Positions 1-64,000 of a stretch of DNA of 64,000 nucleotides are shown here, in pieces. How positions within the stretch are numbered: the stretch's first letter is position 1; each line of letters starts with the position of its first letter. The translations under genes were made by a program, and so were the position numbers. The notes under the pieces were generated by a model. That model saw nothing but the letters and a program-made list of their open reading frames with translations. It was not told where the DNA came from and made no database searches. Origin of the DNA: Minisyncoccota bacterium (lineage in GTDB: Bacteria > Patescibacteriota > Minisyncoccia > Phycocordibacterales > PALSA-1337); NCBI GenBank assembly GCA_041665325.1, contig JBAYJB010000004.1, forward strand, positions 1,048 to 65,047, written 5' to 3'.

Positions 1-3000
1 TTGCCCTGCTTCGTGATCGAAACAGTATATGTGGACACGCTCGAATAGCAAGCAGATGAGTTGAACACACCCCCAGAGACAAGATTCTCATTCTCGAAAC
101 AGAGCTGAGCAGGAATCTTATTCTTGTAACCGGAAACATCGGGGCCGATCGGCGGCCAGGCGACACTGCCGAACCAGCTCGGCTTGCTACCAAGATACAA
201 GGAGTTTGGTATGGCTGTAGAACACGCGGAATTATCTGTTTGATAAGCATCGGCGTAGAGATCGTAGTTACCGCACATGTTCGCTGTCCCCTGCGAGCGG
301 GTGTCGAACTGGGTATTGTCATTCTGATCCAATCCCCAACTGATCGTCTTGTTGCCGTTCACTCCGGGCGTGTTGAATATGTTGCCGACCAGATTGGTAT
401 ACAGACTATCCTTCTGGATATCGACAGTCCATGGATAATAGATCTGGCCAGGGGGATTGATCCCCAAAGAATGATCCCTAGTCGCCCAATTCCGGAAGAA
501 GGTGTTGTACTTGCTTCCCCCAGTGGCGTTATCACTACCAAGATGGGCGACGATGTTGCCCTCGTAAAGATTCATGTAATTCCCGCCGCCGTGAACGACC
601 GCGTCTATCATCAGATAATCCATCGGTATTGATTCATTCAGGGGATCTTTTGAGTAATTATAACCATAGATATTGCCATTGACGCCGATCTCCATCTCTA
701 GAGCATGCCTGGTGTGATAGAAGATATTATTCTCCACTAGATTATTCCCGGCATTGTTGAACATCGCGATGCCATAGCCGGCATTCCCACCATACTGCCA
801 GCTCTCGTGAAAATAGCTGTCTCGCACAACACAGCCGTATGTTGAATTCAAATTAACATGATAATTGTATGTCTTGTAACTTTCTACCCCGCTGATCCAA
901 CAATTCACCGCCTTGCCGATGTTGATGTTGCTGCCAGAGGTGTTATCTGTCTTCTCTACATATAGATCTTCGATACCGGCGTTAGTCGTGTTATTCAATT
1001 TGAATATTTCGGGCCCGTACGACTGTTCGTAGGTCACGAACAAGGGGTCGCTCAAGCCGACATCATAGTATCCGCCCAGGTCTGCGCTCTTACTGGTGAT
1101 CTTCACGATTTGTGATGTTTCGTATGGCAGATAATCATAATTTTCCTTCAAAACCGGGATAGCGTAGTTGTTCCCTGCCGGATAGATGTAATATTTGTCG
1201 CCGGCATTCCAGGTCGTGCGACCAGCCGGAGACCAATTGGAGACTGGTGAGACAGTGATCGTGTTTGAGGTGTTGGCTGTGATGGTGCCTATAGCAAACG
1301 CGCTATAGTTCTCTATCTTATAGCCGACCCACTGGTTAGCCGTCCATGTGACGGCACCGTCCGTCAGGGTTGTCGCCCCATTTGATCCCGTATGTGTGCC
1401 TGAATAAGTACAATTCGCATTCGCGCAATAAGAGAGGTTCTTCTGTCGGACCACGATATAATCTCCGACGCTGAAAGCAGAGCTCTGGACAACGCTGATG
1501 GTTTGGGAGTCCTTAGTCCAGTTCGTTGCCCCAGATTTCATCGTGCCCACCACGCCGACATTGGATGGGCCTTGAATAGCGATCGCTGTATTCGCATTGT
1601 GCAACATTATCTTTGTCAGAGCCGACCCGCTGCCTCTCAATGTCTTGTTGGATGGAACGGTCACCGCCGAATCTATCCGGTAGGTGCCGGCAGGAAGTTT
1701 GATCGTCCTATTTGATGACGCATTATTGAGACATGTTTGGATTTGTGCAGACATGTTTGTTGCTCCGGTATCATCCGATGGTGTACAGGCGACTTCTGTA
1801 TAGTCTGGTATGACATAGCTTGATCCGGCATTTCTGGACCAGTCGATCTTGGCTTGGTCCGGAATGACTCCTGATGGAATATTTGAACTGAAAGTCGCCG
1901 TGACTGTGAGATCGGCTGTCACCGTCACCACACAAGAACCACTGCCCGAACATCCGCCCCCGGACCAACCGGAGAAAGTAGAACCTGAAGAAGGAGTGGC
2001 AGTGAGGGTTATCTGTGTACCACTGGTGATATTCGATTGAGTACAAGTGGAGCCACAAGAAATAGAGCCGCCTGATACGGTACCTGATCCAAGCCCGGAC
2101 TTGGATGTCGATAAGGTGTAACTCGAAGCTACGGGAGAGGTCGTGAAAGTAGTACCGGCTGAAATCGCAAGGTTGCCAGAAGCGTCCCTGGACTTCACTC
2201 TATAGTGGTAGATAGTGTTGGAGGAAAGACCTGACAGAGTCCGCGTGTGCATGGTGACAAGAGAAGAATCAAGAGCGGTGATGCTACCATAATCGACAGT
2301 CAGCCCATATTCCACTTGAGAGTCGGATGATTCATCGGTAGCCCAGCTTATGATCGCCCCAGTCTGGGTGATCGTGGATGCATCTACCGAGGAGATGCTC
2401 GGTGGAGCTGTATCAGATGACGGTGAGGCAACAGAGAAGGATACACCATAATCGGCAGTATTCGCGTTGTTGGCCACATCCTGACACCTCACAAAATAAC
2501 CATATGAAGCGGCGTCGGCAAGACCAGTGATGACGGATGTGTGTGATGTCCCCCCAGTGGTCGTAAAGGTATCCGATATGGCGGCGTACGCGGTATTAGC
2601 GACGGTGCCGTATTTGCATGAAGCTGATTCATTCGTGGTCAACGACAGGGTCGTCTGGGTCGTTCCGGCCGGGAGCACGCCCGTCGGAGATCCGGCCGAC
2701 AAAACCGGCGGCGTCGTATCGGCCGGCGGCGTATAAGTGTAATTGTAGAGCTCGGTCACTTCGGCCGAAGATAGGGGCCGGTTGTATATGCGCACATCGT
2801 CCAGATTACCATCAAAATAGTTTCCTCCTGATGACGCGCCTGCTATGAGATTATGGGAACCATCAGATGTCTTGTTCCCATCCCCGCTAGTCGTGTATGA
2901 CTTAGTCATCTCCGCTCCGTTGATATAGATGTGTACATTGGACGCGGACGGACCGCCGTCCCATACGATCACGAGATGGCTCCATGTATTGAGGTATGAC

Positions 3001-3476
3001 GAGGGAAAAGCGATCCTAGCACTAAGGTCAGTCGCTCCGTCGTAATCTTTATTGAAATTGAGCGTCGGGCCATATCCATCGAAGACTATCTGGAAATTAC
3101 CTGACGCGTAGTTAGCTCCCTTGGCAACGATCGCTCCCGCTCTATTCACGCCATAAGAGCGTGGAAAGACCCAAGCGCTGATCGTCATGCCAGAACCGCT
3201 GGCGTCTATATTATCTACAGTTGAAGCAGAGCCGATATTGAGCACATCGTCCGCGCCGTCGAAAACCAAGGAGCCGGAACCGATGTGTCCGGCAGTCCAA
3301 GATGGTCCATTGCTCAGAGTCCCGGGATTGCTGCCAGAGGAATCTGCCGCCGTGAGCCCGGATCCTTCGTCCAGGGTCCAGTATCCGACGAGACCGGCCG
3401 TGATATCAGCTCTGGCGGACTGGTGTACGCCGAAAGAAAGGATGACCGCCAGAAATATCAGATTGGCCTTTTTCAA
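1..3476 (-). CDS. Large secreted multidomain surface protein, 5' part only (continues off the window start). It has a TTG start and the signal peptide MKKANLIFLAVILSFGVHQSARA. Domains read from the translation: LamG/ConA-like lectin (NLDDVRIYNRPLSSAEV), Ig/FN3-like repeats, and a right-handed parallel beta-helix of the pectin-lyase type (NNLVENNIFYHTRHALEME).
   Basis: I translated the reverse strand by hand from 3476 downwards as one long reading frame and noticed no stops, but this was not verified codon by codon. The ORF track misses it because its stop lies outside the window. There is an in-frame TGA immediately upstream of the TTG. Domain motifs were read by eye from the translation. Confidence 0.6.
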   Translation of the reverse strand, partial: MKKANLIFLAVILSFGVHQSARADITAGLVGYWTLDEGSGLTAADSSGSNPGTLSNGPSWTAGHIGSGSLVFDGADDVLNIGSASTVDNIDASGSGMTISAWVFPRSYGVNRAGAIVAKGANYASGNFQIVFDGYGPTLNFNKDYDGATDLSARIAFPSSYLNTWSHLVIVWDGGPSASNVHIYINGAEMTKSYTTSGDGNKTSDGSHNLIAGASSGGNYFDGNLDDVRIYNRPLSSAEVTELYNYTYTPPADTTPPVLSAGSPTGVLPAGTTQTTLSLTTNESASCKYGTVANTAYAAISDTFTTTGGTSHTSVITGLADAASYGYFVRCQDVANNANTADYGVSFSVASPSSDTAPPSISSVDASTITQTGAIISWATDESSDSQVEYGLTVDYGSITALDSSLVTMHTRTLSGLSSNTIYHYRVKSRDASGNLAISAGTTFTTSPVASSYTLSTSKSGLGSGTVSGGSISCGSTCTQSNITSGTQITLTATPSSGSTFSGWSGGGCSGSGSCVVTVTADLTVTATFSSNIPSGVIPDQAKIDWSRNAGSSYVIPDYTEVACTPSDDTGATNMSAQIQTCLNNASSNRTIKLPAGTYRIDSAVTVPSNKTLRGSGSALTKIMLHNANTAIAIQGPSNVGVVGTMKSGATNWTKDSQTISVVQSSAFSVGDYIVVRQKNLSYCANANCTYSGTHTGSNGATTLTDGAVTWTANQWVGYKIENYSAFAIGTITANTSNTITVSPVSNWSPAGRTTWNAGDKYYIYPAGNNYAIPVLKENYDYLPYETSQIVKITSKSADLGGYYDVGLSDPLFVTYEQSYGPEIFKLNNTTNAGIEDLYVEKTDNTSGSNINIGKAVNCWISGVESYKTYNYHVNLNSTYGCVVRDSYFHESWQYGGNAGYGIAMFNNAGNNLVENNIFYHTRHALEMEIGVNGNIYGYNYSKDPLNESIPMDYLMIDAVVHGGGNYMNLYEGNIVAHLGSDNATGGSKYNTFFRNWATRDHSLGINPPGQIYYPWTVDIQKDSLYTNLVGNIFNTPGVNGNKTISWGLDQNDNTQFDTRSQGTANMCGNYDLYADAYQTDNSACSTAIPNSLYLGSKPSWFGSVAWPPIGPDVSGYKNKIPAQLCFENENLVSGGVFNSSACYSSVSTYTVSITKQG

Positions 3477-3587
3477 GATGGATATATTGTATCAAAGGCA
3501 TTGCTAATTTGACAATCAAGTTCAATAATGTTTTACTAGTAGCAATAGCCGCCGGCGCTCCGAACGCCTACCGGCGGATTTTAATTC

Positions 3588-5378
3588 ATGCAGATACGCA
3601 ACATCGCAATCATCGCTCACGTCGACCACGGCAAGACCACCCTGACCGACGCCATCATGACCCAGTGTGGCCACGGGGATGACGGCTCCATGGACTCGAA
3701 CGCGCTCGAACAGGAGCGCGGCATCACCATATACGCCAAGAATACATCCATCGAATACAAGGACACCAAAATCAATATAGTAGACACTCCCGGTCACGCC
3801 GACTTCGGTTCCGAGGTGGAGCGCGTCCTGCGCTCGATCGACGCCGTCTTGCTCGTAGTTGATGCTCAAGAGGGCCCGATGCCCCAGACACGCTTTGTCC
3901 TCAAGAAATCCCTCGAGCTCGGCCTCCTACCGATCGTGATCATCAACAAGATCGACAAGCCAGCCGCCAATCCGGCGCGCGTCCATGACGAAGTTTTGGA
4001 GCTATTCATCGAGCTCGGCGCTCATGATTCCCAGATAGACTTCCCTACTATCTATGCCATCGGGCGCGAGGGTGTGGCCAAGAAGTCGCTCACCGATGAA
4101 TCAAAAGATATCTTCCCTCTTCTCGACTGCATTCTCGAGCACGTCCCGGCTGCCAATGCGAATAGCGCCGCACCGTTGAAGGCCCAGGTATTTAATTTGG
4201 GTTATGACAATTTCCTTGGCCGTCTAGCTGTTGCCCGCATCTATGAGGGCACTATCAAAGATCAACAGAATGTTTTTGTAAAAGATATTAGCGGCAAATC
4301 ATTCACGGGCAAGATCACCAAGCTCTTCACATTCGAAGGCAAGAAGAAGACGGAGGTGGCCCAAGCCGAGTCAGGCGATATCATCACCATCGCCGGCATT
4401 CCTGATATCTATATCGGAGAGACAATCGCTGATAGCGAGAAGACAGAAGCCATGCCGGCTATTAAAGTAGACGAGCCGACCATTTCCCTGCAGTTCCTGG
4501 TGAACAATTCCCCGTTCGCCGGTAAGGAAGGCACTTTTGTGACCGGCCGTCAGATCCGCGAGCGCCTAGAGCGCGAGCTTGAGACGAACGTCGGTCTCAA
4601 GGTCGACTTTGAATCAAATGAATTCTTCAACGTCTATGGCCGCGGCGAACTCCACATCGGCATTCTATTGGAAAATATGCGCCGTGAGGGTTATGAGCTC
4701 CAGGTTTCCCAGCCGAAGGTCATCATCCATGAAAAAGATGGCGTGAAGAGCGAGCCATTCGAGGAAGTGATCATCGATACGCCGCAGGAGACTTCCGGCA
4801 TCATCATCGAGAAGCTTGGCAAGCGCAAGGGTGTGATGACCAATATGACTACACACGGCAACCAGGTCCGGATGGTCTTCGAAGTTCCGACTCGCGGCCT
4901 CCTCGGCTACCGCAACGTATTTATGATCGACACCAAGGGCGAAGGCATCATGTCTTCGCGTATGTTGGAATTCCGCCCATGGGCCGGTGAGATCGAGAAG
5001 CGCGAGACCGGTTCGATGACCTCGATGGCCAGCGGCCGCACCTACGGCTTCTCGCTCTGGAACCTCCAGGATCGCGGACGCATCTTCATCATCCCGGCCA
5101 TCGAAGTCTACGAGGGCATGGTCATCGGCGACACCGCCAAAGGCGACGACCTCGACGTGAATCCCTGCAAAGCCAAGGCTATGTCCAACATGCGATCTTC
5201 CGGCAAGGACGAGGCCTTGATGCTCACACCTCCCTATATCCTCTCTATCGAACGCGGTCTCGAACTCATGCGCGACGACGAATACCTCGAGATCACCCCG
5301 AAGAATATCAGGCTGCGTAAGAAATTCTTGACGAACCTCGACCGCGCTCGTGCTTCCAGAAAAGATTTGGGGCAATAG
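3588..5378 (+). CDS. typA: Translational GTPase TypA/BipA
   Basis: N-terminus IAIIAHVDHGKTTLTD G-domain, EF-G-like architecture, 596 aa. Confidence 0.93.
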   Translation: MQIRNIAIIAHVDHGKTTLTDAIMTQCGHGDDGSMDSNALEQERGITIYAKNTSIEYKDTKINIVDTPGHADFGSEVERVLRSIDAVLLVVDAQEGPMPQTRFVLKKSLELGLLPIVIINKIDKPAANPARVHDEVLELFIELGAHDSQIDFPTIYAIGREGVAKKSLTDESKDIFPLLDCILEHVPAANANSAAPLKAQVFNLGYDNFLGRLAVARIYEGTIKDQQNVFVKDISGKSFTGKITKLFTFEGKKKTEVAQAESGDIITIAGIPDIYIGETIADSEKTEAMPAIKVDEPTISLQFLVNNSPFAGKEGTFVTGRQIRERLERELETNVGLKVDFESNEFFNVYGRGELHIGILLENMRREGYELQVSQPKVIIHEKDGVKSEPFEEVIIDTPQETSGIIIEKLGKRKGVMTNMTTHGNQVRMVFEVPTRGLLGYRNVFMIDTKGEGIMSSRMLEFRPWAGEIEKRETGSMTSMASGRTYGFSLWNLQDRGRIFIIPAIEVYEGMVIGDTAKGDDLDVNPCKAKAMSNMRSSGKDEALMLTPPYILSIERGLELMRDDEYLEITPKNIRLRKKFLTNLDRARASRKDLGQ

Positions 5379-5395
5379 GATTTCCATTCGTTGTA

Positions 5396-5437
5396 ATAAA
5401 AAACGCGCTCCGTAAGGGGCGCGCTTGTAAAAAAGGT
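5396..5437. terminator. Bidirectional intrinsic terminator between convergent typA and the 5458..5790 gene
   Basis: GC-rich hairpin ACGCGCTCC-GTAA-GGGGCGCG flanked by an A-run on one side and a T-run on the other. Confidence 0.55.
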
Positions 5438-5457
5438 AGGTGAGGCTTAGTTCACGA

Positions 5458-5790
5458 TTACTTAACCAGAAGATCAGAAATTAGGAATGAGTTTGCAAGT
5501 TTCGTCTCTTGCTCCCAAGTCATCTTAGATCTAATTGGCATGTGTCCATTCTCAATATCACTCCAAATCATTTCAAGTTCACTCACACACTGAGAAATCT
5601 TTCCTGAAGCAATTGCTTTTTCTATAAGCTCAAATTGGTCAATCATGTTATGTTTGCAGTATTTCCTGCAAACATCCCAAACACGATCAGCATTGCTTCC
5701 GAGCCGATTCCGAAAATATTTCTCAAAAATTGCCTCGAGATCTGTTCCTGCCTTCGCCCACATAAGGGTTTTTTTATTCCAAGGATGCAT
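5458..5790 (-). CDS. Hypothetical protein (110 aa), low-GC gene
   Basis: ORF followed by a terminator hairpin; about 38% GC versus about 52% in the neighbours; no recognisable motifs. Confidence 0.5.
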   Translation of the reverse strand: MHPWNKKTLMWAKAGTDLEAIFEKYFRNRLGSNADRVWDVCRKYCKHNMIDQFELIEKAIASGKISQCVSELEMIWSDIENGHMPIRSKMTWEQETKLANSFLISDLLVK

Positions 5791-5970
5791 AGATAAGTTT
5801 CACCGCAATTGTGCGACCCCTCACCCGCGAAACATTCGCGAAACCGTGAGAAAGCGCATCTTGCGGTGAAAATGTATGTCAGAGAACGATGTTTTGGCTG
5901 TCATATTCATAACATAATGTAAGTTGACTGTCAATGTGCGGTCAGTATTCATTCTTGATACAATTTAGTC

Positions 5971-6219
5971 ATGATTCAAAACTACCTTACAAGCAATCTC
6001 AATAAAGCCACCTATGAACTCATAGACGGCGGTAAACGCTACTACGGAGAGATTAAATCGCTTCGTGGGGTTTGGGCTGTTGGTAAGACATTAGAAGAAT
6101 GCAGGAGCAATCTGCTTACAACTATTGAGGGATGGTTGATTGTCAGACTCAAAAAAAATCTACCGATACCAAACTTCAAGGTTCCAACCATTCCACTTTC
6201 TGCCAGGAAGTATGCCTAA
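5971..6219 (+). CDS. hicB: HicB-family antitoxin-like protein (UPF0150/HicB fold)
   Basis: YYGEIKSLRGVWAVGKTLEECRSNLLTTIEGWL matches the HicB/UPF0150 pattern (GxxxxIPELPGCxxxGxTxEEAxxNxxEAIxxWL). Confidence 0.6.
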   Translation: MIQNYLTSNLNKATYELIDGGKRYYGEIKSLRGVWAVGKTLEECRSNLLTTIEGWLIVRLKKNLPIPNFKVPTIPLSARKYA

Positions 6220-6280
6220 ACTCTTTGGTAAAATTCTCAAGCAAGGTGGGATCTCAAGAGATGTGTGGATAAAAAAGTAA
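6212..6280 (+). pseudogene. hicA: Truncated HicA-like toxin remnant (22 codons, MPKLFGKILKQGGISRDVWIKK); its start overlaps the hicB stop (ATGCCTAA)
   Basis: The MPKL..GK..I..L.K.G pattern is typical of the HicA N-terminus, but it is only 22 aa where 60-80 aa is expected. The start/stop overlap is typical of TA translational coupling. Confidence 0.35.
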
Positions 6281-6310
6281 GGATCGTGCCAAGGCCAAGA
6301 GAACGGATTT

Positions 6311-6344
6311 GTAAAATAAAAAGGCCCGCTTCTTTCAGCGGGCC
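6311..6344 (-). terminator. Intrinsic terminator overlapping the last codons of the 6335..6886 gene
   Basis: On the minus strand: GGCCCGCTGAAAGAAGCGGGCC followed by TTTTTATTTTAC. Confidence 0.6.
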
Positions 6345-6886
6345 GGAATGATTTTGCTTGGGTCAAATTGATCGTGTATTTTATCACCACAACGAAAGAG
6401 GATTTTTGTCGTGCGCGGATTGCCATAATCCAGTGCGACCAATTTGTTCTCAGCAATTGCAAAATTAGCTGGATTGGAGAAATGGTGATGGTCGAAGCCT
6501 ATCCTTGACCACGACACGATTCTGATAAGCTGCACCCAGAAACCTTCGGTATTTGGATCTAGGGGCTCCGCATACTTCTGGATATTGAACAGACCCACAG
6601 AGAAGAAAGTCGGCTGAAGGATCTTTAGACGGGTCTTCCTGTAGAATCGGAATTCACACCAATTTTCCATAAGTCCTGCTAACAAGGGCTGCTTAATGGA
6701 GCTAGACCAATACCACCATTTAGTCCTGCGCTCGATACGGATATATTCAAGGGTGTCACTTGGGTGACGAAGAATCCTTTTGATGTGCCTGAGAACTGGC
6801 CAAAGCCTTATTTTAGCCAACTTGATGACAATTCCCCATTCCTGCAAGACAATGACAATTCGAGTCTTTCCTTTTACGAAGTACAT
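6335..6886 (-). CDS. Mini protein-kinase-like fold protein (Kdo/WaaP/RIO-like), 183 aa
   Basis: VIKLAK resembles the kinase beta3 lysine (VAIK-like). FDHHHFSNPANF resembles the catalytic loop (HxDxxxxN-like). LDYG resembles the DFG motif. Low GC. Confidence 0.4.
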   Translation of the reverse strand: MYFVKGKTRIVIVLQEWGIVIKLAKIRLWPVLRHIKRILRHPSDTLEYIRIERRTKWWYWSSSIKQPLLAGLMENWCEFRFYRKTRLKILQPTFFSVGLFNIQKYAEPLDPNTEGFWVQLIRIVSWSRIGFDHHHFSNPANFAIAENKLVALDYGNPRTTKILFRCGDKIHDQFDPSKIIPAR

Positions 6887-6938
6887 AAGATGTTAATTTG
6901 CTATATTGAAATTAACCTGAAAAATAGCACTTGTCAAT

Positions 6939-7682
6939 CTATTTCAAAAGGATCTTCGTCCTCTTGATAGACAGCGCAAACGCCCCTATTCCCGCTTCCT
7001 TCCCTATCCTATGTGCCAAAGAACGCATGTAGGTGCCGCTTGAACACTTCACCCTCATCTTCGTGGCATAGAAGCCTGAACCGGGATCGGATAATACCTC
7101 ATCCCATTTAGCCAATATTTCTTTCTGTCTAAAATCTCCTCTTACAAGAGTGATCTTTGCATTGATATATTTCTTAAGTTCAGGCGCTGGAATCTTGCGG
7201 TCATCCAATCTCTCTATTGAATATATTTCCACATCTTTGACCGGCATCTCATCGGGCAACTCTCCAGCGCGAGCTAGCGTGTGAAGCTGGACACCATCAA
7301 CAGTCTTGGAAGAATACGCCGGATATTCCTGACTGAACTTACCTGTGTATTTATTGAGATTAACCTTCGGTGGTATCACTTCTGCTCGAGCGTTGGTATC
7401 TGAATCAACTAAGCCAAGGGCATCATAGGTGTCAGTAGTTATGCCAAACACCATCTCTACTTCATATTCCTTGTCGAGGTTCAAATATTTCTCCTTGTTC
7501 TTACATTCATCGCCGATGAGGATGAGGAGGGTGCCTTCGGCCATAGGGTCTAATCTGCCGGCATAAGTCATCGGCAAACCCTTCAATTCCGGCCTGGTAA
7601 GGCGGTACCGTTCCAAGGCTTCGAGCGGCGTCTCGCCCGGCTGTTTGGCCACAAAGATGGATTTTTCCTGTTTACGGGCCAT
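6939..7682 (-). CDS. truB: tRNA pseudouridine(55) synthase TruB
   Basis: GRLDPMAEGTLLILIG catalytic-Asp motif of the TruB family, 247 aa. Confidence 0.9.
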   Translation of the reverse strand: MARKQEKSIFVAKQPGETPLEALERYRLTRPELKGLPMTYAGRLDPMAEGTLLILIGDECKNKEKYLNLDKEYEVEMVFGITTDTYDALGLVDSDTNARAEVIPPKVNLNKYTGKFSQEYPAYSSKTVDGVQLHTLARAGELPDEMPVKDVEIYSIERLDDRKIPAPELKKYINAKITLVRGDFRQKEILAKWDEVLSDPGSGFYATKMRVKCSSGTYMRSLAHRIGKEAGIGAFALSIKRTKILLK

Positions 7683-7720
7683 GACTAGAGCCTAGCATAT
7701 CGACATGTTACAATGCCTCT

Positions 7721-9031
7721 ATGTCCGACAAGGCCAAAAAACTCTCTACTGATGCTTACAAGGGCGTACGCGACTTCTTCCCTGCCGATATGGCTACCGA
7801 AAAGAAGATTTTTGGTATCTGGCGCAATGTCGTCGAGAAATATGGCTATGAAGAATACGGGGCTTCAGTACTCGAGCCCGCCGAGCTCTACAAGGCCAAG
7901 ACCGGCGAGGAGATCGTCAATGAGCAGACCTACACATTCATAGATCGCGGAGATCGCGAGGTGACCCTGCGCCCAGAGATGACACCGACCGTCGCCCGCA
8001 TGGTCGCTGCCAAGCGGCGCGAACTCGTCTTCCCTCTGCGCTGGTATTCCATCCCGAATCTCTTCCGTTACGAACAACCCCAGAGAGGCCGTGTCCGCGA
8101 ACATTGGCAGCTCAATGTAGACATCTTCGGCATCGACTCGATCGCCGCTGAGATCGAAGTCATCAATATCGCCTATGACATCACACGTGGCTATGGGCTT
8201 AAAGACGCCGAATTCGAGATCCGCCTGAACAACCGCAAGATCGTCAATTATGTCACTCGTGAAGTCTTTGGGCTGGACGAGGAAAAGGCTCACAAGATAG
8301 CCAAACTGATCGACAAGAAAGACAAGTTGGCCCGGGGCGACTTCGAGGCCGGCGCCCTGGAGCTCCTCGGCAGTAAGGCTGAACAATTTGTGACCCTGCT
8401 CAATTCCAAGAATTTCGAGGAGTTTGCGTCGCGCCTGCCGCAGACCAAAGAGGAGCACGTCGGCCTCGCGGAGATCCGCGCCGTCATGACTGGTCTTGAG
8501 CGACTAGGCATCACCAACGCACGCTTCGACCAGACGCTCATGCGCGGCTTCGATTATTATACCGGCACCATCTTCGAGATCTTCGATCTCGATCTGTCCA
8601 ACCGCCGTTCGGTCTTCGGCGGCGGCCGTTATGACGACCTCCTAGCTCTCTTCGGCAACGACAAGGCCTCCGCGGTCGGCTTCGGTGCAGGTGATGTTGT
8701 GGCCCAAGACCTCATGGAGACATATGGAACGACGCCCAAGAACGCACCCCCAGCCGATCTGGCCCTCTGTATCGTCGGCGAACAGAACACCCCCTACACG
8801 CTCGATCTGGCGCAGTCGCTCCGCACCAAAGGCGTGCGCGTCAGCGTCGACATCTCGGGCAAGAAGGTCGGCGACCAGATCGGCAATGTCGCCAAGCGCG
8901 GCATACCATACGTGATCGCGGTCGGAGACGAGGAAGTTAAGAATGGCAAGCTCCGGATCAAGCGGCTGTCTACCGGAGACGAGGTATTGCTGACCGAATC
9001 AGACATCGCCCGGCATGTCCTGGCCGCCTAA
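7721..9031 (+). CDS. hisS: Histidine--tRNA ligase
   Basis: Class II aaRS motifs, 436 aa with typical HisS length and N-terminus. TTACAAT lies 6 nt upstream of the ATG (leaderless arrangement). Confidence 0.92.
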   Translation: MSDKAKKLSTDAYKGVRDFFPADMATEKKIFGIWRNVVEKYGYEEYGASVLEPAELYKAKTGEEIVNEQTYTFIDRGDREVTLRPEMTPTVARMVAAKRRELVFPLRWYSIPNLFRYEQPQRGRVREHWQLNVDIFGIDSIAAEIEVINIAYDITRGYGLKDAEFEIRLNNRKIVNYVTREVFGLDEEKAHKIAKLIDKKDKLARGDFEAGALELLGSKAEQFVTLLNSKNFEEFASRLPQTKEEHVGLAEIRAVMTGLERLGITNARFDQTLMRGFDYYTGTIFEIFDLDLSNRRSVFGGGRYDDLLALFGNDKASAVGFGAGDVVAQDLMETYGTTPKNAPPADLALCIVGEQNTPYTLDLAQSLRTKGVRVSVDISGKKVGDQIGNVAKRGIPYVIAVGDEEVKNGKLRIKRLSTGDEVLLTESDIARHVLAA

Positions 9032-9611
9032 GTACATGCGCCGCATCACCCTAGACATAGAGACGCAGAACTTCTTCGAGGACGTCGGCTCCAATGATCC
9101 GGCTGACCTCGATATATCCGTATTGTGCATCCATGATTCTTCTGATGATTCCTACAGGAGCTTCACGGTCAATGACCTGCGCGGCCTCTGGCCGATCCTC
9201 GAGACGGCCGATATCTTGGTGACTTGGAACGGCGACCATTTCGATATACCCCTTTTGAATAAGTATTACCCGGGCGATCTCAAGAAGATCAAGAGCATCG
9301 ATCTCATGAAGGAGATGCAGCTAGTCCTCGGTCGACGGCTCAAACTAGACACGGTGGCCGGAGCTACGCTTGGCGTGGCAAAATCCGGCAACGGGATGGA
9401 GGCCGTAGATTGGTGGCGCAAGGGTGAAGTGGATAAGATCATCAAATACTGTATGGATGACGTGAGGATCACCAAGGAGCTATACGAATACGCCGTCAAG
9501 AATAACCATCTCAAATACCGCGATGTCGGCGCGATCGTGAAACTACCGCTTGATACCTCAAAATGGGAGGTGCTGGCCGCTAGCGCTCTGACTTTCACTT
9601 TGCCATTTTAA
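9015..9611 (+). CDS. RNase H-like 3'-5' exonuclease (DEDD/PolB-exonuclease-like). The true start is probably the ATG at 9036.
   Basis: ITLDIETQNFFED ... VTWNGDHFDIPLL ... YCMDDV: Exo I/II/III-like acidic motifs. Confidence 0.7.
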   Translation: MSWPPKYMRRITLDIETQNFFEDVGSNDPADLDISVLCIHDSSDDSYRSFTVNDLRGLWPILETADILVTWNGDHFDIPLLNKYYPGDLKKIKSIDLMKEMQLVLGRRLKLDTVAGATLGVAKSGNGMEAVDWWRKGEVDKIIKYCMDDVRITKELYEYAVKNNHLKYRDVGAIVKLPLDTSKWEVLAASALTFTLPF

Positions 9612-9634
9612 GAGGGCGCTTATACAATATCCCC

Positions 9635-10387
9635 ATGGAATCAGAGAAGAACAATCACGCGACCTTGTCCGGTGCCATCATCATCGCCGCGGCGCTCGTG
9701 GCCATAGCCATCATCTGGACCCAGAAGCCGGGAACAGCGCCTGCGAAGACATCGGCGACAGGTGTTGATACCCCTTCCCAGGGATCGAACAGTATCGCGG
9801 AGATCACCGCCGCGGATCATATCTTCGGCAATCCGGCCGCACCGATCAAATTCGTGGAGTATTCAGACCCGTCTTGCCCATATTGCAAGATATTCAATCC
9901 CGTCATGGAACGGCTCATGGATGATTATGGCGCAAAAGGCCAGGTCGCTTGGGTCTATCGGCATTTCCCGCTTTACAAACCAGACCCCAACGGGAACATC
10001 CTGCATCCCAATGCAGGCGTACAGGCTGAAGCCCTAGAATGCTCGGCCGCGCTCGGCGGGAACAGCGCTTTTTGGGCATATGAAAAAGAGTGGTATGCCG
10101 CGTTCCCGGAAGATGGCGCCAACCGGTCTGCCGGAGCCGATATGAAACAGATCCTTGATATCGCAAAGAAGGTCGGCCTTGAAGCTGTCTCATTCAACGA
10201 GTGTCTAGCCAGCGGACGCTTCAAAGCCAAGATCGATCAGGCGTATATATCCAGCATCAACGCCGGTATAAACGGTACGCCGTATACCGTGATCATCGGC
10301 CCTTCGGACTCGAAGATCATCCGGGCCGGGGCAGACACCTATGCCACGCTCAAGACGATCGTGGATACATTGCTTTCGGCACTATAA
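9635..10387 (+). CDS. Membrane-anchored thiol:disulfide oxidoreductase, DsbA/BdbD family
   Basis: N-terminal TM helix and the thioredoxin active site SCPYCKIF. Confidence 0.85.
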   Translation: MESEKNNHATLSGAIIIAAALVAIAIIWTQKPGTAPAKTSATGVDTPSQGSNSIAEITAADHIFGNPAAPIKFVEYSDPSCPYCKIFNPVMERLMDDYGAKGQVAWVYRHFPLYKPDPNGNILHPNAGVQAEALECSAALGGNSAFWAYEKEWYAAFPEDGANRSAGADMKQILDIAKKVGLEAVSFNECLASGRFKAKIDQAYISSINAGINGTPYTVIIGPSDSKIIRAGADTYATLKTIVDTLLSAL

Positions 10388-10409
10388 TAAATATATCCTG
10401 CGCGCGAGA

Positions 10410-11645
10410 TCAATAATTCCTCAACCGATTGGCCTGGTCGTGCTGGCGGATCTTCTCGTGGGCTTTGGCTTCGATCTGGCGGATGCGCTCGCGGGTGACG
10501 CCGAATTCGCGTCCTACTTCCTCAAGGGTATGAGTGATGCCGTCGGATAGGCCATGTCTCATCTCCAGGATCTTACGCTCCTTCTCGGAGAGGTCGTTCA
10601 GGATGGTGTTGACTTGGTCGCGGAGGATGCGGCGTGAAGATTCCTGGTCCGGCGAAAGGATCTTATCATCAGGAACGAAATCCTGCAGGGTCGATTTGCT
10701 GTCATCACTGTCGTCGCCAACGGGCGATTCCAGAGAGACGACATCCTGCTCGATCTTCTCGATCTGATAGACCTTCTCGACATCCATACCCATCTCCGTG
10801 GCGATCTCGTCAGGCAGAGGCTCGCGGCCCAGGTCCTGCATGAGGCGGCGGACCACCTGCTTATACTTGGCGATCGTCTCTACCATGTGGACGGGCACGC
10901 GGATGGTACGGGATTGGTCAGCCAGGGCGCGCGTGATAGCCTGGCGGATCCACCAGGTGGCATAAGTCGAGAATTTGTAGCCCTTGGTCCAGTCGAACTT
11001 ATCGACGGCGCGGAAGAGGCCGAGGTTGCCTTCTTGGATGAGGTCGAGCAGGGTCAAGTCCGGCGAGCGTCCGACGTACTTCTTGGCGATCGAGACCACC
11101 AGACGGAGGTTGGCCTTGGCGAGAAGATTCTTGGCTTCGAGGTCTTCTTTCTGGATGCGCTTGGCCAGTTCCTTCTCCATGGCAGCATTGATGAGAGGAT
11201 ATTGGCCGATCTCCTTCAAGTACATCTGGATGGAGTCGTAAGCGGAGTCGGAGCCAGAGCGTGAATAGTGCGGCACAGCCTTCTTGTCCTTCTCCTTGAG
11301 CTCCTCGACTTCGAGGAGGCCGCCGCCTTCGAGCACGTCTACGCCGGCTGTCGAAAGCTTGGTATAGAGACTATCGAGGAAGACGATATCGTTCTCGATC
11401 TGCGGGAACTCTTTCATGATCTCGTCATAGGTGACGAAACCGCGGTCGCGTCCCTTCTGGATGAGCGTGTTGGCCTTGGCCTCAAAATTCTTCACGTAAG
11501 AACCGGAGTCTTTGCGCGCCGGACCCTTTGTTTTGCCCTTTTTGGCCACGGCTTTCTTGGGCTTGCCCTTCTTCGCTGGCTTGGCGCGCTTGATAGACCG
11601 ACTAGAATGTGCAGCCGGACGAGCTGCTTTTTTGTGTTTAGGCAT
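10410..11645 (-). CDS. rpoD: RNA polymerase sigma factor RpoD (sigma-70) with a Lys-rich N-terminal tail
   Basis: Regions 2-4 are recognisable ([32 protein letters not shown]) and the gene sits in the classic dnaG-rpoD arrangement. Confidence 0.95.
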
Positions 11646-11705
11646 GAATTGAGAGAGTTGTCTTAGTCCATCATTCTACTCTAGATACAATAAGACGGCA
11701 AGTAT

Positions 11706-13556
11706 TTACTTATTCTCCCTCTTTTTGCCTATATCGGCCTTACGGATAGACAGGGCCTGGCATTTCTTGGCTAATTCAGCGACTAGCGCCTGCTCTCCCC
11801 CGGTCCTTTCAGCGGCCTTTAGCTCTGTCATGGCCTGGATCAACTCGATATTGACGAGATCCCCCTCGAAGTTGGTGATGAGCTCGCGCATATGGATGTC
11901 GAAGCGTTCGGGTTTATCACCATAGAATGCTTCGGCTTCAAAGGAGAAGTCGCTCATGAGCGGCTTGATCTTCTCTATCCGTTGCTCATATGTCGAGTCG
12001 GCAATCTTCCTGATCTCTTCGCGGTAGGCGACAGCGCCAGGTAGGGCGGCTTTTTCCATCAGGTCAAGAAGCCCGAACATGCGGCGCTCGACGAGGTCGA
12101 CTCGGGTGTTAGCGGACAGTGAAGCACCTGCACCGCCTCCTCTCGGGGACAACGGTACACCCCCTCGATCCTCGCCCTTGGCTCCTCCTCGAGGAGTACC
12201 GTTCTCCCCTGCGGAGGCGGCTGATTTGGAACTTTTGTCCGTCTCCTCCTTGCTTTTCTTCTCAACCGCACTCAAATCATCTCGCATCGCCTGTTCCGGC
12301 AGACCGGTCTTGTCGGCAATCAATTTGATCGCATAAGCCTTGTCGGTTGCACTTTCGATGGCTATTACGAAAGGTAAGACTCTTTCGCGGATCAACTTGG
12401 GAGTCTTCCTTGGATCTTTTTCTTCACGTAGCACGTTGTTCAGCTCAAACTCCACCACCGCTGTGGCTTTGCGCAGAACATTCTTCCAGTCTTCAGGATT
12501 GCCCAAGACGAGATCAGCCGGATCTTTTCCACCGGTAATATCCGCAACCTTCACATCCATCCCAAGCGAGAGGGCTATGCCGGCCGCGCGCATAGCAGCC
12601 TTCCGTCCCGCGGCATCAGAATCAAAGGCGATGATGACATTCTGGGAAAGGCGGCGCAAAAGACCCAGGTTGTTGATGACGCCGTCCTTGTTCGATTCAG
12701 CATCCGTCAGGGCTGTCCCAGAAGCCGCCACGACATTCTTGACGCCAGCCTGATATGACATGATGAGGTCCATCTGCCCTTCCACCATGATGGAATAGTC
12801 CAACTGGCGGATGAATGATTTTGATTTATCCAAACCATAGAGCACAGACGACTTGTCGAAGAGCGGCGTATCGGGGCTATTCAAGTACTTTGCCGACTTA
12901 CCGTCGTCCTTCAGGATGCGGCCGGTGAATGCCACGACGCGCCCGCTCGAATCGGTGATCGGGAACATCACGCGCCCGCGGAAACGATCGTAGTAATTAC
13001 CGGTGTTGTCTTCTGCCCTCTTGGCCAAGCCGGCCTTCTCGATCAGATCATTTGGCCACTTCTTGGCCTGCAAATAAGCATGCAGATTCCTCCAGCCTTC
13101 TGGAGCCCAACCTATTCTAAATTCTTTAGCCGTCTTATCAGTGATACCGCGCCTCTTCACATATTCTTTAGCTTCAGTTGACTTACTCAACTGATCCTCA
13201 AAATATTTCGCCGTCTCCTCCATGATCTGGAACAATCGGTCTTTCTCACCGTCGGCCTTGGCATCGAAGACCAATGGCACCCCTGCCCTGTCGGCCAACA
13301 CTTTCAATGCGCCCCGGAAGTCCAACCCCTCGAACTGCTCCACAAATGAGAAGATATCGCCCTTGGCGCCACAGCCGAAACAGTAGTAACCACCGCGCTC
13401 CGGTGAGATGAAGAACGAGGCCGTCTTCTCGTGGTGGAAGGGACACTTGGCCTTGAATGACTTGCCGGCCTTCTCGAGTTTGACATACGACGCTATAACC
13501 TCCTCGATCGGTAGGCGGCTCTTGATCTCCTCGACAGTACTGCGGTTCATGGGCAT
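11706..13556 (-). CDS. dnaG: DNA primase DnaG
   Basis: Zinc ribbon CPFHHEKTASF...CFGCG and a TOPRIM domain. GGTTATAAT lies 6 nt upstream of the ATG. Confidence 0.95.
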   Translation of the reverse strand: MPMNRSTVEEIKSRLPIEEVIASYVKLEKAGKSFKAKCPFHHEKTASFFISPERGGYYCFGCGAKGDIFSFVEQFEGLDFRGALKVLADRAGVPLVFDAKADGEKDRLFQIMEETAKYFEDQLSKSTEAKEYVKRRGITDKTAKEFRIGWAPEGWRNLHAYLQAKKWPNDLIEKAGLAKRAEDNTGNYYDRFRGRVMFPITDSSGRVVAFTGRILKDDGKSAKYLNSPDTPLFDKSSVLYGLDKSKSFIRQLDYSIMVEGQMDLIMSYQAGVKNVVAASGTALTDAESNKDGVINNLGLLRRLSQNVIIAFDSDAAGRKAAMRAAGIALSLGMDVKVADITGGKDPADLVLGNPEDWKNVLRKATAVVEFELNNVLREEKDPRKTPKLIRERVLPFVIAIESATDKAYAIKLIADKTGLPEQAMRDDLSAVEKKSKEETDKSSKSAASAGENGTPRGGAKGEDRGGVPLSPRGGGAGASLSANTRVDLVERRMFGLLDLMEKAALPGAVAYREEIRKIADSTYEQRIEKIKPLMSDFSFEAEAFYGDKPERFDIHMRELITNFEGDLVNIELIQAMTELKAAERTGGEQALVAELAKKCQALSIRKADIGKKRENK

Positions 13557-13592
13557 AGAAGTATTATAACCCCAAAACGAGTTTGCGCACGT

Positions 13593-14051
13593 TCACGCGA
13601 GCTTCTCAAATGCCTCCAAGATTGGCATCTGATATGGATAGATCTTTTGCTTGGCTTGTTCGATTGTAAAATATTCCCCACGGTCCACCTCAGGAATAGT
13701 CATCCTCTTGCCGGAATGTGGCGGCCAGTCGATCTCACAAGTGTTGCTGACCAGATTGGCCGGGTCAAAATCTCCCTGGAATGCCCAGGCATGAACAATT
13801 TTATTTGGATATTTGGCAGAACCAAGTGGAAAAAAAGGTTCTGTAGATTTGAAATTTGTTTCTTCCTCAAACTCCCTGACCGCCGTAACAAGTAAACCTT
13901 CCCCGTCATGAGTTTCCCCTTTCGGTATGCTCCAATAACCAAAATCTTTATTCTTCCAGAATGGGCCGCCGGGATGCACAAGGAATACCTCCCGTTTACT
14001 ATCGCGGATACGGTACATGAGCAATCCTGCGGCGATCTTAGGGGGTATCAT
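13593..14051 (-). CDS. NUDIX hydrolase
   Basis: Nudix box GETHDGEGLLVTAVREFEEETN. Confidence 0.85.
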   Translation of the reverse strand: MIPPKIAAGLLMYRIRDSKREVFLVHPGGPFWKNKDFGYWSIPKGETHDGEGLLVTAVREFEEETNFKSTEPFFPLGSAKYPNKIVHAWAFQGDFDPANLVSNTCEIDWPPHSGKRMTIPEVDRGEYFTIEQAKQKIYPYQMPILEAFEKLA

Positions 14052-14692
14052 TATTTGTAGAGATTCTTAATATCTTTGACAAGCTCTGGGAATTTTTCCT
14101 GTCGGAAATGACCGCGGTCTTTGAAGATCTTAATCTGTGCCTTAGGTAAAAACGTCACGTATTTTTTGAAGTCAGCAAATTTTACCAGTGGATCATCCTT
14201 GCTGTGATATAGGTGTAAACGATCTCCCAAATCATTCAACTTCGTAAGTTTCTTTGGCAGAATGAAATCAGCCATCTTCTCTTTATTTGTATTGCAAAAC
14301 GGCGCAGCAATCAAAAATATGCCTGCAGACTTTTTGGTATCCTTATTCTCCGAAAAATACTTCGCCAAAAAGATGCCCCCCAACGAGTGGCCGACGAAGA
14401 CCGCACCCTTATCAACGAAGCGAAGCAGCCTTTCGAACCAGATCTTCCATTCACTGTACTTTCCATTCCAACGTTTGCCCGGCATCTCCGGATAGAATAG
14501 CTCAAAATCAGAGCCAAGATCGATGCCTAGATTTTCTTTCCACTTATTTTTATCTTCCGATTTGAAATCCTCTCGATCAACCGGGCATTTTTTCAGGTCA
14601 GATATGTATTCCTGATACGTATCATATGCATTGCCTCCATGAATCAAAATGACTTGTTTCCTCATGGGTCGTATTATACACAAAATAAACAC
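14051..14692 (-). CDS. Alpha/beta-fold serine hydrolase (YdeN/RBBP9-like esterase)
   Basis: Nucleophile-elbow motif VFVGHSLGG, about 200 aa. Confidence 0.7.
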   Translation of the reverse strand: MFILCIIRPMRKQVILIHGGNAYDTYQEYISDLKKCPVDREDFKSEDKNKWKENLGIDLGSDFELFYPEMPGKRWNGKYSEWKIWFERLLRFVDKGAVFVGHSLGGIFLAKYFSENKDTKKSAGIFLIAAPFCNTNKEKMADFILPKKLTKLNDLGDRLHLYHSKDDPLVKFADFKKYVTFLPKAQIKIFKDRGHFRQEKFPELVKDIKNLYK

Positions 14693-14861
14693 AAAAGCCC
14701 CCGAAGGGGCGACTGTGTTACCACTAACATTAGGTCCGGTCTACCAGCCGACATTAATCGACTAAATAAGTTTACGCCCAATTGCACGGTTGTCAATTGT
14801 AGACACGACGGGAAATGTTTAAGAAGTTATGAATAAAAGTTAAAATAATTATGAAGATTTT

Positions 14862-14903
14862 TTGGGCAAAAAAATGGCCCCAGGATCAGAAGATCCCGGG
14901 GCC
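14862..14903 (-). terminator. Strong intrinsic terminator (minus strand)
   Basis: Reverse-strand GGGCCCCGGGATCTTCTGATCCTGGGGCC followed by ATTTTTTTGCCC. Confidence 0.75.
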
Positions 14904-15262
14904 CTAACATCTAACTTTTCAGAAGCTTTTGGCTTATGGATGCGCGCGCATCCGAGTGATTGTTCCCAGATAAATGTCTCTGTGGAGTTCCCTGCACTCA
15001 GCCGACAGGGAAAGCTTGTCTTTTATTCTATTTCCCAAAACCAGTGTTGACGATATTGCTTTCAGATTCTCGTCTACAAAGGTCTGGTAAGACACATTAC
15101 TAACGCGATATTACGCCGCCTGCTCGTATGTGACAAGACACAGGGGCATCGCATCAAACATCTAACCGTTTACGAAGAACTAACGAATCTAACTCCCTAA
15201 CAAGTTGCCAACAGTACCTAGGTACATCAGGATCGTAGCCTCTATCACCACTTCATCCTGAC
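14864..15262 (-). ncRNA. Candidate structured ncRNA of unknown family (about 400 nt), bounded by a consensus promoter and a terminator and lacking any ORF
   Basis: An extended -10 promoter lies at 15269-15296, a terminator at 14862-14903, and there is no ORF longer than 16 codons on this strand. Internal hairpins are present, e.g. TCAGGAT...ATCCTGA and the palindrome GGATGCGCGCGCATCC. Confidence 0.45.
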
Positions 15263-15268
15263 TAGACC

Positions 15269-15296
15269 AGTATAGCACACTCATTAGTTTTGTCAA
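15269..15296 (-). promoter_or_regulatory. Near-consensus sigma-70 promoter with an extended -10 element (TTGACA-N16-TGcTATACT) on the minus strand
   Basis: Reverse strand reads TTGACAaaactaatgagtgtgcTATACT. Confidence 0.6.
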
Positions 15297-15371
15297 GTAC
15301 AATTAAACTTTGTATGTTTCATGGCTAAAAGAAGCCTAAAATAAGGGTTTTTAGGACATCTGATTTGTGAT

Positions 15372-15402
15372 TACAAAAACAGCCCTTATTCAGGGCCGCT
15401 TT
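15372..15402 (-). terminator. Intrinsic terminator just after the rpoC stop codon
   Basis: Reverse strand: GCCCTGAATAAGGGC followed by TGTTTTTGT. Confidence 0.6.
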
Positions 15403-15426
15403 TGTGCTTATAAAATACTGATTTTT

Positions 15427-19116
<3,690 letters not shown>

Positions 19117-19131
19117 GGTAGTTTGGGTCGA

Positions 19132-22100
19132 TTACTCTTCTGAAACGATCTTCGACTTGCTGATAAGTTCCACATTCAAGGCCAAGCCACGCAAAGTTTT
19201 CAAGAGGACATTGAAGGAAGCCGGTAGGTTCGGCGCGCGGAGCTTCTCGCCCTTGACGATGGCATCGAAGGTCTGCGAACGGCCGATGATGTCGTCTGAC
19301 TTGACCGTGAGGATCTCACGCAGAGTGTGTGCGGCACCGTGGCCAAGGAGGGCCCAGACTTCCATCTCTCCGAAGCGCTGGCCTCCGCCCTGGGCCTTGC
19401 CACCAAGCGGCTGTTGAGTGATCAGGGAGTAAGGTCCGATGGAACGCATGTGGATCTTGTCTTCCACCATGTGGTGTAGCTTCATGATGTACATATAACC
19501 GACAGCGACTGGCTGGTGGAAATGTTCGCCGGTGCGGCCGTCGCGGAGCTTCATCTTGCCGCTGGCATCGAAGCCGGCCTTGACGAGCTCCTGTTTGATC
19601 TCGGCATCAGTAGCTCCGGTGAATGGCGGGACGATGGCCTGATAGCCGAGAGCATTCGCGGCCAGACCGAGGTGGAGCTCTAGGATCTGACCGAGGTTCA
19701 TGCGGCTAGGCACGCCGAGCGGAGTGAGGATCACGTCGATCGGGCGGCCATCTTCCATATACGGCATCTCTTCGACAGGTAGGATCTTGGAGATGACGCC
19801 TTTGTTGCCGTGGCGGCCGGCCATCTTGTCGCCGACGGAGATATTCCTGACTTCAGCCACTTCGATATAGATCTTCTTGATGATGCCGGACTCGAGCTTG
19901 TCTCCCCTCTCACGAGAGAAGATCTTGACCGAGATGACGCGGCCGCGTTTGCCGTTCTCCATACGTTTCGAAGTGTCTTTGACGTCGCGAGCCTTCTCGC
20001 CGAAGATCGAGCGCAGAAGGCGCTCCTCGGGAGTGAGCTGGGTCTCGCCTTTCGGAGAGATCTTGCCGACGAGGATATCGCCGGGACGGACTTCAGCGCC
20101 GATCCTGATGATGCCCTCTTCCGTGAGATTCTTGAGCTTGACTTCACCGATGTTCGGGATATCACAGGTCGTGATCTCCGGACCGAGCTTGGTGTCGCGG
20201 ACATTCACCACGAATTCCTCGATGTGGATGGAGCTCCACTTGGAGTTCTGGACCACGCGCTCGGAAAGGATGATAGCGTCTTCGTAGTTGTTACCGGACC
20301 AGGACATGAAGGCGATCAGGGCGTTGTGGCCGAGAGCGATCTGACCCTGGTCAGAGGTAGAAGTATCGGCCAGGATGTCTCCCTTCTTGACCTTGTCACC
20401 GACCGAGACGATCGGACGTTGATGGAAAGCCGTGAAACCGTTGGTGCGCTGGAAGAGGACGAGCGGATACTCGTGCTTCTTGCTGCCTTTCTTGTCTCCC
20501 TGGAAGATGATCTTCCGAGCATCTACCGAGACGATCTCCCCATCTTCCGGAGCGACGACGACGCGGCCGGTGTCTAGGACGGCCTTGGCCTCGATACCGG
20601 TGGCGACGAAGGGGGCCTCCGGTACGAGACATGGCGTGGCTTGTCTCTGCATGTTCGAGCCCATGAGCGCGCGGTTGGCGTCATCATGGTTGAGGAACGG
20701 GATGAGCGAAGTGGCGATAGAGAAGGCCTGATCAGTAGCCACGTCGATGAAGTCTACTTCAGTAGTCTTGGCCAAGTCGGGCTTGCCGTTCCGGCGCACT
20801 TCGATGTCGTCGCCGATGAGCGTGCCGTCGGCTTGGCGCGGCGTAGCGGCGTGAGCGATGCGATAATTCTCCTCTTCCAGAGCATTCAAGTAGAGGATCT
20901 CTTTGGTGATCTTGCCGTCCTTGACCTTGGCATACGGAGTCTCGATCATGCCGAAATCATTGATATGGGCGTAAGTCGTGAGGCGCAGCACGAGGCCGAT
21001 GTTCGGACCTTCCGGCGTGTGGATCGGACAAAGGCGGCCATAGTGGGACGGGTGCACGTCGCGGACTTCGAAGCCGGCGCGATCGCGCGAGAGGCCGCCG
21101 GGTCCGAGGGCCGTCAGGGTGCGGAGATTCTCGACTTCGGCGAGGACGTTCTCCTGGGTCATGAATTGCGAAAGCTGGTTGGTCGTGAAAAATTCCTTGA
21201 TACGGGCCTGCAGAGGGCGCGGATAGATGAAGGAGACGGGCATGGTGATGTCCGGCTCGATCGTGGACATCTTGTCCTGGATATTCCTCTTCATCTGCGA
21301 GAGGCCGAGGCGGATGCGCTGTTCGAGGAGCTCGCCGATATACCTGACACGGCGGGAGCCGAGGTGGTCGATGTCATCGGCCTGCATGTCTGGCGTGGCA
21401 TTGAGCATGATGATATGAGAAATGGCGGTAGCGATATCGTCGAGAGAGAGCGTGCGGCGCTCGAGAGCCTTCTCGTCCATGGGCTTGGCGAAGCGCTTAT
21501 TGAAGCGGAAACGTCCGACGCGCGAGATATCATAGCGGTCGTGGTGGAGGATGGCGGTGATGAAGGAACGGGCGTTCTCGGCTGTGGCTAGATCACCATC
21601 GCGCAGGCGCTTGTGGATCTCGATGTAAGCTTCCGGAATGGTCTTGGCATGATCCTTGGCGAGCGTGAGCTCGATCGACTTCGTGGCGATATCGTTGCCC
21701 TTGAAGAGGTCCAATATGGCTTGATTGGTATCAGCGCCGAGGACGCGGATGAGTGAAGTGACCGGGAATTTGCGCTTGCGATCGATGCGGCAATAGATGG
21801 TGCCGTCAGCATCGGTCTCGATCTCCATCCAGACACCGCGAGCCGGGATGATCTTGGCGCCAAAATAGTTGCGGCCCTTGACTTCGGTGGCCGTGAAGAA
21901 GATACCGAAGGAGCGAGCGAGTTGCGGCACGATGACACGCTCGACGCCGTTCACGATGAATGTGCCGTGATCAGTCATGAATGGCAAGTCGGCCAGGAAG
22001 ATCTCCTGCTCCTTGACCACATTGAGAGACTTATTCTTGAGGGTGACCTTGATCTTGATCTGGCCCTCGTAGTTGAGCTTGTTGTCCTTGGCGTAGTGCT

Positions 22101-22320
22101 CGCCGAACTTGGGCGGGATGACTTCGAGGCCGCCGAGCGAGAGCTCGAACTTCTTCTCGGCATAGTCCTTGATCGGAGAGAATTCCTTGAGGAGGTTCGG
22201 CATCCCCTTCTCAATGAGCGAAGTGAAAGAGAGGAGCTGGGACTCGACCAGATGCGGCATCTCCGTGAGCGGTTCCTGATACTTGGAGAAATATTTCTTG
22301 GGACGGGCGGCGGTAGTCAT
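19132..22320 (-). CDS. rpoB: DNA-directed RNA polymerase subunit beta
   Basis: 1062 aa with conserved RpoB blocks (e.g. GEMEVWALLGHGAAHTLRE near the C-terminus), located directly upstream of rpoC. Confidence 0.98.
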   Translation of the reverse strand: MTTAARPKKYFSKYQEPLTEMPHLVESQLLSFTSLIEKGMPNLLKEFSPIKDYAEKKFELSLGGLEVIPPKFGEHYAKDNKLNYEGQIKIKVTLKNKSLNVVKEQEIFLADLPFMTDHGTFIVNGVERVIVPQLARSFGIFFTATEVKGRNYFGAKIIPARGVWMEIETDADGTIYCRIDRKRKFPVTSLIRVLGADTNQAILDLFKGNDIATKSIELTLAKDHAKTIPEAYIEIHKRLRDGDLATAENARSFITAILHHDRYDISRVGRFRFNKRFAKPMDEKALERRTLSLDDIATAISHIIMLNATPDMQADDIDHLGSRRVRYIGELLEQRIRLGLSQMKRNIQDKMSTIEPDITMPVSFIYPRPLQARIKEFFTTNQLSQFMTQENVLAEVENLRTLTALGPGGLSRDRAGFEVRDVHPSHYGRLCPIHTPEGPNIGLVLRLTTYAHINDFGMIETPYAKVKDGKITKEILYLNALEEENYRIAHAATPRQADGTLIGDDIEVRRNGKPDLAKTTEVDFIDVATDQAFSIATSLIPFLNHDDANRALMGSNMQRQATPCLVPEAPFVATGIEAKAVLDTGRVVVAPEDGEIVSVDARKIIFQGDKKGSKKHEYPLVLFQRTNGFTAFHQRPIVSVGDKVKKGDILADTSTSDQGQIALGHNALIAFMSWSGNNYEDAIILSERVVQNSKWSSIHIEEFVVNVRDTKLGPEITTCDIPNIGEVKLKNLTEEGIIRIGAEVRPGDILVGKISPKGETQLTPEERLLRSIFGEKARDVKDTSKRMENGKRGRVISVKIFSRERGDKLESGIIKKIYIEVAEVRNISVGDKMAGRHGNKGVISKILPVEEMPYMEDGRPIDVILTPLGVPSRMNLGQILELHLGLAANALGYQAIVPPFTGATDAEIKQELVKAGFDASGKMKLRDGRTGEHFHQPVAVGYMYIMKLHHMVEDKIHMRSIGPYSLITQQPLGGKAQGGGQRFGEMEVWALLGHGAAHTLREILTVKSDDIIGRSQTFDAIVKGEKLRAPNLPASFNVLLKTLRGLALNVELISKSKIVSEE

Positions 22321-22552
22321 TTTTTTTGATAAATTATTAAATGGTAGTGGCTCGGCTCTTGGTCAAGACTAGATCGAAACGCACAAAAACATAAAATCCG
22401 CTCTCTTTATTTTGAGGGCGGCCAAAAAGCGCTTTTTATTATGAATGGTTGATCAAGGGTAGGAGTGATCGAGCCGTTGTAATCCTCCGCTAGGGCAGAA
22501 CTCAATCTGCGAAGTTAGGGAGAGCCTAGCAGAAGGGCTCTATTACGTCAAG

Positions 22553-22581
22553 TTGACTTATATCAGTAAACATGATAATAT
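22553..22581 (+). promoter_or_regulatory. Near-consensus sigma-70 promoter TTGACT-N17-TAATAT (plus strand), divergent from the rpoB upstream region
   Basis: TTGACTtatatcagtaaacatgaTAATAT. Confidence 0.55.
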
Positions 22582-22845
22582 ATATCTTATATTGGATTTT
22601 TGACATACAGCCTGTCACCAAGGCTCCTTAGGGAATTATCCCAAGTGTGAACTAGTCCGTGAGACTGTGGATAATCCACATGAAAAAAACATACCGTGAA
22701 AGGGACGAGGGAGTTAACCGCTGGGGCAGGACTCCGACGACCAACACGATGGCTAGATAGATGAAGATCACCGCCACTATCCGATGGATACGCAAACGCT
22801 CTTCCTCACCTTCGTAAATTCCTAAGTGATTTCACCTGGGAGTTT

Positions 22846-23094
22846 GTGTATGGATCTTCAGATGATCAGGCAGTTGAATTGGTTCGGAGGTCAGATTATG
22901 TCTGGCTCGCCCAACCAGGCTTAGATGTCAGCATGGGATTGGTTACTGCAGTGCGTAAAAATCTTAGCGGCCAAAAGGCACGTGGAATCGCCTACTTCCC
23001 AACCGCCGACATAGGTGAGATCGAGATCTGCTGGCCAGTCGAAGCACTCCGCGGGGGAGGTTGCCGGATATTGGCAGACGACCGGTTCTTGTAA
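22846..23094 (+). CDS. Small hypothetical protein (82 aa) inside the roughly 560-nt promoter-to-terminator unit; it could instead be part of a ncRNA
   Basis: GGGAG lies 7 nt upstream of the ATG and a terminator follows 23 nt after the stop; there are no recognisable motifs. Confidence 0.35.
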   Translation: MYGSSDDQAVELVRRSDYVWLAQPGLDVSMGLVTAVRKNLSGQKARGIAYFPTADIGEIEICWPVEALRGGGCRILADDRFL

Positions 23095-23116
23095 CACCTT
23101 CAAATGTAACTCGGGG

Positions 23117-23146
23117 CGCCTAAGCGATTAGGCGCCCTTTTTTGTT
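23117..23146 (+). terminator. Intrinsic terminator (plus strand)
   Basis: GGCGCCTAAGCGATTAGGCGCC followed by CTTTTTTG. Confidence 0.75.
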
Positions 23147-23153
23147 GGAGAGA

Positions 23154-23567
23154 TTATTTGCTAGTCAGTTTAGAAACAACCGATGTTAGATTGCCCACCC
23201 TACCAATCAAACTTTCCACTTTTCCAGTAAGGAAAACTACTCTGGTTATGATGCTCTCAGTTTTTTCATTGATATCTTCGATTCTATTATAGTCCTTGTA
23301 TGTCTTAACAGAGCCATGCTCATTGGTGATCACATACTCCAAGGTTTTAACATCCCCGTTCATCTGCCTCAAGATACGCAGAATAGCGTTATGGAACTTC
23401 TTTTGGAGCCATTCCTGAGTAAATGAATTAGGAACACCGATGTAAACAATGCCATCTTCCTGACGCAGGATTGAAGTATCTTTGAACCACGTGGAAAAAT
23501 TGGCTTGTGAGACGGCACTCTCAATCTCTAGCAGGGCTGTTTCCCACATTTTTGCTGTATCAATCAT
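23154..23567 (-). CDS. Standalone DnaA N-terminal (domain I)-like protein, 137 aa, with no AAA+ or DNA-binding domains
   Basis: MWETALLEIESAVSQANFSTWFKDTSILRQEDGIVYIGVPNSFTQEWLQKKFHNAILRILRQ follows the DnaA domain-I pattern (W..L..L...F..W......L..VPN.F...W....Y). The C-terminal 55 aa are unrelated to DnaA. Low GC. Confidence 0.6.
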   Translation of the reverse strand: MIDTAKMWETALLEIESAVSQANFSTWFKDTSILRQEDGIVYIGVPNSFTQEWLQKKFHNAILRILRQMNGDVKTLEYVITNEHGSVKTYKDYNRIEDINEKTESIITRVVFLTGKVESLIGRVGNLTSVVSKLTSK

Positions 23568-23964
23568 GAGGTGTGGAGTTATCTCTTAATAGCTCTTTCT
23601 TAAAATCATCCATGTATTTAGTGAAGTAGTCCTGATCTAGCTTTCTGTCTAGTTTCTTATCTAGTTCTTTTCCAAACGCGATAAAACTATTGTTTACGTA
23701 CTTTTCCATCGCCTCAAAACCTTCACTAACACGAACGTCCAATTGATCGAAGCGCACTTCTAGATCATTAAAACGTCCGAAAATAAAAGTGAAATTCTGA
23801 TGAACATTCTTGAAACACTCATCAACGGTCTTAAAATTAGCATCGATAGTCTCAAACCACCCATCCGCGGTTTGAAAGCTTTGTTCTATGCGAGACTCAA
23901 ACCCTTGAAACTCTTTCTTAGTAACTGGACTGGGATACAGTGGAGATATAGTCATAGTACTCAT
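23560..23964 (-). CDS. Hypothetical protein (134 aa), helical/repetitive, overlapping the DnaA_N-like gene by 8 nt (co-transcribed)
   Basis: The ORF overlaps the downstream gene, has low GC, and contains periodic F/L/V repeats. Confidence 0.5.
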   Translation of the reverse strand: MSTMTISPLYPSPVTKKEFQGFESRIEQSFQTADGWFETIDANFKTVDECFKNVHQNFTFIFGRFNDLEVRFDQLDVRVSEGFEAMEKYVNNSFIAFGKELDKKLDRKLDQDYFTKYMDDFKKELLRDNSTPHD

Positions 23965-24121
23965 CAGTAAAATGATTAAAGATTATTAAATTCACACTCA
24001 CTCCACAGAGATGCGGGACTTCTAAACGTATGTCCCGCCAATTAAGATTTATTGTTAGAGCCATTTTACCAAACAGAAGAAGCAAGCTGCAAGCTCACAA
24101 GCATTAAAATTCGTGTCTTAA

Positions 24122-24808
24122 TTATTTCCTGCCCTTCAACTTCCACTCATCTATCTTTTTGTGGTCTCCTGTTAAGAGGATTTTTGGCACTTTGTATTTT
24201 TTTCCTTTGTATTCGATGACTTCCGGGCGAGTGTAGACATCTGAGCTGGATATGCGATTTTCCTCAACTGATGAGTCGTGCCCGAGAACCCCTGGAATCC
24301 TACGGGTAATAGCATCTATGACGATCATGGCCGGCAGTTCCCCACCAGTTACGACGTAGGGCCCGGTAGAAATATCAACCATTGGGAATACTTTTTTAAT
24401 CCTGACATCAATACCCTCATAGCGGCCGCAAACCAGAACAATGTCCGTGAATTTCTTGAATGAATCGGCGGTAATATTTGAGAACTCCTTACCAGCCGGA
24501 CTAAAGAACACGATCTGAACTTTCTTTTTGGATTTAGCTGATTTTAATTTGGCGCCAACGGCTTTCTCAATAGCCTTAATCACTGGAACAGCCTCAATGA
24601 CCATTCCGGGCCCTCCGCCATATGGACGATTATCAACTCGGCGGTCAGCATATGATGGAGACTTCCCTTTCTTGACCGTCACGAAATCACGCGGATTATA
24701 GTACTTAACCGCTATATGCTTCTCCTTTTGCGCACGACCGAGAATAGAAGCGCCAAGATATGACTCTAGGGATTCTGGGAAAAGCGTGATGATATGGAAG
24801 GTGATCAC
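24122..24808 (-). CDS. trmD: tRNA (guanine37-N1)-methyltransferase TrmD
   Basis: SPOUT-fold TrmD with conserved blocks, located in the rpsP-KH-trmD cluster. Confidence 0.92.
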   Translation of the reverse strand: MITFHIITLFPESLESYLGASILGRAQKEKHIAVKYYNPRDFVTVKKGKSPSYADRRVDNRPYGGGPGMVIEAVPVIKAIEKAVGAKLKSAKSKKKVQIVFFSPAGKEFSNITADSFKKFTDIVLVCGRYEGIDVRIKKVFPMVDISTGPYVVTGGELPAMIVIDAITRRIPGVLGHDSSVEENRISSSDVYTRPEVIEYKGKKYKVPKILLTGDHKKIDEWKLKGRK

Positions 24809-25149
24809 AACTTGAGGTCAGCCATAGCTTCATCAACAGACTTGGAAGCCGAAGCGGCCGAGACCGGAACCGGAGGCGCCATGCGCTCGGCTGACTTGAG
24901 TCCGCCAATCGGCTCATTGATCTTGAGATTGACGCGGCTATTGTTCTTCATGCCGACGACGCGCAGGAGCGTGCGGATGGACTTGGCGGTATTGCCCTGG
25001 CGGCCGATGATCTTGCCCATGTCGGCGGCCGAACATTCGAGGGTGAGCAGGACCCCCATCTCATCTACTGTGCGCACTGTCTTGACTTCATCTGGACTGT
25101 CTACTAACGCCTTCACAACATACTCTAGGAATTGCTGATCTGTATTCAT
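24805..25149 (-). CDS. KH-domain RNA-binding protein (YlqC-like)
   Basis: The GxxG KH motif IIGRQGNTAKSIR, plus the conserved position between rpsP and trmD. Confidence 0.8.
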   Translation of the reverse strand: MNTDQQFLEYVVKALVDSPDEVKTVRTVDEMGVLLTLECSAADMGKIIGRQGNTAKSIRTLLRVVGMKNNSRVNLKINEPIGGLKSAERMAPPVPVSAASASKSVDEAMADLKL

Positions 25150-25235
25150 ATATTCGTATAGACTAACTTTTAATCAGTACTGGCATTCGATACCGTACTA
25201 TCGGAATTGTAGCGAGACGCGCAGCGGGCGTCAAT

Positions 25236-25637
25236 CTAAGCTGTGACAGGAGCGGCCTCGGCTTTTGCCTCTTCTTTGGCGGCGGGAGCTTCGGTTGGTG
25301 CGACGGCAGGAGCAGTCTGGGCGGCGGCGGCCGGAGCGGCGGCTTCTTCCTTCTTGATCGGCTTCTTCTTGGGGAGAGCGTTGAGCTTCTTGCCCGAGAT
25401 TACCTTGTGATTCACGAGGAAATTGTGAAGAGTGAGGGAGAGCTTGGCGCCCTTGGACATCCAGCCCTTGATCTGCTCGATATCAAGCTGATCGACAGTA
25501 TTCTTGCGGCGGGTATCGTACCAACCGAGGTTGCTCAAGTACTTGCCGCTCTTGGGGCCGTTCTTGGAATCAGTCAAAACCACACGAAAAGTCGGTTCGT
25601 GTTTGCGGCCTGTGCGTTGCAAGCGGATCATTAACAT
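25236..25637 (-). CDS. rpsP: 30S ribosomal protein S16 with an Ala/Pro/Lys-rich C-terminal extension
   Basis: MLMIRLQRTGRKHEPTFRVVLTDSKNGPKSGKYL is a typical bS16 N-terminus. Confidence 0.93.
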   Translation of the reverse strand: MLMIRLQRTGRKHEPTFRVVLTDSKNGPKSGKYLSNLGWYDTRRKNTVDQLDIEQIKGWMSKGAKLSLTLHNFLVNHKVISGKKLNALPKKKPIKKEEAAAPAAAAQTAPAVAPTEAPAAKEEAKAEAAPVTA

Positions 25638-25692
25638 GGGTCAGACTCTACCAGATTGCGGATGAGAACGCAACTTTGCTATACTCTGAGCC

Positions 25693-26391
25693 ATGAAAGT
25701 ATTGATCGTCGAGGACGACCGGAACATGGCGGAGACCGTCAAGGAGAGCTTGGCAGCCTACTCTCACACTGTGGACATCTCGCCCGACGGTGCTGACGGA
25801 TCATTCCTTGGCCGAAGCTATGCCTACGACGCGATCGTCCTGGATTATTCCCTGCCCAAGAAAGACGGCCTGGCCGTATGCGACGAGATCAGAAAGTCCG
25901 GCAAAGATACGCCAATCCTCTTCATGTCCGTCTCCGGCGACACCGAAACCAAGATCGCCGCCTTCAAGAGCGGGGCCGACGACTATATCACCAAGCCGTT
26001 CTCGCTCGATGAGCTCCGGGCCCGGCTCGATGCCGTCACACGTCGCTCCCCCGCCCTCAAGAGCCACACCCTAGCGATCGGAGATCTGATGCTCGACCAG
26101 GACACCAATACCGTGAAGCGAGGTGATCGAGCCATCCATCTCACTCGCAAGGAATTCCACATGCTCCAATACTTCATGCAGAATGCCGGGACGGTCCTCT
26201 CTCGCGCCCAGCTCATGGAACATATCTGGACAGCCGACGGCAATCCTTTTTCCAATACCGTAGAAGCCCATATCCGCAACTTGCGCAAGAAGATCAATAG
26301 TAGCGACGCCCCGAACCTGATCATCAACATCCCCGGGCGCGGATATCTCATCGACACCGCCGAGAAGATAGCCAAATTACAGCAAAGATAG
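25693..26391 (+). CDS. OmpR-family response regulator (REC + winged-helix domains); no cognate histidine kinase gene in the window
   Basis: Receiver Asp pocket (VLDYSLPKKDG), the C-terminal Trans_reg_C motif, and no adjacent kinase gene. Confidence 0.88.
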   Translation: MKVLIVEDDRNMAETVKESLAAYSHTVDISPDGADGSFLGRSYAYDAIVLDYSLPKKDGLAVCDEIRKSGKDTPILFMSVSGDTETKIAAFKSGADDYITKPFSLDELRARLDAVTRRSPALKSHTLAIGDLMLDQDTNTVKRGDRAIHLTRKEFHMLQYFMQNAGTVLSRAQLMEHIWTADGNPFSNTVEAHIRNLRKKINSSDAPNLIINIPGRGYLIDTAEKIAKLQQR

Positions 26392-26422
26392 GTTTTTTAG
26401 GGATTTTAGTGATTTTTTGGTC

Positions 26423-26487
26423 TTTCTTCATGAAGATTTGAACTTTTCTTCATGGAAATTTGAAGTTTTCTTGAACGTTCCTTGAAC
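26423..26487 (+). promoter_or_regulatory. Three imperfect direct repeats of about 21 nt (TTTCTTCATGAAGATTTGAAC / TTTTCTTCATGGAAATTTGAAG / TTTTCTTGAACGTTCCTTGAAC); candidate OmpR-type binding sites
   Basis: Tandem repeats with roughly 21-22 bp periodicity immediately downstream of the response-regulator gene. Confidence 0.35.
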
Positions 26488-26644
26488 CAGCCATTGATAT
26501 GATATCCGCGGTTATGAGTCGAAATAACCCTTATCAATCATTTGGTGATGGTCAGTGGGCAAGGATATTTTCTCACCGCCCGGATCTCCGACATCCGGGC
26601 GCCCGCGACAAGACAAGATATCGATCTAGGAAACAGTGAGGCGC

Positions 26645-26690
26645 TACGCCGCTTACCCCTGGCAGGGTGTGAGCGGCGGCGTCTTTTTTG
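26645..26690 (+). terminator. Intrinsic terminator (plus strand) about 270 nt downstream of the response-regulator gene
   Basis: ACGCCGC...GCGGCGGCGT hairpin followed by CTTTTTTGGGG. Confidence 0.55.
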
Positions 26691-26714
26691 GGGGGCTGCT
26701 GGCGAGGATGCGGT

Positions 26715-27473
26715 TTATTTCTGGACGTCGCGAGCGGCTTTGCGATAGTTGCAATAGTCGCAGGATGCGGATGGCTTCGGTGGTTTCTCGAGCATGAGAC
26801 ATGCATGCATATCCGCGAGAGCCTTCTCGACCCACGCATCGTCGCCATCATATGGGATGAGATCGATATCGAACTCGAGCTTGCCGTCGAAAGACTTCCT
26901 ATCAGTCTTGCCGTTGCAATAGACGAAGTAGCCGGTCTTCGAAACCTTGAAGCCGTTCTGACGCAGGAGCCACTGATAGACTTCCATCTGGCGCTTGTAG
27001 CCGATCTGCCATTCCTTGTCGAGAGAGACCTTCTCTTCTTTGCTCGTCGCCTTGTAGTCGACGATGATGAGCTCACCCTTCTTGTTGATCCAGACATCGT
27101 CTACCCCGCCGGTGACCAGGAAGTTGGTCGGCTCATGGACGTATGTCACGCCGCGCTTCATGGCATCGCGCCAGGCATCCATCCGTTCGTCTTGATATGG
27201 CACTATGCCCTTGAGGCCGTAAGCATCCATGAGAGGGTGTGAAGATTTGGCAGCACGATGGATGTCGAACTCCTTCTTGAGGAGAGTGTCCACGGCCGAG
27301 TTCAAGTTGAATGGGAATCCCGGCGGCCTCCCCACCCCGAGTCGACGGTCGAGATAGAAGCACATCGGACAGTTGAGGAAGAGGTCGATCTTAGAACGGC
27401 TTACGCGGAAAGACTCTTTGCTCTCAGGATCAAAGAGGCCTTTGGTGCGGCGGGGATTGTAGAAGTCGGACAT
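26715..27473 (-). CDS. PD-(D/E)xK nuclease of the Cas4/RecB family with four Cys (putative Fe-S cluster); standalone, with no CRISPR or cas genes nearby
   Basis: N-terminal CPMC, motif II GGVDDVW, motif III IVDYKATS, the QxxxY motif QMEVYQWL, and C-terminal CDYCNY. Confidence 0.65.
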   Translation of the reverse strand: MSDFYNPRRTKGLFDPESKESFRVSRSKIDLFLNCPMCFYLDRRLGVGRPPGFPFNLNSAVDTLLKKEFDIHRAAKSSHPLMDAYGLKGIVPYQDERMDAWRDAMKRGVTYVHEPTNFLVTGGVDDVWINKKGELIIVDYKATSKEEKVSLDKEWQIGYKRQMEVYQWLLRQNGFKVSKTGYFVYCNGKTDRKSFDGKLEFDIDLIPYDGDDAWVEKALADMHACLMLEKPPKPSASCDYCNYRKAARDVQK

Positions 27474-27548
27474 GCTGTAATGTTAGCATACGGCAATCCT
27501 CCGCGCGCTTCATTCAAGGTGGGTGGCGAGGTGTTCCGCTTTTCCTCA

Positions 27549-27583
27549 AAAATTTCTAAGTCAAAACTCGAAAAACATGGTCT
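27549..27583 (+). repeat. 35-nt sequence AAAATTTCTAAGTCAAAACTCGAAAAACATGGTCT, copy 1 of 2 (identical copy at 38194..38228)
   Basis: Exact 35/35 identity found by reading; similarity extends a few nt on both sides; intergenic in both cases. Confidence 0.8.
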
Positions 27584-27678
27584 GGTATAGTCTCTTTTTG
27601 CTCCTCCAGCGAAGTGACCACTTTTCGGTCACTTCAAAGAAGTTAAGAGGAGAGCTATCCGGCTGCGCAAGACCAAAT

Positions 27679-28311
27679 CTATTTCGTCGCCACCGTCACC
27701 GCCTGCATCGTTACGGCCGTAAGCGGCTTATCATTGCCATCTACTTGCGAAGCCGCGATGGCGTCCACGACATCCATGCCCGAGACTACCCTACCGAAGA
27801 TCGTATAGCTGTGCGGGAGCGGAGTATCTTTGTGCATGATGAAGAATTGCGAGCCGTTCGTATTCGGGCCGGAATTGGCCATGGCGACCGTGCCGCGAAC
27901 ATAGCCGGCCTTGTAGGAGGGAGTGTTCGAATCGAGCTCGTCGGCAAACTTGTAGCCGGGACCGCCCATACCGGTACCGGTCGGATCGCCGCCCTGGATC
28001 ATGAAGCCCTCGATCACGCGGTGGAAGATCGTGCCATTGTAGAAGCCCTTATTCGCGAGCGTGATGAAGTTCTCGGCGGTCTTGGGCGCATCGGCGTCGT
28101 AAGTCTCGATAACGATCGCTCCCTTGTTGGTGTTGATGGTGACTGTGTGCATAGAATTTTTTGCTGATTGGTTAGTATTTGTAGTCGTGGTTGTAGTTGT
28201 AGTTGTTTCTTCGTTGTTTTTTGTGCCGGCACGATTGTCCAAGAAGAACCAGCCGATGACGATGATAACGATGACGACAACGATGCTGATCCATTGCGAT
28301 TTTGAATTCAT
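27679..28311 (-). CDS. ppiB: Cyclophilin-type peptidyl-prolyl cis-trans isomerase with an N-terminal TM anchor and a poly-Thr linker
   Basis: HRVIEGFMIQGGDPTGTGMGGPGYKFADE and a TTTTTTTTNTN linker. Confidence 0.9.
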   Translation of the reverse strand: MNSKSQWISIVVVIVIIVIGWFFLDNRAGTKNNEETTTTTTTTTNTNQSAKNSMHTVTINTNKGAIVIETYDADAPKTAENFITLANKGFYNGTIFHRVIEGFMIQGGDPTGTGMGGPGYKFADELDSNTPSYKAGYVRGTVAMANSGPNTNGSQFFIMHKDTPLPHSYTIFGRVVSGMDVVDAIAASQVDGNDKPLTAVTMQAVTVATK

Positions 28312-28329
28312 AATATATAAATTATTAAC

Positions 28330-29343
28330 TTAGAGATTATACAGTTCTTTGGCCTTGGCGACTACTTTAGTTTTTATTTCCTCCAAAGTACCACTCATAG
28401 TCGCACCTGAGGCCGCCTTGTGTCCCCCGCCATTCATCGCCACAGCCAACTTGGATACATCATATCTATCGCCGTCCTTGCTGCGGAAATTCATCTTGAT
28501 CTTACCCGGTTCGATCTCGGTCAAAATGCCGGAAACGGCCCATGCGGATACGGTCCGTAACTCATATGTGACTGAAGCGGTATTGATCTTGTCCAGAGGG
28601 ATATTCTTGGCCTTGAGAGCTTCGTTGGATACGACCGCCAAGCCGATCTTGCCTCCACCAAAAACCTCAACCGATTCTAGCGCTAAGGCCTTGAATGACA
28701 AGTCGGCAAGAGTATTGGAATTCTCCATATCAGAGATGAGCTTAGGAAAATCCGGGATGTATTGGAGGAGATCTGCGGCGATGGCGAACGACCTCTGTGT
28801 CGTCAAGCTATATTTGAAACCGCCGGTATCCGTATAGATCCCGATAAACAGATTGGAGGCGATCTCCGGAGTGATCTTGACTCCCCAGATGCCAAATAGC
28901 TCAAATAAGATCTGACAAACAGCCGGGGATGATGCTTCGATCAGATTGATGTCGGCAAAACCGGCATTCGACGCGTGATGATCGATGATGACGCTGCGGA
29001 TCGGAAATGGGAGATCGATCGGCCGGACGCGCGATATCTGCGTAGGCGATCCGGTGTCGAGGATGATGAACAGGTCGAAATCCTTCAGGTCCATCTCGAA
29101 GAAATTATTCTGGACGATCTGGTCGGCGCCGGGAAAATGCATGAACCCGTCCGGAATCTCGGAATCACCTTTGATGACCGTCGCCTTCTTCCCCATCTGT
29201 TCGAGTGCGGCCTTCATGGCCAACGTCGAACCGACAGAATCCGGATCAGGCGACGGATGGCAGTGCAGGAGCACTGACTTCGCCTTCTGGATCTCGGCGA
29301 GGATGAGGGGGGCTTTCTCTTTGATTATCGGGGAGACTTCCAT
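28330..29343 (-). CDS. nrnA: DHH/DHHA1 phosphoesterase (NrnA-like oligoribonuclease/pAp phosphatase)
   Basis: DHH motif IIDHHASN and the DHHA1 motif GGGH. Confidence 0.85.
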   Translation of the reverse strand: MEVSPIIKEKAPLILAEIQKAKSVLLHCHPSPDPDSVGSTLAMKAALEQMGKKATVIKGDSEIPDGFMHFPGADQIVQNNFFEMDLKDFDLFIILDTGSPTQISRVRPIDLPFPIRSVIIDHHASNAGFADINLIEASSPAVCQILFELFGIWGVKITPEIASNLFIGIYTDTGGFKYSLTTQRSFAIAADLLQYIPDFPKLISDMENSNTLADLSFKALALESVEVFGGGKIGLAVVSNEALKAKNIPLDKINTASVTYELRTVSAWAVSGILTEIEPGKIKMNFRSKDGDRYDVSKLAVAMNGGGHKAASGATMSGTLEEIKTKVVAKAKELYNL

Positions 29344-29352
29344 ATTGCCAGT

Positions 29353-29817
29353 CTACTGGAACACGATGGGAATCTCAACCGCAGCATCATGCACGGGCAA
29401 ACCGGAGGGGTTGTCTTTCTTCAGGATGAGCGCACCACGGCGGCAGTAGTCGGCGGCGAACGGCGGCTTGGCGAAGACGAGTTCGGCCGTGAATGGTACC
29501 TGGCCTTCGGTCATCCAGTCGGATTGCGCTTGGGCATAGCTCTCAGCGATGATCAGGCCGTCCCAATCGACGAGGACGATCGGGAAGCTCGCTTCGAAGT
29601 ACCACGTCCCCGGTGCCGTACCCGATACGATGAGCGGCGAGGCGATGGCACCACCGGACTGTGGCAAATCGATGATGAGCGGCGAGGTAGAAGCTGATAC
29701 TGAGGCAGGCGCAGAAGCCGGCCCCGGTATCGGCGCGAACATGCGGGCGGCGGCGAGTGCGAACGCAGCTACAACGACTACCAGGATGAGCAAGATGACC
29801 TGGCCGATGGTTTTCAT
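29353..29817 (-). CDS. Secreted GerMN/Gmad2 Ig-like domain protein
   Basis: Signal/TM segment and YFEASFPIVLVDWDGLIIAESYAQ, a pattern I read as the Gmad2 family. Confidence 0.6.
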   Translation of the reverse strand: MKTIGQVILLILVVVVAAFALAAARMFAPIPGPASAPASVSASTSPLIIDLPQSGGAIASPLIVSGTAPGTWYFEASFPIVLVDWDGLIIAESYAQAQSDWMTEGQVPFTAELVFAKPPFAADYCRRGALILKKDNPSGLPVHDAAVEIPIVFQ

Positions 29818-29879
29818 GCCTTAATTATAGCAAATATCACCCGAGGCCACTCCATAATATCTATGTTATAGTTATCGGC

Positions 29880-31208
29880 ATGAAACGCACATATATCAAG
29901 GATCTCAAGGACGCGATCGGCCAGGAGGTCTCCATCTCCGGCTGGGTGGACATCCGCCGCGACCACGGCAAGCTCATCTTCATCGACTTACGCGACGTGA
30001 GCGGCAAGGTGCAGATGGTGGTCCTGCCGAACCACAAAGAGGCGCACGATGCCGCCAAGGAACTCCGCAGTGAATGGGTTGTGACCGTGACCGGCAAGGT
30101 CAATGCCCGTCCGACCAAGATGGTCAAAGAGGGTGAGCTCAATGGAACGCTCGAGCTCGAAGTCCTGTCGATCGCAGTGTTGTCCGCCGCCAAGGAATTG
30201 CCGTTCGAGCTCGGAGCCGACGTCAACATGGACACTTATCTGGACAACCTACCACTCACGCTCCGAACATCGCGAGCATGCGCCATATTCACGGTTCAAT
30301 CCACGATAACCAAGTCATATAGGGATTTCTTCAACAGCAAAGGATTCATCGAATTCCAAGCTCCGAAACTAATCGGCGACGATGCCGAGGGCGGAGCGAA
30401 CTCGTTCGATGTCACTTATTTCAAACACATCGCACACCTAGCCCAGAGCCCACAGCTCTACAAACAGATCATGGTCGGCATATTCGAGCGGGTATTCGCC
30501 ATCGGCAATGTATATCGAGCCGAGAAGCATTCGACCACTCGCCATCTCAACGAATACACATCCATGGATATGGAAATGGGATTCATCAAATCATACGAGG
30601 ATATTATGGATATGGAGACCGAGATGCTCGCTTACGTCACCGGTGAGCTTCGGAAATCGTGCGCGGCGGAGTTTACCTTGCTCAAAGCAGCCATCCCGGA
30701 AGTGCCCGCAAAGATCCCGCGTCTGACTTTGCGCGAGGCCCAGAAGCTCATCACGGCCGCGACCGGCAAGGATTGCACCAACGAACCAGACCTCGAGCCG
30801 GAGCATGAACGCTGGCTATGCGACTATTCCGCGAAGAATCTCGGCTCCGATTTCATCTTCATCACGAACTTCCCTACCGCCAAGCGGCCTTTCTATACTT
30901 ACAGGAATGAGAAAGACCCGGCCTACACCATGGGATTCGATCTGCTCTTCCGCGGAGTCGAGATCACAACTGGCGCCCAGCGTATCCACATATATGACGA
31001 TCTCATTGCTTCGATGAAAGAGAAAGGTCTTGATCCGGAGAAATTCAAGTTCTATCTGCAGGCATTCAAATACGGCATGCCGCCGCATGGTGGCTTCGGC
31101 TTCGGGCTTGAGCGCTTCACGGGCAAGCTCCTCGGTATCGACAACGTCAAAGAAGCGACTCTCTTCCCGAGAGATCTGAATAGGATCGATAACCTCCTTT
31201 CGCAATAG
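29880..31208 (+). CDS. aspS: Aspartate--tRNA ligase, short archaeal/eukaryal-type class IIb form (Asx-type; could be non-discriminating)
   Basis: 442 aa, N-terminal OB-fold domain, motif 3 GMPPHGGFGFGLERF, and no bacterial GAD insertion domain. Confidence 0.8.
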   Translation: MKRTYIKDLKDAIGQEVSISGWVDIRRDHGKLIFIDLRDVSGKVQMVVLPNHKEAHDAAKELRSEWVVTVTGKVNARPTKMVKEGELNGTLELEVLSIAVLSAAKELPFELGADVNMDTYLDNLPLTLRTSRACAIFTVQSTITKSYRDFFNSKGFIEFQAPKLIGDDAEGGANSFDVTYFKHIAHLAQSPQLYKQIMVGIFERVFAIGNVYRAEKHSTTRHLNEYTSMDMEMGFIKSYEDIMDMETEMLAYVTGELRKSCAAEFTLLKAAIPEVPAKIPRLTLREAQKLITAATGKDCTNEPDLEPEHERWLCDYSAKNLGSDFIFITNFPTAKRPFYTYRNEKDPAYTMGFDLLFRGVEITTGAQRIHIYDDLIASMKEKGLDPEKFKFYLQAFKYGMPPHGGFGFGLERFTGKLLGIDNVKEATLFPRDLNRIDNLLSQ

Positions 31209-31214
31209 GCTCTA

Positions 31215-31613
31215 CTATCTATTCAGCCACGTCACCGATAGCTGTAGGACTGTCGCGAACAGTACCCACACCAAGTACGGTATCTGCCAGTAGGCGATCT
31301 TCCTCGAATACGGCCAGATCATAGCCATGCCCCAGATGATCGTACCGAGCACGAGCAGGATGTCTACAGCTGCCAGATAATTGTTTTGCAATTGGAATTG
31401 TATCGGCGAAAAAGCGAGGTTGAAGATGATATTCAAGGCGAACGGGATGGCAATCTTGGCGGGAATGATCCGCTTGATCGCCAACTGGAAGACCCGGAAA
31501 TAACTGACGGCAATGATGACATAGAGCACGGACCAGACCGGGCCGAAGAGCCAGGCCGGCGGCGCGAATGACGGTTTGATGAGATGCGCGTACCAATCTT
31601 GGGTTTGATTCAT
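31215..31613 (-). CDS. tspO: TspO/MBR family tryptophan-rich membrane protein
   Basis: WYAHLIKPSFAPPAWLFGPVWSVLY matches the TspO N-terminal signature. Confidence 0.75.
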   Translation of the reverse strand: MNQTQDWYAHLIKPSFAPPAWLFGPVWSVLYVIIAVSYFRVFQLAIKRIIPAKIAIPFALNIIFNLAFSPIQFQLQNNYLAAVDILLVLGTIIWGMAMIWPYSRKIAYWQIPYLVWVLFATVLQLSVTWLNR

Positions 31614-31618
31614 CAGTG

Positions 31619-32176
31619 TTATTTTACCATGAGCGCAGAAAAACGTTTCTCAAGGTGCTCCAGCTTCGGCGCGATCACGATCTGACAGTATGCTTGGTCT
31701 GGATGATTCTTGTAATAATCCTTGTGATAATCCTCGGCTGGGTAGAAAACATCAAACGGCCTTATGTCCGTAATAACCGGCTTGTCATAGGCCTTCGAAA
31801 CGTTCAACTCCTTGATCAAATCCTCTGCAATCTTCTTCTGTTCATTATCTAAATAGAATATCGAAGACTGATATTGGACGCCAACATCATCGCCTTGCCT
31901 GTTCCTAGTCGTAGGATCATGCGTATGGAAAAAGACTAATAACAGGTCGTCGAAGGAGATGACACTCGGATCATACTCGATCTTGATCGATTCTACATAT
32001 CCGGTATTGCCGCCCGAGACTTGTTCGTATGATGGATCCTTGGTCGTACCGCCGGTGTATCCGGGCATGACGGATAAAACCCCCTTCAATGAAGAAAATA
32101 CCGCTTCCGTACACCAAAAACAGCCTCCACCGAAGACGGCTGTTGATAATTGAGGAGTTCCGTTATTTCCAACCAT
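31619..32176 (-). CDS. msrA: Peptide methionine sulfoxide reductase MsrA
   Basis: Active site GGGCFWC. Confidence 0.93.
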   Translation of the reverse strand: MVGNNGTPQLSTAVFGGGCFWCTEAVFSSLKGVLSVMPGYTGGTTKDPSYEQVSGGNTGYVESIKIEYDPSVISFDDLLLVFFHTHDPTTRNRQGDDVGVQYQSSIFYLDNEQKKIAEDLIKELNVSKAYDKPVITDIRPFDVFYPAEDYHKDYYKNHPDQAYCQIVIAPKLEHLEKRFSALMVK

Positions 32177-32278
32177 GCTTAGCGGCCTTCTTCACGCGGC
32201 GGGCGTGCTTAGTCGCTAGGCGCTTCTTGGTCTTCCTGGAACGCGAGCCGTGGGCTTGGACTGATGCTCTTTTTGCCA
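32163..32278 (-). CDS. Small highly basic protein (38 aa, MAKRASVQAHGSRSRKTKKRLATKHARRVKKAAKHGWK); ribosomal-protein-like with a weak bL34-like C-terminal pattern
   Basis: TATAAT lies 6 nt upstream of the ATG (leaderless arrangement) and the ORF overlaps the msrA start by 14 nt. The longer 181-aa ORF in the track overlaps the SDR gene and is rejected. Confidence 0.35.
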
Positions 32279-32345
32279 TGGGGGCATTATATACTATATG
32301 GCAGTGAATGAGAAATCCGCGCCGCGTCTGTGTTAAAATAAAGCT

Positions 32346-33029
32346 ATGAAAACCGTCCTCATCACCGGCGTAGGCCGGGGCATCGGCAAGGCTCTGGCCG
32401 AGAGATTCTTGCACGAAGGGTACGCCGTCATCGGCACAGCACAAACAGGTAAGGTTGATTACTCGAATGACAATCTGAAGATACACAAGCTGGACCTGAC
32501 TTCGCACAAGTCGATCGGGGAATGTGCGACAGAGATCAGAGAGTCCGGGGCGAAGATCGATGTTCACATAAATAACTCTGGCACGCTCGAGGATGAAGAA
32601 GAAACCGCGGTCAAGATAGACAAGCTCCGCCAAACACTGGAAGTCAATCTGATCGGTACGATCGACCTGACCGAACATGTCATCCCTCTCATCGTTCGGG
32701 GCGGCCACATCGTGAGCATCACTTCCCAGGCCGGCTCGCTCACTGATATGGACAACATCGAGGACTCACATGAGCCATATCACTACCCGGCTTACAAGAT
32801 CTCCAAGGCCGCGCTCAATATGTACACACGCACTCTGGCTGCACGTCTCAAGCACGAAGGCGCGGACATCATCGTTTCCTCGGTCCACCCCGGTTGGGTC
32901 CGTACTAACATGGGCGGCAAGGAAGCTCCGATCACGCCGGAAGAAGCGGCGGGCGACATCTTCAAGCTCGCTACATCACACCCCGAGACCGGGCAATTCT
33001 GGTACAAGGGCGAGAAGTTTGTGTGGTAA
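32346..33029 (+). CDS. Short-chain dehydrogenase/reductase (SDR)
   Basis: Rossmann TGVGRGIG and the catalytic YxxxK motif (YKISK). Confidence 0.88.
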   Translation: MKTVLITGVGRGIGKALAERFLHEGYAVIGTAQTGKVDYSNDNLKIHKLDLTSHKSIGECATEIRESGAKIDVHINNSGTLEDEEETAVKIDKLRQTLEVNLIGTIDLTEHVIPLIVRGGHIVSITSQAGSLTDMDNIEDSHEPYHYPAYKISKAALNMYTRTLAARLKHEGADIIVSSVHPGWVRTNMGGKEAPITPEEAAGDIFKLATSHPETGQFWYKGEKFVW

Positions 33030-33075
33030 CAAAAAGGCCGTGCTCTACATCTTTAGAGTACAGCCTAAAACTGAT

Positions 33076-33441
33076 TTATAGATCCATTCGCCGAAGGAAT
33101 TCAGTCACTTCCTGATGACTACGATCGCAATGCGGTGCAAGGAATCCAATGATTCTATTCATGTTCTCTGGAACGATCCGATCTGTCACAAAGGTCGGTC
33201 TGGCGATGAGACGCCGTTCAACATCGATATGAACGCCCAATTCGCTTCCCGGGCGGACAAAGTCCTGAACAAAATCGATACAGCCGCGAGAACGGAGCCA
33301 GCGACGATACGGATCAGGGTCAGCGGCTTCGACTACTACATCCCTTTTGAGAAAGATAGTGCAGTAGAGAGTCAGGTCGCGGAACGATGGAAGCCAAGTT
33401 GGAGGATTGACTAGCTGGTCACGGATGACGATGGTTGGCAT
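33076..33441 (-). CDS. Hypothetical protein (start probably the internal Met, MPTIVIRD)
   Basis: ORF only; no motifs recognised. Confidence 0.4.
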   Translation of the reverse strand: MPTIVIRDQLVNPPTWLPSFRDLTLYCTIFLKRDVVVEAADPDPYRRWLRSRGCIDFVQDFVRPGSELGVHIDVERRLIARPTFVTDRIVPENMNRIIGFLAPHCDRSHQEVTEFLRRMDL

Positions 33442-33511
33442 TTTTAAAATCCCTCTTGTGGAGCTGGGGTTGCTATGCAGTTTGGAAAATCTGGCCAAGT
33501 TGAATAATACT

Positions 33512-34156
33512 CTATTTGGCACCATCCGCAACTCTCCAGAGATACCACGAAGCGGCCGTGGCGTGCGCGCGCCAATGTTTTGCCAATCTCTCCATGGTTC
33601 GGATACTAGGCAATGATTTGAATCCGTAAACTATCTGAAATCCCTTTTGAATGCCCAGATCCCCAGTCGGGAATATGTCCGGCCTATTCAGCGTGAATAT
33701 GAGGAACATATGCGCCGTCCACTCCCCTATCCCTTTCACTTGGGTGAGATGTTCGATGATCTCTTCATTCGTGAGTTTGTGAATATTTTTGTGCTTGATA
33801 GAGCCGTCTGTGAATCTTGAAGCTAGGTCATGGATATAAGAAGCCTTTTGCCCTGACAATCCGGCAGTTCTAAGTTTTTTGATCGGAGTCTTTCGTACTT
33901 TTTCCGGACTTGGGAACTTCTTACCTGAACCGAACAGATTAACGAACTTATTATAAATGCTCTGCGCCGCCTTCCCCGATACTTGCTGGTGAATGATTGA
34001 GCGCGCCAAGGCCTGGAAATGATCCTTGCCGCGCGTAAGGTCCGGCAGGCCGTACTTCTTGATGAGTGGCTTGAATTTTGGGTCTTTGCGGAGGTGTTCG
34101 ATCGAGGGGTGGAGGGACATGGGATCATCATATCTGTTTTGAAGGTCGACCACCAA
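33512..34156 (-). CDS. HhH-GPD base-excision DNA glycosylase (AlkA/3-methyladenine glycosylase II-like)
   Basis: HhH-GPD motif LTQVKGIGEWTAHMFLIF followed by a catalytic Asp. Confidence 0.8.
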   Translation of the reverse strand: MVVDLQNRYDDPMSLHPSIEHLRKDPKFKPLIKKYGLPDLTRGKDHFQALARSIIHQQVSGKAAQSIYNKFVNLFGSGKKFPSPEKVRKTPIKKLRTAGLSGQKASYIHDLASRFTDGSIKHKNIHKLTNEEIIEHLTQVKGIGEWTAHMFLIFTLNRPDIFPTGDLGIQKGFQIVYGFKSLPSIRTMERLAKHWRAHATAASWYLWRVADGAK

Positions 34157-34214
34157 TCATTTGACTTCGACCGTTCCTTATCCTAACCTAAAAATCAGAT
34201 AACCCATCTATACT

Positions 34215-34658
34215 ATGAAAATCAGACTAAGACCCGCCACCGCGGATGATGTCGGAGCCTATGTCCGCATCGCCCGGGGCGTAGCTTCGCCCATCAACCT
34301 GACCATCATTGATCCGGCAGAGGTCCTCGCCGAGATCAACAGCGCCTGCGTATTTATGATCAAGCGCGACACTGAGATCGTCGGATATATCTCTTACGAG
34401 GAGAGGTCCTCTACCCACACCTATATCTCCGAGCTTGCCATCCATCCAGATTTCCAGGGCAGTGGCATGGGGAGCCAAGCACTCGGCACACTGCTCATGG
34501 ATCTTGGTCGGGCCGGTTACAACCACATCGAACTCGTCACTCACCCGGACAATCCTGCCAAACGGCTTTACGAGCGACATGGCTTCACGGTGACAGGGCG
34601 GATCGAGGATTACGAAGGCAGCCACACTCCCCGGCTCGTCTTGAGCCGCCGTATCTAA
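34215..34658 (+). CDS. GNAT family N-acetyltransferase
   Basis: Acetyl-CoA-binding motif ELAIHPDFQGSGMGSQAL. Confidence 0.85.
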   Translation: MKIRLRPATADDVGAYVRIARGVASPINLTIIDPAEVLAEINSACVFMIKRDTEIVGYISYEERSSTHTYISELAIHPDFQGSGMGSQALGTLLMDLGRAGYNHIELVTHPDNPAKRLYERHGFTVTGRIEDYEGSHTPRLVLSRRI

Positions 34659-34725
34659 GACCGAGAGCCTGAATGTCGCCTCGCATGCATCGCAACCGCC
34701 TGAAACATGGCGGTTTTTTGTTGTC

Positions 34726-34965
34726 TTATCTCAGAATATTGACGATTGCTATCAACGCCACCACGAACCACACGATATTGAGCACGCCCGGCTGGTAGTC
34801 TTTCTTGTGGAATGAAACTGTGACGATTCCTAGAGCACCGGTAAGATTGAGAATTTGATAAGAAACAGAGTCTGATGTTACGACTGAAAAACTGACCAAT
34901 GCATATGCAAGCATGATTGCGCATGTCCCATACCAACCAAAGATTTCGATGAGTTTAGTTTTCAT
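34726..34965 (-). CDS. Small membrane protein (about 79 aa, 2 TM)
   Basis: Hydrophobic ORF with its start overlapping the stop of the upstream NUDIX gene. Confidence 0.45.
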   Translation of the reverse strand: MKTKLIEIFGWYGTCAIMLAYALVSFSVVTSDSVSYQILNLTGALGIVTVSFHKKDYQPGVLNIVWFVVALIAIVNILR

Positions 34966-35411
34966 TATTTTTTCCCTATCTCCAAATACTCCTTCACTCC
35001 CTTGAGCCACCCACCCTTGAAATAATCCTCCGGCTTGAATGTATTCATGTCGGCCCACAACTCCTCGACATGCTGTGCTGACATCTTAGGTGAGCCTGAT
35101 ATGAGCGTAGCCTGATATCCGACGGCAAATATGCGCGTGAGATTGCCCCCGGCTGCGTCTATCCGCTCATGACGCATGAAGACGATGGGCTTGCCGAGCT
35201 CATACACAAGCCCGTCGCCGATCTCCTCTTTCATCTTCCTTCTGATGATCTCTTCGAGGGGCGCGTCGAATTCATGTTTCTTGATCCGACCGCCAGGAAT
35301 ATCCCAGTCGCCGAAGCGATCCTTAAAGACATAGAACTTCCCATCTTTTTCCAAGAAGACCTTGACTGCTACGAAGTACGTGTCTTTCTGTTTTGAGTCT
35401 AGGTCAGGCAT
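34965..35411 (-). CDS. NUDIX hydrolase
   Basis: Nudix box GGRIKKHEFDAPLEEIIRRKMKEEIG. Confidence 0.85.
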   Translation of the reverse strand: MPDLDSKQKDTYFVAVKVFLEKDGKFYVFKDRFGDWDIPGGRIKKHEFDAPLEEIIRRKMKEEIGDGLVYELGKPIVFMRHERIDAAGGNLTRIFAVGYQATLISGSPKMSAQHVEELWADMNTFKPEDYFKGGWLKGVKEYLEIGKK

Positions 35412-35414
35412 AAG

Positions 35415-35771
35415 TTACATTCCGATGTTGGGATTACTTCTAAACTGGCTTTTGAACTGTTGATCTTGTACGGCTCTTTCTGCTTTTGTGTACTCATTAA
35501 TATCAACACCGAAGCTCACTCTACTCACAGTAGAATTTTTTAACTCAGCAGACCCAGTTGCCCCCAGTTGACCAATGCCCCAAACTTTAATTTCTCCGCC
35601 TCCCTTTCCTGAATTAGTTGATTCAACGGTAACCGCAACATCAAATTCAAGGGCTGTTCTTTGTTCCTTAACCCCCTTAAATCTGACATCCCTTCCCGTT
35701 TCTTTGTTTGCCTCAGAAACGGCCTGATCAAGGTCGATTATTACTTTTTTCACAAAATCCTTTAGTTCCAT
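35415..35771 (-). CDS. Small hypothetical protein whose pattern resembles a Trypco2-like, conflict-system-associated domain (118 aa)
   Basis: ALEFDVAVTVESTNSGKGGGEIKVWGIGQLGATGSAEL...VSFGV pattern; low GC; family assignment by memory only. Confidence 0.45.
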   Translation of the reverse strand: MELKDFVKKVIIDLDQAVSEANKETGRDVRFKGVKEQRTALEFDVAVTVESTNSGKGGGEIKVWGIGQLGATGSAELKNSTVSRVSFGVDINEYTKAERAVQDQQFKSQFRSNPNIGM

Positions 35772-35795
35772 TTTTGATATTTTAATTTAAATTCT

Positions 35796-37475
35796 CTACG
35801 ACTCCCTCACAATATGCTTGAACGCATACTCCAAGGTCCCGCCGACCTTCTTCCCCGGATTAAATATGCCCTTGGGGTCCCAGATCTTCTTGGTCTCTTC
35901 AAACAGCCGATAGACCGCCTCGCCGTACTGCATCTTCACGAACGGGGTGCGGATGATGCCGTCGTTGTGCTCGCCAGTGATGGAGCCGCCGAATTCATGC
36001 ACGAGCGTATAGACCTTGACCGAGAGCTCCTCGATGATCTTGTGCGCCTTCTCCTGCTTCAGGTCCATGAGCGGGATGATGTGGAAGTTGCCGTCGCCGA
36101 CGTGCCCCGCGATGGTGTAGGTCAGGTCCTTCTTGTACGGTTCGAGCAAGGCGTAGAGCTTAGGCAGGAATACCGGCAAGTCCTTGGGCATGACCACGAA
36201 ATCGTCGATAAATGGGGCCGTGCGCACACCATGGATGTGTTTGCGCAACATGTTGAAGCTCTCGCGGCGGATGACCCAATACTTGTGCGAGTCTGCTTCC
36301 GTCTTGGTCACGCGGCTCTTCTCGTGGAAGCCCTTGAGCGAATCGTGCGCCTCGGTGGCCATCTTCAAGGCCTCGGCATCCGTGTCCGCCGTGAACTCCG
36401 CCATGAGGACAAGCTTCGGCAAGCCGCCAGACTCTAGGACTGCCAACATTTCTGGCATGAATGAGAGGCCGAGCGTGATCAAGTTCCCGCCCATCTGCTT
36501 CATGAGTTGTGGCAAGAATTTGATCGCCACCTTGAGCGTCTGATCGTCGTATGATTCAAAACTCTCCGGCTTGTGTTCGAGGATATGCGTCGCTGTTTCA
36601 CCGAGCAGTTTCAAGTCAGGCAAGAATACTACCAACATGTGCGAGTGCAGTTTCGGCTTCACCAGCCCGAACTCTATCTCCGTGATCATGCCCAACGTTC
36701 CCTGTGCACCCACGATCATCTTAGTCAGGTCGAAAGTGTCGGCGGCCTCATCGCGGACATTCCACAAATAATAGCCGCAGGAATTTTTTGATACCTGTGG
36801 CTTGGCGTTTTTGATGATCTCCGCATTGTCATCGATCAGGACCGACATCTTGCGATATATCTCCCCCTCAAATGTTTTCAGTGCTTTCTTGGCTTCGAGT
36901 TCCGCCGGATTCATGGCCTTAAATTCATACTCATTTCCATCCGCGCAAACCATCTTGAGACGGCGGATGTATCTTTCAGTTTTTCCGTAAGTTAATGTCT
37001 TCTCACCCCCAGAGTTATTTGCCGCGATGCCACCAACAGTGCAGAGCTCGCGCGAAGCCGGATATGACGGCATGATTTGCCCGCCAGCCGCCATCGTGGC
37101 CTTGTCGAAGTCGCGATAATAGACGCCGGGCTCCGTAACAACGTATCCGGAGATCTCTGTTCCCTTCTGACTTCCCTGCGGCTCTTCCCTGACTTCCTTG
37201 ATCTTATTGAAATATTTCGTGAATGAGACGACGATCGATTCCGAGAGCGGCCCGCCCGACATGTCTGTTCCCGCCGAGCGCGCGGTCAGATTGACCCCCT
37301 CGTGCGCGTTGGCGTATGTGACAAGCTTCTTCAGATCTTCGACATCCTTGGGATCTACTACGACCTGCGGCCGGACTTCAAATAGGCTGGCGTCGTGGCT
37401 AGCTGCAGTAAGTGCCTCATCGGAAGTTTCCACGTCGCCGGAGATGAGGGATTTCAATTCTTGTGGGTCGATCAT
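35796..37475 (-). CDS. FAD-linked oxidase (GlcD/D-lactate dehydrogenase-like). The probable start is the internal Met (MIDPQ), 7 nt after a TATAAT box.
   Basis: FAD-binding PCMH domain and C-terminal FAD-oxidase domain, about 560 aa. The track's 19-aa N-terminal extension overlaps the divergent promoter. Confidence 0.8.
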   Translation of the reverse strand: MIDPQELKSLISGDVETSDEALTAASHDASLFEVRPQVVVDPKDVEDLKKLVTYANAHEGVNLTARSAGTDMSGGPLSESIVVSFTKYFNKIKEVREEPQGSQKGTEISGYVVTEPGVYYRDFDKATMAAGGQIMPSYPASRELCTVGGIAANNSGGEKTLTYGKTERYIRRLKMVCADGNEYEFKAMNPAELEAKKALKTFEGEIYRKMSVLIDDNAEIIKNAKPQVSKNSCGYYLWNVRDEAADTFDLTKMIVGAQGTLGMITEIEFGLVKPKLHSHMLVVFLPDLKLLGETATHILEHKPESFESYDDQTLKVAIKFLPQLMKQMGGNLITLGLSFMPEMLAVLESGGLPKLVLMAEFTADTDAEALKMATEAHDSLKGFHEKSRVTKTEADSHKYWVIRRESFNMLRKHIHGVRTAPFIDDFVVMPKDLPVFLPKLYALLEPYKKDLTYTIAGHVGDGNFHIIPLMDLKQEKAHKIIEELSVKVYTLVHEFGGSITGEHNDGIIRTPFVKMQYGEAVYRLFEETKKIWDPKGIFNPGKKVGGTLEYAFKHIVRES

Positions 37476-37525
37476 GCCGGGTATTATAACCTGAAAAACC
37501 ACTGAAATAAGGTTATTCCTATGCA

Positions 37526-37555
37526 TTGACAAGTAGTAGAGTTTAATGCTATAAT
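37526..37555 (+). promoter_or_regulatory. Consensus sigma-70 promoter TTGACA-N18-TGcTATAAT driving the 37667 gene with an about 105-nt structured leader
   Basis: TTGACAagtagtagagtttaatgcTATAAT. Confidence 0.6.
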
Positions 37556-37666
37556 ATAAGCAGATTCTTAATCGTATGGTTAAGTCGTTTCCTGCATCGC
37601 AAGATGGGAAATAAGGGGGTATGTGCGTTCCTCATCTAATGCACAGTTCAAAGAAAAAGGTGTTGT

Positions 37667-38140
37667 ATGACACAATACAAAATAGTAAATGGTCCGTCTA
37701 AACACGACCTTGACATAGCATTCATCAATCGGATCAATGGGAAGCGCCTGCCCGTTGAGTTTTGGGTCGAGGGGCTATATAGCACAAATCCGAACGAACG
37801 AACGAATGTATGTGCCGTCATAAACAGTCTTAGCTGGGAAGATGGTTCCGGCGAAAGCTGGAACTTCGAGGGATATGTCACCTGCCACGACAAGGAGGTT
37901 ATGTATCCAGGCAAGATTAAGGGTCAATACTGGACGAGCAGTCGTGAGGGGATCATGACCATCAGTCAGGAGGTTGACGGACTCAACACGATAATCGTGA
38001 GCAAGAGAAGTGATGATTACCATGCCCAGCTGGCCCACTATTGCGGTGCTTGGGATTGTGGAAAAACGGCTGACGAGGCCATCGGCGCTCTGATCCGAAC
38101 ACACAGCAAAAAGTTTGGCATCAAGCTCGAAAGCAGCTAA
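37667..38140 (+). CDS. Hypothetical protein (157 aa)
   Basis: ORF bounded by a consensus promoter and a strong terminator; no motifs recognised. Confidence 0.55.
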   Translation: MTQYKIVNGPSKHDLDIAFINRINGKRLPVEFWVEGLYSTNPNERTNVCAVINSLSWEDGSGESWNFEGYVTCHDKEVMYPGKIKGQYWTSSREGIMTISQEVDGLNTIIVSKRSDDYHAQLAHYCGAWDCGKTADEAIGALIRTHSKKFGIKLESS

Positions 38141-38189
38141 GCCCCCTCAAGGAAGTCCACGCGACAACCTTGCGGGGGCTTTCTTTTTT
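38141..38189 (+). terminator. Strong intrinsic terminator
   Basis: GCCCCCTCAAGG...CCTTGCGGGGGC followed by TTTCTTTTTT. Confidence 0.75.
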
Positions 38190-38193
38190 GCAT

Positions 38194-38228
38194 AAAATTT
38201 CTAAGTCAAAACTCGAAAAACATGGTCT
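38194..38228 (+). repeat. 35-nt sequence, copy 2 of 2 (identical to 27549..27583)
   Basis: Exact identity; lies between the terminator and the 3' end of the anti-sigma gene. Confidence 0.8.
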
Positions 38229-38254
38229 AGTAATACGCGCTATGCTCGTCTTTC

Positions 38255-38598
38255 CTATGCGCCGACAGTCTGGGCAAACCGCGCATGCCTCACATTCCTC
38301 ACGATATCCGATACGAACCAAACCCCAATAGCGACGGCCAGAACGAGAGTAGACTGTACGCCAAGCTCGGTATGAGCAAATGCCCCCAACAGATACTTCG
38401 CACACGCGACGAAACCACCGACATGGGACATATTTCCCAAGACATGCGGCACGGAAACCAGAGAGACGAACGAGATGACTGAGACCGCCAAGGCCGCCGC
38501 CTTCGCCGTCACCGGACTGAAGACCCGGCGCATCAGATGGACCGCACGCACGCGACGCATGATATCGGTAGTGAGTTGTGCTTCTTTTTGGTTCATTT
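38255..38598 (-). CDS. Putative membrane anti-sigma factor (about 114 aa, start MNQKEAQ) overlapping the stop of the ECF sigma gene
   Basis: Overlaps the ECF sigma gene by 4 nt and has two TM segments. The 222-aa ORF in the track has a spurious N-terminal extension. Confidence 0.45.
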
Positions 38599-39183
38599 TA
38601 TTGATATTGGGGACAAGGACATATTCATGTCTATCTTTTGCATCTCTTTCTTGGCGCGATGGATGCGCTGGCGGATCACTCCGTGCGAGACGCCTTCCCG
38701 CTCGGCGATCTCCTTCTGCGGCAACCCATCGATGAAGTGGAGCTCGACGGCGCGCCGCAACAAGACCGGCAATTTCGAGAGCAATCTCATGACATGATCG
38801 GCCGTAAGTCTCTGCTCGAGCGCCGCCAGGCCCGCCTGATCCGGGATGATCTCCGCGAACTCCGGTTCGAGATCGAGCGAGACCGTATCGGCGCGCTGTT
38901 TCTTGCGATAAGCCGTGTAGCACTGGTTGACTAGGATGGTATAAGCCCAGGAAGAGAACGAGGCCCCTGCCTGCGGGCGGAACTTCCCCGCGGCGATATA
39001 GATGCGCACAAAAGTCTCCTGGACGACATCATTGGCGTCATCCTCGTTGCCGAGGATCGAGGTAGCCTTGCGTACAAATGCACGCTGATATCGGCCCACT
39101 AGCTCCTCGAAAAAGGCCGGTTTATCTATAGAAAGCTTGAGGATATCGGCGTCCCCCAGCGACTTTGGATCTGCAATATTCAT
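38593..39183 (-). CDS. ECF-type RNA polymerase sigma factor (sigma-70 regions 2 and 4)
   Basis: FVRIYIAAGKFRPQAGASFSSWAYTILVNQCYTAYRKK in region 2 and a region 4 helix-turn-helix. GGTTATAAT lies 8 nt upstream of the ATG. Confidence 0.85.
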   Translation of the reverse strand: MNIADPKSLGDADILKLSIDKPAFFEELVGRYQRAFVRKATSILGNEDDANDVVQETFVRIYIAAGKFRPQAGASFSSWAYTILVNQCYTAYRKKQRADTVSLDLEPEFAEIIPDQAGLAALEQRLTADHVMRLLSKLPVLLRRAVELHFIDGLPQKEIAEREGVSHGVIRQRIHRAKKEMQKIDMNMSLSPISIK

Positions 39184-39241
39184 GTTCGGTCATTATAACC
39201 TACCCTATACCGGGAATGTTACAACCTGTTATACTCTGCTT

Positions 39242-40033
39242 ATGAAACAACATTCCTCCCTCATTTCCGCTCTGATAATAGTCGTCATCATCGCCTTTGT
39301 GGTATTCGATATCTTTGCGCCGAAGAAGATCGGCATCCCGCAGGATAGCGAGCCGACGGCTACATCTTCCACCACCGATAAGTCGGTGACTGGGAGCGTC
39401 AGTGCCTCCACCGTCTCAGTCAAGGAATCATCCCCATCCACCCCTACAATAGATGTCGAATTTCCCCAATTCACCGGCTTGCCGGCTGACTTCAACGAAA
39501 CCATCGGCGCGTCCGTCTCCGGTCGATTGGCCGACTTCCGTGAGATCATAATGGAGAATGATATCGCCAGGAAAACGACCTCCGCGTCAGGCGGAGCGGC
39601 GATCCCGCTCTCGGCTTTTTCATTCAATGCCTCATGGAAACCGGGACGAGTGGATGATCGATATGTGAGCATCGTCGTCCGTTATGATTCGTATGCCGGC
39701 GGCGCCAACGAGAACCAGGAATTGGAGACTTTCAACTACGATGTCGCGGCCAAGAAGACCCTGGTCCTAAGCGACCTCTTCCCCGGCACCACGGACTATC
39801 TCGTGCAGATCTCGACCTTGGCGCGCGCCGACCTCAAAGCCAAGCTCGAACAAGCTTCGAACGGAAGCATCCTGCCGGAGATGTTCGACGCCGGCACGGT
39901 GGCCATCGACGAGAACTACCACAACTTCACCTTCACCGACAATACAGTGACGATCTACTTCCCGAAATATTCAGTGGCGCCGGGTGCCTTCGGTGAACAG
40001 AAAGTGGTCATCCAGAGGGACGCGGTCAAATAG
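39242..40033 (+). CDS. Membrane-anchored DUF3298/DUF4163 (RsiV-like ectodomain) protein
   Basis: N-terminal TM helix and ETFNYDVAAKKTLVLSDLF...VTIYFPKYSVAPGAFG, a pattern I read as the DUF3298 family. TATACT lies 6 nt upstream of the ATG at 39242; the track's 39137 start is probably spurious. Confidence 0.6.
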   Translation: MKQHSSLISALIIVVIIAFVVFDIFAPKKIGIPQDSEPTATSSTTDKSVTGSVSASTVSVKESSPSTPTIDVEFPQFTGLPADFNETIGASVSGRLADFREIIMENDIARKTTSASGGAAIPLSAFSFNASWKPGRVDDRYVSIVVRYDSYAGGANENQELETFNYDVAAKKTLVLSDLFPGTTDYLVQISTLARADLKAKLEQASNGSILPEMFDAGTVAIDENYHNFTFTDNTVTIYFPKYSVAPGAFGEQKVVIQRDAVK

Positions 40034-40050
40034 GCGCCGAGAGTTGAGTG

Positions 40051-41355
40051 TTAGAGCTTGGTGATATCGCGCGGCGAGATGAGCTCGAAGGACCATTCGG
40101 CAGCGATCCTGATGCGCTTGCGCCAAGAAGCGAATTTGAATAAATAGACCGTGCGCCAGAGCCACCAAGTCAGGAGGCCGGCGATATTCATAGAATAGAT
40201 CTCGCCGATAGCGAACCATTGGCCGATCGAGACCATACTGCCCCGGGAACGATAATGGAAATCCCGCAGCTTGCGTCCGCGGATGGATGCGAGGATGTTG
40301 GCGGCGAGATGCCGAGCCTCGGCTTCAGCGACTTGGGCGAGCATCGGCAAGGGGCGGACATTCTTGGTATCGAGGGCGAAGCCGCGCGCATCCACATAGG
40401 CCGCGATATCCCCGACCGCGAAGACACGCTCACAGCCGAGCACGCGGAAGAAGCTGTCGACCGACAAACGGCCGCCGGAGACTGTCGGGGAGATATCCTC
40501 GAATTTCGGGATGATGGCCTTGACGCCGGCGGTCCAGATGATGGTCGAGGCGGCGACGGTTCGGCCGCCGGAGATAGACAGGCCGGCTTTGGTGACTTCG
40601 GTGACGGCGGTATCAGCCATGACAGTCACGCCATTTTTCGTCAATCGGTTGAGGGCGGCACGACGCAGAGACGGCGCGAATTGCTCGAGTAGCTCCTTGC
40701 CAGCATGGACGAGCGTGATGGTCGGCTCTCCCGGCTCGCAACGATGCGGGTCGTCAGAACGGCAATGTTCCACGCCATAATATCTCTTGACAATCTTCCG
40801 GGTGAATTCGGCTAGCTCGGCTGCCAGCTCCACACCTGTGGCACCGCCGCCCACGACGGCAAAAGACAGGAATGATCGGCGTTCGGCTTCATCAGAGACC
40901 AAAACCGCCTTCTCAAATGAATCGATGATCCTATTCCTGACCAGTGCCGCATCGGCAAGCGTCTTGAGGGGTAAGGTCAGTTTGTCGGCGCCTGGGATGC
41001 CATAGTAGTTGGTCTCGGCGCCGGTGGCGATGATCAGATAGTCATAGTGGATGCTGTGAGAGCGTCCATCCGCGTCTATCTTGACGACCCGGTCGGATTT
41101 GTTGATCGACTGGACGCTCCCCTGCACGATGCAGATATCGGTGCCCCGGAAGACCTCTCGCAGAGGTTCGGCCACGCTCGAGGGCGAGAGGGCGCCGGTG
41201 GCTACTTCATGGAGGAGGGGCGTGAATAGGAAATAGTTCGTCCGATTGACGATCGTGATGTCGATCTCACCCTTGCGGACGGCATGCTCGAGGTTCTTGG
41301 CGATATAAGTCCCGGCGAACCCGGCGCCGAGGATGACGATGTGAGGGCGGAGCAT
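40051..41355 (-). CDS. ndh: Type II NADH dehydrogenase (NDH-2)
   Basis: Two Rossmann GxGxxG motifs (IVILGAGFAG and AVVGGGATG), about 430 aa. Confidence 0.85.
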   Translation of the reverse strand: MLRPHIVILGAGFAGTYIAKNLEHAVRKGEIDITIVNRTNYFLFTPLLHEVATGALSPSSVAEPLREVFRGTDICIVQGSVQSINKSDRVVKIDADGRSHSIHYDYLIIATGAETNYYGIPGADKLTLPLKTLADAALVRNRIIDSFEKAVLVSDEAERRSFLSFAVVGGGATGVELAAELAEFTRKIVKRYYGVEHCRSDDPHRCEPGEPTITLVHAGKELLEQFAPSLRRAALNRLTKNGVTVMADTAVTEVTKAGLSISGGRTVAASTIIWTAGVKAIIPKFEDISPTVSGGRLSVDSFFRVLGCERVFAVGDIAAYVDARGFALDTKNVRPLPMLAQVAEAEARHLAANILASIRGRKLRDFHYRSRGSMVSIGQWFAIGEIYSMNIAGLLTWWLWRTVYLFKFASWRKRIRIAAEWSFELISPRDITKL

Positions 41356-41380
41356 GATGGAGGTATTTTAACATTCCGCT

Positions 41381-42124
41381 CTAAATCCCCGCAAACTGTA
41401 TCGCCACATACAAGACCGCCGCTCCGAGGAGAGTCATGGCGGTCGTCAAGAATTTGGGATGGCTGTGGTGGCTCTCCGGGATGAGGTCGCTCGCGCCGAT
41501 GTATAGGAAGAAGCCGCAGAAGAGCGCCAGGATGATGCCCAAACTCTGTTGCGGCAGGACGAAGAACATAGTCGAGAACGCGCCTAGAACAGGCGCCACC
41601 GCATCCACCATGAGCCAGCGAAAGGCTTGTTTGCGTCCGCCGTCATTCTTGAGGATCATATTGACCGTGTTGATCCCATCAGAGAAATCGTGGGTGAGGA
41701 CGGCGATCGTCACCACCGCCCCGACGGCTGTCGACACCTGGAAAGCCAGGCCGATGGCCACGCCATCGAGGAAGCTATGGACAGACATACTCCCCGCCCC
41801 GAGGATACCTCTTTCTTTCGCGCCATGTGATCCAATTTCCGACGATTCATGATCCTCATCATGCGTGTGCGCATGGAGGAAAATCAGCCGGTCTAGGACT
41901 AGATAGACCAGGAAGCCCAACGCCACCACCGAAGCGATCGTCGACACATCGTAATACTCCCCGCCAAGCTCGATAGCTTCCGGCAGAAGATCGAAGAAAG
42001 CTACCGCGATGACGGCGCCAGCCGAAAATCCCAGGATCAAGTGGAGTTTGTCCTTGAAACGCAGAGCGAACAACCCTCCGACGAGAGTAGAAAAGAAAGT
42101 AGCTATAGCGATGAGGATGATCAT
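41381..42124 (-). CDS. zupT: ZIP family metal (Zn/Fe) transporter
   Basis: 8 TM segments and the HSFLDGVAIG signature. Confidence 0.8.
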   Translation of the reverse strand: MIILIAIATFFSTLVGGLFALRFKDKLHLILGFSAGAVIAVAFFDLLPEAIELGGEYYDVSTIASVVALGFLVYLVLDRLIFLHAHTHDEDHESSEIGSHGAKERGILGAGSMSVHSFLDGVAIGLAFQVSTAVGAVVTIAVLTHDFSDGINTVNMILKNDGGRKQAFRWLMVDAVAPVLGAFSTMFFVLPQQSLGIILALFCGFFLYIGASDLIPESHHSHPKFLTTAMTLLGAAVLYVAIQFAGI

Positions 42125-42134
42125 AATATATCGG

Positions 42135-43046
42135 TCAAAATGAATTGGTGCCTTGAATGAGCGTCGGCTTGCCGGTATCAGTCGGTATCACCGGTCCGCT
42201 GGCCGAGCTCGGAGGCGGCTCGTCATCACTCGAAGAAGAACCTCCCGTCGATCCCCCGGTGGACCCGCCACCGGTGCCCCCTGTGTCCCCCCCGCTCGGA
42301 TCGCTCGGGAAGTTGTCGATGATACCTTCCAGCTCATCGACCTCTCCCTGTGCCTTGTCGACGGCATCTTTTTGCTTCTCGATATCCTCGGGCGTCACTA
42401 CACCGCCCGGGTTGGGATCATTCGTAACTTCATCTACGACCTTCTCGGCATCGGACACAGCCTCCTTGTACTTATCGATCTCGGCTTGCGTCAGGCCGGA
42501 ATTGGCCGGAGTGATGATGGAGACGATCGCCTTGAGTTCCTCCAGGTAATTATTGATGAGGTTAACGTCGGCTGGTTTGATGGGGCTATTGTCCGCCTTC
42601 CATGAAAGGAATAGTTTGTTGATCTCCTGACGCAGAGCTTCGATGCGCCTGGCCGCGGCACTGTCGACTTGCGCTTTGAAGGTCGGATCAGTGGAACGCG
42701 GATCATTGAAGAGAGGGTCGCTAGACCAGAGCGCGTTCTCGACACCGGCTTGCTGTTCGATGATGAATCCCCTGTAAGCGGAGAGACTGAAACCCGCCCG
42801 CATATAGGAAAGCTTGGCCGCTTCGGCCGCGAGCGCGGCCCTGGCGGCTTGGAGGTCAGCGGCGATCTCTGCCGCGGACTTCTGGCGTTGGTCGATGAGG
42901 CCCTGTCTCGAGCGGAGCAAGGCATCAGAGTCATGACCATCATCCCAAGCCTTCTTGGCATACATACTGCCCTTGACCGCGCCGCCGACCACCGCTACCA
43001 GGACGACGACCATGACCAAATCTTTGAGGATGGTTCCCATGCCCAA
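42135..43046 (-). CDS. Membrane-anchored hypothetical protein with a helical ectodomain and a Gly/Ser/Thr-rich tail
   Basis: N-terminal TM helix and a low-complexity GGTGGGSTGGSTGGSSSS stretch. Confidence 0.5.
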   Translation of the reverse strand: MGMGTILKDLVMVVVLVAVVGGAVKGSMYAKKAWDDGHDSDALLRSRQGLIDQRQKSAAEIAADLQAARAALAAEAAKLSYMRAGFSLSAYRGFIIEQQAGVENALWSSDPLFNDPRSTDPTFKAQVDSAAARRIEALRQEINKLFLSWKADNSPIKPADVNLINNYLEELKAIVSIITPANSGLTQAEIDKYKEAVSDAEKVVDEVTNDPNPGGVVTPEDIEKQKDAVDKAQGEVDELEGIIDNFPSDPSGGDTGGTGGGSTGGSTGGSSSSDDEPPPSSASGPVIPTDTGKPTLIQGTNSF

Positions 43047-43084
43047 TAGTGTAACATGGTTGCAGGTATGAGATAATACCCCCG

Positions 43085-43531
43085 ATGACCCTGCAGACTT
43101 TCGACCTGGACCTCATCCATTTCTTCCGCCGGATCAGCATCCCTGTGGCGCGATTTGGCCTATTCGTGGTCTTCTTCTGGTTCGGCGCGCTCAAGGTCAT
43201 CGGTCAGAGTCCGGCTGGCCCGCTCGTCGAGGATCTTTTCAATCATACCTTCCCGCCGATCATGACTTTCGGCGCTTTCATTGTGCTATTCGGGTTATTT
43301 GAGTGCTTGATCGGACTCTTGTTCCTGATCCCGGGCACGGAGCGCGTAGTCATCCCTCTCCTCTTGATCCACATGGTCACTACGGTCATGCCGCTTTTCG
43401 CTATTCCAACTGCGACCTGGTCGGGCTTGATGGTCCCGACGCTCGAAGGTCAATACATCATCAAAAATCTCCTTATCATCGCCGCTGCTGTTGGTATAGC
43501 CGCGCATCTGCATCCGTTGAGGGTGCGTTGA
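43085..43531 (+). CDS. DUF417/DoxX-like membrane protein (YkgB-like)
   Basis: 4-TM hydrophobic profile and the motif FFWFGALKV. Confidence 0.5.
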   Translation: MTLQTFDLDLIHFFRRISIPVARFGLFVVFFWFGALKVIGQSPAGPLVEDLFNHTFPPIMTFGAFIVLFGLFECLIGLLFLIPGTERVVIPLLLIHMVTTVMPLFAIPTATWSGLMVPTLEGQYIIKNLLIIAAAVGIAAHLHPLRVR

Positions 43532-43562
43532 TTGGAGCAAACGTAGTACTAAATATTAAAAC

Positions 43563-44813
43563 TTACCCGATGAAAGTCAGGGCCTTGCCCTTCTTGCTAC
43601 CGCGGCCGGTGCGGCCAATACGGTGGACATAGTCGTCGTAGGTGCCCGGAAGCTCATAGTTGATGACATGGCTGATGTCGGCGATATCTAGACCGCGCGC
43701 GGCTACATCAGTAGCCACCAGGACTTGCACATTGCCCTCCTTGAACAAGCGCAGGGCCTGCTGGCGCTTGCTGTGGTTCTTGTTGCCATGGATAGATTCC
43801 GTCTTGAATCCCCTCTCGATCAGGAGCTGTGACAGCCGCTCGACGCCGTGCTTGGTCCGACCGAAGATGAGAACCTTGCTGAATTCTTTCTGGTTGAGAA
43901 GCTCACGCAGGACGTCGATCTTATTCTTGCCGTTCGCCACCCTCACGACATCCTGTTCGACATTGCGCGAGGTATCGCCGGTCTTCACGGAAATACGCAC
44001 CGGCTCCTTGAGAAATTCTCCGATGAGCTTCTCGATCTCCGGCGAAAGCGTAGCCGAGAAGAAGAGCGTGTGGCGGTCCTTGGGCATAGCCGACATCACT
44101 AGGCGCATGTCTCCGATGAAGCCCATATCGAGCATGCGGTCAGCCTCGTCGAGCACGATGGTGCGGAAGTTGGCCGGTTTGATCATACCGCGATGGATGA
44201 GGTCCTTGAGGCGTCCGGGGGTACCGATCACGAAGTTGTGGGTGAGGCGCAGAGAAGAGATCTGCCTACCGATCGGCATACCGCCGACACAGCAGACCGA
44301 CCACATCTTCATGCCTTTGCTGAAACCCTTGAATTCCTGATCGATCTGGAGGGCGAGCTCGCGCGTCGGCACGATGATCATGACATGTTCCTTGGGCTGA
44401 AGGAGGACCTTATGGATGAGCGGGAGCAAGAAAGCTGCGGTCTTACCGGTACCGGTGTTGGCGATACCCACGAGGTCGGAGCCCTTGAGGATGTGCGGGA
44501 TGGTCCGGTCTTGGATAGGAGTTGGGACAACATAGCCCTTCGAGATAATCGCCTGCTTGAGGCGATCATCGATGGCAAAGTCGCTGAAGGCGTGCTCCGG
44601 CTTGAAGGCGGCCACTTCCTCGGTCATGACGACCTTATTGATGAACCTGGCCGGATTGATGAATTCGCCCAGATTGCCACCCTTCTTACCGCCGCCGCGC
44701 GGAGCATGCTTGGGCCGGCCACCGCGAAAAGGCCTGCTTGAGGCCGAAGTATGATGGCGCGGACCAGAAAATGACCTAGCGGGACGCGCAGAGTTACTGT
44801 GGTTGTTATACAT
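43563..44813 (-). CDS. DEAD-box ATP-dependent RNA helicase
   Basis: Q-motif, Walker A GTGKT, DEAD, SAT and HRIGRTGR. Confidence 0.92.
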   Translation of the reverse strand: MYNNHSNSARPARSFSGPRHHTSASSRPFRGGRPKHAPRGGGKKGGNLGEFINPARFINKVVMTEEVAAFKPEHAFSDFAIDDRLKQAIISKGYVVPTPIQDRTIPHILKGSDLVGIANTGTGKTAAFLLPLIHKVLLQPKEHVMIIVPTRELALQIDQEFKGFSKGMKMWSVCCVGGMPIGRQISSLRLTHNFVIGTPGRLKDLIHRGMIKPANFRTIVLDEADRMLDMGFIGDMRLVMSAMPKDRHTLFFSATLSPEIEKLIGEFLKEPVRISVKTGDTSRNVEQDVVRVANGKNKIDVLRELLNQKEFSKVLIFGRTKHGVERLSQLLIERGFKTESIHGNKNHSKRQQALRLFKEGNVQVLVATDVAARGLDIADISHVINYELPGTYDDYVHRIGRTGRGSKKGKALTFIG

Positions 44814-44852
44814 ATACTACGTATTCTGTCTCGAGAGGAGTATTGAGAGCGG

Positions 44853-45584
44853 ATGCGATGCCGTGCCAAAACCAATGAGATTGAATTACCTGTTCAATAT
44901 AGCCTAGAAGTGTGGTTTTGTCAATCTATGATGCTATACTTGAAGACAATGGAGTGGTATCGAAACAAAACATATATAATCATCGGCGTCATCGTGCTTG
45001 TTGCGGCCATCTGGTTCGCTTTCCGCTCACTCGGCACGTCCCAGATCAAGAACTTAGATTCTGACGGATCGACTATCGTGGCCTTCGGCGACAGCTTGGT
45101 TCAGGGTGTGGGAGCATCGAAGGGCAATGACTTCGTCTCTCTCCTATCGCAACGCATCGGCCAGCCAATCATCAACCTGGGGGTGAGCGGCGATACCACC
45201 GCCGACGCCCTACTCCGTCTGGATGATGTCTTTGTTCAAGACCCCAGGATCGTCATCGTCCTCCTCGGCGGCAATGATTTCCTGCGCAGGATACCGATGG
45301 ATGAGACCTTCGCCAACCTAGATAAGATCGTGAATGCGATCCAAGCCCACGAATCGGCCATTCTCCTGCTCGGCGTACGCGGTGGCTTGCTCTTCGACAG
45401 TTACGACACTAGGTTCGATAAGTTCGCCGGATCTCATGGCGTAGGCTTCGTCCCGAACGTGCTCTCTGGTTTGCTCGGCGACCAGAGATATATGTCAGAC
45501 ACTATCCACCCAAATAATGTCGGATATGTGAAGGTGGCGGACAAGGTGGAGCCGGTGCTGAAGAAGATGTTGGGCGAGTTATGA
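44853..45584 (+). CDS. SGNH/GDSL hydrolase with an N-terminal TM anchor
   Basis: IVAFGDSLVQG (GDSL block I) and DTIHPN (block V). Confidence 0.8.
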   Translation: MRCRAKTNEIELPVQYSLEVWFCQSMMLYLKTMEWYRNKTYIIIGVIVLVAAIWFAFRSLGTSQIKNLDSDGSTIVAFGDSLVQGVGASKGNDFVSLLSQRIGQPIINLGVSGDTTADALLRLDDVFVQDPRIVIVLLGGNDFLRRIPMDETFANLDKIVNAIQAHESAILLLGVRGGLLFDSYDTRFDKFAGSHGVGFVPNVLSGLLGDQRYMSDTIHPNNVGYVKVADKVEPVLKKMLGEL

Positions 45585-45974
45585 TCAGAAGTTTGAAAGA
45601 TAAGGCCAGAATACCAGCACCCCTACCACGAGCGCCGTCAGCGCCGCAATCAGGACCGCCGCGGCCGCCACATCCTTGGTATCGCGCGCGTACGGATGGT
45701 ATTCCGGCGAAGTCAGATTCATGTCTATCTCGATAGCAGTATTGAAGGCCTCTGCCGCTAACACGAACCCAGCGGCTAACACGAGCATGATCCATTCGAG
45801 GCGCGTGATCCGGAAATAACAAGCAAGACCGATCACGAGGACAAGAATGACGAGGTGGATCCAGGCATTGTGAGTAGTCTTCAGAAACAACCAAAGCCCC
45901 CGACCGGCATGGGCAAAGCTTTTGGCTCTCTTCACGAGCGAGAATTCTTCCTTGGTATCTAGTTTGTTTTCCAT
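45585..45974 (-). CDS. dgkA: Diacylglycerol kinase / undecaprenol kinase, DgkA family
   Basis: 3-TM protein of about 120 aa with the conserved EAFNTAIE motif. Confidence 0.8.
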   Translation of the reverse strand: MENKLDTKEEFSLVKRAKSFAHAGRGLWLFLKTTHNAWIHLVILVLVIGLACYFRITRLEWIMLVLAAGFVLAAEAFNTAIEIDMNLTSPEYHPYARDTKDVAAAAVLIAALTALVVGVLVFWPYLSNF

Positions 45975-45994
45975 GGAGTGATTGTATCAGATGC

Positions 45995-47041
45995 TTAGCG
46001 GCTCTTCGCAGTGATCATGAAGCGATATTCGCCATCGAGGGTCTTGCGCGTCGAGATCGGATATGGGGTGACACTATCGAGCGTAAATGACAAAGTTTCT
46101 GTAGTCACATTTTGTCCGAGTCCGATCTCCATACTCGAAGGCCCGAACGGAGAAACAATGTCCAGAACAACGGTCACCTTCCCCGCTTGGATACAAGTCA
46201 CATCCGATGGACAGCGACTGTCCTGTGTCACGGCAGAGATCTTGATCGTGGTCCCGCCGATCGAAACTGGTTTATTGAGCTCCAGGGTAACTTTGGAGTT
46301 GATCGGGGCAACTGGTATGTCAGATTTTAGCTCCTCATAACTTGAAACTTTGATGATGCCTTCCACGGCATACTTCTGCCACTGATCAGTGCTGAGAGCC
46401 TCAAGCGACACGAATAATCCCGTCACCGAGAACTTCCGATCCATCGGTAGGTCGAAAGCTGAGGTAGCTGAGTCTCCCCAATCGAGCGCGTAGAAAAGCC
46501 CGTCGTCAGCCTTGAGACCGAAGGCGCATTCCAAGGTCTGTGGCCCGCTTGTATCGCGATGTGGCAAGCATGTGAATACACCAACCACAGTCTTGGTCGC
46601 CGAGACGGGCGCAGACTCGTTCGGCGTGATATTCACAGGTCCTGAACCGGTCCTAGACCTGAATTCTATCTCGAACCGATACATCCCCATCCCGCACATC
46701 CCCTGAAGGGTCGTAGCTAGCTGGCTGCCGAGGTCTATATCCGTTATCCCCGAACTCGGGAGATTTCGGCTTATATTCATGCTGGGGATCCTGACAGACG
46801 AGGAACAATCGAATGTTCCGTTGGTGTTGAATCGCAGGATAGTCGGTATGCCAGCTTGCGCGACGCTTTTTCTGGGCTGATAACCGCCCCTCGCCCCGAT
46901 CTCGATGATCTGTTTCCCGTCGACGATAGTGACATTGTTCGCTCCCGATATCTGTTCGGCGCCGGTCCGAGGACCAGTCAAGACAATGATGCTTCCGATG
47001 ATGACGGCGGCAATCAATATCGCTATAGCGGTTGCTTTCAT
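45995..47041 (-). CDS. Secreted two-domain protein: an N-terminal cupredoxin-like copper-binding domain plus a C-terminal domain of unknown function
   Basis: MCGMGMYRF is the signature of a cupredoxin-like domain, and the gene lies in the copA operon. Confidence 0.6.
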   Translation of the reverse strand: MKATAIAILIAAVIIGSIIVLTGPRTGAEQISGANNVTIVDGKQIIEIGARGGYQPRKSVAQAGIPTILRFNTNGTFDCSSSVRIPSMNISRNLPSSGITDIDLGSQLATTLQGMCGMGMYRFEIEFRSRTGSGPVNITPNESAPVSATKTVVGVFTCLPHRDTSGPQTLECAFGLKADDGLFYALDWGDSATSAFDLPMDRKFSVTGLFVSLEALSTDQWQKYAVEGIIKVSSYEELKSDIPVAPINSKVTLELNKPVSIGGTTIKISAVTQDSRCPSDVTCIQAGKVTVVLDIVSPFGPSSMEIGLGQNVTTETLSFTLDSVTPYPISTRKTLDGEYRFMITAKSR

Positions 47042-47054
47042 ATGTCTGATTATA

Positions 47055-48089
47055 CTAGAGATTGAATAGGGGCGGTATGAGACCGATGACCACGAGACTA
47101 TTTAGGATATTGAGCAGAGCGAACAAGATGACGACGAGCCCGGCGCTCTTGAAGAAGATCCCCTTCTTGCTGCTATCCTTGATGCTAAACGAGCTGAAGC
47201 TCACCAGGGCTAAGACCGGAAGAGTTCCTAGAGCGAAAGCCAACATCGTCAAACCGCCCTCAAGGAAATTCCCCGTCGTAAGAGTGTAAAGCTGCATCGA
47301 CTGTGTGAAGCCGCAGGGCAAGAAGAAGGTGGCGACGCCTACGAAAAGCGGCGTGAAGGTATGATTGAATCTCGATACCCCGTGGGCATACTTGCCTACT
47401 GATTGCGGCAGTGAGGGCTGCAATCTCTTGGCCCAGCGGAAGACGTCCAGGAGATTCACACCCAAGATGAGCATCACGATGCCGATGAGGAGGCTTAAGA
47501 CAAATGTCGCAGAGATGTTGAGCGTAAAGGCTGATCCGAGGAGGCCGATCATACCCCCCAGGATGAAGAATGATACGAGCCTTCCGGCATGGAACATGAG
47601 CTGCGGCCTGACTCGATCACCTTCCTTGGCAAAAGTAGCTGACATCGAGAGCACTAGACCTCCGACAACCGCCATGCATGTCGATAGCGACGCCACGATG
47701 CCGATGGCAAATGCTGTGCCGTAGGTCACATTGCCGGCGCTGATCAGATCGACGATGCCGAGCTTCTGGAGGAGCACAAAGAGCGCGATGAACCCGAGAG
47801 CGATCGGGACCGCTGACTTGAAGTCTGACCACTTGCTAGCGTGCCCCACCTTATCCACTGATACTGTATAGCCATGTGGCTTGAGCAGGGCTGTGAGCTC
47901 TGCGGCGACCTGTAACGGCTCCTTGTTGCCGAAGTCACCCGTCACCTCTAGCGTATGATCTTTGAGGTTGGATATGACATGCGTGACATGTGGCAGATCA
48001 CCGACCTCGCTTTCCGTCATGAGCACACAGGCGTTGCAGTGCATGCCTTGGATATGGAAAATATGCTTTTGTGTTGATGGGGACATATG
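47055..48089 (-). CDS. HMA (heavy-metal-associated) domain fused to a TauE/SafE- or DsbD-like multi-TM permease
   Basis: GMHCNACV metal-binding motif, then about 8 TM segments with conserved Cys (LSTCMAVVGG and FLPCGF). Confidence 0.6.
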   Translation of the reverse strand, partial: HMSPSTQKHIFHIQGMHCNACVLMTESEVGDLPHVTHVISNLKDHTLEVTGDFGNKEPLQVAAELTALLKPHGYTVSVDKVGHASKWSDFKSAVPIALGFIALFVLLQKLGIVDLISAGNVTYGTAFAIGIVASLSTCMAVVGGLVLSMSATFAKEGDRVRPQLMFHAGRLVSFFILGGMIGLLGSAFTLNISATFVLSLLIGIVMLILGVNLLDVFRWAKRLQPSLPQSVGKYAHGVSRFNHTFTPLFVGVATFFLPCGFTQSMQLYTLTTGNFLEGGLTMLAFALGTLPVLALVSFSSFSIKDSSKKGIFFKSAGLVVILFALLNILNSLVVIGLIPPLFNL

Positions 48090-48090
48090 A

Positions 48091-50382
48091 TTATAGCCTT
48101 CTTGCCTTGATCCTGAGCGAGTTAGAGACCACCGATACGCTCGAGAGCGCCATGGCCATGCCGGCAAAGACGGGGCTCAAAAGCCAGCCGAATATAGGGT
48201 AGAAGATCCCGGCAGCCAGCGGGATGCCGACGATGTTGTAGATGAAGGCCCAGAAGAGGTTCTGCTTGATGCCGCGCATGGTCATCTTGGAAAGTTTGAT
48301 GGCCTTGACGAGCTTCGAGATATCTCCGCCGAGAAGCGTGATGCCGGCCGATTCGATAGCCACATCCGTGCCAGTTCCCATGGCGATGCCGACATCGGCT
48401 TGAGCCAGAGCGGGAGCGTCGTTCACTCCGTCTCCGGCCATAGCCACGACCCTACCCTGTGATTGGAGTTCCTTGATCTTCTCGAGCTTGTTCTGGGGCA
48501 ACACATGCGCGACCACGTCATCTATACCGACAAGCGACGCCATGTATCGGGCCGCCTTCTCATCATCGCCAGTGAGCATCACCACCTTGATACCGAGCTT
48601 GTGGAGGTCGGCCACGGCTTGCTTCGATGCCACCTTGATCTCGTCGGCCACCATGACAAATCCAAGCACCTTCTCCCTAGTCGAAAGGATGACTGGCGTT
48701 TTACCCTGAGCGGTGAACTTTTCTATCGTCGCGACATCGAATGCAACACCGAGATCATTCATGAGCTTCGCATTGCCAACATGGTATTCGGCGCATCCGA
48801 TCGTTCCCTTCAATCCCTTGCCTTGTATGGCTTCGAAGCCAGAAACATCTTCGATCTTGATGCCCTTCCCTTCAGCATAGCTCACAACAGCATGTGCGAT
48901 GGGGTGCTCCGACTTCTTCTCCAGAGAGGCCAGAATAGATACAAGGACATCTTCTGCAAGCCCGGAAAGGTTCCGGATATCTACCAGAGTCGGCTTGCCG
49001 ATAGTGATAGTGCCGGTCTTGTCTACGACCACGGTATCCACCTTGTGGAGCTTCTCGAGCGTGGCGGCATCCTTGATCAGGATGCCTTCCTTGGCCCCCT
49101 TGCCTACCCCCACGATGATCGCCGTCGGCGTAGCCAAACCGAGGGCGCAGGGGCAAGCGATGACCAGGATGCCTACAAACGAGACGAGCCCAAGCGACAA
49201 GGCTTGCGATAGACCGAGCGCGCTCGTGCCGATGATAAGCCAGGACCCAAGAGTCAGGAAGGCGATGACGAGCACGATCGGCACAAAGACGCCCGAGATC
49301 TTGTCTGCCAAGGCCTGGATCGGCGCCTTACTGCCCTGGGCATCTTCGACCATCTTGATGATCTGGGCGAGAAGCGTCTCCGATCCGACCTTGGTCGCCT
49401 TAAATATAAATGACCCACTGGTGTTGATGGTACCGGCGACCACACTGTCTCCAACTTTCTTCTTAGCCGGCATCGGTTCGCCGGTAACCATGGATTCGTC
49501 GACAAATGACGCGCCGTCTACGATCACCCCGTCGACGGGGATCTTTGCCCCCGGCTTGACGATGATGTGATCGCCGTGCCGCACATCACCAACCGAGATC
49601 TCCATCTCCTTACCGTCGCGGACGACTAGGGCGGTCTTGGCCTGAAGATTGAGCAGTTTCTCGATGGCATCGCCGGTCTTCACCTTGGAGCGGGCCTCGA
49701 GATATTTGCCGAGCGCGATGAAAGTGATGACGACGATGGTAACGTCATAATAAGTCTGATCGACATTGATGAAGGGTTTGAGGACATCTTCAAATGCGGT
49801 CACGGCAAAGCTATAGAGATAGGCGGCTACTGTGCCGATGCCGATGAGCGTGTCCATATTGGCCTTGCCATAGCGGAGAAATCGATAGAAACCAAGCAGG
49901 TACGGCTTGCCTACGACGAACAGCGTATATGTAGCCAAGAGGGGCAAGAGATGGTGGAAAAACTCCCCCACTGTATAACTCATCTCTGGCACTGATCCGT
50001 ATCCCGCCAGGATATCCCAACCCATCACGAAGATGCTAAGTATGGCCAATGGGATCGCCGATATGACTTTGGCTTTCATGGCCTTGATCTCGGCGAGCTT
50101 CTCTTTCTTGGACTGACCGATGCCCGTGTGGGCGGCATGCTCATCGGGCGACATGCCCATGCCTTCGGCCGTCTCGGTGACGAGCGAGTAACCGAACTTC
50201 GCGATCTTCTGCGAGAGCTGCTGCGGAGTGACCTTCTCTGGGTCGAGAGCTAGCTTCGCCGTCTCGGTACCATAGTTCACTTCGGCAGATTGGACGCCGG
50301 CTGTCTTCTTGAATGTCTTTTCGATGATGCCGGCGCAGGAAGCGCAATGCATGCCCCTCACCTTGTATGTTTGCTTGTGCAT
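48091..50382 (-). CDS. copA: Copper-translocating P1B-type ATPase
   Basis: N-terminal HMA domain [12 protein letters not shown] motif, DKTGT motif, 763 aa. Confidence 0.95.
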
Positions 50383-50385
50383 GGT

Positions 50386-50697
50386 TTATTTCCTTTTGAG
50401 CTTATAGACGCGGAGGATCTCCCCGACGGCCTTGGCGGTCTGTCCCTTGGCGACTTGCTTGGTGACACAACCGCTCAAGTGGTTCTCGAGCAGAAGATCT
50501 TCGATATTGGACAATCCCTGTTTCACAGCTGATGTCTGGGTTATGACATCGATGCAGTAAGTATCCTTCTCGATCATCCTCCCAAGGCCACGGACCTGGC
50601 CCTCGAGGAGCTTGAGGCGACGGATGACCTTGTGCTTGTTGCTATCTTTCATGTATTTCATGCCAGAAAGTATATACCCCCCTAGGGGTATCGTCAA
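50386..50697 (-). CDS. csoR: CsoR/RcnR-family metal-sensing transcriptional repressor
   Basis: RLKLLEGQVRGLGRMIEKDTYCIDVITQTSAV...HLSGC (W-x-Y-z motif with Cys and His ligands). Confidence 0.8.
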   Translation of the reverse strand: MTIPLGGYILSGMKYMKDSNKHKVIRRLKLLEGQVRGLGRMIEKDTYCIDVITQTSAVKQGLSNIEDLLLENHLSGCVTKQVAKGQTAKAVGEILRVYKLKRK

Positions 50698-51530
50698 TGG
50701 TATATACTGAAACAGTGAAACGCCTATACCTCCTATCCATGGTCATGGTGCCATTGCTACAGATCACGCCGGCCAATATATACCAGGGCGAGCCGGTCAT
50801 GGTCACTGTCCAGGGCACGACCTCGGTCCCTGTGAAGAGCGTACCTCCCTTATTGTTCTTCATGTATCAGGGCAGACCCACAGCTCTCTATGGGAACGAT
50901 ATAAACAAAACACCGGGCACAACTACGGTCGTCGCCACATTCCGGGACGGCTCGCGGGCATCCGGGTCATACCTCGTTCTGCCCCGATTGCGGCCACAGG
51001 AATCCATGCCCGTCCCAGTCGCGATCGGCGGTAATAGCCCGGCCAATCAGACACGGATCCTTTCCATTCTGGCCAAGGAGAATGCCGAGCTCGCCGCGGT
51101 CTATTCCCGCAAAGACAAAGCTCTTTGGACCAGCGCCTTCGCCTATCCGGTCGCCGACCCATTTGTGACCGATCCATACGGCTATGACCGCGACAGCGGC
51201 CTCAGTGTAATCACTCACAAGGGTTCCGACTTCCGCGCCGCGACTGGCACCCCGATCCACGCCGTCAATCGCGGCGTAGTCAGGGTGGCGAAGACCTTCG
51301 TGATGTACGGCAACACCGCCATCGTCTACCACGACCTCGGCCTCCTCTCGATGTATATGCATCTCTCGAAGCTCGCCGTCGTGCCCGGACAGCTGGTCGA
51401 GAAGGGTCAGCTCGTGGGCCTCTCCGGCATGACCGGCTACGCCGAAGGCCCGCATCTGCATCTTACTGTGCGCGTGGGCGGCATATCGATCGACCCCATG
51501 AAATTCTTCGCTTTGTTCGGAGTGAGATAA
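50697..51530 (+). CDS. M23 family metallopeptidase (LytM-like)
   Basis: HKGSDF...GTPIHAV...GPHLHLTV: HxxxD and HxH motifs. Confidence 0.85.
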   Translation: MVYTETVKRLYLLSMVMVPLLQITPANIYQGEPVMVTVQGTTSVPVKSVPPLLFFMYQGRPTALYGNDINKTPGTTTVVATFRDGSRASGSYLVLPRLRPQESMPVPVAIGGNSPANQTRILSILAKENAELAAVYSRKDKALWTSAFAYPVADPFVTDPYGYDRDSGLSVITHKGSDFRAATGTPIHAVNRGVVRVAKTFVMYGNTAIVYHDLGLLSMYMHLSKLAVVPGQLVEKGQLVGLSGMTGYAEGPHLHLTVRVGGISIDPMKFFALFGVR

Positions 51531-51546
51531 GAGCGAGTATCGATAT

Positions 51547-51834
51547 ATGAAAGCGCCCAGAATGATCGACATCAAAGTCCCACCTGACCTGCGCAAGGCT
51601 CTCGCGGCTGCCCCGCAGGCCCGGAACACGTGGACGGACATCACACCGATCGCGCGCCGGGACTGGATCCTCTGGATCATCACGGCCAAACTAGCGGAGA
51701 CACGCAAGCGCCGGATCGAGAAAGCCTGCAACATGCTCTCCCGCGGCAAGCGCCGAGCATGCTGCTTCGGCGGCATAAACTGGCTTATGAAGACGGGCCA
51801 GTTGCCTGTTCGTAGTAGTCGCAAGGGCTCTTAA
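51547..51834 (+). CDS. YdeI/OmpD-associated family protein
   Basis: WTDITPIARRDWILWIITAKLAETRKRRIEKACNML matches the YdeI/OmdA pattern. Confidence 0.6.
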   Translation: MKAPRMIDIKVPPDLRKALAAAPQARNTWTDITPIARRDWILWIITAKLAETRKRRIEKACNMLSRGKRRACCFGGINWLMKTGQLPVRSSRKGS

Positions 51835-51882
51835 ACTTTTCCAATCTTGATTTTGTTAGCCGTTTGGAAAGAAGCTGGAAAC

Positions 51883-52344
51883 TTACTTCCAAATCTCCCA
51901 AATCATCATAAGCACCACAAACCATAAAACCAAAATCGCATATGCAGGAAATTGTGAAGTGAATCTGTCGAAGAAATCTGATTCATGCTTCTCACCTCTA
52001 ATTCTCCCAGACAACAGGTACCAAATCGATTGCTTCAAATTAAGGGAAACATCTTTATTGACATTATTTAATGCATTTAGTTCTTTCATTGCTTTTGTAT
52101 TCAATCCGATAGTTTCTGAATAATAGATCTGAAGAGACAGTATCATCAGAAGCAGTAAAATTGTTGCCAAATACTTTATTGTAATCGTAACAGAAAATAA
52201 ATCACCCGCACTTCCTAATGCAAGCAAGGCGATCATTAGACCAGACAATATGGGAAGTATTGCAAACTTGTCTCTTGTTGATTGAACAGATAGGTCTAAG
52301 AGATACTCTTTAAATTTTTGTTTATTATAATTTTCTTGTGACAT
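51883..52344 (-). CDS. Hypothetical membrane protein, low GC
   Basis: Two or three TM helices and about 33% GC. Confidence 0.45.
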   Translation of the reverse strand: MSQENYNKQKFKEYLLDLSVQSTRDKFAILPILSGLMIALLALGSAGDLFSVTITIKYLATILLLLMILSLQIYYSETIGLNTKAMKELNALNNVNKDVSLNLKQSIWYLLSGRIRGEKHESDFFDRFTSQFPAYAILVLWFVVLMMIWEIWK

Positions 52345-52392
52345 CTGGACTGTTTTATTTGCTGGCAGTTTGGTTCGATGTTGGAACTAACT

Positions 52393-53535
52393 TCACTGAT
52401 AAATCTCAGGGATCTTCAGTCCAGTAAAATGATCTGTGAGTAGTTTGCCTGTTAGCATCCCGTTAGTAAGTCCGTTTCCTGAATGACCAAATATTTCATA
52501 ATATCCATTATTATTTTGAATATGTGGGTGATAATCGCTTGTAGAAACCATGAGCCCACTCCATCGATGGGAAATTCTAAGACCCTCTTTCTTGAGCGTT
52601 GGGAAGAATGAGAGTAGTTTTGTAATCTGCCAATTTTCGTTATCAATCAACTCTTCTTTGGTTGGATTTATCGGAAGATTCTTACACGCAAATAGCCGGA
52701 TACCTATTTTTCTACAAGAGATGTATTCCTCGCCAGTCGTCCACAACATGCCTCCGATTTGCCAATCGATCTCATCCCATTTTTCTTTTGATAGTGGCTC
52801 AGTTACTACGGCTTGTGAGCGTACTATCTTCACTCCTTGTCCCATATTAGAATTAGCACTTTCGATTGCTACAACAACTCTCTTTGAGCTGATCACCCCT
52901 TCTAAAGTAATGACTTTGTGGGCATCGAAATCAAGAGCGGGAGTATGTTCGTATATTCTTAATCCCGATCGTTCGGCCACCTCAGCAAGCCCTCTGATGA
53001 ATTTTACCGGGTGAAGCAAAAGATCCGACGGGTTGAACAAGGCTGTGCTAAATGGACTTCTCTCTAACTGCCTCCCGTTCTCTATCATTTCGCATACAAA
53101 GCCGGACTCCGTTCTCTTTTCTGCCTCCATACGCAATTGTCTGTCATCACTATCGCTACGGCTCACATACAAGCTTCCTGGATTTTCTAGATCGCAATCA
53201 ATCTTATTATCTTTTATGACCGACTCCACTAGCTTCCTCGCTTCTATAGTATGCTCCCACAAATCTTTCGCTATCTTTAAACCAAACTCCTCTATCGCTT
53301 CATTGAAATCCAACTCCATCCCCTCAACTACCATTCCACCATTCCTTCCGGCTGAACCAAAAGCGATGGTATCTTTTTCAATCAAAATGGTTTTAAACCC
53401 TGCTTTGACACAATGATAAGCAGTAGAAACACCAGTGATTCCTCCTCCGATAACAACCACGTCCGCATCTGCATCCTCCTTAAGAGCGGTACGAGAGGTG
53501 TATGGCATGTCTAACCAATAGGGTAAATCTTTCAT
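52393..53535 (-). CDS. FAD-dependent oxidoreductase (DAO/glycine oxidase-like)
   Basis: N-terminal dinucleotide-binding motif VVVIGGGITG; low GC. Confidence 0.8.
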   Translation of the reverse strand: MKDLPYWLDMPYTSRTALKEDADADVVVIGGGITGVSTAYHCVKAGFKTILIEKDTIAFGSAGRNGGMVVEGMELDFNEAIEEFGLKIAKDLWEHTIEARKLVESVIKDNKIDCDLENPGSLYVSRSDSDDRQLRMEAEKRTESGFVCEMIENGRQLERSPFSTALFNPSDLLLHPVKFIRGLAEVAERSGLRIYEHTPALDFDAHKVITLEGVISSKRVVVAIESANSNMGQGVKIVRSQAVVTEPLSKEKWDEIDWQIGGMLWTTGEEYISCRKIGIRLFACKNLPINPTKEELIDNENWQITKLLSFFPTLKKEGLRISHRWSGLMVSTSDYHPHIQNNNGYYEIFGHSGNGLTNGMLTGKLLTDHFTGLKIPEIYQ

Positions 53536-53589
53536 ACAATTATTATACTCTGATTTACTGACGTGTGGGACGAAGTCGGAACTTCAATG

Positions 53590-54483
53590 TCATTCTCTCA
53601 ACAAAATCACTCCGAGTACCAAAATTGCAAAAAATAGGATCTTTTTAAGAAGATGTCCTTTGTGTAGATCTTCTTTGAATAATGATGGGAAGAAACCTCG
53701 ACCTAACCAAGCAAAGATAAGCAGGTAGAAAGGCGAGATCATAGTTATTCCCTTAACCACGCTAACCGAGGTCAGTGAGATTGCGTATGCTTCGGCTGCT
53801 AAACCAAAGAAGGTGAGCATCTCTTCTAGTAAAAACAGAGGCGATAGTCTTATGAATGTCGGCAGTGATGCCTTTATATCATGCCGTACGCGAGGAAAAG
53901 CCAGTAGTGATAAAGCTAAGACCAGGGCAATGACCGCCTCGCCGCCTATCGCAGTGCTAACCGATACCCCCTTATCAAATAGCAGCTTGAATAACACTCC
54001 TTCAAACGCAAGAATGAATGCCGCAAGCCCTATGTGCCACATGGCTTTGCTGAACCTGAACTTGGCTTTAGTGTGATGCAACCCAAGCGCTATCACGCTC
54101 GTAACGATCAGAGCGATTCCGATATACTGGACCAGATCAAGCCTCTCTCCGACGATAAGAAAAGCCAGTACTGGAATAAATAGCCTGCCTATAGCGAAAA
54201 ACGAAATTGCTATAGAGGTATCATCAGATTGTAACCCTTTGTAGTATGGATAGAGATACCCAATACTGATGAAGCCTAGAATGACAAAGATGGGCAACGT
54301 ATGAAGGGGTGGGATTTGCGGTGGATCAAATAAGAAAAGAACGGGTATGAAAATAAGATTGAAAAGAGAGGTATAAAATACCAACGTAAGAAGCTTCTTG
54401 AATTTTTTGTTCGCTAGAAAGTTGTCAAAAACTTCTGCGATCGAGTACAAGGCCGGTGCCAGAAAAGCAAAGAATAGCCACAT
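53590..54483 (-). CDS. Polytopic membrane protein, probably a DMT/EamA-like transporter
   Basis: About 10 TM helices and internal duplication; low GC. Confidence 0.5.
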   Translation of the reverse strand: MWLFFAFLAPALYSIAEVFDNFLANKKFKKLLTLVFYTSLFNLIFIPVLFLFDPPQIPPLHTLPIFVILGFISIGYLYPYYKGLQSDDTSIAISFFAIGRLFIPVLAFLIVGERLDLVQYIGIALIVTSVIALGLHHTKAKFRFSKAMWHIGLAAFILAFEGVLFKLLFDKGVSVSTAIGGEAVIALVLALSLLAFPRVRHDIKASLPTFIRLSPLFLLEEMLTFFGLAAEAYAISLTSVSVVKGITMISPFYLLIFAWLGRGFFPSLFKEDLHKGHLLKKILFFAILVLGVILLRE

Positions 54484-54503
54484 GTGCGAATTATATCACA
54501 GGT

Positions 54504-54845
54504 CTAATTAACCAAGAGTGATATCAAATAATCCTTGATTACAAAAACCAATATTACAAAACATGCTGTACCCAGTAGTGACATTTTTGAATAATTGTCT
54601 TCATGTGTCTTGCCTCTCGATAGAAGAAAGGTCAGTTCATCTATAAACAACCCTAACCCGATTGCGCATAAAATAATCGAGTTAAAAAGATATCCGATTA
54701 TTAATATGATGAGACCATACACATAATGATGAACCCTGAATCCAAAAATAGTAGGGCCCGGTGTCGGACAAACAAAAAGAAAAATACGCGCTATGAGAAT
54801 AGTCGCGAGAAAAATTGTAAAAAACATCTGGCTAGTTTCTAACAT
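54504..54845 (-). CDS. Small membrane protein (start trimmed to avoid the tRNA-Gln)
   Basis: Hydrophobic ORF; the N-terminal part of the track ORF is the antisense of the tRNA and the repeats. Confidence 0.4.
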   Translation of the reverse strand: MLETSQMFFTIFLATILIARIFLFVCPTPGPTIFGFRVHHYVYGLIILIIGYLFNSIILCAIGLGLFIDELTFLLSRGKTHEDNYSKMSLLGTACFVILVFVIKDYLISLLVN

Positions 54846-54851
54846 GATTTG

Positions 54852-54922
54852 CTGCGGGACTTGGACTCGAACCAAGATAACGACCTCCAGAGGGTCGCGT
54901 CCTACCATTAGACGATCCCGCA
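54852..54922 (-). tRNA. tRNA-Gln (anticodon CUG)
   Basis: Folded by hand: U1-A72 acceptor pair (typical of bacterial tRNA-Gln), D-arm GTCT/AATGGTA/GGAC, anticodon loop CUCUGGA, T-arm CTTGG/TTCGAGT/CCAAG; CCA is not encoded. Confidence 0.8.
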
Positions 54923-55004
54923 AAGTTAAACAACGGACCCTCGGACCATTCATGATCCCGCAAAGTTAAACAACGGACCCTCGGACCATTCATGATCCCG
55001 CAAG
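54914..55004 (-). repeat. 2.3 tandem copies of a 40-nt unit (GATCCCGCAAAGTTAAACAACGGACCCTCGGACCATTCAT); each unit is a deletion derivative of the tRNA-Gln 5' half, and the first copy overlaps the tRNA 5' end
   Basis: Perfect 40-nt tandem identity, with unit alignment to the tRNA acceptor, D and anticodon arms. Confidence 0.85.
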
Positions 55005-55044
55005 TACCATACAAAATACGCTAAAAAGACCGAATATTCAAGGG

Positions 55045-55326
55045 TTAGCCAAAGAGCTTGGAATGACTACCAATGCGCCATAAGATGACACTCGCAGTCG
55101 ACTGATCTATCCTATATATCACAAGTAGATCGAAACTCAGGTGATATTCGCGATATTCAGACATGTCACCTCCCAGAGCATGGTCTTGATAGATATCATC
55201 GAGCCTCACACCCATAGCCAAAGTTCTAATAGTATATGCAAACTTCCCACGGTCAAAAAAACCGGACTTAGCGAGTTTCCGGAATTCTTTTTTGAACCTT
55301 CTGCTGTATATGACCGCGTATATCAA
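55045..55326 (-). CDS. yafQ: Type II toxin, YafQ/RelE family mRNA interferase
   Basis: HALGGDMSEYREYHLSFDLLVIYRID...WRIGSHSKLF matches the YafQ pattern (H.L.G...Y.E.H...D.LLIY...R.GTH..LF). Confidence 0.75.
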   Translation of the reverse strand: MIYAVIYSRRFKKEFRKLAKSGFFDRGKFAYTIRTLAMGVRLDDIYQDHALGGDMSEYREYHLSFDLLVIYRIDQSTASVILWRIGSHSKLFG

Positions 55327-55599
55327 CTAGGACATCATATCATCCATCATTTCTTCGACGCTAGAGAATCTCTTGCTAAGCTTTTCAGTTCTTACTTGAC
55401 GTAAGAACTTCTGCTCTTGCGCTACAGTATAACCATTTACAGTCAATCCCTTGATAGGTAGAGACTTGCTCCTTACCACCTGTGTGAGAAAAACCTTGAT
55501 CGCCGACGAGAGGTCCATACCCAGCTCCTTCAAGATCTTCTGGGCCTTGGCCTTGGTGGATGCGTCGATGCGCAGTTGTAGTGTGGTATCCATGCTCAT
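55327..55599 (-). CDS. dinJ: Type II antitoxin, DinJ/RelB family
   Basis: LQLRIDASTKAKAQKILKELGMDLSSAIKVFLTQVVRSKSLPI: ribbon-helix-helix N-terminus typical of DinJ. Confidence 0.75.
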   Translation of the reverse strand: MSMDTTLQLRIDASTKAKAQKILKELGMDLSSAIKVFLTQVVRSKSLPIKGLTVNGYTVAQEQKFLRQVRTEKLSKRFSSVEEMMDDMMS

Positions 55600-55605
55600 G
55601 GCTCC

Positions 55606-55633
55606 AGTATAGACGATGTACGTACATTGTCAA
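55606..55633 (-). promoter_or_regulatory. Consensus promoter TTGACA-N16-TATACT with the 12-nt palindrome ATGTACGTACAT in the spacer (putative TA operator). The ATG lies 6 nt after the -10 box.
   Basis: Reverse strand TTGACAatgtacgtacatcgtcTATACTggagccATG. Confidence 0.6.
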
Positions 55634-55645
55634 TACACGCCAGAT

Positions 55646-57454
55646 CTAGGCAAACAACTCTTTCTTGATCGAGATCTTCTTTGAACCGGGTTTCGCGGCT
55701 TCTTTGGCATCCGGCTCTGCATGCCTCTTGGATTGGTTGTCCTTGTTCCGCACCTTGGCCGCCTTCATGAAGGCCGTAAATAAGGGGTGCGGCATGAGTG
55801 GGCGAGCGAGGAGTTCGGGATGGAACTGGGTACCGAGGAAGAATGGGTGCTTGGAACGCGGTAGCTCGGCGATCTCCATGAGCACGCCATCGGGCGACTT
55901 GCCCGAGAAGACCAGACCTCCCTTCTCCAGGCGCTCGACATACTTGGGATTGACCTCGTAGCGGTGGCGATGACGTTCCTTGATGAGCGTGGTCGGCCGC
56001 TTGAGCCTCTCTCCATCGAAGATCGAGTAGGCATCCTGCGCGATTGAGCCCTTGGCGAGCTTGGCCGGGTAGAGGCCGAGACGCATCGAACCGCCGTACT
56101 TGCCTTCGGCAATGAGCTTCTTCTGGTCCGGCATGATGTCGATGACTGGATGTGGCGACTTTGGGTCGATCTCGGCGGTATGAGCGCCCTGGAGGTGCAG
56201 GACATGCCTGGCATACTCGATAGTCATGAGCTGCATGCCATAGCACAGTCCGAAGTACGGGATGTTGTGCTTCCTAGCATATCCGATGACATTGAGCTTG
56301 CCCTCTATACCGCTCTCACCGAAGCCCCCCGGTACGATGATGCCGTCCAGATCGTCGAGTGACGCATAGTCTGGGTCCTTACTCTCAAAATCGCGAGAAT
56401 TGATGCTGTGGATGACCGCCTTGACCCCATTGGCATAAGCCGAGAATTTGATGGCCTCAAGGACCGAGATATAGGAATCGGAGAGGATGAAGTCCCCGGT
56501 ATTGAAATATTTACCTACTACACCGATCGAAACTTCGTGGCGGGTGTGATTCTTGACGCCGCGAGCCATCTTCTTCCAGTCCAGGAAGAACTTGTTGGTC
56601 TTGCGGTCAGAAATATTCAGGAGCTCTAGGATGATCTCGCCCAAGCGATCATGCTCGAAGTTGACCGGCACGTCATATATACTCTCGATGTCCGGCGCCG
56701 AGACTACCCGCTTCGGCAGGATATTGCAGGCGGCGGCGATCTTCTCCTTGCGCTTCTGGTCGAGCGGGATCTCCGAACGGCCGATGATGATATCGGTATT
56801 GACGCCGTACGAGGCCAGTTGGTTGACGGCATTCTGGGTCGGACGCGTCTTCATCTCCCCCAACTTCGAGGGGATAGGCAGGTACGAGACCATCACGAAG
56901 GCCACATCGTGCGGGTGGCGGATCTTGAGAGTGCGGGCGGCCTCGATGAACATGATGTTCTGGTAGTCGCCGATGGTGCCGCCGATCTCGATGATGGAGA
57001 TATCGGACTTGTTGACTTTGACGGCATGCTCGAACCGGCCGATGATCTCGTCGCGGATATGCGGGATGGCTTCGACACACTTACCGCCATAGCCGAGCGC
57101 ACGCTCGCGCTCGATGACATGCTTATAGACCATACCGCTTGTGACATAGTCTGCATCGGTCAGGTCGCGACCGAGGAAACGCTCATAGTTACCCATGTCC
57201 TGGTCGGTCTCTAGACCGGAATTGAGCACGAATACTTCACCATGCTCGGTCGGATTCATGGTGCCGGCGTCTACATTCAAATACGGGTCGACTTTGACCA
57301 GGTTGACGCGGAAACCCTTGGCCGAGAGGAGCGTGCCGATCGAGGAGGTGGCTACGCCCTTCCCCACGCCCGACATCACGCCGCCGAGGACGAAAATATA
57401 CTTATGGTGAGTTTTACCCTTGGATATCCGCGACTTTCTGGCCGGGCGTTTCAT
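55646..57454 (-). CDS. pyrG: CTP synthase
   Basis: N-terminal synthetase domain (YIFVLGGVMSGVGKG), a C-terminal GATase with the catalytic Cys (GLCYGMQ), and TACAAT 6 nt upstream of the internal ATG chosen as start. Confidence 0.93.
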   Translation of the reverse strand: MKRPARKSRISKGKTHHKYIFVLGGVMSGVGKGVATSSIGTLLSAKGFRVNLVKVDPYLNVDAGTMNPTEHGEVFVLNSGLETDQDMGNYERFLGRDLTDADYVTSGMVYKHVIERERALGYGGKCVEAIPHIRDEIIGRFEHAVKVNKSDISIIEIGGTIGDYQNIMFIEAARTLKIRHPHDVAFVMVSYLPIPSKLGEMKTRPTQNAVNQLASYGVNTDIIIGRSEIPLDQKRKEKIAAACNILPKRVVSAPDIESIYDVPVNFEHDRLGEIILELLNISDRKTNKFFLDWKKMARGVKNHTRHEVSIGVVGKYFNTGDFILSDSYISVLEAIKFSAYANGVKAVIHSINSRDFESKDPDYASLDDLDGIIVPGGFGESGIEGKLNVIGYARKHNIPYFGLCYGMQLMTIEYARHVLHLQGAHTAEIDPKSPHPVIDIMPDQKKLIAEGKYGGSMRLGLYPAKLAKGSIAQDAYSIFDGERLKRPTTLIKERHRHRYEVNPKYVERLEKGGLVFSGKSPDGVLMEIAELPRSKHPFFLGTQFHPELLARPLMPHPLFTAFMKAAKVRNKDNQSKRHAEPDAKEAAKPGSKKISIKKELFA

Positions 57455-57532
57455 GCCTCTATTGTAATCAAGCCCCAAGCCTCTTGTCTACTTGGACAAG
57501 TATCCTGATATGTGTCACTAGGAAAAATAAGT

Positions 57533-58498
57533 TTATACCCTCAGATACCTCCTCGCCGCTATATAGCTAGAGATACCGCCCAGAATGATGCCAGAGCCCA
57601 AAATGATGCCAAATAGCTGGCCGAAATTCCTGGTGAAATAGTCCGAAAAGACATTTACGGCAAAAGCGAAGTTCGCGGCAGTGTCCACCCCGGCAAAACG
57701 CAGGATCAGCGCATCGCTCCAGTAGGCCACCGCTGCAATGACTATGAGCGCGATGATGCCAGCGACGATGCCGTACATCATGCCCGAGATCACTAATGGT
57801 CCGCGAACATATATATTCGACGCTCCGACGAGCTTCATCACCGAGATCTCGTCGCGCGCCGTGAAAGTGATAAGGCGGATGGTGTTGAAGACGACGACGA
57901 CGGCTACGATAGCAAAGATGATCGTGATGATGATGCCGGTCTGTTCCACCGCCGGGATGATCCGGCCTAAGCGGTCGATGATCAGCTTGTTCTCCTGATA
58001 GTTGATCTTGTCGATGATCGGAGCTCCGGACTCGTCCGTCGGGCTCTTATTCTCCAGATAATTGGCGATGCCGCCATACTGGCCGGGGTCCTTGGCTTTG
58101 ACATTGAGCGAGGCGGGGAATGGATTGCTGCCAAGTTCCTGGAGGCCCTGCATGATGAGCGTGTTGTTCTGCCATTTGGTCTGGAAATCCGCGAGCGCCT
58201 GGTCGCGCGAAACAAAGACAGTCGAGTCTACTTCGGCGAGATCGTCGATCTCCCCTCTCAAGGCCAGGATGCTCTGCTCCGAAGCCGAAAGGGAGAAATA
58301 GATGTTGATATCCACCTGGCTCTTCACTTCCTTGAGCATGGCCTGGCCGAAGGCCCCTGCGAAGATGAGCGCCCCGAAGGAGAGGAGCGTGATCGTCAGG
58401 ATCACGATCGCGGTGAATGACAGGAAGCCGTTGCGCCAGAAGTTGACGAAGCCGGTCTTGAATATTCTCTTGGGAGTGGTGAGGATCATGATCTTCAT
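57533..58498 (-). CDS. ftsX: Cell-division ABC transporter permease FtsX
   Basis: 4 TM segments with a large periplasmic loop; located downstream of ftsE. Confidence 0.85.
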   Translation of the reverse strand: MKIMILTTPKRIFKTGFVNFWRNGFLSFTAIVILTITLLSFGALIFAGAFGQAMLKEVKSQVDINIYFSLSASEQSILALRGEIDDLAEVDSTVFVSRDQALADFQTKWQNNTLIMQGLQELGSNPFPASLNVKAKDPGQYGGIANYLENKSPTDESGAPIIDKINYQENKLIIDRLGRIIPAVEQTGIIITIIFAIVAVVVVFNTIRLITFTARDEISVMKLVGASNIYVRGPLVISGMMYGIVAGIIALIVIAAVAYWSDALILRFAGVDTAANFAFAVNVFSDYFTRNFGQLFGIILGSGIILGGISSYIAARRYLRV

Positions 58499-58504
58499 TA
58501 TAGC

Positions 58505-59185
58505 TTACAGGACGTATTTGCCGTGCTTGTCGTCGAGCACGATCTTGCCGTTCTTCATGGTGATGATGCGGCCGCCGACCGTGTCGACTACGCCCTTGTT
58601 GTGGGTGGCGAGGAGCACCGTCGTGCCAAGCTCGTTGATCTTCTGCAGGATGCGGATGATCTCGAAAGTGTTGGCCGGGTCGAGGTTGCCGGTCGGCTCG
58701 TCGGCAATGATTACATCGGGCTGAGTGACGATAGCCCGGGCGATGGCCACACGCTGGCTCTCGCCGCCGGACAATTCCCTGGGAAAATTCCAGATCTTGT
58801 GGCCGATATCGACGAGTTCGAGGACATGCGGCACATCAGCGGCGATCTCGGCATCGGTGCGCCCGGCCGCTTCCATGGCGAAAGCGATATTCTCGTAGAC
58901 GGTCTTTGTGGGGATGAGGCGGTAATCCTGGAAGACTGTGCCGATACGGCGGCGCAGCCGGTTGGTCTCCTTCTTGTTCAGACGGTGGATGTTCGCGGAC
59001 TCAAAAAAGACCGCTCCCTCGGTCGGCCGATCTTCGGCGATGAGGAGGCGCATGAGCGTGGTCTTGCCGGCGCCGCTGTGGCCGACAATCGTGACAAATT
59101 CTTTGGGCTCCACGCCAAAACTGATATCTTCCAGGGCCTTGGTCTTGTCTTTGAAGACTTTGCTGACTTTGTCGTAATAGATCAC
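58505..59185 (-). CDS. ftsE: Cell-division ABC transporter ATPase FtsE
   Basis: Walker A GHSGAGKT, the ABC signature LSGGESQR and Walker B. The printed sequence has GTG at 59184-59186 where the track ends the ORF at 59185; I treat the start codon as probably GTG. Confidence 0.9.
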   Translation of the reverse strand: MIYYDKVSKVFKDKTKALEDISFGVEPKEFVTIVGHSGAGKTTLMRLLIAEDRPTEGAVFFESANIHRLNKKETNRLRRRIGTVFQDYRLIPTKTVYENIAFAMEAAGRTDAEIAADVPHVLELVDIGHKIWNFPRELSGGESQRVAIARAIVTQPDVIIADEPTGNLDPANTFEIIRILQKINELGTTVLLATHNKGVVDTVGGRIITMKNGKIVLDDKHGKYVL

Positions 59186-59192
59186 TTATGGA

Positions 59193-60080
59193 TTATAACA
59201 TCTTCTCGGCCTCGATGAACTCTTGGATTTCCCCGTCCAGAACCTTGTCTACTTGGGAAGTCTCGACATCCGTGCGGTGGTCTTTGACCATCTTGTATGG
59301 GTGCAAGACATATGAGCGGATCTGATTGCCCCATTCGATCGAGGTCGTCGAGGAGAGCTGCATACCCTTCTCTTTGGCGATGCGCTCGTCCTCTGCCCGC
59401 TTCCAGAGCTTGCCGCGCAGGATGTCCATGGCCTTCTCGCGATTCTGTGCTTGCGAGCGCTCGGAAGTGACGTGGATAGAGATGCCTGTCGGCTTGTGGA
59501 GGAGGCGCACGGCAGTCTCGCGCTTGTTCACATTCTGGCCGCCGGGGCCGCCAGACTTGGCAATCGAGACTTCGATGTCGGCGTCGGCAATGACGATGTC
59601 GCTCGAGGAAGTCTTCTCAAACTTGGGGATGACCTCGACGAGCGAGAATGACGTGTGCCGCTTGGCATTGGAATCGAACGGTGAGACGCGGACCAGACGA
59701 TGGACGCCAGACTCATTCTTGAGCGTACCATAGACGTCTTTTCCTTTGATCTCGACGGTGAGGTTGCGGTAGCCGCCGTGATCGTTGGTATTCTCATGGA
59801 TGACTGTCCAGCCCCAGCCGTTGCCATCGGAGTATCGGCGATACATGCGCAGGAGCATGGCCGAGAAGTCCTCGGCATCGTCTCCACCAGCGCCGGAAAG
59901 GATCGAGAGCAGGGCGTCGCCCTTGTCGTATTTGCCGATGCCTTCGAGCTCGTTCTTAAGATTCTGGAGCTCCCTGACGGCCGCCTGGGCCTTGCCCTTG
60001 TCGGACCAAAAGTCCCCCGAGGCCATCTCGGTCTCCAGTTCGGCGATGCGCTTGGCGATGTTTTCTTTGTTGTCTGCCAT
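59193..60080 (-). CDS. prfB: Peptide chain release factor 2, single continuous frame (start MADNKEN at 60080)
   Basis: SPF tripeptide (VRVSPFDS) and the GGQ motif. The N-terminal 27 aa of the track ORF run through tRNA-Thr and are rejected. Confidence 0.9.
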
Positions 60081-60100
60081 AGTGAGTGCTTCTAATTCCT

Positions 60101-60176
60101 TGGAGCCGAAGGCCGGGATTGAACCGGCGACCCCATCTTTACGAAAGATGTGCTCTACCAACTGAGCTACTTCGGC
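60101..60176 (-). tRNA. tRNA-Thr (anticodon CGU), CCA encoded
   Basis: Cloverleaf folded by hand: acceptor GCCGAAG/CTTCGGC, anticodon loop TTCGTAA, T-loop TTCAATC. Confidence 0.85.
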
Positions 60177-60190
60177 GGTGACTCCACACT

Positions 60191-60266
60191 GGAGCCGATG
60201 GCCAGAATTGAACTGGCGACCTACTCCTTACCATGGAGTTGCTCTACCAACTGAGCTACATCGGCG
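60191..60266 (-). tRNA. tRNA-Thr (anticodon GGU), CCA encoded
   Basis: Cloverleaf folded by hand: anticodon loop ATGGTAA. Confidence 0.85.
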
Positions 60267-60315
60267 GATTGGTACTATAAAATGGGACAAGAAAGGAACT
60301 CACAAACGAACCGAG

Positions 60316-60389
60316 CGCGCCCGATGGGACTCGAACCCACGACCTCTCCCGTGACAGGGGAGCGTTCTAGCCAGCTGAACTACGGGCGC
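60316..60389 (-). tRNA. tRNA-Asp (anticodon GUC)
   Basis: Cloverleaf folded by hand: anticodon loop CTGTCAC, T-loop TTCGAGT. Confidence 0.85.
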
Positions 60390-60430
60390 ATGGAGAGTAA
60401 TGTATCAGAAGAACCGCTAAAATCAAAATG

Positions 60431-60504
60431 TGTCGGCGGCAGGACTTGCACCTGCGACCTAGGGCTTATGAGTCCCTCGCTCTAACTACCTGAGCTACGC
60501 CGAC
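60431..60504 (-). tRNA. tRNA with a CAU anticodon (Met elongator, or Ile2 via lysidine); the T-loop TGCAAGT is unusual
   Basis: Folded by hand: G28-G30/C40-C42 run in the anticodon stem with a 31-39 A/G mismatch, and G at position 55. Confidence 0.6.
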
Positions 60505-60587
60505 GTGGAATGAGCGCTTCGTAACAATAAACGAAAAAACTCATACTTGCAACGACCTCTCCGTTGTGGCACAATGTCTCTCTCACG

Positions 60588-60662
60588 CCGCGGGGTAGGG
60601 TAACGGTAACCCGTCAGGCTCATAACCTGAAAATTGGCGGTTCGATTCCGCCCCCCGCAACC
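60588..60662 (+). tRNA. tRNA-Met (anticodon CAU) with a C1xA72 mismatch (initiator-like); CCA encoded
   Basis: Folded by hand: acceptor CGCGGGG/CCCCGCA with an unpaired C1/A72, anticodon loop CTCATAA, T-loop TTCGATT. Confidence 0.7.
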
Positions 60663-60663
60663 A

Positions 60664-61791
60664 TTATTTAATGTCCGTGAAAGAGCCGTTTGCCAAGACT
60701 TCTCTCCAAGTTAATCCGGTGTTTATATTCTGACAAGATGAGTCAAATTTTATCTCGCCCGTAATCCCTTGGTATGCGGGCATCTTTACGAGCGCCTTGG
60801 CGATTTTCTGTGGGTCTCCTCCCTCTTCCTGAATAGCCGCCACAAGTATGTTGAGACTATCGTAAGTCAATGCCCCAAGTAATATTGGTACAGCATTATA
60901 TTTGGTCTGGTAAGATTGCGCATACCTCATCGCATTTGGATTACGATTTAACGCAACTTGAGGAGTATAGATATAATCTACAAATCTTGTCCCATTAGCC
61001 ACAGTGCGATCTTTCATATTGGGGCTAGTAATAGTCCAGATGTCGCTCAAAATAGGTTTATCCCAACCGAGTTCCGCCAACTGTTTGAACATTGGTTCGG
61101 GCGTTATGTTGTTTATCACAACTAAGGCATCAACGTCTTTCTCGTATTGAAGGAGTTTCAGAACGTTTGACCTTAAATCTCCTGATGTCTGATCATACAA
61201 TTCGACTTTAACAATCTTACCCGTGAACGAACTAACAATAGCATCCCTCATTACTGTCCCATATTCATTATTGGGCACAAATATAGCCAACTTATTATAA
61301 GACAGTTCACTGGCATATGCAGATACGCTCGGCCCGAGGATATCTGCAGTCAAGCCAACCCTACAGGTAAGAGGACTGGTATCCGTAAAGACTGGTGTGG
61401 TGGCTGACTGAGCGAAAATCATGATTCCATCCTGAACAGCCTTCTCTCTGATTGCAGCAACAACAGGACTTCCATCGGCTATAATGATCCTTGCACCTTT
61501 CAACTTAAGAGACTCATAACCGCTCAATGAGGTCTTGGGGTCATATTTAGAATCTTCGTATACGAGTTGGTACATACTTGTATCAATACCCGCAGATCGG
61601 AGATCCTCCAGCGCCATAGAGATAGCGTTCTTTTGAACCTCCCCGGCAACAGCAATTGGCCCTGATAATGGAGTAAGTACTCCGATCTTTACCCCTTCCC
61701 TATCAGACAGATTCGATTGTTTATTAACACTTATAATAATGACCGCGAGAGCAATAACAATCAATACGGTAATCGAAATGTTTCTTTTCAT
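60664..61791 (-). CDS. Periplasmic substrate-binding protein, type I PBP (Leu/Ile/Val-binding, LivJ-like), with no ABC permease or ATPase genes adjacent
   Basis: Signal/TM segment and GVLTPLSGPIAVAGEVQKNAISMALEDL, a pattern I read as typical of LivJ-type binding proteins. Confidence 0.75.
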   Translation of the reverse strand: MKRNISITVLIVIALAVIIISVNKQSNLSDREGVKIGVLTPLSGPIAVAGEVQKNAISMALEDLRSAGIDTSMYQLVYEDSKYDPKTSLSGYESLKLKGARIIIADGSPVVAAIREKAVQDGIMIFAQSATTPVFTDTSPLTCRVGLTADILGPSVSAYASELSYNKLAIFVPNNEYGTVMRDAIVSSFTGKIVKVELYDQTSGDLRSNVLKLLQYEKDVDALVVINNITPEPMFKQLAELGWDKPILSDIWTITSPNMKDRTVANGTRFVDYIYTPQVALNRNPNAMRYAQSYQTKYNAVPILLGALTYDSLNILVAAIQEEGGDPQKIAKALVKMPAYQGITGEIKFDSSCQNINTGLTWREVLANGSFTDIK

Positions 61792-61845
61792 GATTGAATT
61801 TAAACACTCGGAAATTATTTTATCAAGCGCTTATCAACACCCACG

Positions 61846-62508
61846 TTATATATAATAGAACTCCTCGAACACGCGCTTGTAGCGCTGGATGGCTTCGTTG
61901 GCCTCATGGTGAGACATCGGGAAGCTACTACCGTCGTGGGCGATGCGGTTCCGGACCTTGTGAGCCTCCCAAGCGTCATCGATATTCTTGAATTCGCCCG
62001 GCTGGACGCGCTTGAGCATCTCCCCAACCCCGTCACCCTGATAACCGAGCCCGCGGAGCACATCCTCGAGCATCGTGTCCGCTTCCAGGATGGCCTGCTT
62101 CCAATCATTCTCATTCTGTGAATTGAGGAGGTTGGCGGCCTTGTCCCAGCGGACCGACAGGTCGCGATTGCCTTCACCGGGCACCTTCTCGAAGGCCGGT
62201 TCGACCTTGAGGTCGAACTTCTCCACTTCCCGAGCTCGGATGCGCTTGAGGCCTTCGATGCAATAGACGATACCGATGAGACAGAAGAGTGAGAATGGGA
62301 TCGACAGCACCACGAAGAAGCTCAGGGTGCCCTTACCGAAGCGCTCCAGAGTCGGGAGAAAATGGTTGAGCGAACCGAGCGATGGGGCAAGCAACCGGTC
62401 GAGATATGCGTAGATCGAAGGCCAGAGGGCGACCAGGATCACGATGATCACGAATATTCCGACTCCCGGAGCTACGACATTTTCTTTTTTCTTCTTATCT
62501 TTATCCAT
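61846..62508 (-). CDS. Membrane-anchored protein with a C-terminal HEPN-like (DUF4145-type) domain carrying an Rx4H motif
   Basis: 2 N-terminal TM helices, then a helical C-terminal domain containing RNRIAHDG (R-x4-H). Confidence 0.45.
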   Translation of the reverse strand: MDKDKKKKENVVAPGVGIFVIIVILVALWPSIYAYLDRLLAPSLGSLNHFLPTLERFGKGTLSFFVVLSIPFSLFCLIGIVYCIEGLKRIRAREVEKFDLKVEPAFEKVPGEGNRDLSVRWDKAANLLNSQNENDWKQAILEADTMLEDVLRGLGYQGDGVGEMLKRVQPGEFKNIDDAWEAHKVRNRIAHDGSSFPMSHHEANEAIQRYKRVFEEFYYI

Positions 62509-62532
62509 AGTAAAAGTGCGCCCGAGATATCT

Positions 62533-63969
62533 CTATTGTATCTCACCCAGGAATTCCTTGCCCGCCTCGAAGAGCGTGGCCTCATCGCCATGTCGAGCCG
62601 TGAGCTGGAGGCCTAGCGGCAGTTGTTTGCCATCTCTTTCTGCCATGCCGCATGGGACGGATATGGCCGGCATGCCCGTCAGATTGGCCGTCACTGTGAA
62701 TATATCCTCGAGATACATAGCGACCGGGTCGCTCCCCTTCTCGCCGATCTTGAAGGCTGGCGAAGGAGTCGTCGGAGTAGCGATGAGATCCACGGACTCG
62801 AAGGCTTTGTTGAAGTCCTGGGTGATCAGACCTTTCACGGCATTCGCGCGGTTGTAGTACGCATCATAATAGCCGGATGAGAGGACATATGTCCCGAGCA
62901 GGATGCGGCGGATCGATTCTTTGCCGAATCCGGCACGGCGCGTCTTGAAATAATCCTCTATGCCGTCTTTGCCATCCATATGGAGACCGTATCTGACTCC
63001 GTCGAAACGAGCCAGGTTGGAAGAGACCTCGGCAGGCATGATGACATAATAGACCGGCAGAGCATGGGCAGAATTGGGCAGATCGATCTGCTTGATCTCA
63101 TAGCCCTTACTCTCGAATGATCTGATCGCCGAAGCAAATGCTTCGCTGACAGAACTATCTAAGCCTCCAAACTCCAGGAAAGCTTTCGGCACACCGATGA
63201 CTGGTTTCTTCCGACCGATGCGCTCACTTTTGTAAGTAGAACCATCTATCGTCGTGCCGTCTTTGCCATCCTGACCATGGATGGCGTTGTGTACGATCTC
63301 ACAATCTGCGACTGTCTTGCCGATCGGACCGATCTGGTCGAGCGAAGATCCCATAGCGATGGCTCCGTAGCGAGAGACTCCCCCATATGTCGGCTTGAAT
63401 CCGACCACCCCGCAAAGGCTGGCAGGTTGTCTGATGGAACCACCGGTGTCCGTACCGAGAGCAAACATGGCTCCATCCATCGCCACAGCCGCGGCTGAAC
63501 CACCTGAAGAGCCGCCGGCTACACGCGAAAGGTCATGAGGATTCTTCGTCACTCCGTAGGCAGAATTCTCCGTCGAACTTCCCATAGCAAATTCATCCAT
63601 ATTGGTGCGGCCAAGGAAGACGACGCCCTCTTCCTTCAGCTTGGCGATGACTGTCGCATCGTAGGTGGCATGATAATCTGCGAGGATCTTCGAACCTGCA
63701 CTAGCGATCTTGCCCTGAATGAGCAGGTTGTCCTTGGTCGCGCACGGGATGCCAGTCAGGAGAGTCGCTGTACCGTCCTTGAATCTCTTGTCTGCGGCCT
63801 TGGCCTGATCGAGTGCATCATCGAATACTTCCAGATACGCATTTATATCTTTATTCTTCGCCTTGATCACCTCCAAATAAGCTTGGGTAAGTTCGACGGC
63901 TGAAAATTCGCCGGCTTTCATGGCGGCGTGAGCTTTACGGATGGTCAGGTTGTGTAGGTCTATTTTCAT
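62533..63969 (-). CDS. gatA: Glu-tRNA(Gln)/Asp-tRNA(Asn) amidotransferase subunit A
   Basis: Amidase signature GGSSGGSAAAVA with the Ser-cisSer-Lys triad context, 478 aa. Confidence 0.93.
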   Translation of the reverse strand: MKIDLHNLTIRKAHAAMKAGEFSAVELTQAYLEVIKAKNKDINAYLEVFDDALDQAKAADKRFKDGTATLLTGIPCATKDNLLIQGKIASAGSKILADYHATYDATVIAKLKEEGVVFLGRTNMDEFAMGSSTENSAYGVTKNPHDLSRVAGGSSGGSAAAVAMDGAMFALGTDTGGSIRQPASLCGVVGFKPTYGGVSRYGAIAMGSSLDQIGPIGKTVADCEIVHNAIHGQDGKDGTTIDGSTYKSERIGRKKPVIGVPKAFLEFGGLDSSVSEAFASAIRSFESKGYEIKQIDLPNSAHALPVYYVIMPAEVSSNLARFDGVRYGLHMDGKDGIEDYFKTRRAGFGKESIRRILLGTYVLSSGYYDAYYNRANAVKGLITQDFNKAFESVDLIATPTTPSPAFKIGEKGSDPVAMYLEDIFTVTANLTGMPAISVPCGMAERDGKQLPLGLQLTARHGDEATLFEAGKEFLGEIQ

Positions 63970-64000
63970 CAGAGTAGGAATTGACTAATTTTTCGTAAAA

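Follow-up and report, generated by a model that had tools for sequence, protein, structure and literature searches.

Gene order downstream of rpoBC

The window, by which we mean the whole 64-kb stretch of DNA that was analysed, derives from an uncultured member of the Patescibacteria/Paceibacterota (CPR), its closest RpoC relatives being CPR MAGs. DNA and a hydrolase protein identical to those of the window recur on two contigs, ERZ27249449:k141_377210 from ENA and one from Logan. Downstream of the rpoBC operon, a 734-nt spacer leads to genes for a Ser_hydrolase-family alpha/beta hydrolase and a NUDIX protein, followed by dnaG and rpoD (Table 1). This spacer ranks second among the ORF-free gaps of the window, whose median length is 46 nt, and it contains the candidate non-coding unit that is the subject of this report. 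With 47% G+C, the unit lies below its flanking genes and below the window as a whole (52%).

All genes flanking the candidate are on the minus strand, as is the unit itself. The initial annotation, which had drawn attention to this stretch, took the hydrolase gene to be convergent with the unit; because both are encoded on the same strand, the gene is instead co-directional and lies downstream. By contrast, the annotation was right to treat the unit as separate from rpoC, since it has a promoter and a terminator of its own and the rpoC terminator intervenes. Its observation was largely correct as a whole, although it misread the layout and, as described below, overestimated the degree of structure; its interpretation is supported in part.

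Table 1. Genes and sequence features between rpoB and rpoD (positions within the window).
Feature	Position	Strand	Details
rpoB	19132-22320	minus	
rpoC	15427-19116	minus	stop codon 15427-15429
rpoC intrinsic terminator	15376..15399	minus	GCGGCCCUGAAUAAGGGCUGUUUUUG; lies between the rpoBC operon and the candidate unit; read from sequence
Upstream region	15297..15352	minus	AAAaaCCCTTATTTT...AACAtACAAAGTtTAA; conserved with the Taylorbacteria unit (blastn, nhmmer)
Promoter, sigma-70-type, extended -10	15269..15296	minus	TTGACA-N16-TG-c-TATACT; 11/12 + TG match
5′-terminal structured domain	15214..15262	minus	8-bp P1 enclosing the 5-bp P1a hairpin, directly followed by the 4-5-bp P2 hairpin
Non-coding body	14904..15213	minus	~310 nt
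Repeat, two copies	15166-15157 and 14915-14906	minus	GUUAGAUGUU
Body motif	15098-15087	minus	AAUGUGUCUUAC
Body stem-loop	15074-15049	minus	5-bp stem GACGA/UCGUC; 16-nt loop carrying CUGAAAGCAAUAU
Body motif and hairpin	15017-14990	minus	AAGCUUUCC, then hairpin CCCUG...CAGGG
Palindromic hairpin	14953-14938	minus	GGAUGCGCGCGCAUCC (GGATGCGCGCGCATCC)
Intrinsic terminator of the unit	14866..14903	minus	12-bp stem 14903-14876, 9 G-C pairs, UUCU loop, then AUUUUUUUG
A+T-rich stretch	14813..14857	minus	two 21-nt direct repeats 22 nt apart; outside the RNA; recurs in related genomes
Second small promoter-terminator unit	14690..14796	minus	TTGACA-N16-TAAACT; ~75-nt body with 5′ hairpin; A-tract/UUCG-hairpin/U-tract terminator
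Ser_hydrolase-family alpha/beta hydrolase	14051-14665	minus	
NUDIX protein	13593-14051	minus	
dnaG	11706-13556	minus	
rpoD	10410-11645	minus	

Signals that bound the unit and its coding potential

The near-consensus extended -10 promoter that had been reported upstream of the unit is indeed present at 15296-15269. Transcription is predicted to start at G15262, 7 nt past the -10 element, which would give a transcript of ~395 nt up to the terminator. On both strands of the 64-kb window, sites matching the consensus at 11 or more of the 12 positions occur four times, compared with 0.54 expected from block shuffles. The other three precede genes, namely one leaderless RelB/RelE-type pair and two long ORFs, so promoters of this quality mark real units in this genome. 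The initial annotation took such consensus signals to suggest high expression, a suggestion that derives from the quality of the promoter. The conserved region further upstream (15297..15352) may serve as an UP element or bind a regulator. At the opposite end, the strong intrinsic terminator described earlier was confirmed as a G+C-rich stem followed by a U-tract. A promoter and an intrinsic terminator that both belong to the unit and are correctly oriented thereby enclose a non-coding stretch, which is the generic arrangement of a stand-alone ncRNA gene.

With respect to coding potential, the earlier statement that the longest ORF has 16 codons and lacks a ribosome-binding site holds for ATG starts on the sense strand, where stop codons crowd all three frames, but ORFs opening with GTG or TTG reach 53 codons (the GTG ORF 15095-14934). 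No Shine-Dalgarno sequence was found at a suitable spacing before any of the candidate ORFs of the unit.

Search for known RNA families and mobile elements

Comparison of the whole window with the 4227 families of Rfam 15 at the gathering score returned six tRNAs and nothing else, and a permissive search of both strands of 14600-15500 (E up to 10) added chance matches to terminator-like hairpins only. The same kind of chance match was all that emerged, again at E up to 10, from three other loci and from the locus of the homologous unit introduced below (L103). The initial annotation, which had recognised none of RNase P RNA, tmRNA, 6S RNA or SRP RNA by eye, is therefore supported by covariance models and by ARAGORN. 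Specifically, RNase P RNA (RF00010/RF00011 and relatives) had no covariance-model match at E up to 10 in either 14600-15500 or L103, and 6S RNA (RF00013) had none at the same threshold; the minimum-energy and centroid folds are multi-branched, although a predicted fold does not decide the matter by itself. Neither ARAGORN (window and L103) nor Rfam reported a tmRNA, and the unit simply finishes in a 12-bp terminator hairpin. For SRP RNA, there was no Rfam match.

Other classes were considered and rejected as well. No Rfam 15 model of OLE, GOLLD, ROOL, HEARO, raiA or other large structured RNAs matches the unit. Likewise, there was no Rfam match to a riboswitch, T-box or ribosomal-protein-type leader, and none to an intron within 14600-15500. 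The idea of a tRNA split by a group I intron, suggested by a published case (PMC13011429), was abandoned because the ends, inspected by eye, show neither an acceptor stem nor a T-arm. Also by eye, GGA motifs are not enriched as they would be in a CsrB-like sponge. A MITE is contradicted by the lack of terminal inverted repeats and of a second copy within the 64-kb window, and the unit contains no tandem or interspersed array of the CRISPR or TIGR-like type. Plasmid and phage collections contained no matches to the unit, and when viral contigs were scanned with patterns in two runs, the two matches obtained were due to chance, both falling inside a phage tRNA cluster.

A homologous unit in Candidatus Taylorbacteria and a conserved 5′ domain

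For comparison, loci anchored on the RpoC C-terminus were collected, 80 from GTDB species representatives and 80 from JGI metagenomes (at most 93% identity in this segment); with further rpoC-proximal and typA-proximal contigs, the comparison covered ~170 related loci from roughly 90 lineages. Permissive blastn against the RpoC-anchored loci yielded one real match, to three identical contigs of Ca. Taylorbacteria (L103, L104 and L105; hereafter L103), with 71/105 identities and an E value of 6e-6 (nhmmer: E 0.003). The match covers ~60 nt upstream of the -35 element, along with the promoter and 13 bases at the start of the transcript, GUCAGGRURARGU. Within it, TTGACA, the N16 spacing and GTGTGCTATACT are identical to the window, as is the 7-nt distance to GUCAGG. 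The promoter is followed by a non-coding body of ~480 nt and an intrinsic terminator that is analogous to that of the window but different in sequence (GGGCACAACG...CGUUGUGCCC, followed by seven Us), giving a unit of ~525 nt in total. This unit is preceded by rpoC and a bPH/Schlafen-AlbA_2 gene, with a convergent typA beyond. Both units are no more than 1.3 kb downstream of rpoC. They have different genes beyond them, and the full-length RpoC proteins are 81% identical.

The two transcripts are predicted to open with the same layout of an 8-bp P1, a 4-5-bp P1a inside it and a 4-5-bp P2 right after it, in L103 again from a start 7 nt past the -10 element, even though the P2 helices differ completely in sequence (GUAC/GUAC vs GCGUC/GACGC). 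In a MAFFT alignment, 17/17 pairs of this domain are standard in both RNAs, with five compensatory and two one-sided compatible changes, whereas control alignments in which the partners were slid by 1-3 columns were 22-47% paired and contained no compensatory change. We consider these changes the best evidence for selection on the RNA itself, as far as two sequences, from which the structure was also derived, can provide it. Since all other copies are 100% identical to either the window or L103, this covariation amounts to a single pairwise comparison. A covariance model of the 5′ domain scores its two source sequences at 63.9 and 58.2 bits, by construction, and detected no third member in the window and 628 kb of related loci.

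Fold and conservation of the body

The hairpins singled out by the initial annotation, TCAGGAT...ATCCTGA and the palindrome, both exist, except that the loop of the former measures 21 rather than 22 nt. Its broader description of an unclassified structured RNA fared less evenly: the unit is outside all Rfam families, but its body folds only modestly better than shuffled sequences. The full unit reaches a fold z-score of -4.1, largely because of the terminator hairpin; for the body alone (14906-15262) the value is -2.0, a fold that 2 of 100 shuffles equal, and among 60 random 359-nt windows from this genome the body ranks near the 7th percentile. The L103 body without its terminator reaches z = -4.7, and none of 100 shuffles folds as well.

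Three motifs of the body, AAUGUGUCUUAC, the CUGAAAGCAAUAU stem-loop and the AAGCUUUCC-hairpin, have collinear counterparts in L103, the versions common to both bodies being AAUGURUCUURC, a UGAAAGCRAU loop within a 5-bp stem of differing sequence, and CAAGCUUUCC followed by a hairpin. In the window unit, GAAAGC of this loop (15063-15058) is complementary to GCUUUC (15015-15010), and the two could conceivably form a tertiary pairing; a long-range closing helix may exist as well. As proof of body homology, however, the three collinear motifs were dropped after a shuffle test, in which the collinear 7-mer chain between the two bodies was not significant. Global alignment of the bodies gave z = 2.0, with 12 of 300 shuffles scoring as well, and neither MAFFT nor a structure-aware aligner produced a convincing common fold of the two. 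Homology therefore appears solid for the promoter and the 5′ domain, while for the body it is no more than suggestive, given the outcome of shuffling the body alignment.

Distribution in a variable rpoC–dnaG interval

At the sampled loci, the unit was found in two of roughly 90 lineages. Searching the rpoC-anchored loci by nhmmer with the candidate unit as query recovered identical copies only, and four further contigs, reached via an ORF annotated within the L103 unit, proved 100% identical to L103. Additional contigs of five closer RpoC relatives (P0173, P0121, P0142, P0129 and P0134) and three TypA relatives (P0241, P0242 and P0245) did not contain it. The locus closest to the window, L083, with 93% identity in the RpoC C-terminal segment, carries a different small gene at the site, and in L165 the next gene directly follows rpoC. 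On the Taylorbacteria side, L111 (RpoC 87% identical to L103) has the same Schlafen-like and typA flanks separated by a spacer of just 58 nt; the unit is absent from L167 and L172 of the same clade, and L170 and L171, whose TypA is 93% identical to that of L103, harbour other small elements at the site. The initial annotation had regarded absence of conservation in relatives as an argument against a functional RNA. Conservation is indeed very narrow: blastn against related genomes revealed one homologous lineage but nothing in closer relatives, and none of these, as far as sampled, has the unit at the corresponding site.

The ancestral order in this clade is rpoC-dnaG-rpoD, and the rpoC-dnaG interval constitutes a variable hot spot that is either empty or filled with assorted genes. 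Several occupants are small cassettes of 320-500 nt that encode 77-106 codons between a promoter and a terminator of their own (L084, L087, L110, L116 and L131). If the candidate unit were an unlinked element, chance alone would be unlikely to put both copies so close to rpoC in a ~1-Mb genome; this synteny is nevertheless prone to ascertainment bias because rpoC- and typA-proximal loci were the ones searched.

A stand-alone non-coding RNA and its alternatives

The reading that we prefer is a stand-alone ncRNA gene of ~395 nt, whose transcript would open with the three-helix 5′ domain, end at the Rho-independent terminator and act in trans as a stable RNA. Being base-paired, its 5′ terminus would leave no single-stranded 5′ end, which would promote transcript stability; in other bacteria, a paired 5′ terminus is the usual source of resistance to 5′-end-dependent RNases. 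The same domain may double as a protein-binding handle, and the fast-evolving body would confer a lineage-specific activity, be it base pairing with targets or titration of a protein. Given that most relatives lack the unit, such an RNA would have an accessory and dispensable function, not a housekeeping one, and together with its L103 counterpart it probably represents a small, undescribed and lineage-restricted accessory family. From the features described above, we hold with roughly even confidence that the unit is a genuine, transcribed and functional ncRNA. The narrower proposal that it is a trans-acting regulator or sponge is tentative and falls somewhat short of that mark.

The main rival, which we disfavour and regard as unlikely, is that the unit is the relic of a small cargo gene whose reading frame has eroded, leaving the flanking signals and a functionless transcript. 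A hot spot inserted variably into the ancestral gene order and populated by promoter-ORF-terminator cassettes of similar length is just the setting in which such a relic might arise. The patchy distribution of the unit, the weak fold and marginal conservation of its body, and a G+C content that fits acquired or decaying DNA point in the same direction. On the other hand, tblastx against all related loci uncovered no protein-level remnant of the unit (best E 0.37), and none of 1.84 billion protein representatives is related to the one long ORF of the homologue. Moreover, both carriers have kept a near-consensus promoter, a strong terminator and, with compensatory changes, the 5′ domain across 19% RpoC divergence, which would be unexpected under neutral decay in a streamlined genome. 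It is the retention of consensus signals and compensatory changes, combined with the lack of a remnant at the protein level, that tips the balance away from a relic and towards an ncRNA gene.

Compared with a stand-alone ncRNA, a cis-acting leader or attenuator that permits conditional read-through into hydrolase-NUDIX-dnaG-rpoD seems quite improbable. The downstream genes are all co-directional, and the terminator hairpin of the unit could in principle be conditional. Nonetheless, no leader family, riboswitch or T-box matches, and the hydrolase start is preceded by the second promoter-terminator unit as well as by another extended -10 element, both located between the candidate and this gene. 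Above all, the L103 unit cannot be a leader, because the gene that comes next is the convergent typA and there is nothing downstream to regulate.

It is likewise very improbable that the unit serves as mRNA for a tiny or orphan protein, which would be encoded either by the GTG ORF mentioned above or by an ORF that begins at the P1 edge. An AUG is kept at the equivalent position in both units, at the 3′ edge of P1 (CCUGAUG in the window, CUUGAUG in L103), and gene callers have annotated the resulting L103 ORF as the hypothetical protein OHA16893.1. However, this AUG opens 12 codons in the window unit and 84 in L103, the two ORFs share no sequence, and in the window unit stop codons occur throughout all three frames. 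With the 84-codon ORF as query, a HMMER scan of the full set of 1.84 billion representatives matched the ORF itself and a repeat protein, the latter via its repeats, so that no homologue was found. A conserved small ORF had been named as an alternative from the start; no ORF in any frame is common to the two units, none of their candidate ORFs has a Pfam match, and the Shine-Dalgarno sequence expected of an mRNA is missing.

Little credence can be given to an RNA-polymerase-binding regulator comparable to 6S RNA or mycobacterial Ms1, a role that is suggested by the neighbourhood alone: both copies lie just downstream of rpoBC, that of the window also upstream of dnaG-rpoD, the promoter is a strong sigma-70 promoter, and Rfam detects no 6S RNA in the window, but the 6S model fails to match even at the permissive threshold, the predicted folds are multi-branched instead of forming a rod with a central bubble, most relatives lack the unit, unlike a core transcription regulator, and the synteny is open to the ascertainment bias noted above. 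A bolder version, in which the two units would be the first members of a Paceibacterota-specific class of 400-530 nt structured RNAs tied to rpoBC and acting on the transcription machinery as an analogue of 6S RNA or Ms1, appears equally far-fetched; in our literature search we came across no such regulator described for Paceibacterota.

Comparison with known systems

In kind, the unit is an ordinary orphan bacterial ncRNA candidate that is new as a family, narrow and patchy. Like generic stand-alone sRNA genes, it has its own sigma-70 promoter and intrinsic terminator, no ORF, a 5′ stem-loop, fast divergence and a patchy spread. Typical base-pairing sRNAs measure 50-250 nt. With ~395 nt (~525 nt in L103), the unit, a predicted RNA gene, is far longer, and it is not known to have a target or an Hfq- or ProQ-type context. 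With 6S RNA and Ms1, it shares its non-coding nature and a strong housekeeping-type promoter, and its site next to polymerase and sigma factor genes hints at a link to transcription; Ms1, at ~300 nt, is also of comparable size. 6S RNA, in turn, forms an extended helix opened by a large bubble at its centre, whereas the unit has no covariance-model match, a multi-branched predicted fold and no conservation across relatives.

OLE, GOLLD, ROOL, HEARO and raiA are large structured RNAs of bacteria (PMC12286853). The unit resembles them as a non-coding RNA of several hundred nucleotides whose predicted folds have multiple stems and whose host is an uncultured or unusual bacterium; the fold of the L103 body has the z-score of -4.7 given above. 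Those families display extensive covariation over hundreds of members, whereas the family described here comprises two sequences, of which the 49-nt 5′ domain alone is demonstrably conserved. Finally, RNase P RNA, tmRNA and large SRP RNA are similar in size (350-400 nt) and likewise have strong promoters. They differ in that the 5′ end of the unit is predicted to pair locally rather than with the 3′ end and that neither a T-arm/CCA nor a P4 consensus is present; also, unlike such housekeeping RNAs, the unit is absent from close relatives.

To our knowledge, almost no regulatory RNAs have been characterised in the CPR/Patescibacteria, whose genomes are tiny. If our preferred reading of a functional ncRNA is true, a ~400-nt RNA beside the polymerase genes would offer an entry point to RNA-based regulation in these uncultured episymbionts and add a family that is missing from Rfam. 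The practical value of the unit lies mainly in providing a candidate to be looked for in existing groundwater metatranscriptomes; samples ENA ERZ27249449 or SRR6484324 contain the population of the window, and Rifle groundwater samples that of Ca. Taylorbacteria GCA_001821115.1. It also serves as a warning that the 'hypothetical proteins' which gene callers annotate at this unit are spurious, OHA16893.1 of Taylorbacteria being an example.

Neighbouring elements outside the RNA

Two further elements lie in the spacer between the unit and the hydrolase gene. Sequences matching the A+T-rich stretch with its direct repeats were detected by blastn in L133, L129, L090, L099, L127 and L145, and similar stretches were recognised by eye in L169, L170 and L171. 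The second small promoter-terminator unit, which the initial annotation did not mention, is situated immediately upstream of the hydrolase start, which looks leaderless. This unit has no Rfam match and is kept in at least three other lineages, with nhmmer hits in L090 (E 2e-4), L169 (E 0.009) and, more weakly, L085. A consensus fold was computed for it, and a copy on the reverse strand was identified by eye in L171.

A conserved small unit beside the large RNA candidate

Between the large ncRNA candidate, a putative unit of about 395 nt downstream of rpoC, and the hydrolase gene lies a second, much shorter promoter-terminator unit. Its promoter (TTGACA-N16-TAAACT) precedes a body of only ~75 nt, in which a 5′ hairpin (GUCGA...UCGAC) is followed by UGGUGGA, a variable insert, GGUAACACA and finally a UUCG hairpin between an A-tract and a U-tract. 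In contrast to the large candidate, this small unit is kept in at least three lineages besides that of the window, in varying contexts, i.e. ahead of hydrolase, dnaG or truB, or adjoining typA. A comparison with Rfam matched no family. The small unit may represent a better conserved novel sRNA or, alternatively, a conserved bidirectional terminator module.

An A+T-rich motif, present in the window as two 21-nt direct repeats spaced by 22 nt, is found in many related genomes (including L169, L170 and L171), where its usual place is directly upstream of the small unit. It could constitute a protein-binding site or an UP-like element.

Features in the window and in loci of related genomes or metagenomes (L-numbers)
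Feature	Location	Strand	Sequence
Small promoter-terminator unit	window 14690-14796	minus	
Small unit counterpart	L090:5887-6003		
Small unit counterpart	L169:3435-3504		
Small unit counterpart	L171:1700-1770	reverse	
Small unit counterpart	L085:2943-2982		
A+T-rich motif	window 14813-14857		TTCATAAnTATTTTAACTTTTnTTnATAACTT
A+T-rich motif counterparts	L133:5108-5142; L129:5134-5170; L090:5651-5696		
A+T-rich motif counterparts	L099:3961-4002; L127:5718-5751; L145:5105-5148		
tRNA-like sequence	L171:1590-1660	plus (of locus)	canonical T-arm GGGGTTCGATTCCCC
tRNA-like sequence	L170:1775-1845	plus (of locus)	canonical T-arm GAGGGTTCGATTCCCTT
RelB/DinJ-like antitoxin	window 55327-55599	minus	
RelE/YafQ-like toxin	window 55045-55326	minus	

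In the Taylorbacteria relatives L170 and L171, the small unit is adjoined by tRNA-like sequences whose acceptor stem is good but whose D-arm is aberrant; ARAGORN called neither sequence. PMC13011429 reports that unusual tRNAs have been missed in Patescibacteria, and the two sequences are possibly of this kind.

The rpoC-dnaG insert and gene calls over the Taylorbacteria unit

The block comprising the large RNA unit, hydrolase and NUDIX genes (window 13500-15400) has a G+C content of 38-48%, compared to 55-62% in rpoC and dnaG on either side of it, which is consistent with its acquisition into an ancestral rpoC-dnaG junction.

Public annotations of the Taylorbacteria RNA unit place a 'hypothetical protein' of 84 or 99 residues (OHA16893.1, OHA29266.1; L103:4798-5052, corresponding to L173:3001-3300) over its 5′ half and a second one of 61 residues over its 3′ part. 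The start of the 99-residue version falls within the −10 promoter element of the unit. Since no homologues of the ORF were found among 1.84 billion representatives, these gene calls are probably spurious.

Additional observations

Within window 633-3186 (~2.5 kb), no ORF exceeds ~95 codons, whereas the genome is ~89% coding elsewhere; the window's largest ORF-free gap (633-1502) is located here. G+C content is ordinary and an Rfam search of the stretch (E up to 0.5) returned no match. It could harbour decayed genes or be a further non-coding region.

Behind the RelB/DinJ-like and RelE/YafQ-like toxin-antitoxin pair, a ~60-nt sequence stands in two tandem copies (pair and copies together: window 54923-55600, minus strand). 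Each copy opens with the first nine bases of the tRNA-Gln gene next to it (TGCGGGATC), an arrangement that looks like an integration scar at the tRNA.

Both the hydrolase and the RelB/DinJ-like antitoxin gene seem leaderless, their ATG lying 6 nt after TGTGTATAAT (window 14665-14685, minus strand) and TTGACA-N16-TATACT (window 55600-55640, minus strand), respectively. This organism may commonly translate its genes without a leader.

Follow-up and report, generated by a model that had tools for sequence, protein, structure and literature searches.

A probable decaying accessory gene in a variable slot between trmD and rpoB of a Paceibacteria genome

Directly upstream of the rpoBC promoter of a Paceibacteria (Patescibacteria/CPR) genome, a stretch of about 600 nt (22553-23146, plus strand) is bracketed by a promoter-like site and a terminator and holds an 82-codon ORF in its 3' half. 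What does such a unit encode? An earlier note on the same DNA had offered a long structured leader controlling a small protein, a dual-function RNA or a non-coding RNA with a spurious ORF. We consider it probable that the unit is a pseudogenised accessory gene of the P0029 type in a variable slot, P0029 being a protein of 159 aa. Coordinates refer to the window, that is the whole 64-kb stretch analysed here, which ena:ERZ27249449:k141_377210 matches at 100% identity. NCBI assigns one of the window's proteins to Candidatus Paceibacterota.

Signals at both ends of the unit

Eighty related genomes, whose rpoB is 69-86% identical, share the order S16 - KH - trmD - gap - rpoB - rpoC, with all genes on one strand. 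The gap measures 1.8 kb in the window and is filled by a coiled-coil ORF (23560-23964), an ORF with a DnaA_N domain (23154-23567) and the unit, whose ends are marked as follows:

22553-22581, plus strand: promoter-like site, TTGACT (22553-22558), 17 nt, TAATAT (22576-22581), with 9 of 12 matches
23113-23146, plus strand: intrinsic terminator, stem-loop 23113-23138 with 11 pairs (7 G-C) and a 4-nt loop, T-run to 23146

Both ends of a sigma-70 transcription unit, a consensus promoter on one side and a hairpin followed by a T-tract on the other, were found where the earlier note had read them (promoter at 22553-22581, clean terminator at 23117-23146). However, the promoter-like site is statistically unremarkable and its match occurs at chance frequency, with five such sites in 2.4 kb versus 4.0 ± 2.0 in shuffled sequences. 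It carries an upstream TG at 22573-22574 (TG-n-TAATAT), and direct reading of the sequence places its -35 element only 1 nt from that of the divergent rpoB promoter. Judged by these motifs, the site may function as a promoter and the unit may be transcribed from it. The terminator is strong and oriented for the plus strand, and it faces, in convergent orientation, the DnaA_N-domain gene, whose end lies at 23154.

The locus of the P0029 gene (L165), which belongs to a related Paceibacteria genome, shows the same layout of leader, ORF and terminator in the same place, which bears out the earlier proposal of a discrete transcription unit on the plus strand. There, a scan found the equivalent terminator directly after the P0029 stop. 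TTGACT-N17-TAGAAA is readable in the L165 sequence, at a site that the promoter scan did not flag. The two -35 elements lie about 30 nt apart in L165, whereas they abut in the window.

ORF82 and its single homolog

The coding sequence of the unit comprises two overlapping features:

22846-23094, plus strand: ORF82, 82 codons with a GTG start, the largest translatable remnant of the gene
22783-23079, plus strand: homology to residues 58-154 of P0029 (99 aa aligned, 40% identical), with the first 21 codons upstream of any usable start

As a gene in its own right, ORF82, which is present as first described, gave weak signs. Gene calling on the full-length contig reported no gene at its position, the codon score of -0.007 was intermediate (0.22 ± 0.13 for real genes, -0.11 ± 0.20 for spurious ORFs), and a word-index search among 5.8e9 proteins returned no homolog. 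An exhaustive phmmer search of 1.84 billion (1.84e9) representative proteins yielded a single credible homolog, P0029 (159 aa, E 5.1e-11, 43% identity). The 2269-aa repeat protein P0030 (E 5.4e-11) was treated as an artefact, its score being the sum of nine weak repeats at 25% identity. P0029 is a hypothetical protein from contig Ga0451576_0000110 of JGI 3300045051, encoded at 8001-8480 of L165, and is itself a singleton, as a word-index search with it matched P0029 alone. Pfam, PHROGs and PADLOC gave no match for ORF82, its 109-aa extension or P0029, and an AlphaFold2 model of P0029 from the two-sequence alignment was unusable (pLDDT 47).

The homology is not confined to ORF82. A tblastn search with P0029 against the unit alone aligned 99 aa at 40% identity (E 5e-26). 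The match sets in 21 codons ahead of the GTG at 22846, in a frame that stays open over 22765-23094 and offers no ATG, GTG or TTG before 22846. Instead of being spurious, ORF82 is homologous to the C-terminal two thirds of the 159-aa P0029. The gene map of L165 and a nucleotide alignment of the whole spacer place P0029 and the unit in the same neighbourhood, slot and orientation. In L165, the order is rpoC - rpoB (minus) - 392 nt - P0029 (plus) - trmD ... KH - S16 - response regulator; that is, P0029 is located between the rpoB promoter and trmD, on the strand opposite to rpoB and with its own terminator. The rpoB proteins of the two genomes are 87% identical, and 56% of the 4-fold sites of rpoB are the same. 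Conservation of the peptide was found in part: it has this one homolog in the same slot, but blastn and tblastx of the spacer against the rpoB loci of the 80 relatives matched only 22454-22553, comprising the rpoB promoter and leader, and not the unit.

Over 97 aligned codons between the ORF82 frame and P0029, pN was 0.41 and pS 0.81 (saturated), and pN did not differ between ORF82 and the 21 codons that precede its GTG. Since pN is equal on both sides of the GTG while pS is saturated, the whole frame would have been constrained at the protein level for most of the divergence. The substitution pattern indicates past purifying selection on the whole frame, and to this extent the selection that the earlier note had thought worth looking for is visible; a dN/dS ratio is not quantifiable in this two-sequence comparison because dS is saturated.

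Might the shortened gene still work? An 82-aa protein could be made from the GTG at 22846 by way of a 5' UTR of about 255 nt. ORF82 keeps the core SDYxWL...SMG...EIxICWPxEAL...GCR, the best-conserved blocks of the family fall within it, its frame is open from 22765 on, and both the promoter-like site and the terminator are intact. Yet the homology continues upstream of the GTG for 21 codons that contain no start codon. The GGGAG at 22838-22842, previously taken for the ribosome-binding site, belongs to the codons TGG-GAG (Trp-Glu), whose Trp is conserved in P0029, and ends 3 nt ahead of the GTG, which is a poor Shine-Dalgarno spacing. Direct reading found no counterpart in the window for the N-terminal residues C14, C36, H37 and H38 of P0029. 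Together with the codon score and the absence of a gene call, these observations make a functional truncated gene unlikely.

The same GGGAG stands 7 nt ahead of an ATG at 22850 (plus strand), out of frame with ORF82, and thus at a better Shine-Dalgarno spacing than for the GTG at 22846. This ATG opens a 24-aa ORF (22850-22924, MDLQMIRQLNWFGGQIMSGSPNQA), which is probably a product of chance, since GGGAG is coding sequence of the ancestral gene.

Lesions and the conserved leader

Upstream of the homologous region, three further features were identified:

22608-22679, plus strand: conserved 5' UTR of the ancestral gene, 72 nt with three small hairpins
22680-22760, plus strand: remnant of the ancestral start, with the ATG at 22680 aligned with the P0029 start
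22762-22764, plus strand: in-frame TGA, a stop within the frame of the conserved C-terminal region

The first 250 nt or so of the unit had been described as free of ORFs, and indeed none longer than 33 aa exists on the plus strand between 22585 and 22845. However, the stretch is not non-coding by origin: from 22680 onward it aligns to the coding sequence of P0029. The nucleotide alignment placed the ATG at 22680 opposite the P0029 start (MKKTYRERDEGVNRW in the window versus MNKKPWDYEAVTW in P0029). In the frame translations, the frame of this ATG runs for 26 codons to a TAG at 22758-22760. A deletion of about 49 nt with a frameshift lies between about 22700 and 22730, and the nucleotide alignment with L165 shows gaps of 49 nt and then of 9 and 13 nt in the window after the start. 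A frameshift-aware protein-DNA alignment begins at 22680, requires a single frameshift and runs across the TGA at 22762. Counted from ATG to stop, the window copy is 65 nt shorter than P0029. The placement of gaps in the N-terminal region is uncertain, and protein similarity there is weak outside the first 15 or so codons. Recoding of TGA was considered and discarded; 10 of the 45 long ORFs in the window end in TGA, which is therefore an ordinary stop rather than a sense codon. On these alignments, most of the supposed ORF-free leader appears to be the wrecked 5' half of a gene, and a riboswitch-like leader of some 250 nt gives way to decayed coding sequence with a retained ATG, a deletion and a TGA.

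The window copy and P0029 share 40% identity over 99 aa, slot and strand relative to rpoB, a conserved 5' UTR, an aligned start and a terminator at the end of the gene, which in L165 follows the stop. They differ in that the ORF of P0029 is uninterrupted over 159 codons, whereas the window copy is frameshifted and interrupted by TGA. Since the frame of the ATG at 22680 ends after 26 codons and the copy has a frameshift and an in-frame TGA, the window copy is the pseudogene member of this family of two. The unit is an ordinary broken member of a two-sequence family of hypothetical proteins.

The course of decay can be sketched as follows. The intact ancestor would have consisted of a promoter, a structured 5' UTR, a P0029-type ORF of 159 codons and an intrinsic terminator, divergent from the rpoB promoter. 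The window copy appears to have kept the promoter-like site, the leader, the start codon and the terminator. A deletion of about 49 nt soon after the start would have shifted the frame, smaller deletions would have followed, and the TGA would interrupt the conserved frame; owing to the frameshifting deletion and the TGA, the ancestral ATG would now yield only a 26-aa peptide. The C-terminal two thirds would be translatable, if at all, only from the GTG at 22846, as an 82-aa fragment lacking conserved residues. A transcript may still be made, most likely without function and at most as a useless mRNA. The lesions are probably recent, since the whole frame would have been under constraint for most of the divergence. 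Some points speak against a pseudogene: with a single homolog, the ancestral state rests on a two-sequence comparison, and the signals look intact, with the 21 upstream codons as conserved as the rest. Intact signals and conserved upstream codons would fit a very recent inactivation, and would also fit continued use of the transcript.

The lesions might instead be errors of one metagenome assembly, or reflect a mixture of strains in which the gene is intact in the population. A second, independent assembly of the same strain (L082, Logan SRR6484324) corresponds to window positions 22771-25590. It ends close to the TGA, and the stretch with the lesions (22700-22764) is therefore covered by one assembly only. 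Nevertheless, gaps of 49, 9 and 13 nt together with a nonsense codon are unlike short-read assembly errors, and the 2820 nt common to both assemblies are 100% identical, so that we regard an artefact as very improbable. The boundary of L082 at 22771 lies next to the TGA and the deletions, at a distance of a few bases, and may itself mark strain variation at the lesion site. Gene calling on L082 returned a partial gene of 107 aa for the open frame.

Ahead of the ancestral start, the leader at 22608-22679 aligns without gaps to 7926-7997 of L165 with 53 of 72 nt identical (74%). For comparison, identity was 56% at rpoB 4-fold sites, 42-53% in flanking non-coding DNA and 50% in the coding region. 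One of the 17 predicted pairs in the leader shows a compensatory change (U-A to A-U in hairpin 1) between the two sequences compared. The folding z-score was -3.5 for the L165 leader and -1.8 to -2.0 for that of the window, while the z-score of the whole unit (-1.9) was marginally better than shuffles and uninformative. The segment is a short conserved and probably structured 5' UTR; in the intact form, the 5' UTR measures roughly 75-90 nt.

Known RNA families did not account for the unit. With Rfam 15, no family matched at gathering thresholds across the whole window, or at E <= 10 for 22320-23200 and L165, apart from terminator-like noise, and ARAGORN detected no tRNA or tmRNA in the region. 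The earlier note had pointed to motifs reminiscent of RNase P RNA. Short strings resembling AGUCCG and GUGAAAGGG indeed occur about 45 nt apart; the first motif, GUCCGUGAGACUGUGGAUAAUCCAC, sits within the hairpin region of the 5' UTR (22608-22679), and the second, CCGTGAAAGGGACGAGGGAG, corresponds to codons 5-11 of the ancestral ORF. In contrast to bacterial RNase P RNA, however, 22320-23200 has no match to an RNase P covariance model even at E <= 10. Riboswitches and other long structured leaders resemble the unit in that the ancestral ORF follows a conserved 5' UTR rich in hairpins. They differ in that only about 72 nt are conserved here, the rest of the proposed leader being decayed coding sequence, and in that the unit belongs to no Rfam family, lacks a ligand-related gene context and shows no convincing covariation.

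A role at the RNA level could nevertheless be envisaged, either with the 72-nt leader as a new regulatory element (a 5' UTR that binds a ligand or protein) or with the transcript retained, for instance for interference with the rpoB promoter. The higher identity of the leader compared to adjacent non-coding and coding DNA (about 50%), its three hairpins with one compensatory change, the folding of the L165 copy and the abutting -35 elements of the unit and rpoB are all consistent with this reading. Against it, two sequences offer only one compensatory pair, neither copy matches Rfam, the window leader folds less well, and the sequence beyond 22680 is explained by decayed coding sequence. Moreover, two related loci (L083 and L085) have the promoter and leader of rpoB but lack the 72-nt element, which argues that rpoB does not need it. 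We consider such a role quite unlikely. The leader is conserved between two genomes with saturated synonymous sites. The more specific proposal that it is a new cis-regulatory RNA serving a protein family specific to Paceibacteria, with a transcript retained after loss of the ORF that acts at the RNA or transcription level on the abutting rpoB promoter, is decidedly unlikely.

An ORF on the opposite strand was also considered:

22652-22795, minus strand: hydrophobic 47-aa ORF with a TTG start and GAGGA 7 nt upstream

It could encode the membrane toxin of a type I toxin-antitoxin system, with the plus-strand transcript as antisense RNA. One clear hydrophobic helix flanked by Arg and the Shine-Dalgarno-like GAGGA are in line with such a toxin. 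A conserved hydrophobic ORF was not found, though: L165 has no counterpart, and its 45-aa minus-strand ORF is unrelated and not hydrophobic. The ORF also has no minus-strand terminator downstream and lies antisense to decayed coding sequence, in which ORFs should arise by chance, so that a toxin is extremely improbable.

The trmD-rpoB slot and its surroundings

Across 55 species (loci L001-L078; 22321-24121 in the window), the gap between trmD and rpoB ranges from 183 to 5017 nt. The commonest size, about 250-400 nt, is taken to be the ancestral state. Part of the gap in the window varies among close relatives:

22558-23131, no strand assigned: variable segment; L085 has 497 unrelated nt in its place, and L083 just 10 nt

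L083 (rpoB 90% identical over 186 aa) has the order trmD - coiled-coil gene - DnaA_N gene - 10 nt - TTGACA-N17-TAGGCT - rpoB leader; the 600-nt unit is simply absent. In L085, the closest relative found, the alignment to the window runs to 23132 and restarts from 22557, with flanks of 93% and 98% nucleotide identity. The 497 unrelated nt in between carry, on the same strand as the unit, a promoter, a 129-aa ORF and a terminator. The promoter reuses the shared TTGAC (22553-22557 in the window) as its -35 element, the ORF has weak VpsR/receiver-like similarity and is unrelated to the gene of the unit, and sequence reading showed that this gene, too, ends in a GC-rich hairpin and a T-run. The borders of the replaced segment are sharp, one inside the promoter -35 and the other at the terminator. 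Three further loci (L002, L003 and L067) contain unrelated opposite-strand ORFs of 166, 162 and 158 aa in the spacer, of which we take the 158-aa ORF, by eye, to be NYN-like; the genes inserted here in relatives often run opposite to rpoB. Presence, absence and replacement among relatives suggest that the unit sits in a slot where single accessory genes turn over fast.

Bacterial pseudogenes and gene remnants occur in chromosomal hotspots for accessory genes. The unit resembles them as a patchy accessory gene at a fixed spacer between core genes, present, absent or replaced among close relatives and decayed in one copy. It differs from them in its sharp borders and in the absence of an integrase, repeat or mobile-element signature. 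No other copy and no terminal inverted repeats were found in the window, and a MITE or IS was discarded as the window holds no such repeats. A phage or plasmid fragment was likewise rejected: a DNA similarity search matched no phage or plasmid record, and viral contigs gave no match to two leader patterns or in a protein alignment. We therefore favour none of these elements; the gene would be decaying in a fast-turnover slot between trmD, here with the inserted DnaA_N-domain gene, and the rpoB promoter.

A candidate non-coding RNA or riboswitch in a CPR genome became a probable decayed ORFan gene once one distant ortholog was found. In streamlines of this kind, among streamlined genomes, a promoter-to-terminator unit free of ORFs can thus be a recent pseudogene, and a fast-turnover slot for accessory genes is documented here directly upstream of the rpoBC promoter in Paceibacteria.

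A more promising object for follow-up than the unit itself lies on the other strand:

22437-22553, minus strand: rpoB promoter and leader, TTGACG (22551-22546), 17 nt, TAGGCT (22528-22523), then a leader of roughly 95 nt

In 39 Paceibacteria loci, rpoB is preceded by this conserved leader, which has the pattern AACUUCGC...GAUUGWGUU...GCGGAGGAUUA...UAAUCCUACCC. Helix P1 (CUUCGC/GCGGAG) is paired in 93% of cells, with changes on both sides in five of six pairs, and helix P3 (GGAUUA/UAAUCC) in 89%, with changes on both sides in all five; a proposed helix P2 (67% paired) is poorly supported. The covariation score of 0.278 compares to 0.147 ± 0.011 in shuffles (none of 500 scored as high) and to 0.03-0.09 in slid registers, in an alignment that was fitted to the model and so favours the structure. 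Rfam gave no match at E <= 10 in 22320-23200, and in the literature on rpoB leader motifs in Patescibacteria we found no description of an rpoB leader. The segment is thus a new candidate for a leader that regulates rpoBC in cis.

On the other flank of rpoBC, the earlier note had seen a second orphan unit (14693-15426) and had found the pair striking. A link between the two did not emerge: blastn and tblastx detected no similarity of 14693-15426 to any related locus fetched, and no part of the 22553-23146 unit recurs in the window. The region lies downstream of rpoC and contains only ORFs of 65 aa or less; in L165, dnaG follows rpoC after 190 nt.

The neighbour of the unit, on the minus strand at 23154-23567, encodes a 137-aa protein with a DnaA N-terminal domain and a short coiled-coil tail. 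It overlaps the gene at 23560-23964 (minus strand) for a 134-aa coiled-coil protein, which is DUF16-like in L083. The DnaA_N part is up to 80% identical to the start of the true DnaA proteins of relatives, and L083/L084 and L085 have the same pair of genes at this spot. The DnaA_N gene looks like a duplicated 5' end of dnaA that has turned into a small gene family.

Follow-up and report, generated by a model that had tools for sequence, protein, structure and literature searches.

The window, by which we mean the whole 64,000-nt stretch of DNA analysed here, carries between trmD and rpoB two small genes on the minus strand. The upstream gene encodes a helical protein, here referred to as the partner, and the downstream gene encodes a protein consisting of a DnaA N-terminal domain (DnaA_N) and a tail. 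The features of the pair and its leader are, in the direction of transcription:

24063..24092, minus strand: predicted promoter of the pair, read from the sequence and conserved in the diverged locus L083
24013..24038, minus strand: leader hairpin or inverted repeat, stem arms 24013-24019 and 24032-24038, seen in MFE and centroid folds
23560..23964, minus strand: partner gene, 134 aa, from the ORF list
23154..23567, minus strand: DnaA_N-tail gene, 137 aa, its start overlapping the partner stop by 8 nt
23322..23567, minus strand: DnaA domain I with a KH-like alpha/beta fold, codons 1-82, from Pfam and the structural model
23157..23285, minus strand: heptad coiled-coil tail, codons 95-137, from periodicity, conservation and predicted helix

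The two open reading frames and their overlap (ATGATTGA) are exactly as given in the first-pass annotation, which had described a DnaA domain-I-only protein co-transcribed with a helical hypothetical protein in a low-GC islet. Our analysis supports a free-standing domain I whose translation is coupled to that of the helical protein. The GC content of the pair is 0.38-0.40 compared to 0.55-0.60 in the flanking DNA, and its GC3 is 0.37-0.45 compared to 0.65-0.77 in neighbouring genes. The same dip is present in the diverged locus L083, and low GC thus characterises the genes themselves and does not point to a recent acquisition. A sequence identical to the 137-aa protein is found at NCBI as 'DnaA N-terminal domain-containing protein [Candidatus Paceibacterota bacterium]'. 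The genes flanking the pair are RNA-related (trmD, a khpA-like gene, rpsP and rpoBC).

Pfam analysis confirmed the proposed DnaA domain I. The 137-aa protein scored 51.1 bits with DnaA_N (PF11638; cut-off 24.6, E 1.1e-13), the match covering residues 6-67 and profile positions 2-64 of 65. The DnaA model TIGR00362 gave 44 bits, its cut-off being 344, and was matched just at positions 1-89. The best solved relatives were DnaA domain I structures (4TPS, 8BTG, 2E0G). Residues 1-80 of the AlphaFold model had a pLDDT of 77-90, and the top Foldseek matches were chains D and B of 4TPS (rmsd 1.6-1.7 Å; target TM 0.79-0.82). AAA+ domain III (PF00308) and DNA-binding domain IV (PF08299) were absent from the protein, also in agreement with the first-pass annotation, and tblastn of full-length DnaA against the whole window recovered only domain I and nothing beyond residue 88. 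A weak dnaA match at 63601-63681 was rejected, as it lies inside a 478-aa ORF encoding a GatA amidase. DUF721 (PF05258) was not among the Pfam matches to the protein even at E up to 10, nor were toxin-antitoxin (TA) domains; PADLOC returned just a chance-level Cas8b match (E 0.004) and PHROGs merely a marginal one (E 1e-4).

In E. coli DnaA, residues W6, W25, N44, F46 and W50 mediate domain I self-association and docking of DnaB and DiaA (PMC5448010). These correspond to W8, W27, N47, F49 and W53 in the 137-aa protein, which were invariant in 10/10 family members. Like the homologous DnaA domain I (PF11638; 4TPS, 2E0G, 2WP0), with which it shares its fold and, in comparison with the 446-450-aa DnaA of related Paceibacterota, 65-81% identity, the protein therefore keeps the dimerisation Trp and the alpha2/alpha3 docking patch. 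The position of E. coli E21 is occupied by N23, and N is also found in the lineage's own DnaA. Unlike DnaA, the protein has no domains II-IV, carries a coiled-coil tail instead, and has lost R74; its gene lies outside the dnaA locus and is accompanied by that of a dedicated partner. R74 was present in 65/65 full-length DnaA but never in the standalone proteins, an indication that their function has diverged to some extent from that of canonical domain I.

A coiled-coil tail of 35-45 residues replaces the linker, the AAA+ domain and the DNA-binding domain of DnaA. The first-pass annotation had called this an unrelated 55-aa tail. It does lack DnaA similarity, from about residue 83 to 137, but it is not arbitrary, being a conserved coiled coil that accompanies the partner. 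Its heptads (NEKTESIITRVVFLTGKVESLIGRVGNLTSVVSKL) have I/T/V at position a and I/L at position d, 92% of the a/d positions are hydrophobic, and the 3.5-residue periodicity beat 2000/2000 shuffles. Residues 102-135 are predicted to be helical in the AlphaFold model. The tail is kept across at least 10 homologues; it is conserved in L085, L090, P0002, P0003 and P0011, whereas P0021 and P0031 have a more divergent form.

The partner agrees with its earlier description as a helical repetitive protein. It is all-helical, with seven consecutive F-x-x-[AIVL]-x-x-x heptads whose periodicity beat 1999/2000 shuffles, and its model contains helices H16-65, H73-109 and H112-129, at low confidence (pLDDT 58). 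Conserved motifs are found at the N-terminus (M-x-x-M-T-x-S-P ... VTKKEF) and at the C-terminus (KKLD.KL.Q.YF..YM). No partner family was found in Pfam, NCBIfam or PADLOC, and no antitoxin-type DNA-binding domain was detected. DUF16 (PF01519) did not match the window partner; the L083 partner scored 26 bits, below the cut-off of 40, and matched many other generic coiled-coil families as well. A single-sequence query with the partner gave zero homologues, and a profile query gave eight matches only. Homologues with 27-30% identity lie directly upstream of DnaA_N-tail genes in L083, L087, L088 and L090. In L089 a small unrelated gene takes the place of DnaA_N behind the partner, showing that the partner can occur without a DnaA_N gene. 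A comparison of the window with strain L085 gave 14 residue differences in the tail and 2 in the partner, so strict co-evolution of tail and partner is not evident. In the same comparison ω was 0.11 for the partner, 0.03 for domain I and 0.12 for the tail (dS 1.07), substitution patterns indicative of purifying selection on all three parts.

The pair is predicted to have its own promoter, located 30-60 nt beyond the trmD stop codon and consisting of a -35 TTGCAG (24092-24087), an 18-nt spacer, an extended -10 TGg (24071-24069) and TAAAAT (24068-24063), with transcription predicted to start at about 24056. Because its -35 is weak it was missed by a consensus scan; the diverged locus L083, however, keeps TTTGGTAAAAT and a -35-like hexamer with the same 18-nt spacing. 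The hairpin reported earlier in the 5' UTR was found again, as a 7-bp stem (GCGGGAC/GTCCCGC) with a 12-nt loop followed by a conserved CATCT. Equivalent 7-bp stems occur in L083 (GTAGGAC/GTCCTAC) and L088 (TCGGAAC/GTTCCGA), and in a hand count over these three loci 4/7 pairs had changed on both sides and 0 were broken. The element may function in the RNA, as a hairpin, or in the DNA, as a palindromic operator. The conservation of the predicted promoter, together with the covarying hairpin, suggests that expression of the pair is regulated.

Downstream of the pair are found:

23113..23138, no strand assigned: GC-rich hairpin of 11 pairs between convergent genes, from terminator prediction
22558..23131, no strand assigned: strain-variable cargo slot, outside the pair and setting its 3' boundary, from the window/L085 alignment
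22321-22557: rpoB promoter/leader, conserved

The hairpin is predicted to be a strong intrinsic terminator for the plus-strand ORF and may act as a weaker one for the pair, no T run following the stem on the minus strand. The cargo slot contains a small plus-strand ORF followed by the strong terminator; the sequences of the window and of L085, a near-identical strain, can be aligned on either side of it but not inside. L085 has a 129-aa receiver-like ORF at this position and L086 a ClpP-like gene, and the slot is empty in L083 and L088. An orphan RNA unit had been proposed upstream of rpoB, but the DNA from the pair to rpoB had no Rfam match, the conserved rpoB leader showed almost no covariation, and the region resolves into the rpoB promoter/leader and the strain-variable segment. 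DnaA boxes gave 17 matches (at most one mismatch) against 11 ± 3 expected, not a convincing case for oriC-like clustering.

The trmD-pair-rpoB arrangement was found at the same site in five other genomes, namely those with both flanks readable. These range from near-identical to 36-58% protein identity, and in one of them, a 77-kb contig, gene order is identical over ~16 kb. In every recoverable context (window/L002, L085, L083/L084, L087, L088, L090 and contigs of P0021 and P0061) the partner lies directly upstream of the DnaA_N-tail gene, with an overlap of 1-8 nt or, in L088, a gap of 9 nt. The family is rare: a set of 1.84 billion representative proteins contained about five clusters of it at 50% identity, and it was absent from the best 80 matching reference genomes. 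The top match of the exhaustive search, the 3655-aa P0030, was spurious and corresponds to a translated tandem repeat. We consider it very probable that the pair represents a conserved operon on the chromosome of a narrow group of Paceibacterota (CPR), specific to this lineage and composed of a heptad-repeat protein and a DnaA domain I paralogue.

Compared to full-length DnaA, domain I of the standalone protein had a pS of 0.76-0.98 but a dN of only about 0.15. Since synonymous sites are saturated against every full-length DnaA, the protein is, judged by its sequence, an old paralogue of DnaA domain I under strong constraint. Domain I of the window protein is closer to the DnaA of L003 (81%) than to other standalone copies (56-67%), and in a domain I tree of low resolution (87 columns) the standalone copies formed one clade in 0/60 bootstraps. 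In view of the saturated synonymous sites, recent gene conversion from a resident dnaA was rejected, and unequal rates are a simpler explanation of the closeness to L003. The locus itself is a recombination mosaic, dS ranging from 0.05 to 1.07 along 1.5 kb. All classifiable related DnaA genes (72/72, of which 71 came from reference genomes) were full length, 446-450 aa, and had domain I, in a reference-genome scan that detects only DnaA proteins having this domain. The window had no genes in common with the 80 dnaA loci, and by analogy with these relatives the host is assumed to carry a complete DnaA as well.

Several other explanations of the pair were considered. The first-pass annotation had suggested, as an example, a mobile-element product acting as an anti-initiation factor or replication hijacker; we considered this together with a phage product and with recent insertion of the low-GC DNA. 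The GC3 difference from host genes, the adjoining cargo slot and the mosaic dS along the locus are in line with such an origin, as are the DnaA_N-only genes carried as cargo by RAGE conjugative elements of Orientia (PMC10732058). However, the occupation of the same chromosomal site in five other genomes, with its ~16 kb of identical gene order in one case, and the matching GC dip in L083 largely refute it. Furthermore, no integrase, transposase, repeat or phage genes were found near the pair (mobility genes were checked within ±10 kb), two viral-contig scans and tblastn of phage genomes revealed no viral or phage relatives, and the PHROGs match was marginal; we therefore regard this origin as quite unlikely. 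Decay of a duplicated or disrupted dnaA would at first sight be supported by public protein sets, in which many short DnaA_N-only entries are truncated or frameshifted DnaA. This explanation is refuted by the absence of linker, AAA+ and domain IV remnants from the window, by the retention of the tail in at least 10 homologues at ω of 0.03-0.12, and by the conserved partner, predicted promoter and synteny. Consistent with the earlier annotation, the gene is not a piece of a broken dnaA. A split initiator, in which the main DnaA no longer carries domain I and receives it in trans through a coiled-coil tether, could account for the very strong purifying selection on domain I with all interaction residues intact; the window also contains no other dnaA sequence, and the scan of reference genomes could register only DnaA with domain I. 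Against this, every classifiable relative has a complete DnaA, R74 is lost in every standalone copy, L089 carries the partner and no DnaA_N gene, and there was no hint of a truncated DnaA bearing a coiled coil that would match, all of which make a split initiator highly improbable.

Two alternatives remain. After DnaA domain I, the next structural matches were the helicase operator DciA (7YKM, 8A3V; E 2e-3 to 5e-3), which binds the LH/DH module of the helicase and aids its loading. DciA is described as a KH-like domain with a C-terminal extension contacting DnaB (PMC9912922, PMC8216460), a layout similar to the KH-like head and helical tail of the 137-aa protein. DciA (DUF721) shares the fold class as a second-tier structural match, but no sequence relationship was detected, DUF721 being unmatched even at E 10, and the sequence clearly originates from DnaA, with whose domain I it shares up to 81% identity. 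Moreover, DciA is an essential and widespread protein without a heptad coiled coil in its tail, and its systems have no counterpart of the always-coupled partner; a family with about five clusters, found in 0/80 of the closest reference genomes, is too rare for an essential loader. A DciA-like role is thus improbable. The same can be said of a KH-type nucleic-acid binder acting outside replication, on RNA or in transcription or translation, or of a small toxin-antitoxin-like pair. DnaA domain I does have a KH-like fold and binds ssDNA weakly (PMC5448010), the neighbours trmD, khpA-like, rpsP and rpoBC are RNA-related, and TA or defence modules also tend to look like this pair, with two small genes overlapping at a variable site of low GC. 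The conserved residues, however, are DnaA-specific protein-docking patches and not the GXXG nucleic-acid loop of KH domains, PADLOC did no better than chance, the partner has no antitoxin-type DNA-binding domain, and the neighbourhood is plain conserved core synteny.

Given that residues for self-association and for helicase/DiaA docking are retained in the domain I paralogue, the most reasonable function of the operon is modulation of initiation. The tail may dimerise or, considering the gene coupling and the shared coiled-coil character, pair with the coiled coil of the partner. The resulting complex would display at least two DnaA-type domain I heads without ATPase or DNA-binding activity, and could bind the targets of the cell's own DnaA domain I, i.e., other domain I modules and the replicative helicase. 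Such binding would modulate initiator assembly or helicase loading. Competition, a dominant-negative brake on initiation, is probably the most likely mode, and a stimulating, bridging role like that of DiaA or HobA fits the same anatomy. Modulation through domain I mimicry, based on the retained interaction residues, is proposed here tentatively, and we would give the whole explanation, operon identity together with this function, a little less than an even chance. A broader proposal is that initiation in CPR is regulated by self-mimicry, with a domain-I-only DnaA paralogue, oligomerised via its dedicated coiled-coil partner, competing for or bridging docking heads and so controlling helicase loading; this appears rather doubtful at present, and in its extreme variant the paralogue would act in trans as a subunit that a split initiator cannot do without.

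To our knowledge, next to nothing has been established about how CPR/Patescibacteria control the initiation of replication, and we know of no description there of classical regulators such as SirA, DiaA, HobA and Hda. A conserved and selected free copy of the docking domain would be a concrete candidate for an initiation regulator in this group. Hda acts with the beta clamp to hydrolyse DnaA-ATP. It is said, after work by Kato and Katayama in 2001, to be a DnaA paralogue comprising essentially the AAA+ domain alone that regulates DnaA, and offers a precedent for a single-domain DnaA paralogue serving as regulator and not as initiator. Hda derives from domain III, whereas the 137-aa protein goes back to domain I and lacks an ATPase. 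If the proposed function is correct, the pair would represent a natural example of regulation via domain mimicry and the domain I counterpart of Hda.

SirA, YfdR, DiaA and HobA are regulators that target DnaA domain I (PMC4285326, PMC4776307, PMC5448010). They would share with the 137-aa protein a presumed point of action, the domain I docking surface and helicase recruitment, and a domain I scaffolded by a coiled coil would engage several domain I modules as the DiaA and HobA oligomers do. In contrast to these regulators, which are unrelated folds binding domain I, the candidate described here is itself a copy of domain I. The RAGE elements of Orientia tsutsugamushi contain hypothetical DnaA_N-only genes as multi-copy cargo, with 10-23 copies per genome, whose products are likewise free-standing DnaA N-terminal domains of unknown function (PMC10732058). 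The pair differs from these in being single-copy, in its fixed core-genome site and in having a coiled-coil tail and a partner. The family is sharply defined by ten sequences, an invariant docking patch, a variable coiled-coil tail and the coupled partner. Even if it proved inert, the family would bear on annotation, as it shows that public 'DnaA N-terminal domain-containing protein' entries are a mixture of truncated DnaA and at least one genuine standalone family.

Sequence evidence confirmed the 137-aa protein encoded between trmD and rpoB as a genuine standalone DnaA domain I, conserved and rare, which carries a coiled-coil tail and comes with a partner protein. Both open reading frames and their 8-nt overlap (ATGATTGA) were found as the first-pass annotation had proposed, an arrangement typical of translational coupling, and the 7-bp leader hairpin was also located:

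23154-23567, minus strand, DnaA_N-tail gene (137 aa)
23560-23964, minus strand, partner gene (134 aa)
24013-24038, leader hairpin (GCGGGAC-12 nt-GTCCCGC)
24071-24063, extended -10 (TGgTAAAAT) of the predicted promoter, with a -35-like TTGCAG and an 18-nt spacer, downstream of the trmD stop

The Pfam search bore out the proposed DnaA_N match, which covers residues 6-67 and virtually the whole profile (E 1.1e-13; 51.1 bits, gathering score 24.6). The NCBIfam DnaA equivalog aligned to positions 1-89 only (44 bits, cut-off 344), and NCBI names an identical protein 'DnaA N-terminal domain-containing protein'. The window comes from a Candidatus Paceibacterota MAG, where it covers about 88.5-152.5 kb of a contig 154.7 kb long. 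The closest solved sequences were DnaA domain I structures (4TPS, 8BTG, 2Z4R, 2E0G). An AlphaFold model built from an alignment of 12 sequences was confident over residues 1-80 (pLDDT 77-90) and superposed on Bacillus subtilis domain I (4TPS) at 1.6-1.7 Å (target TM 0.79-0.82), with DciA KH-like domains forming a second structural tier behind DnaA domain I. Residues W8, W27, N47, F49 and W53 were kept in 10/10 family members.

Against the protein being a fragment of a disrupted dnaA, tblastn with DnaA fragments and complete 448-aa DnaA proteins gave no match past residue ~88 in the 64-kb window; one weak DnaA match fell within GatA and was rejected. With the DnaA N-terminus of related Paceibacterota (Taylorbacteria-like) genomes, domain I shares 65-81% identity. 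Scanning 185,579 species-representative genomes yielded 120 relatives, of which 80 were kept and 71 could be classified by motif search, the other nine lacking the exact motif; all 71 encoded an ordinary DnaA of 446-450 aa (two cut by a contig end), and no standalone copy was seen among them. Past residue ~80, true DnaA continues with a linker and a segment ending GKTHL, and the standalone proteins have in common 'NEKxESxIxRxVxLTxKxESLIGRVGxLTS'. Synonymous sites between the window domain I and every full-length DnaA were saturated (pS 0.76-0.98) at a dN of ~0.15, which points to an old paralogue kept near DnaA by selection; a recent copy or gene conversion from DnaA was ruled out by this saturation. 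Standalone copies were monophyletic in 0/60 bootstraps (87 columns), and domain I alone does not resolve a single origin. Two alignment columns divide them from DnaA: R74, present in 65/65 DnaA proteins and never R in standalone copies, and Q9, replaced there by E, K, R or D.

The tails showed a 3.5-residue hydrophobic periodicity (power 1.6-2.3, against 0.23-0.26 in shuffles), matched in the seven long tails by ≤3/2000 shuffles. Hydrophobic residues fill 75-100% of their a and d positions, with V/I prevailing at a and L at d, a pattern reportedly typical of dimeric coiled coils (Harbury et al. 1993). AlphaFold placed residues 102-135 in one long helix at low confidence, as would be expected for an isolated coiled-coil strand. 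The partner, predicted to be all-helical, contains an unbroken run of seven heptads, each with Phe at a (FQTADGW, FETIDAN, FKTVDEC, FKNVHQN, FTFIFGR, FNDLEVR, FDQLDVR), together with conserved N-terminal (M-x-x-M-T-x-S-P, VTKKEF) and C-terminal (KKLD.KL.Q.YF..YM) motifs. It matched no curated family, and its profile search recovered only eight relatives.

The predicted promoter elements are kept in L083, a diverged locus from another genome. Hairpin stem equivalents occur there (GTAGGAC/GTCCTAC) and in the related locus L088 (TCGGAAC/GTTCCGA); by hand count, both bases have changed in 4/7 pairs and pairing is intact in all seven. These compensatory changes support conservation of the element, which may act as an RNA hairpin or as a palindromic operator. 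Taken as a whole, the leader folded no better than shuffles (z = -1.1).

Selection was assessed against L085, a strain with a 98.3% identical rpoB region, as follows:

trmD, dS 0.41, ω 0.02
Partner, dS 0.05, ω 0.11
Domain I, dS 0.14, ω 0.03
Tail, dS 1.07, ω 0.12

All coding parts are under purifying selection, and the pair, tail included, consists of genes that are real and functional. The two strains share no homology in the segment that separates the pair from the rpoB leader; with the uneven divergence, this marks the locus as a recombination mosaic, one breakpoint of which falls close to codon 98. The trmD dS contrasts with the nucleotide identity in rpoB, so the mosaic reaches past the pair into trmD (24122-24808; L085 1-460), whose GC3 of 0.49 is unusually low for the genome.

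When 1.84 billion representative proteins were searched exhaustively with a profile, 2937 matched at E ≤ 1e-3 and only 7 at E ≤ 1e-30. On inspection, about five clusters bear tails: P0003 (representing the window protein), P0021, P0031 and the shorter-tailed pair P0020 and P0061. Most other short matches were truncated or frameshifted DnaA with NLNPRYTF still present. Two short DnaA_N proteins with other C-termini, P0054 (domain I and linker, then a winged helix-turn-helix-like segment) and P0057, could represent additional standalone architectures or else chimeras created in assembly. The third-ranked P0030 (3655 aa, 42 weak partial matches) was rejected as a translated tandem repeat with a unit of ~80 residues, its rank an artefact of summed repeat scores.

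In every recoverable context (L083/L084, L085, L087, L088, L090 and the contigs of P0021 and P0061) a small heptad-repeat gene lies directly upstream of the DnaA_N gene, overlapping it by 1-8 nt or, in L088, 9 nt apart, and wherever flanks are visible the order is trmD, partner, DnaA_N-tail, rpoB. The 77-kb P0061 contig repeats the window's order over ~16 kb (AsnRS, Gmad2, DHH, PPIase, PDDEXK, response regulator, rpsP, KH, trmD, pair, rpoB, rpoC). Searches of viral contigs and of phage genomes turned up no relatives, and there are no mobility genes within ±10 kb of the pair. The low-GC islet noted earlier was measured at GC 0.38-0.40 against 0.55-0.60 (GC3 0.37-0.45, neighbouring genes 0.65-0.77), and L083 has the same dip. 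The pair is therefore an operon of the chromosome, vertically inherited and lineage-specific, rather than a recent mobile insertion. In L089 (443-1055), the partner gene occupies this site after trmD, and next to it, in place of the DnaA_N-tail gene, comes an unrelated gene of 79-95 aa rich in lysine and glutamate, so the second operon position can be exchanged.

The 137-aa protein keeps the domain I surfaces and lacks ATPase and DNA binding; the coiled coil and coupled helical partner would oligomerise it, displaying several heads that may contact both the helicase and the domain I of DnaA itself. On this reading, the protein would most likely modulate initiator assembly or helicase loading by competition, as a dominant negative, with DiaA/HobA-like bridging a close second. 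For a DnaA paralogue of a single domain that serves as a regulator, Hda offers a precedent. Our literature search found no paper on this architecture. Orientia RAGE elements carry DnaA_N-only genes as unexplained cargo (PMC10732058).

The first-pass annotation was right in reading a genuine standalone DnaA domain I, but its mobile-element hijacker is contradicted by conserved synteny and the lack of viral matches; the pair is chromosomal and old rather than borne on a mobile element. A DciA-like loader is likewise contradicted, the family being rare and without a DUF721 match. That the DnaA_N protein forms part of a split initiator is unlikely: related DnaA proteins are all complete and R74 is lost in standalone copies. 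Purifying selection and the conservation of tail, partner and promoter exclude a pseudogene.

The interval between the pair and rpoB contains the following:

22321-22557, minus strand, rpoB leader
22558-23131, strain-variable cargo slot
22652-22795, minus strand, 47-aa hydrophobic ORF
22664-22680, DnaA-box palindrome TGTGGATAATCCACA (a perfect and a one-mismatch box)
22846-23094, plus strand, 82-aa ORF, no family match
23113-23138, strong intrinsic terminator, 19 nt after the 82-aa ORF

The ~235 nt immediately 5' of rpoB show strong conservation in five genomes (also L085 1946-2185, L083 1290-1526, L088 1215-1421, L086 840-1081), with a TTGAC-type promoter and, after it, ...TGCTAGGCTCTCCCTAACTTCGCAGATTGAGTTCTGCCCTAGCGGAGGATTACAA...CCTACCCTTGA. 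This segment, probably the 'orphan RNA unit' of the first-pass annotation, had no Rfam match and covariation in 1/26 predicted pairs, and looks like a conserved rpoB promoter/leader. The palindrome, which lies in the variable segment and overlaps the 47-aa ORF, may be due to chance since the window holds no significant excess of DnaA boxes (17 found, 11 ± 3 expected). The slot (also L085 1452-1948, L086 156-764, L089 1110-1394) is occupied in L085 by a 129-aa receiver/VpsR-like ORF and in L086 by a ClpP-family protease (PF00574, E 2e-25), and is empty in L083 and L088; all slot genes are convergent with the pair. The 82-aa ORF, with a homologue at the equivalent L089 position (E 1e-6, C-terminus GCRIL..RF in common), is probably a real small gene.

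Follow-up and report, generated by a model that had tools for sequence, protein, structure and literature searches.

A duplicated 39-nucleotide spacer sequence in a Paceibacteria-like genome and a predicted antisense promoter at one of its copies

Results and discussion

A 39-nt sequence was found in two intergenic spacers of the window, which is the whole 64,000-nucleotide stretch of DNA that was analysed. We tentatively explain it, at somewhat less than even odds (a probability of about 0.45), as the product of a recent ectopic duplication, in which an orphan antisense promoter would have copy 1 as its upstream half and copy 2 would be silent. The function of the repeat is uncertain, and it possibly has none. 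The homologues of the neighbouring PD-(D/E)XK nuclease and of the sigma factor carry the names Candidatus Taylorbacteria, Parcubacteria or Paceibacterota, which marks the host as a CPR/Patescibacteria genome that is Paceibacteria-like; the sigma protein matches NCBI MFA6432714.1 (Candidatus Paceibacterota).

Identification of the repeat

The first-pass annotation had reported an identical 35-mer at two places in the same orientation, and this was confirmed. The 35-mer AAAATTTCTAAGTCAAAACTCGAAAAACATGGTCT is present with perfect identity at 27549-27583 and 38194-38228, in both cases on the + strand, and it occurs exactly twice in the window, the copies being 10.6 kb apart. A chance match was ruled out, as 100 dinucleotide-preserving shuffles gave 0 matches of this kind. 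With the repeat finder the match grew to 39 nt, of which 38 are identical, and the sole mismatch is found at repeat position 36 (G in copy 1, A in copy 2). The similarity does not continue into the flanks: local alignment of the 40-120-nt flanks gave scores at the level of shuffled sequence (p = 0.5-0.98), showing no homology outside the 39-mer and leaving sharp borders on both copies. Partial copies were also absent, since no 16-mer of the repeat was seen elsewhere in the window at up to 2 mismatches.

An assembly artefact was rejected on three grounds. The repeat is shorter than the assembler k of 141 (contig ERZ27249449 k141_377210), it is carried by further assemblies, and two independent Logan contigs terminate exactly within the perfect 35-nt block, which we infer to be the break expected of a short-k de Bruijn assembly at a real repeat. 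The further assemblies belong to strain B, a sister strain present in JGI metagenome Ga0265292 and in a second ENA assembly. Both copies were found at orthologous sites in the second ENA assembly and in the JGI assembly, and in strain B copy 1 (loci L003/L010) and copy 2 (loci L002/L014) are base-for-base the same as here. The repeat is real and far beyond chance.

The features that surround the two copies are as follows.

27549..27587, + strand: repeat copy 1, 39 nt including the perfect 35 nt, inside a spacer of 205 nt that runs from the cyclophilin stop to the PD-(D/E)XK start
38194..38232, + strand: repeat copy 2, 38/39 identical to copy 1, between the terminator of a 157-aa ORF and the stop of a putative anti-sigma gene
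27679..28311, - strand: cyclophilin-type PPIase gene (Pfam Pro_isomerase, E = 7e-48), the last gene of the Gmad2/DHH/cyclophilin operon
27480..27488, - strand: TGCTAACAT, the extended -10 that serves the leaderless PD-(D/E)XK gene (its start codon is 27473-27471); it stands apart from the repeat
38141..38189, + strand: strong intrinsic terminator of the 157-aa ORF, a 39-nt hairpin and T-run (-24.9 kcal/mol, z = -4.5)
38255-38596, - strand: small membrane ORF that follows the ECF sigma gene and is, judged only by its position, a putative anti-sigma factor
38593-39183, - strand: ECF sigma factor gene, in the same operon as the small membrane ORF (operon 38255..39183)

Genomic location of the two copies

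As had been proposed, both copies lie just 3' of the stop of a minus-strand gene. Going right from copy 1, the cyclophilin stop is reached after 92 nt; going right from copy 2, 22 nt separate the repeat from the stop of the small membrane ORF, for which a Pfam search gave no match. Copy 2 is thus enclosed between the stop codon of the ECF sigma operon and the terminator hairpin, the latter stopping 4 nt short of the repeat. At a distance of 1.2 kb from copy 1 there is an orphan gene for an OmpR-type response regulator. On the other side of the copy 1 spacer, the promoter arrangement of the PD-(D/E)XK gene is the same in three relatives (L004, L006 and L007). Its -10 element on the minus strand overlaps a near-mirror element, TGTTAGCAT, on the + strand (window 27478-27491, 7.2 bits), and such a palindromic -10 pair might fire both ways.

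The 10.6-kb interval between the copies contains the AspRS gene, and no integrase, transposase, tRNA gene or phage gene appears there in the gene and Pfam lists; the description of the interval as one with aspS and lacking an integrase was therefore accurate. This AspRS, the only one seen, has 442 aa (window 29880-31208), a length that matches the non-discriminating AspRS of archaeal type. A GatC ORF and an Amidase-family, GatA-like ORF were observed at the right end of the contig (window 62533-63969; L019 1883-2176), and together with the 442-aa AspRS these would fit tRNA-dependent Asn/Gln synthesis. A replication terminus or Ter site was ruled out, as the window displays no switch in gene orientation and its GC skew is merely noisy.

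Copy number and comparison with relatives

Copies were counted over 72.6 kb of the 154,757-bp contig ERZ27249449 k141_377210, comprising the window (bases 88561-152560 of the contig) with 6.4 kb to its left and 2.2 kb to its right. Only two copies were present in this stretch, the additional 8.6 kb contributing none. Further copies were likewise absent from the strain B contigs, including the additional genes of that strain, and the repeat was absent from the loci of relatives. The central 23-mer had 0 matches among 185,579 GTDB species genomes. The left 19-mer had 12, one of them in a Paceibacterota genome, with an identity that did not go beyond the searched 19-mer (21-28 of the 39 positions). 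Three scans of IMG/VR returned zero matches, on which a phage or viral origin was rejected, and in the JGI metagenomes the repeat was seen only at the two orthologous loci of strain B. The idea of a miniature repeat family was consequently not supported, nor did the search for further copies yield any in the contig stretch, in the relatives' loci or among the GTDB representatives.

Relatives with about 80% protein identity share the order DUF3298 / ECF sigma / anti-sigma / variable genes / AspRS / Gmad2 / DHH / cyclophilin / PD-(D/E)XK / response regulator / S16, and those that keep this order have no repeat at either site. Their spacer between cyclophilin and PD-(D/E)XK measures 30-78 nt, against 205 nt here, and holds only a terminator and/or the PD-(D/E)XK promoter. 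For the copy 2 site the closest relative found was L020, whose sigma factor is 85% identical; the distance from the terminator T-run to the anti-sigma stop is 20 nt in this relative versus 65 nt here, and it becomes 26 nt once the 39-mer is subtracted. Both sites thus look filled in this species, and its closest neighbours have them empty. The empty sites in the neighbours, the presence of two copies only and the lack of homologues all point to the repeat being a recent, species-specific gain.

Comparison of the two strains

Alignment of strain A, represented by the window, with strain B (window 24580-29687 versus L003) revealed near-identical blocks that alternate with patches of 150-400 nt in which the strains are 10-30% divergent. 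This fine mosaic suggests frequent short-tract homologous recombination in this CPR population. Both repeat copies are unchanged between the two strains, which would fit selection but is uninformative here, because the genomes are mosaic and copy 2 is located in a block of 99.87% identity. Strain conservation was thus dropped as a sign of constraint. A further short spacer insertion was seen in this species: the spacer between S16 and the response regulator carries in strain B an insertion of about 85 nt (window 25676-25686; L003 3990-4090), which contains the GC-rich palindrome CTGCCTGCCGGCAGGCAG and a second promoter of the TGCTATACT type.

Between its repeat copies, strain B has extra genes that the window lacks (L010 1-3916; L014 5812-7907, 10342-11595): a PemK toxin, Ser_hydrolase with His_Phos_1, a 417-aa ORF, and a second ECF-sigma / RND-like block that adjoins MsrA. 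Given these strain B-only genes, gene content varies in the middle of the 10.6-kb interval, and the part from AspRS through cyclophilin is conserved. Direct repeats of att-like length that bracket a segment with a strain-variable middle could be read as attL/attR-type remains of the integration of the 10.6-kb segment. This reading is contradicted by the relatives without the repeat, which share the gene order across both junctions: L004, L006 and L007 keep AspRS/Gmad2/DHH/cyclophilin beside PD-(D/E)XK, with the sigma cluster on the other side. The essential AspRS gene within the segment, the lack of an integrase, tRNA gene or phage genes and the lack of a clear step in GC content at either repeat also speak against it, and we put its probability close to nil. 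An island or att boundary was accordingly rejected, in agreement with the earlier opinion against a simple mobile-element boundary.

The stretch that is bounded by the FAD-oxidase gene and by the terminator adjoining copy 2 is a hotspot of gene replacement (window 37526-38140; L002 2301-3060; L020 1332-1688). Three unrelated ORFs were found in it: the window has one of 157 aa, strain B one for a membrane protein of 105 aa, and the 85% relative L020 one of 118 aa. The 157-aa ORF looks foreign on its upstream sequence, because no other gene was seen to combine a perfect TTGACA-18-TGcTATAAT promoter with a long leader. The identity between the strains rises from 79-93% to the 99.87% of the following block exactly where this ORF stops (38140/38141).

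The position of copy 2 beside this hotspot is one of several observations that would suit the footprint or solo end of a small mobile element, or a tiny insertion lacking terminal inverted repeats that targets DNA just past T-rich or terminator sequence, the two spacers having been hit independently. The repeat fills both sites here and neither of them in the nearest other species, its borders are sharp, and on the + strand both copies come within 4-6 nt of a preceding T-rich run, which at copy 2 is the T-tract of a genuine terminator. Against this, no terminal inverted repeats or palindrome were apparent on reading the repeat, no hairpin was found, and the flanks (TCA / ... / TAGT and CAT / ... 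/ ATAC) contain no direct repeat that would indicate a target-site duplication. No transposase or integrase lies nearby, nothing related was found in IMG/VR, GTDB or other JGI contigs, and at 39 nt the repeat is smaller than any known autonomous or miniature element. With only two copies in the 72.6 kb, where such families typically have 10 or more per genome, and without these structural marks, a MITE/REP-like family was rejected, and a mobile footprint of any kind is in our judgement unlikely.

Promoter architecture of the genome

The extended -10 motif TGnTAnnnT was found with its first T 15-16 nt before the start codon in at least 17 genes, and no conserved -35 was detected upstream of the window's genes. 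This spacing implies that the mRNAs of most genes of this genome would be leaderless. Of the 91 TGnTAnnnT sites in the window, 42 are intergenic, against at most 18% of the bases, and the other promoters of this genome exhibit no upstream A/T preference. Examples of such promoters are located at 7706(+), 25653(-), 25677(+), 27488(-), 29832(-), 29864(+), 32331(+), 39227(+), 45989(-), 54498(-) and 59200(-). The leaderless examples include one GTG start (59185), and a Shine-Dalgarno sequence is usually absent from the window's genes. Intergenic TGnTAnnnT sites without an annotated start at 15-16 nt were also seen, at 15277(-), 24071(-), 5956(+), 6226(+) and 22531(-); these are candidate promoters for leadered mRNAs, small ORFs or small RNAs. 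The site at 5956 reads TGATACAAT followed by TTAGTC-ATG.

The predicted promoter at copy 1

Two further features were identified at copy 1, on the strand that runs antisense to cyclophilin.

27583..27591, + strand: extended -10 TGGTATAGT, with a predicted transcription start near 27598
27601..27652, + strand: stem-loop region just past the predicted start, in which CUCCUC/GAGGAG pairing surrounds a perfect 9-bp hairpin (27611-27635)

Copy 1 ends with the first five bases of this -10 (T, G, G, T, A), and the other four belong to the unique flank. A position weight matrix was built from 20 leaderless-gene promoters of the window. With this matrix, GTCTGGTATAGT at copy 1 scored 10.5 bits, which ranked 25 among 127,978 positions and fell inside the range of the training promoters; the aspS promoter carries the same -10 hexamer (TGTTATAGT). 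The view that TGgTATAGT at copy 1 is a good extended -10 was thus upheld, an extended -10 without a -35 being the normal promoter type of this genome. The copy 1 repeat would extend from about -49 to -11 of this predicted promoter on the + strand, and the two copies differ solely at -14, where copy 1 has G.

The aligned bases at copy 2, GTCTAGTAATAC (TAGTAATAC), scored 0.4 bits with the same matrix, and a matrix scan of the copy 2 spacer for other promoters found nothing above 6.1 bits. An antisense promoter module common to both copies, as had been put forward, was therefore not borne out: the -10 lies at and past the repeat's edge and is missing from copy 2, so the copies do not share promoter activity. 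From the G-to-A difference and the different flank, which abolish the -10, copy 2 is most likely a transcriptionally silent paralogue.

A minus-strand promoter that uses TTGACT inside the repeat was also considered and rejected, as no -10 accompanies it at either copy. The mini-ORF ATG-TTT-TTC-GAG-TTT-TGA on the minus strand inside the repeat was rejected because no usable -10 or ribosome-binding site is present at a working distance.

The suggestion of a regulatory, transcription-factor site fared no better, given that the repeat has no internal symmetry and that no promoter near copy 2 is available for control. In its wider form, this reading holds that the repeat is a DNA-binding site (an operator, a roadblock or a nucleoid-protein site) of a lineage-specific protein and is held identical by selection. 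The 38/39 identity amid unrelated flanks is consistent with it, as are the roughly phased A-tracts, which suggest bent DNA when read from the sequence, and the nearby response regulator gene. However, neither a dyad nor a clear direct-repeat symmetry could be recognised, the site is absent in relatives and has no third occurrence in the 72.6 kb, and an exact site of 39 nt is far longer than known operators. We therefore regard a binding site as very unlikely. Motifs of the ECF-sigma, sigma-54, CtsR, IHF, PhoB-type and Tn3 terminal-repeat kinds, compared by eye as leads only, did not fit in spacing or in the order of their parts.

Analysis of the antisense frame and of RNA structure

A TTG at 27598, at leaderless distance from the predicted promoter, opens a frame of 189 codons antisense to cyclophilin. 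Between the strains, this frame displays 0 synonymous and 16 non-synonymous codon differences, as against 16 synonymous and 0 non-synonymous changes in the cyclophilin frame. This demonstrates that the + strand ORF is non-coding, and a leaderless protein gene from TTG 27598 was ruled out.

The + strand segment 27597-27678 folds at -25.4 kcal/mol (z = -2.4). The perfect 9-bp hairpin that had been noticed near copy 1 is indeed present and occurs once in the window. No U-tract was found at this hairpin on either strand; the stem-loop is for this reason not a canonical terminator, and its use as the cyclophilin terminator was rejected.

The repeat itself is unstructured, with minimum free energies of -1 to -5.4 kcal/mol that were no better than those of shuffled sequences on either strand. 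Searches of both loci with the Rfam 15 covariance models gave nothing at the gathering threshold, the best sub-threshold hits having E = 0.45-9. A structured RNA or known RNA family was rejected, there being no fold above shuffles and no Rfam match even at E values up to 10.

Lack of structure is usual for single-strand binding sites and would suit an RNA element shared by the 3'-UTRs of the two minus-strand mRNAs, which after their stop codons would read UACYAGACCAUGUUUUUCGAGUUUUGACUUAGAAAUUUU. Such an element, U-rich and unstructured, could be bound by an RNase, an RNA-binding protein or a small RNA, and it could link two cell-envelope-related operons, ECF sigma/anti-sigma and Gmad2/DHH/cyclophilin. 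Each copy points the same way with respect to the minus-strand operon upstream of it, and copy 2 is flanked by the stop codon of the ECF sigma operon and by the only hairpin able to terminate that operon. The distances to the stop codon differ (22 versus 92 nt), as does the surrounding architecture, and no complementary partner was found within the window. Relatives that have these operons lack the element, which is thus not conserved as a regulatory feature, and we consider a shared 3'-UTR function quite unlikely.

Proposed origin of the repeat

The reading that we prefer, an ectopic duplication with a promoter at one copy, may be described as a series of steps. A spacer patch of about 39 bp, rich in A-tracts and unstructured, would have been copied ectopically in the recent ancestry of the species, and would now occupy two operon-end spacers without forming a dispersed family or a mobile-element border. 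At copy 1, the last five bases of the patch together with four flank bases would create the extended -10, and we infer that this promoter fires. Transcription would begin near 27598 on the + strand and give an untranslated RNA, the first approximately 55 nt of which are predicted to fold into the stable stem-loop before the transcript runs antisense into the 3' end of cyclophilin. At copy 2, the G-to-A difference and the different flank would remove the -10.

The copying mechanism is proposed, by analogy only, to be SPDIR (short-patch double illegitimate recombination). No diagnostic microhomology was found at the repeat junctions. Both sites being filled relative to other species, neither is clearly the donor, and a third (source) copy may be present in the remaining ~82 kb of the contig or in the rest of the genome. 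It also counts against duplicated promoter-upstream DNA that there is no obvious reason for copying it without its -10, and the -10 at copy 1 could be a chance product of the junction. A different outcome, which we hold to be decidedly unlikely, is that the repeat represents a newly acquired functional module, acting in the 3'-UTR or by DNA binding and coupling the ECF sigma/anti-sigma and secreted-cyclophilin operons, or the signature of an unrecognised way in which CPR bacteria, dependent as they are on DNA uptake, insert very short patches beside terminators.

If the duplication reading is true, the locus provides a small, clean case of a reduced CPR genome that gained non-coding DNA by the copying of a few dozen bases, and possibly a new antisense promoter. 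It would serve as a useful anecdote of promoter birth that changes nothing larger. Wider specialist interest would arise only if the repeat is a selected regulatory site or reflects a new insertion mechanism. The promoter pattern of the lineage is a by-product that is probably worth more than the repeat itself, as TGnTAnnnT could improve the prediction of gene starts and small RNAs in metagenome-assembled Paceibacteria genomes.

Comparison with known systems

Putative mobile promoters (PMP) are the closest described class. As defined by Matus-Garcia, Nijveen & van Passel (2012; summarised in PMC3575422), these are sequences of at least 50 nt with at least 80% identity, located at -150 to -50 upstream of two genes, and the authors leave open whether recent duplication or selection accounts for them. 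The repeat resembles them in being highly similar non-coding DNA at two places near unrelated genes; PMP mostly occur as pairs and have no known mobiliser (PMC3575422). It differs in that its similarity covers only 39 nt, compared with at least 50 nt, with flanks at chance level, and in that a -10 is found at one copy only. On the + strand, which carries the predicted promoter, both copies face the 3' ends of minus-strand genes and neither precedes a protein gene. On the minus strand, copy 1 lies 76-114 nt upstream of the PD-(D/E)XK start and copy 2 precedes no gene. Because of its length and because it is not upstream of both genes, the repeat is not a member of the class, although it can be said to work like a PMP.

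SPDIR is described as the ectopic copying of an intragenomic or foreign single-stranded patch of 3 to ~100 bp into an unrelated site (Harms et al. 2016, as cited in bioRxiv 10.1101/2023.11.22.568220). Experimental demonstration is reported only from Acinetobacter baylyi, at very low frequency, and not from CPR bacteria. The sharp borders and the lack of a transposase and of target duplication are shared with SPDIR as it is presented there. Unlike in SPDIR, the donor, the recipient and the junction microhomologies are not identifiable here, the mechanism being proposed and not demonstrated.

MITE, REP, ERIC and Correia elements are also short repeats in spacers near gene ends, sometimes with outward promoters. 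They carry terminal inverted repeats or palindromic hairpins, often with target-site duplications, and occur in tens to hundreds of copies, whereas the present repeat has none of these structures and two copies. The att cores share with it the form of direct repeats of a few tens of bp around a segment with strain-variable genes. They differ from it in that the present locus lacks an integrase and a tRNA target, retains the ancestral order of the flanking genes and encloses an essential gene.

UP elements, the A-tract regions that Estrem et al. in 1998 reportedly described upstream of sigma-70 promoters, are resembled by the A/T-rich tracts at approximately -40 to -60 of copy 1, with a strong extended -10 and no -35. 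The match to their consensus is imperfect, the other promoters here show no upstream A/T preference, and the tract at copy 2 comes without a promoter. The predicted promoter at copy 1, and at this copy only, corresponds to the sigma-70 extended -10 type of the genome, its TGnTAnnnT falling within the score range of the genome's own promoters.
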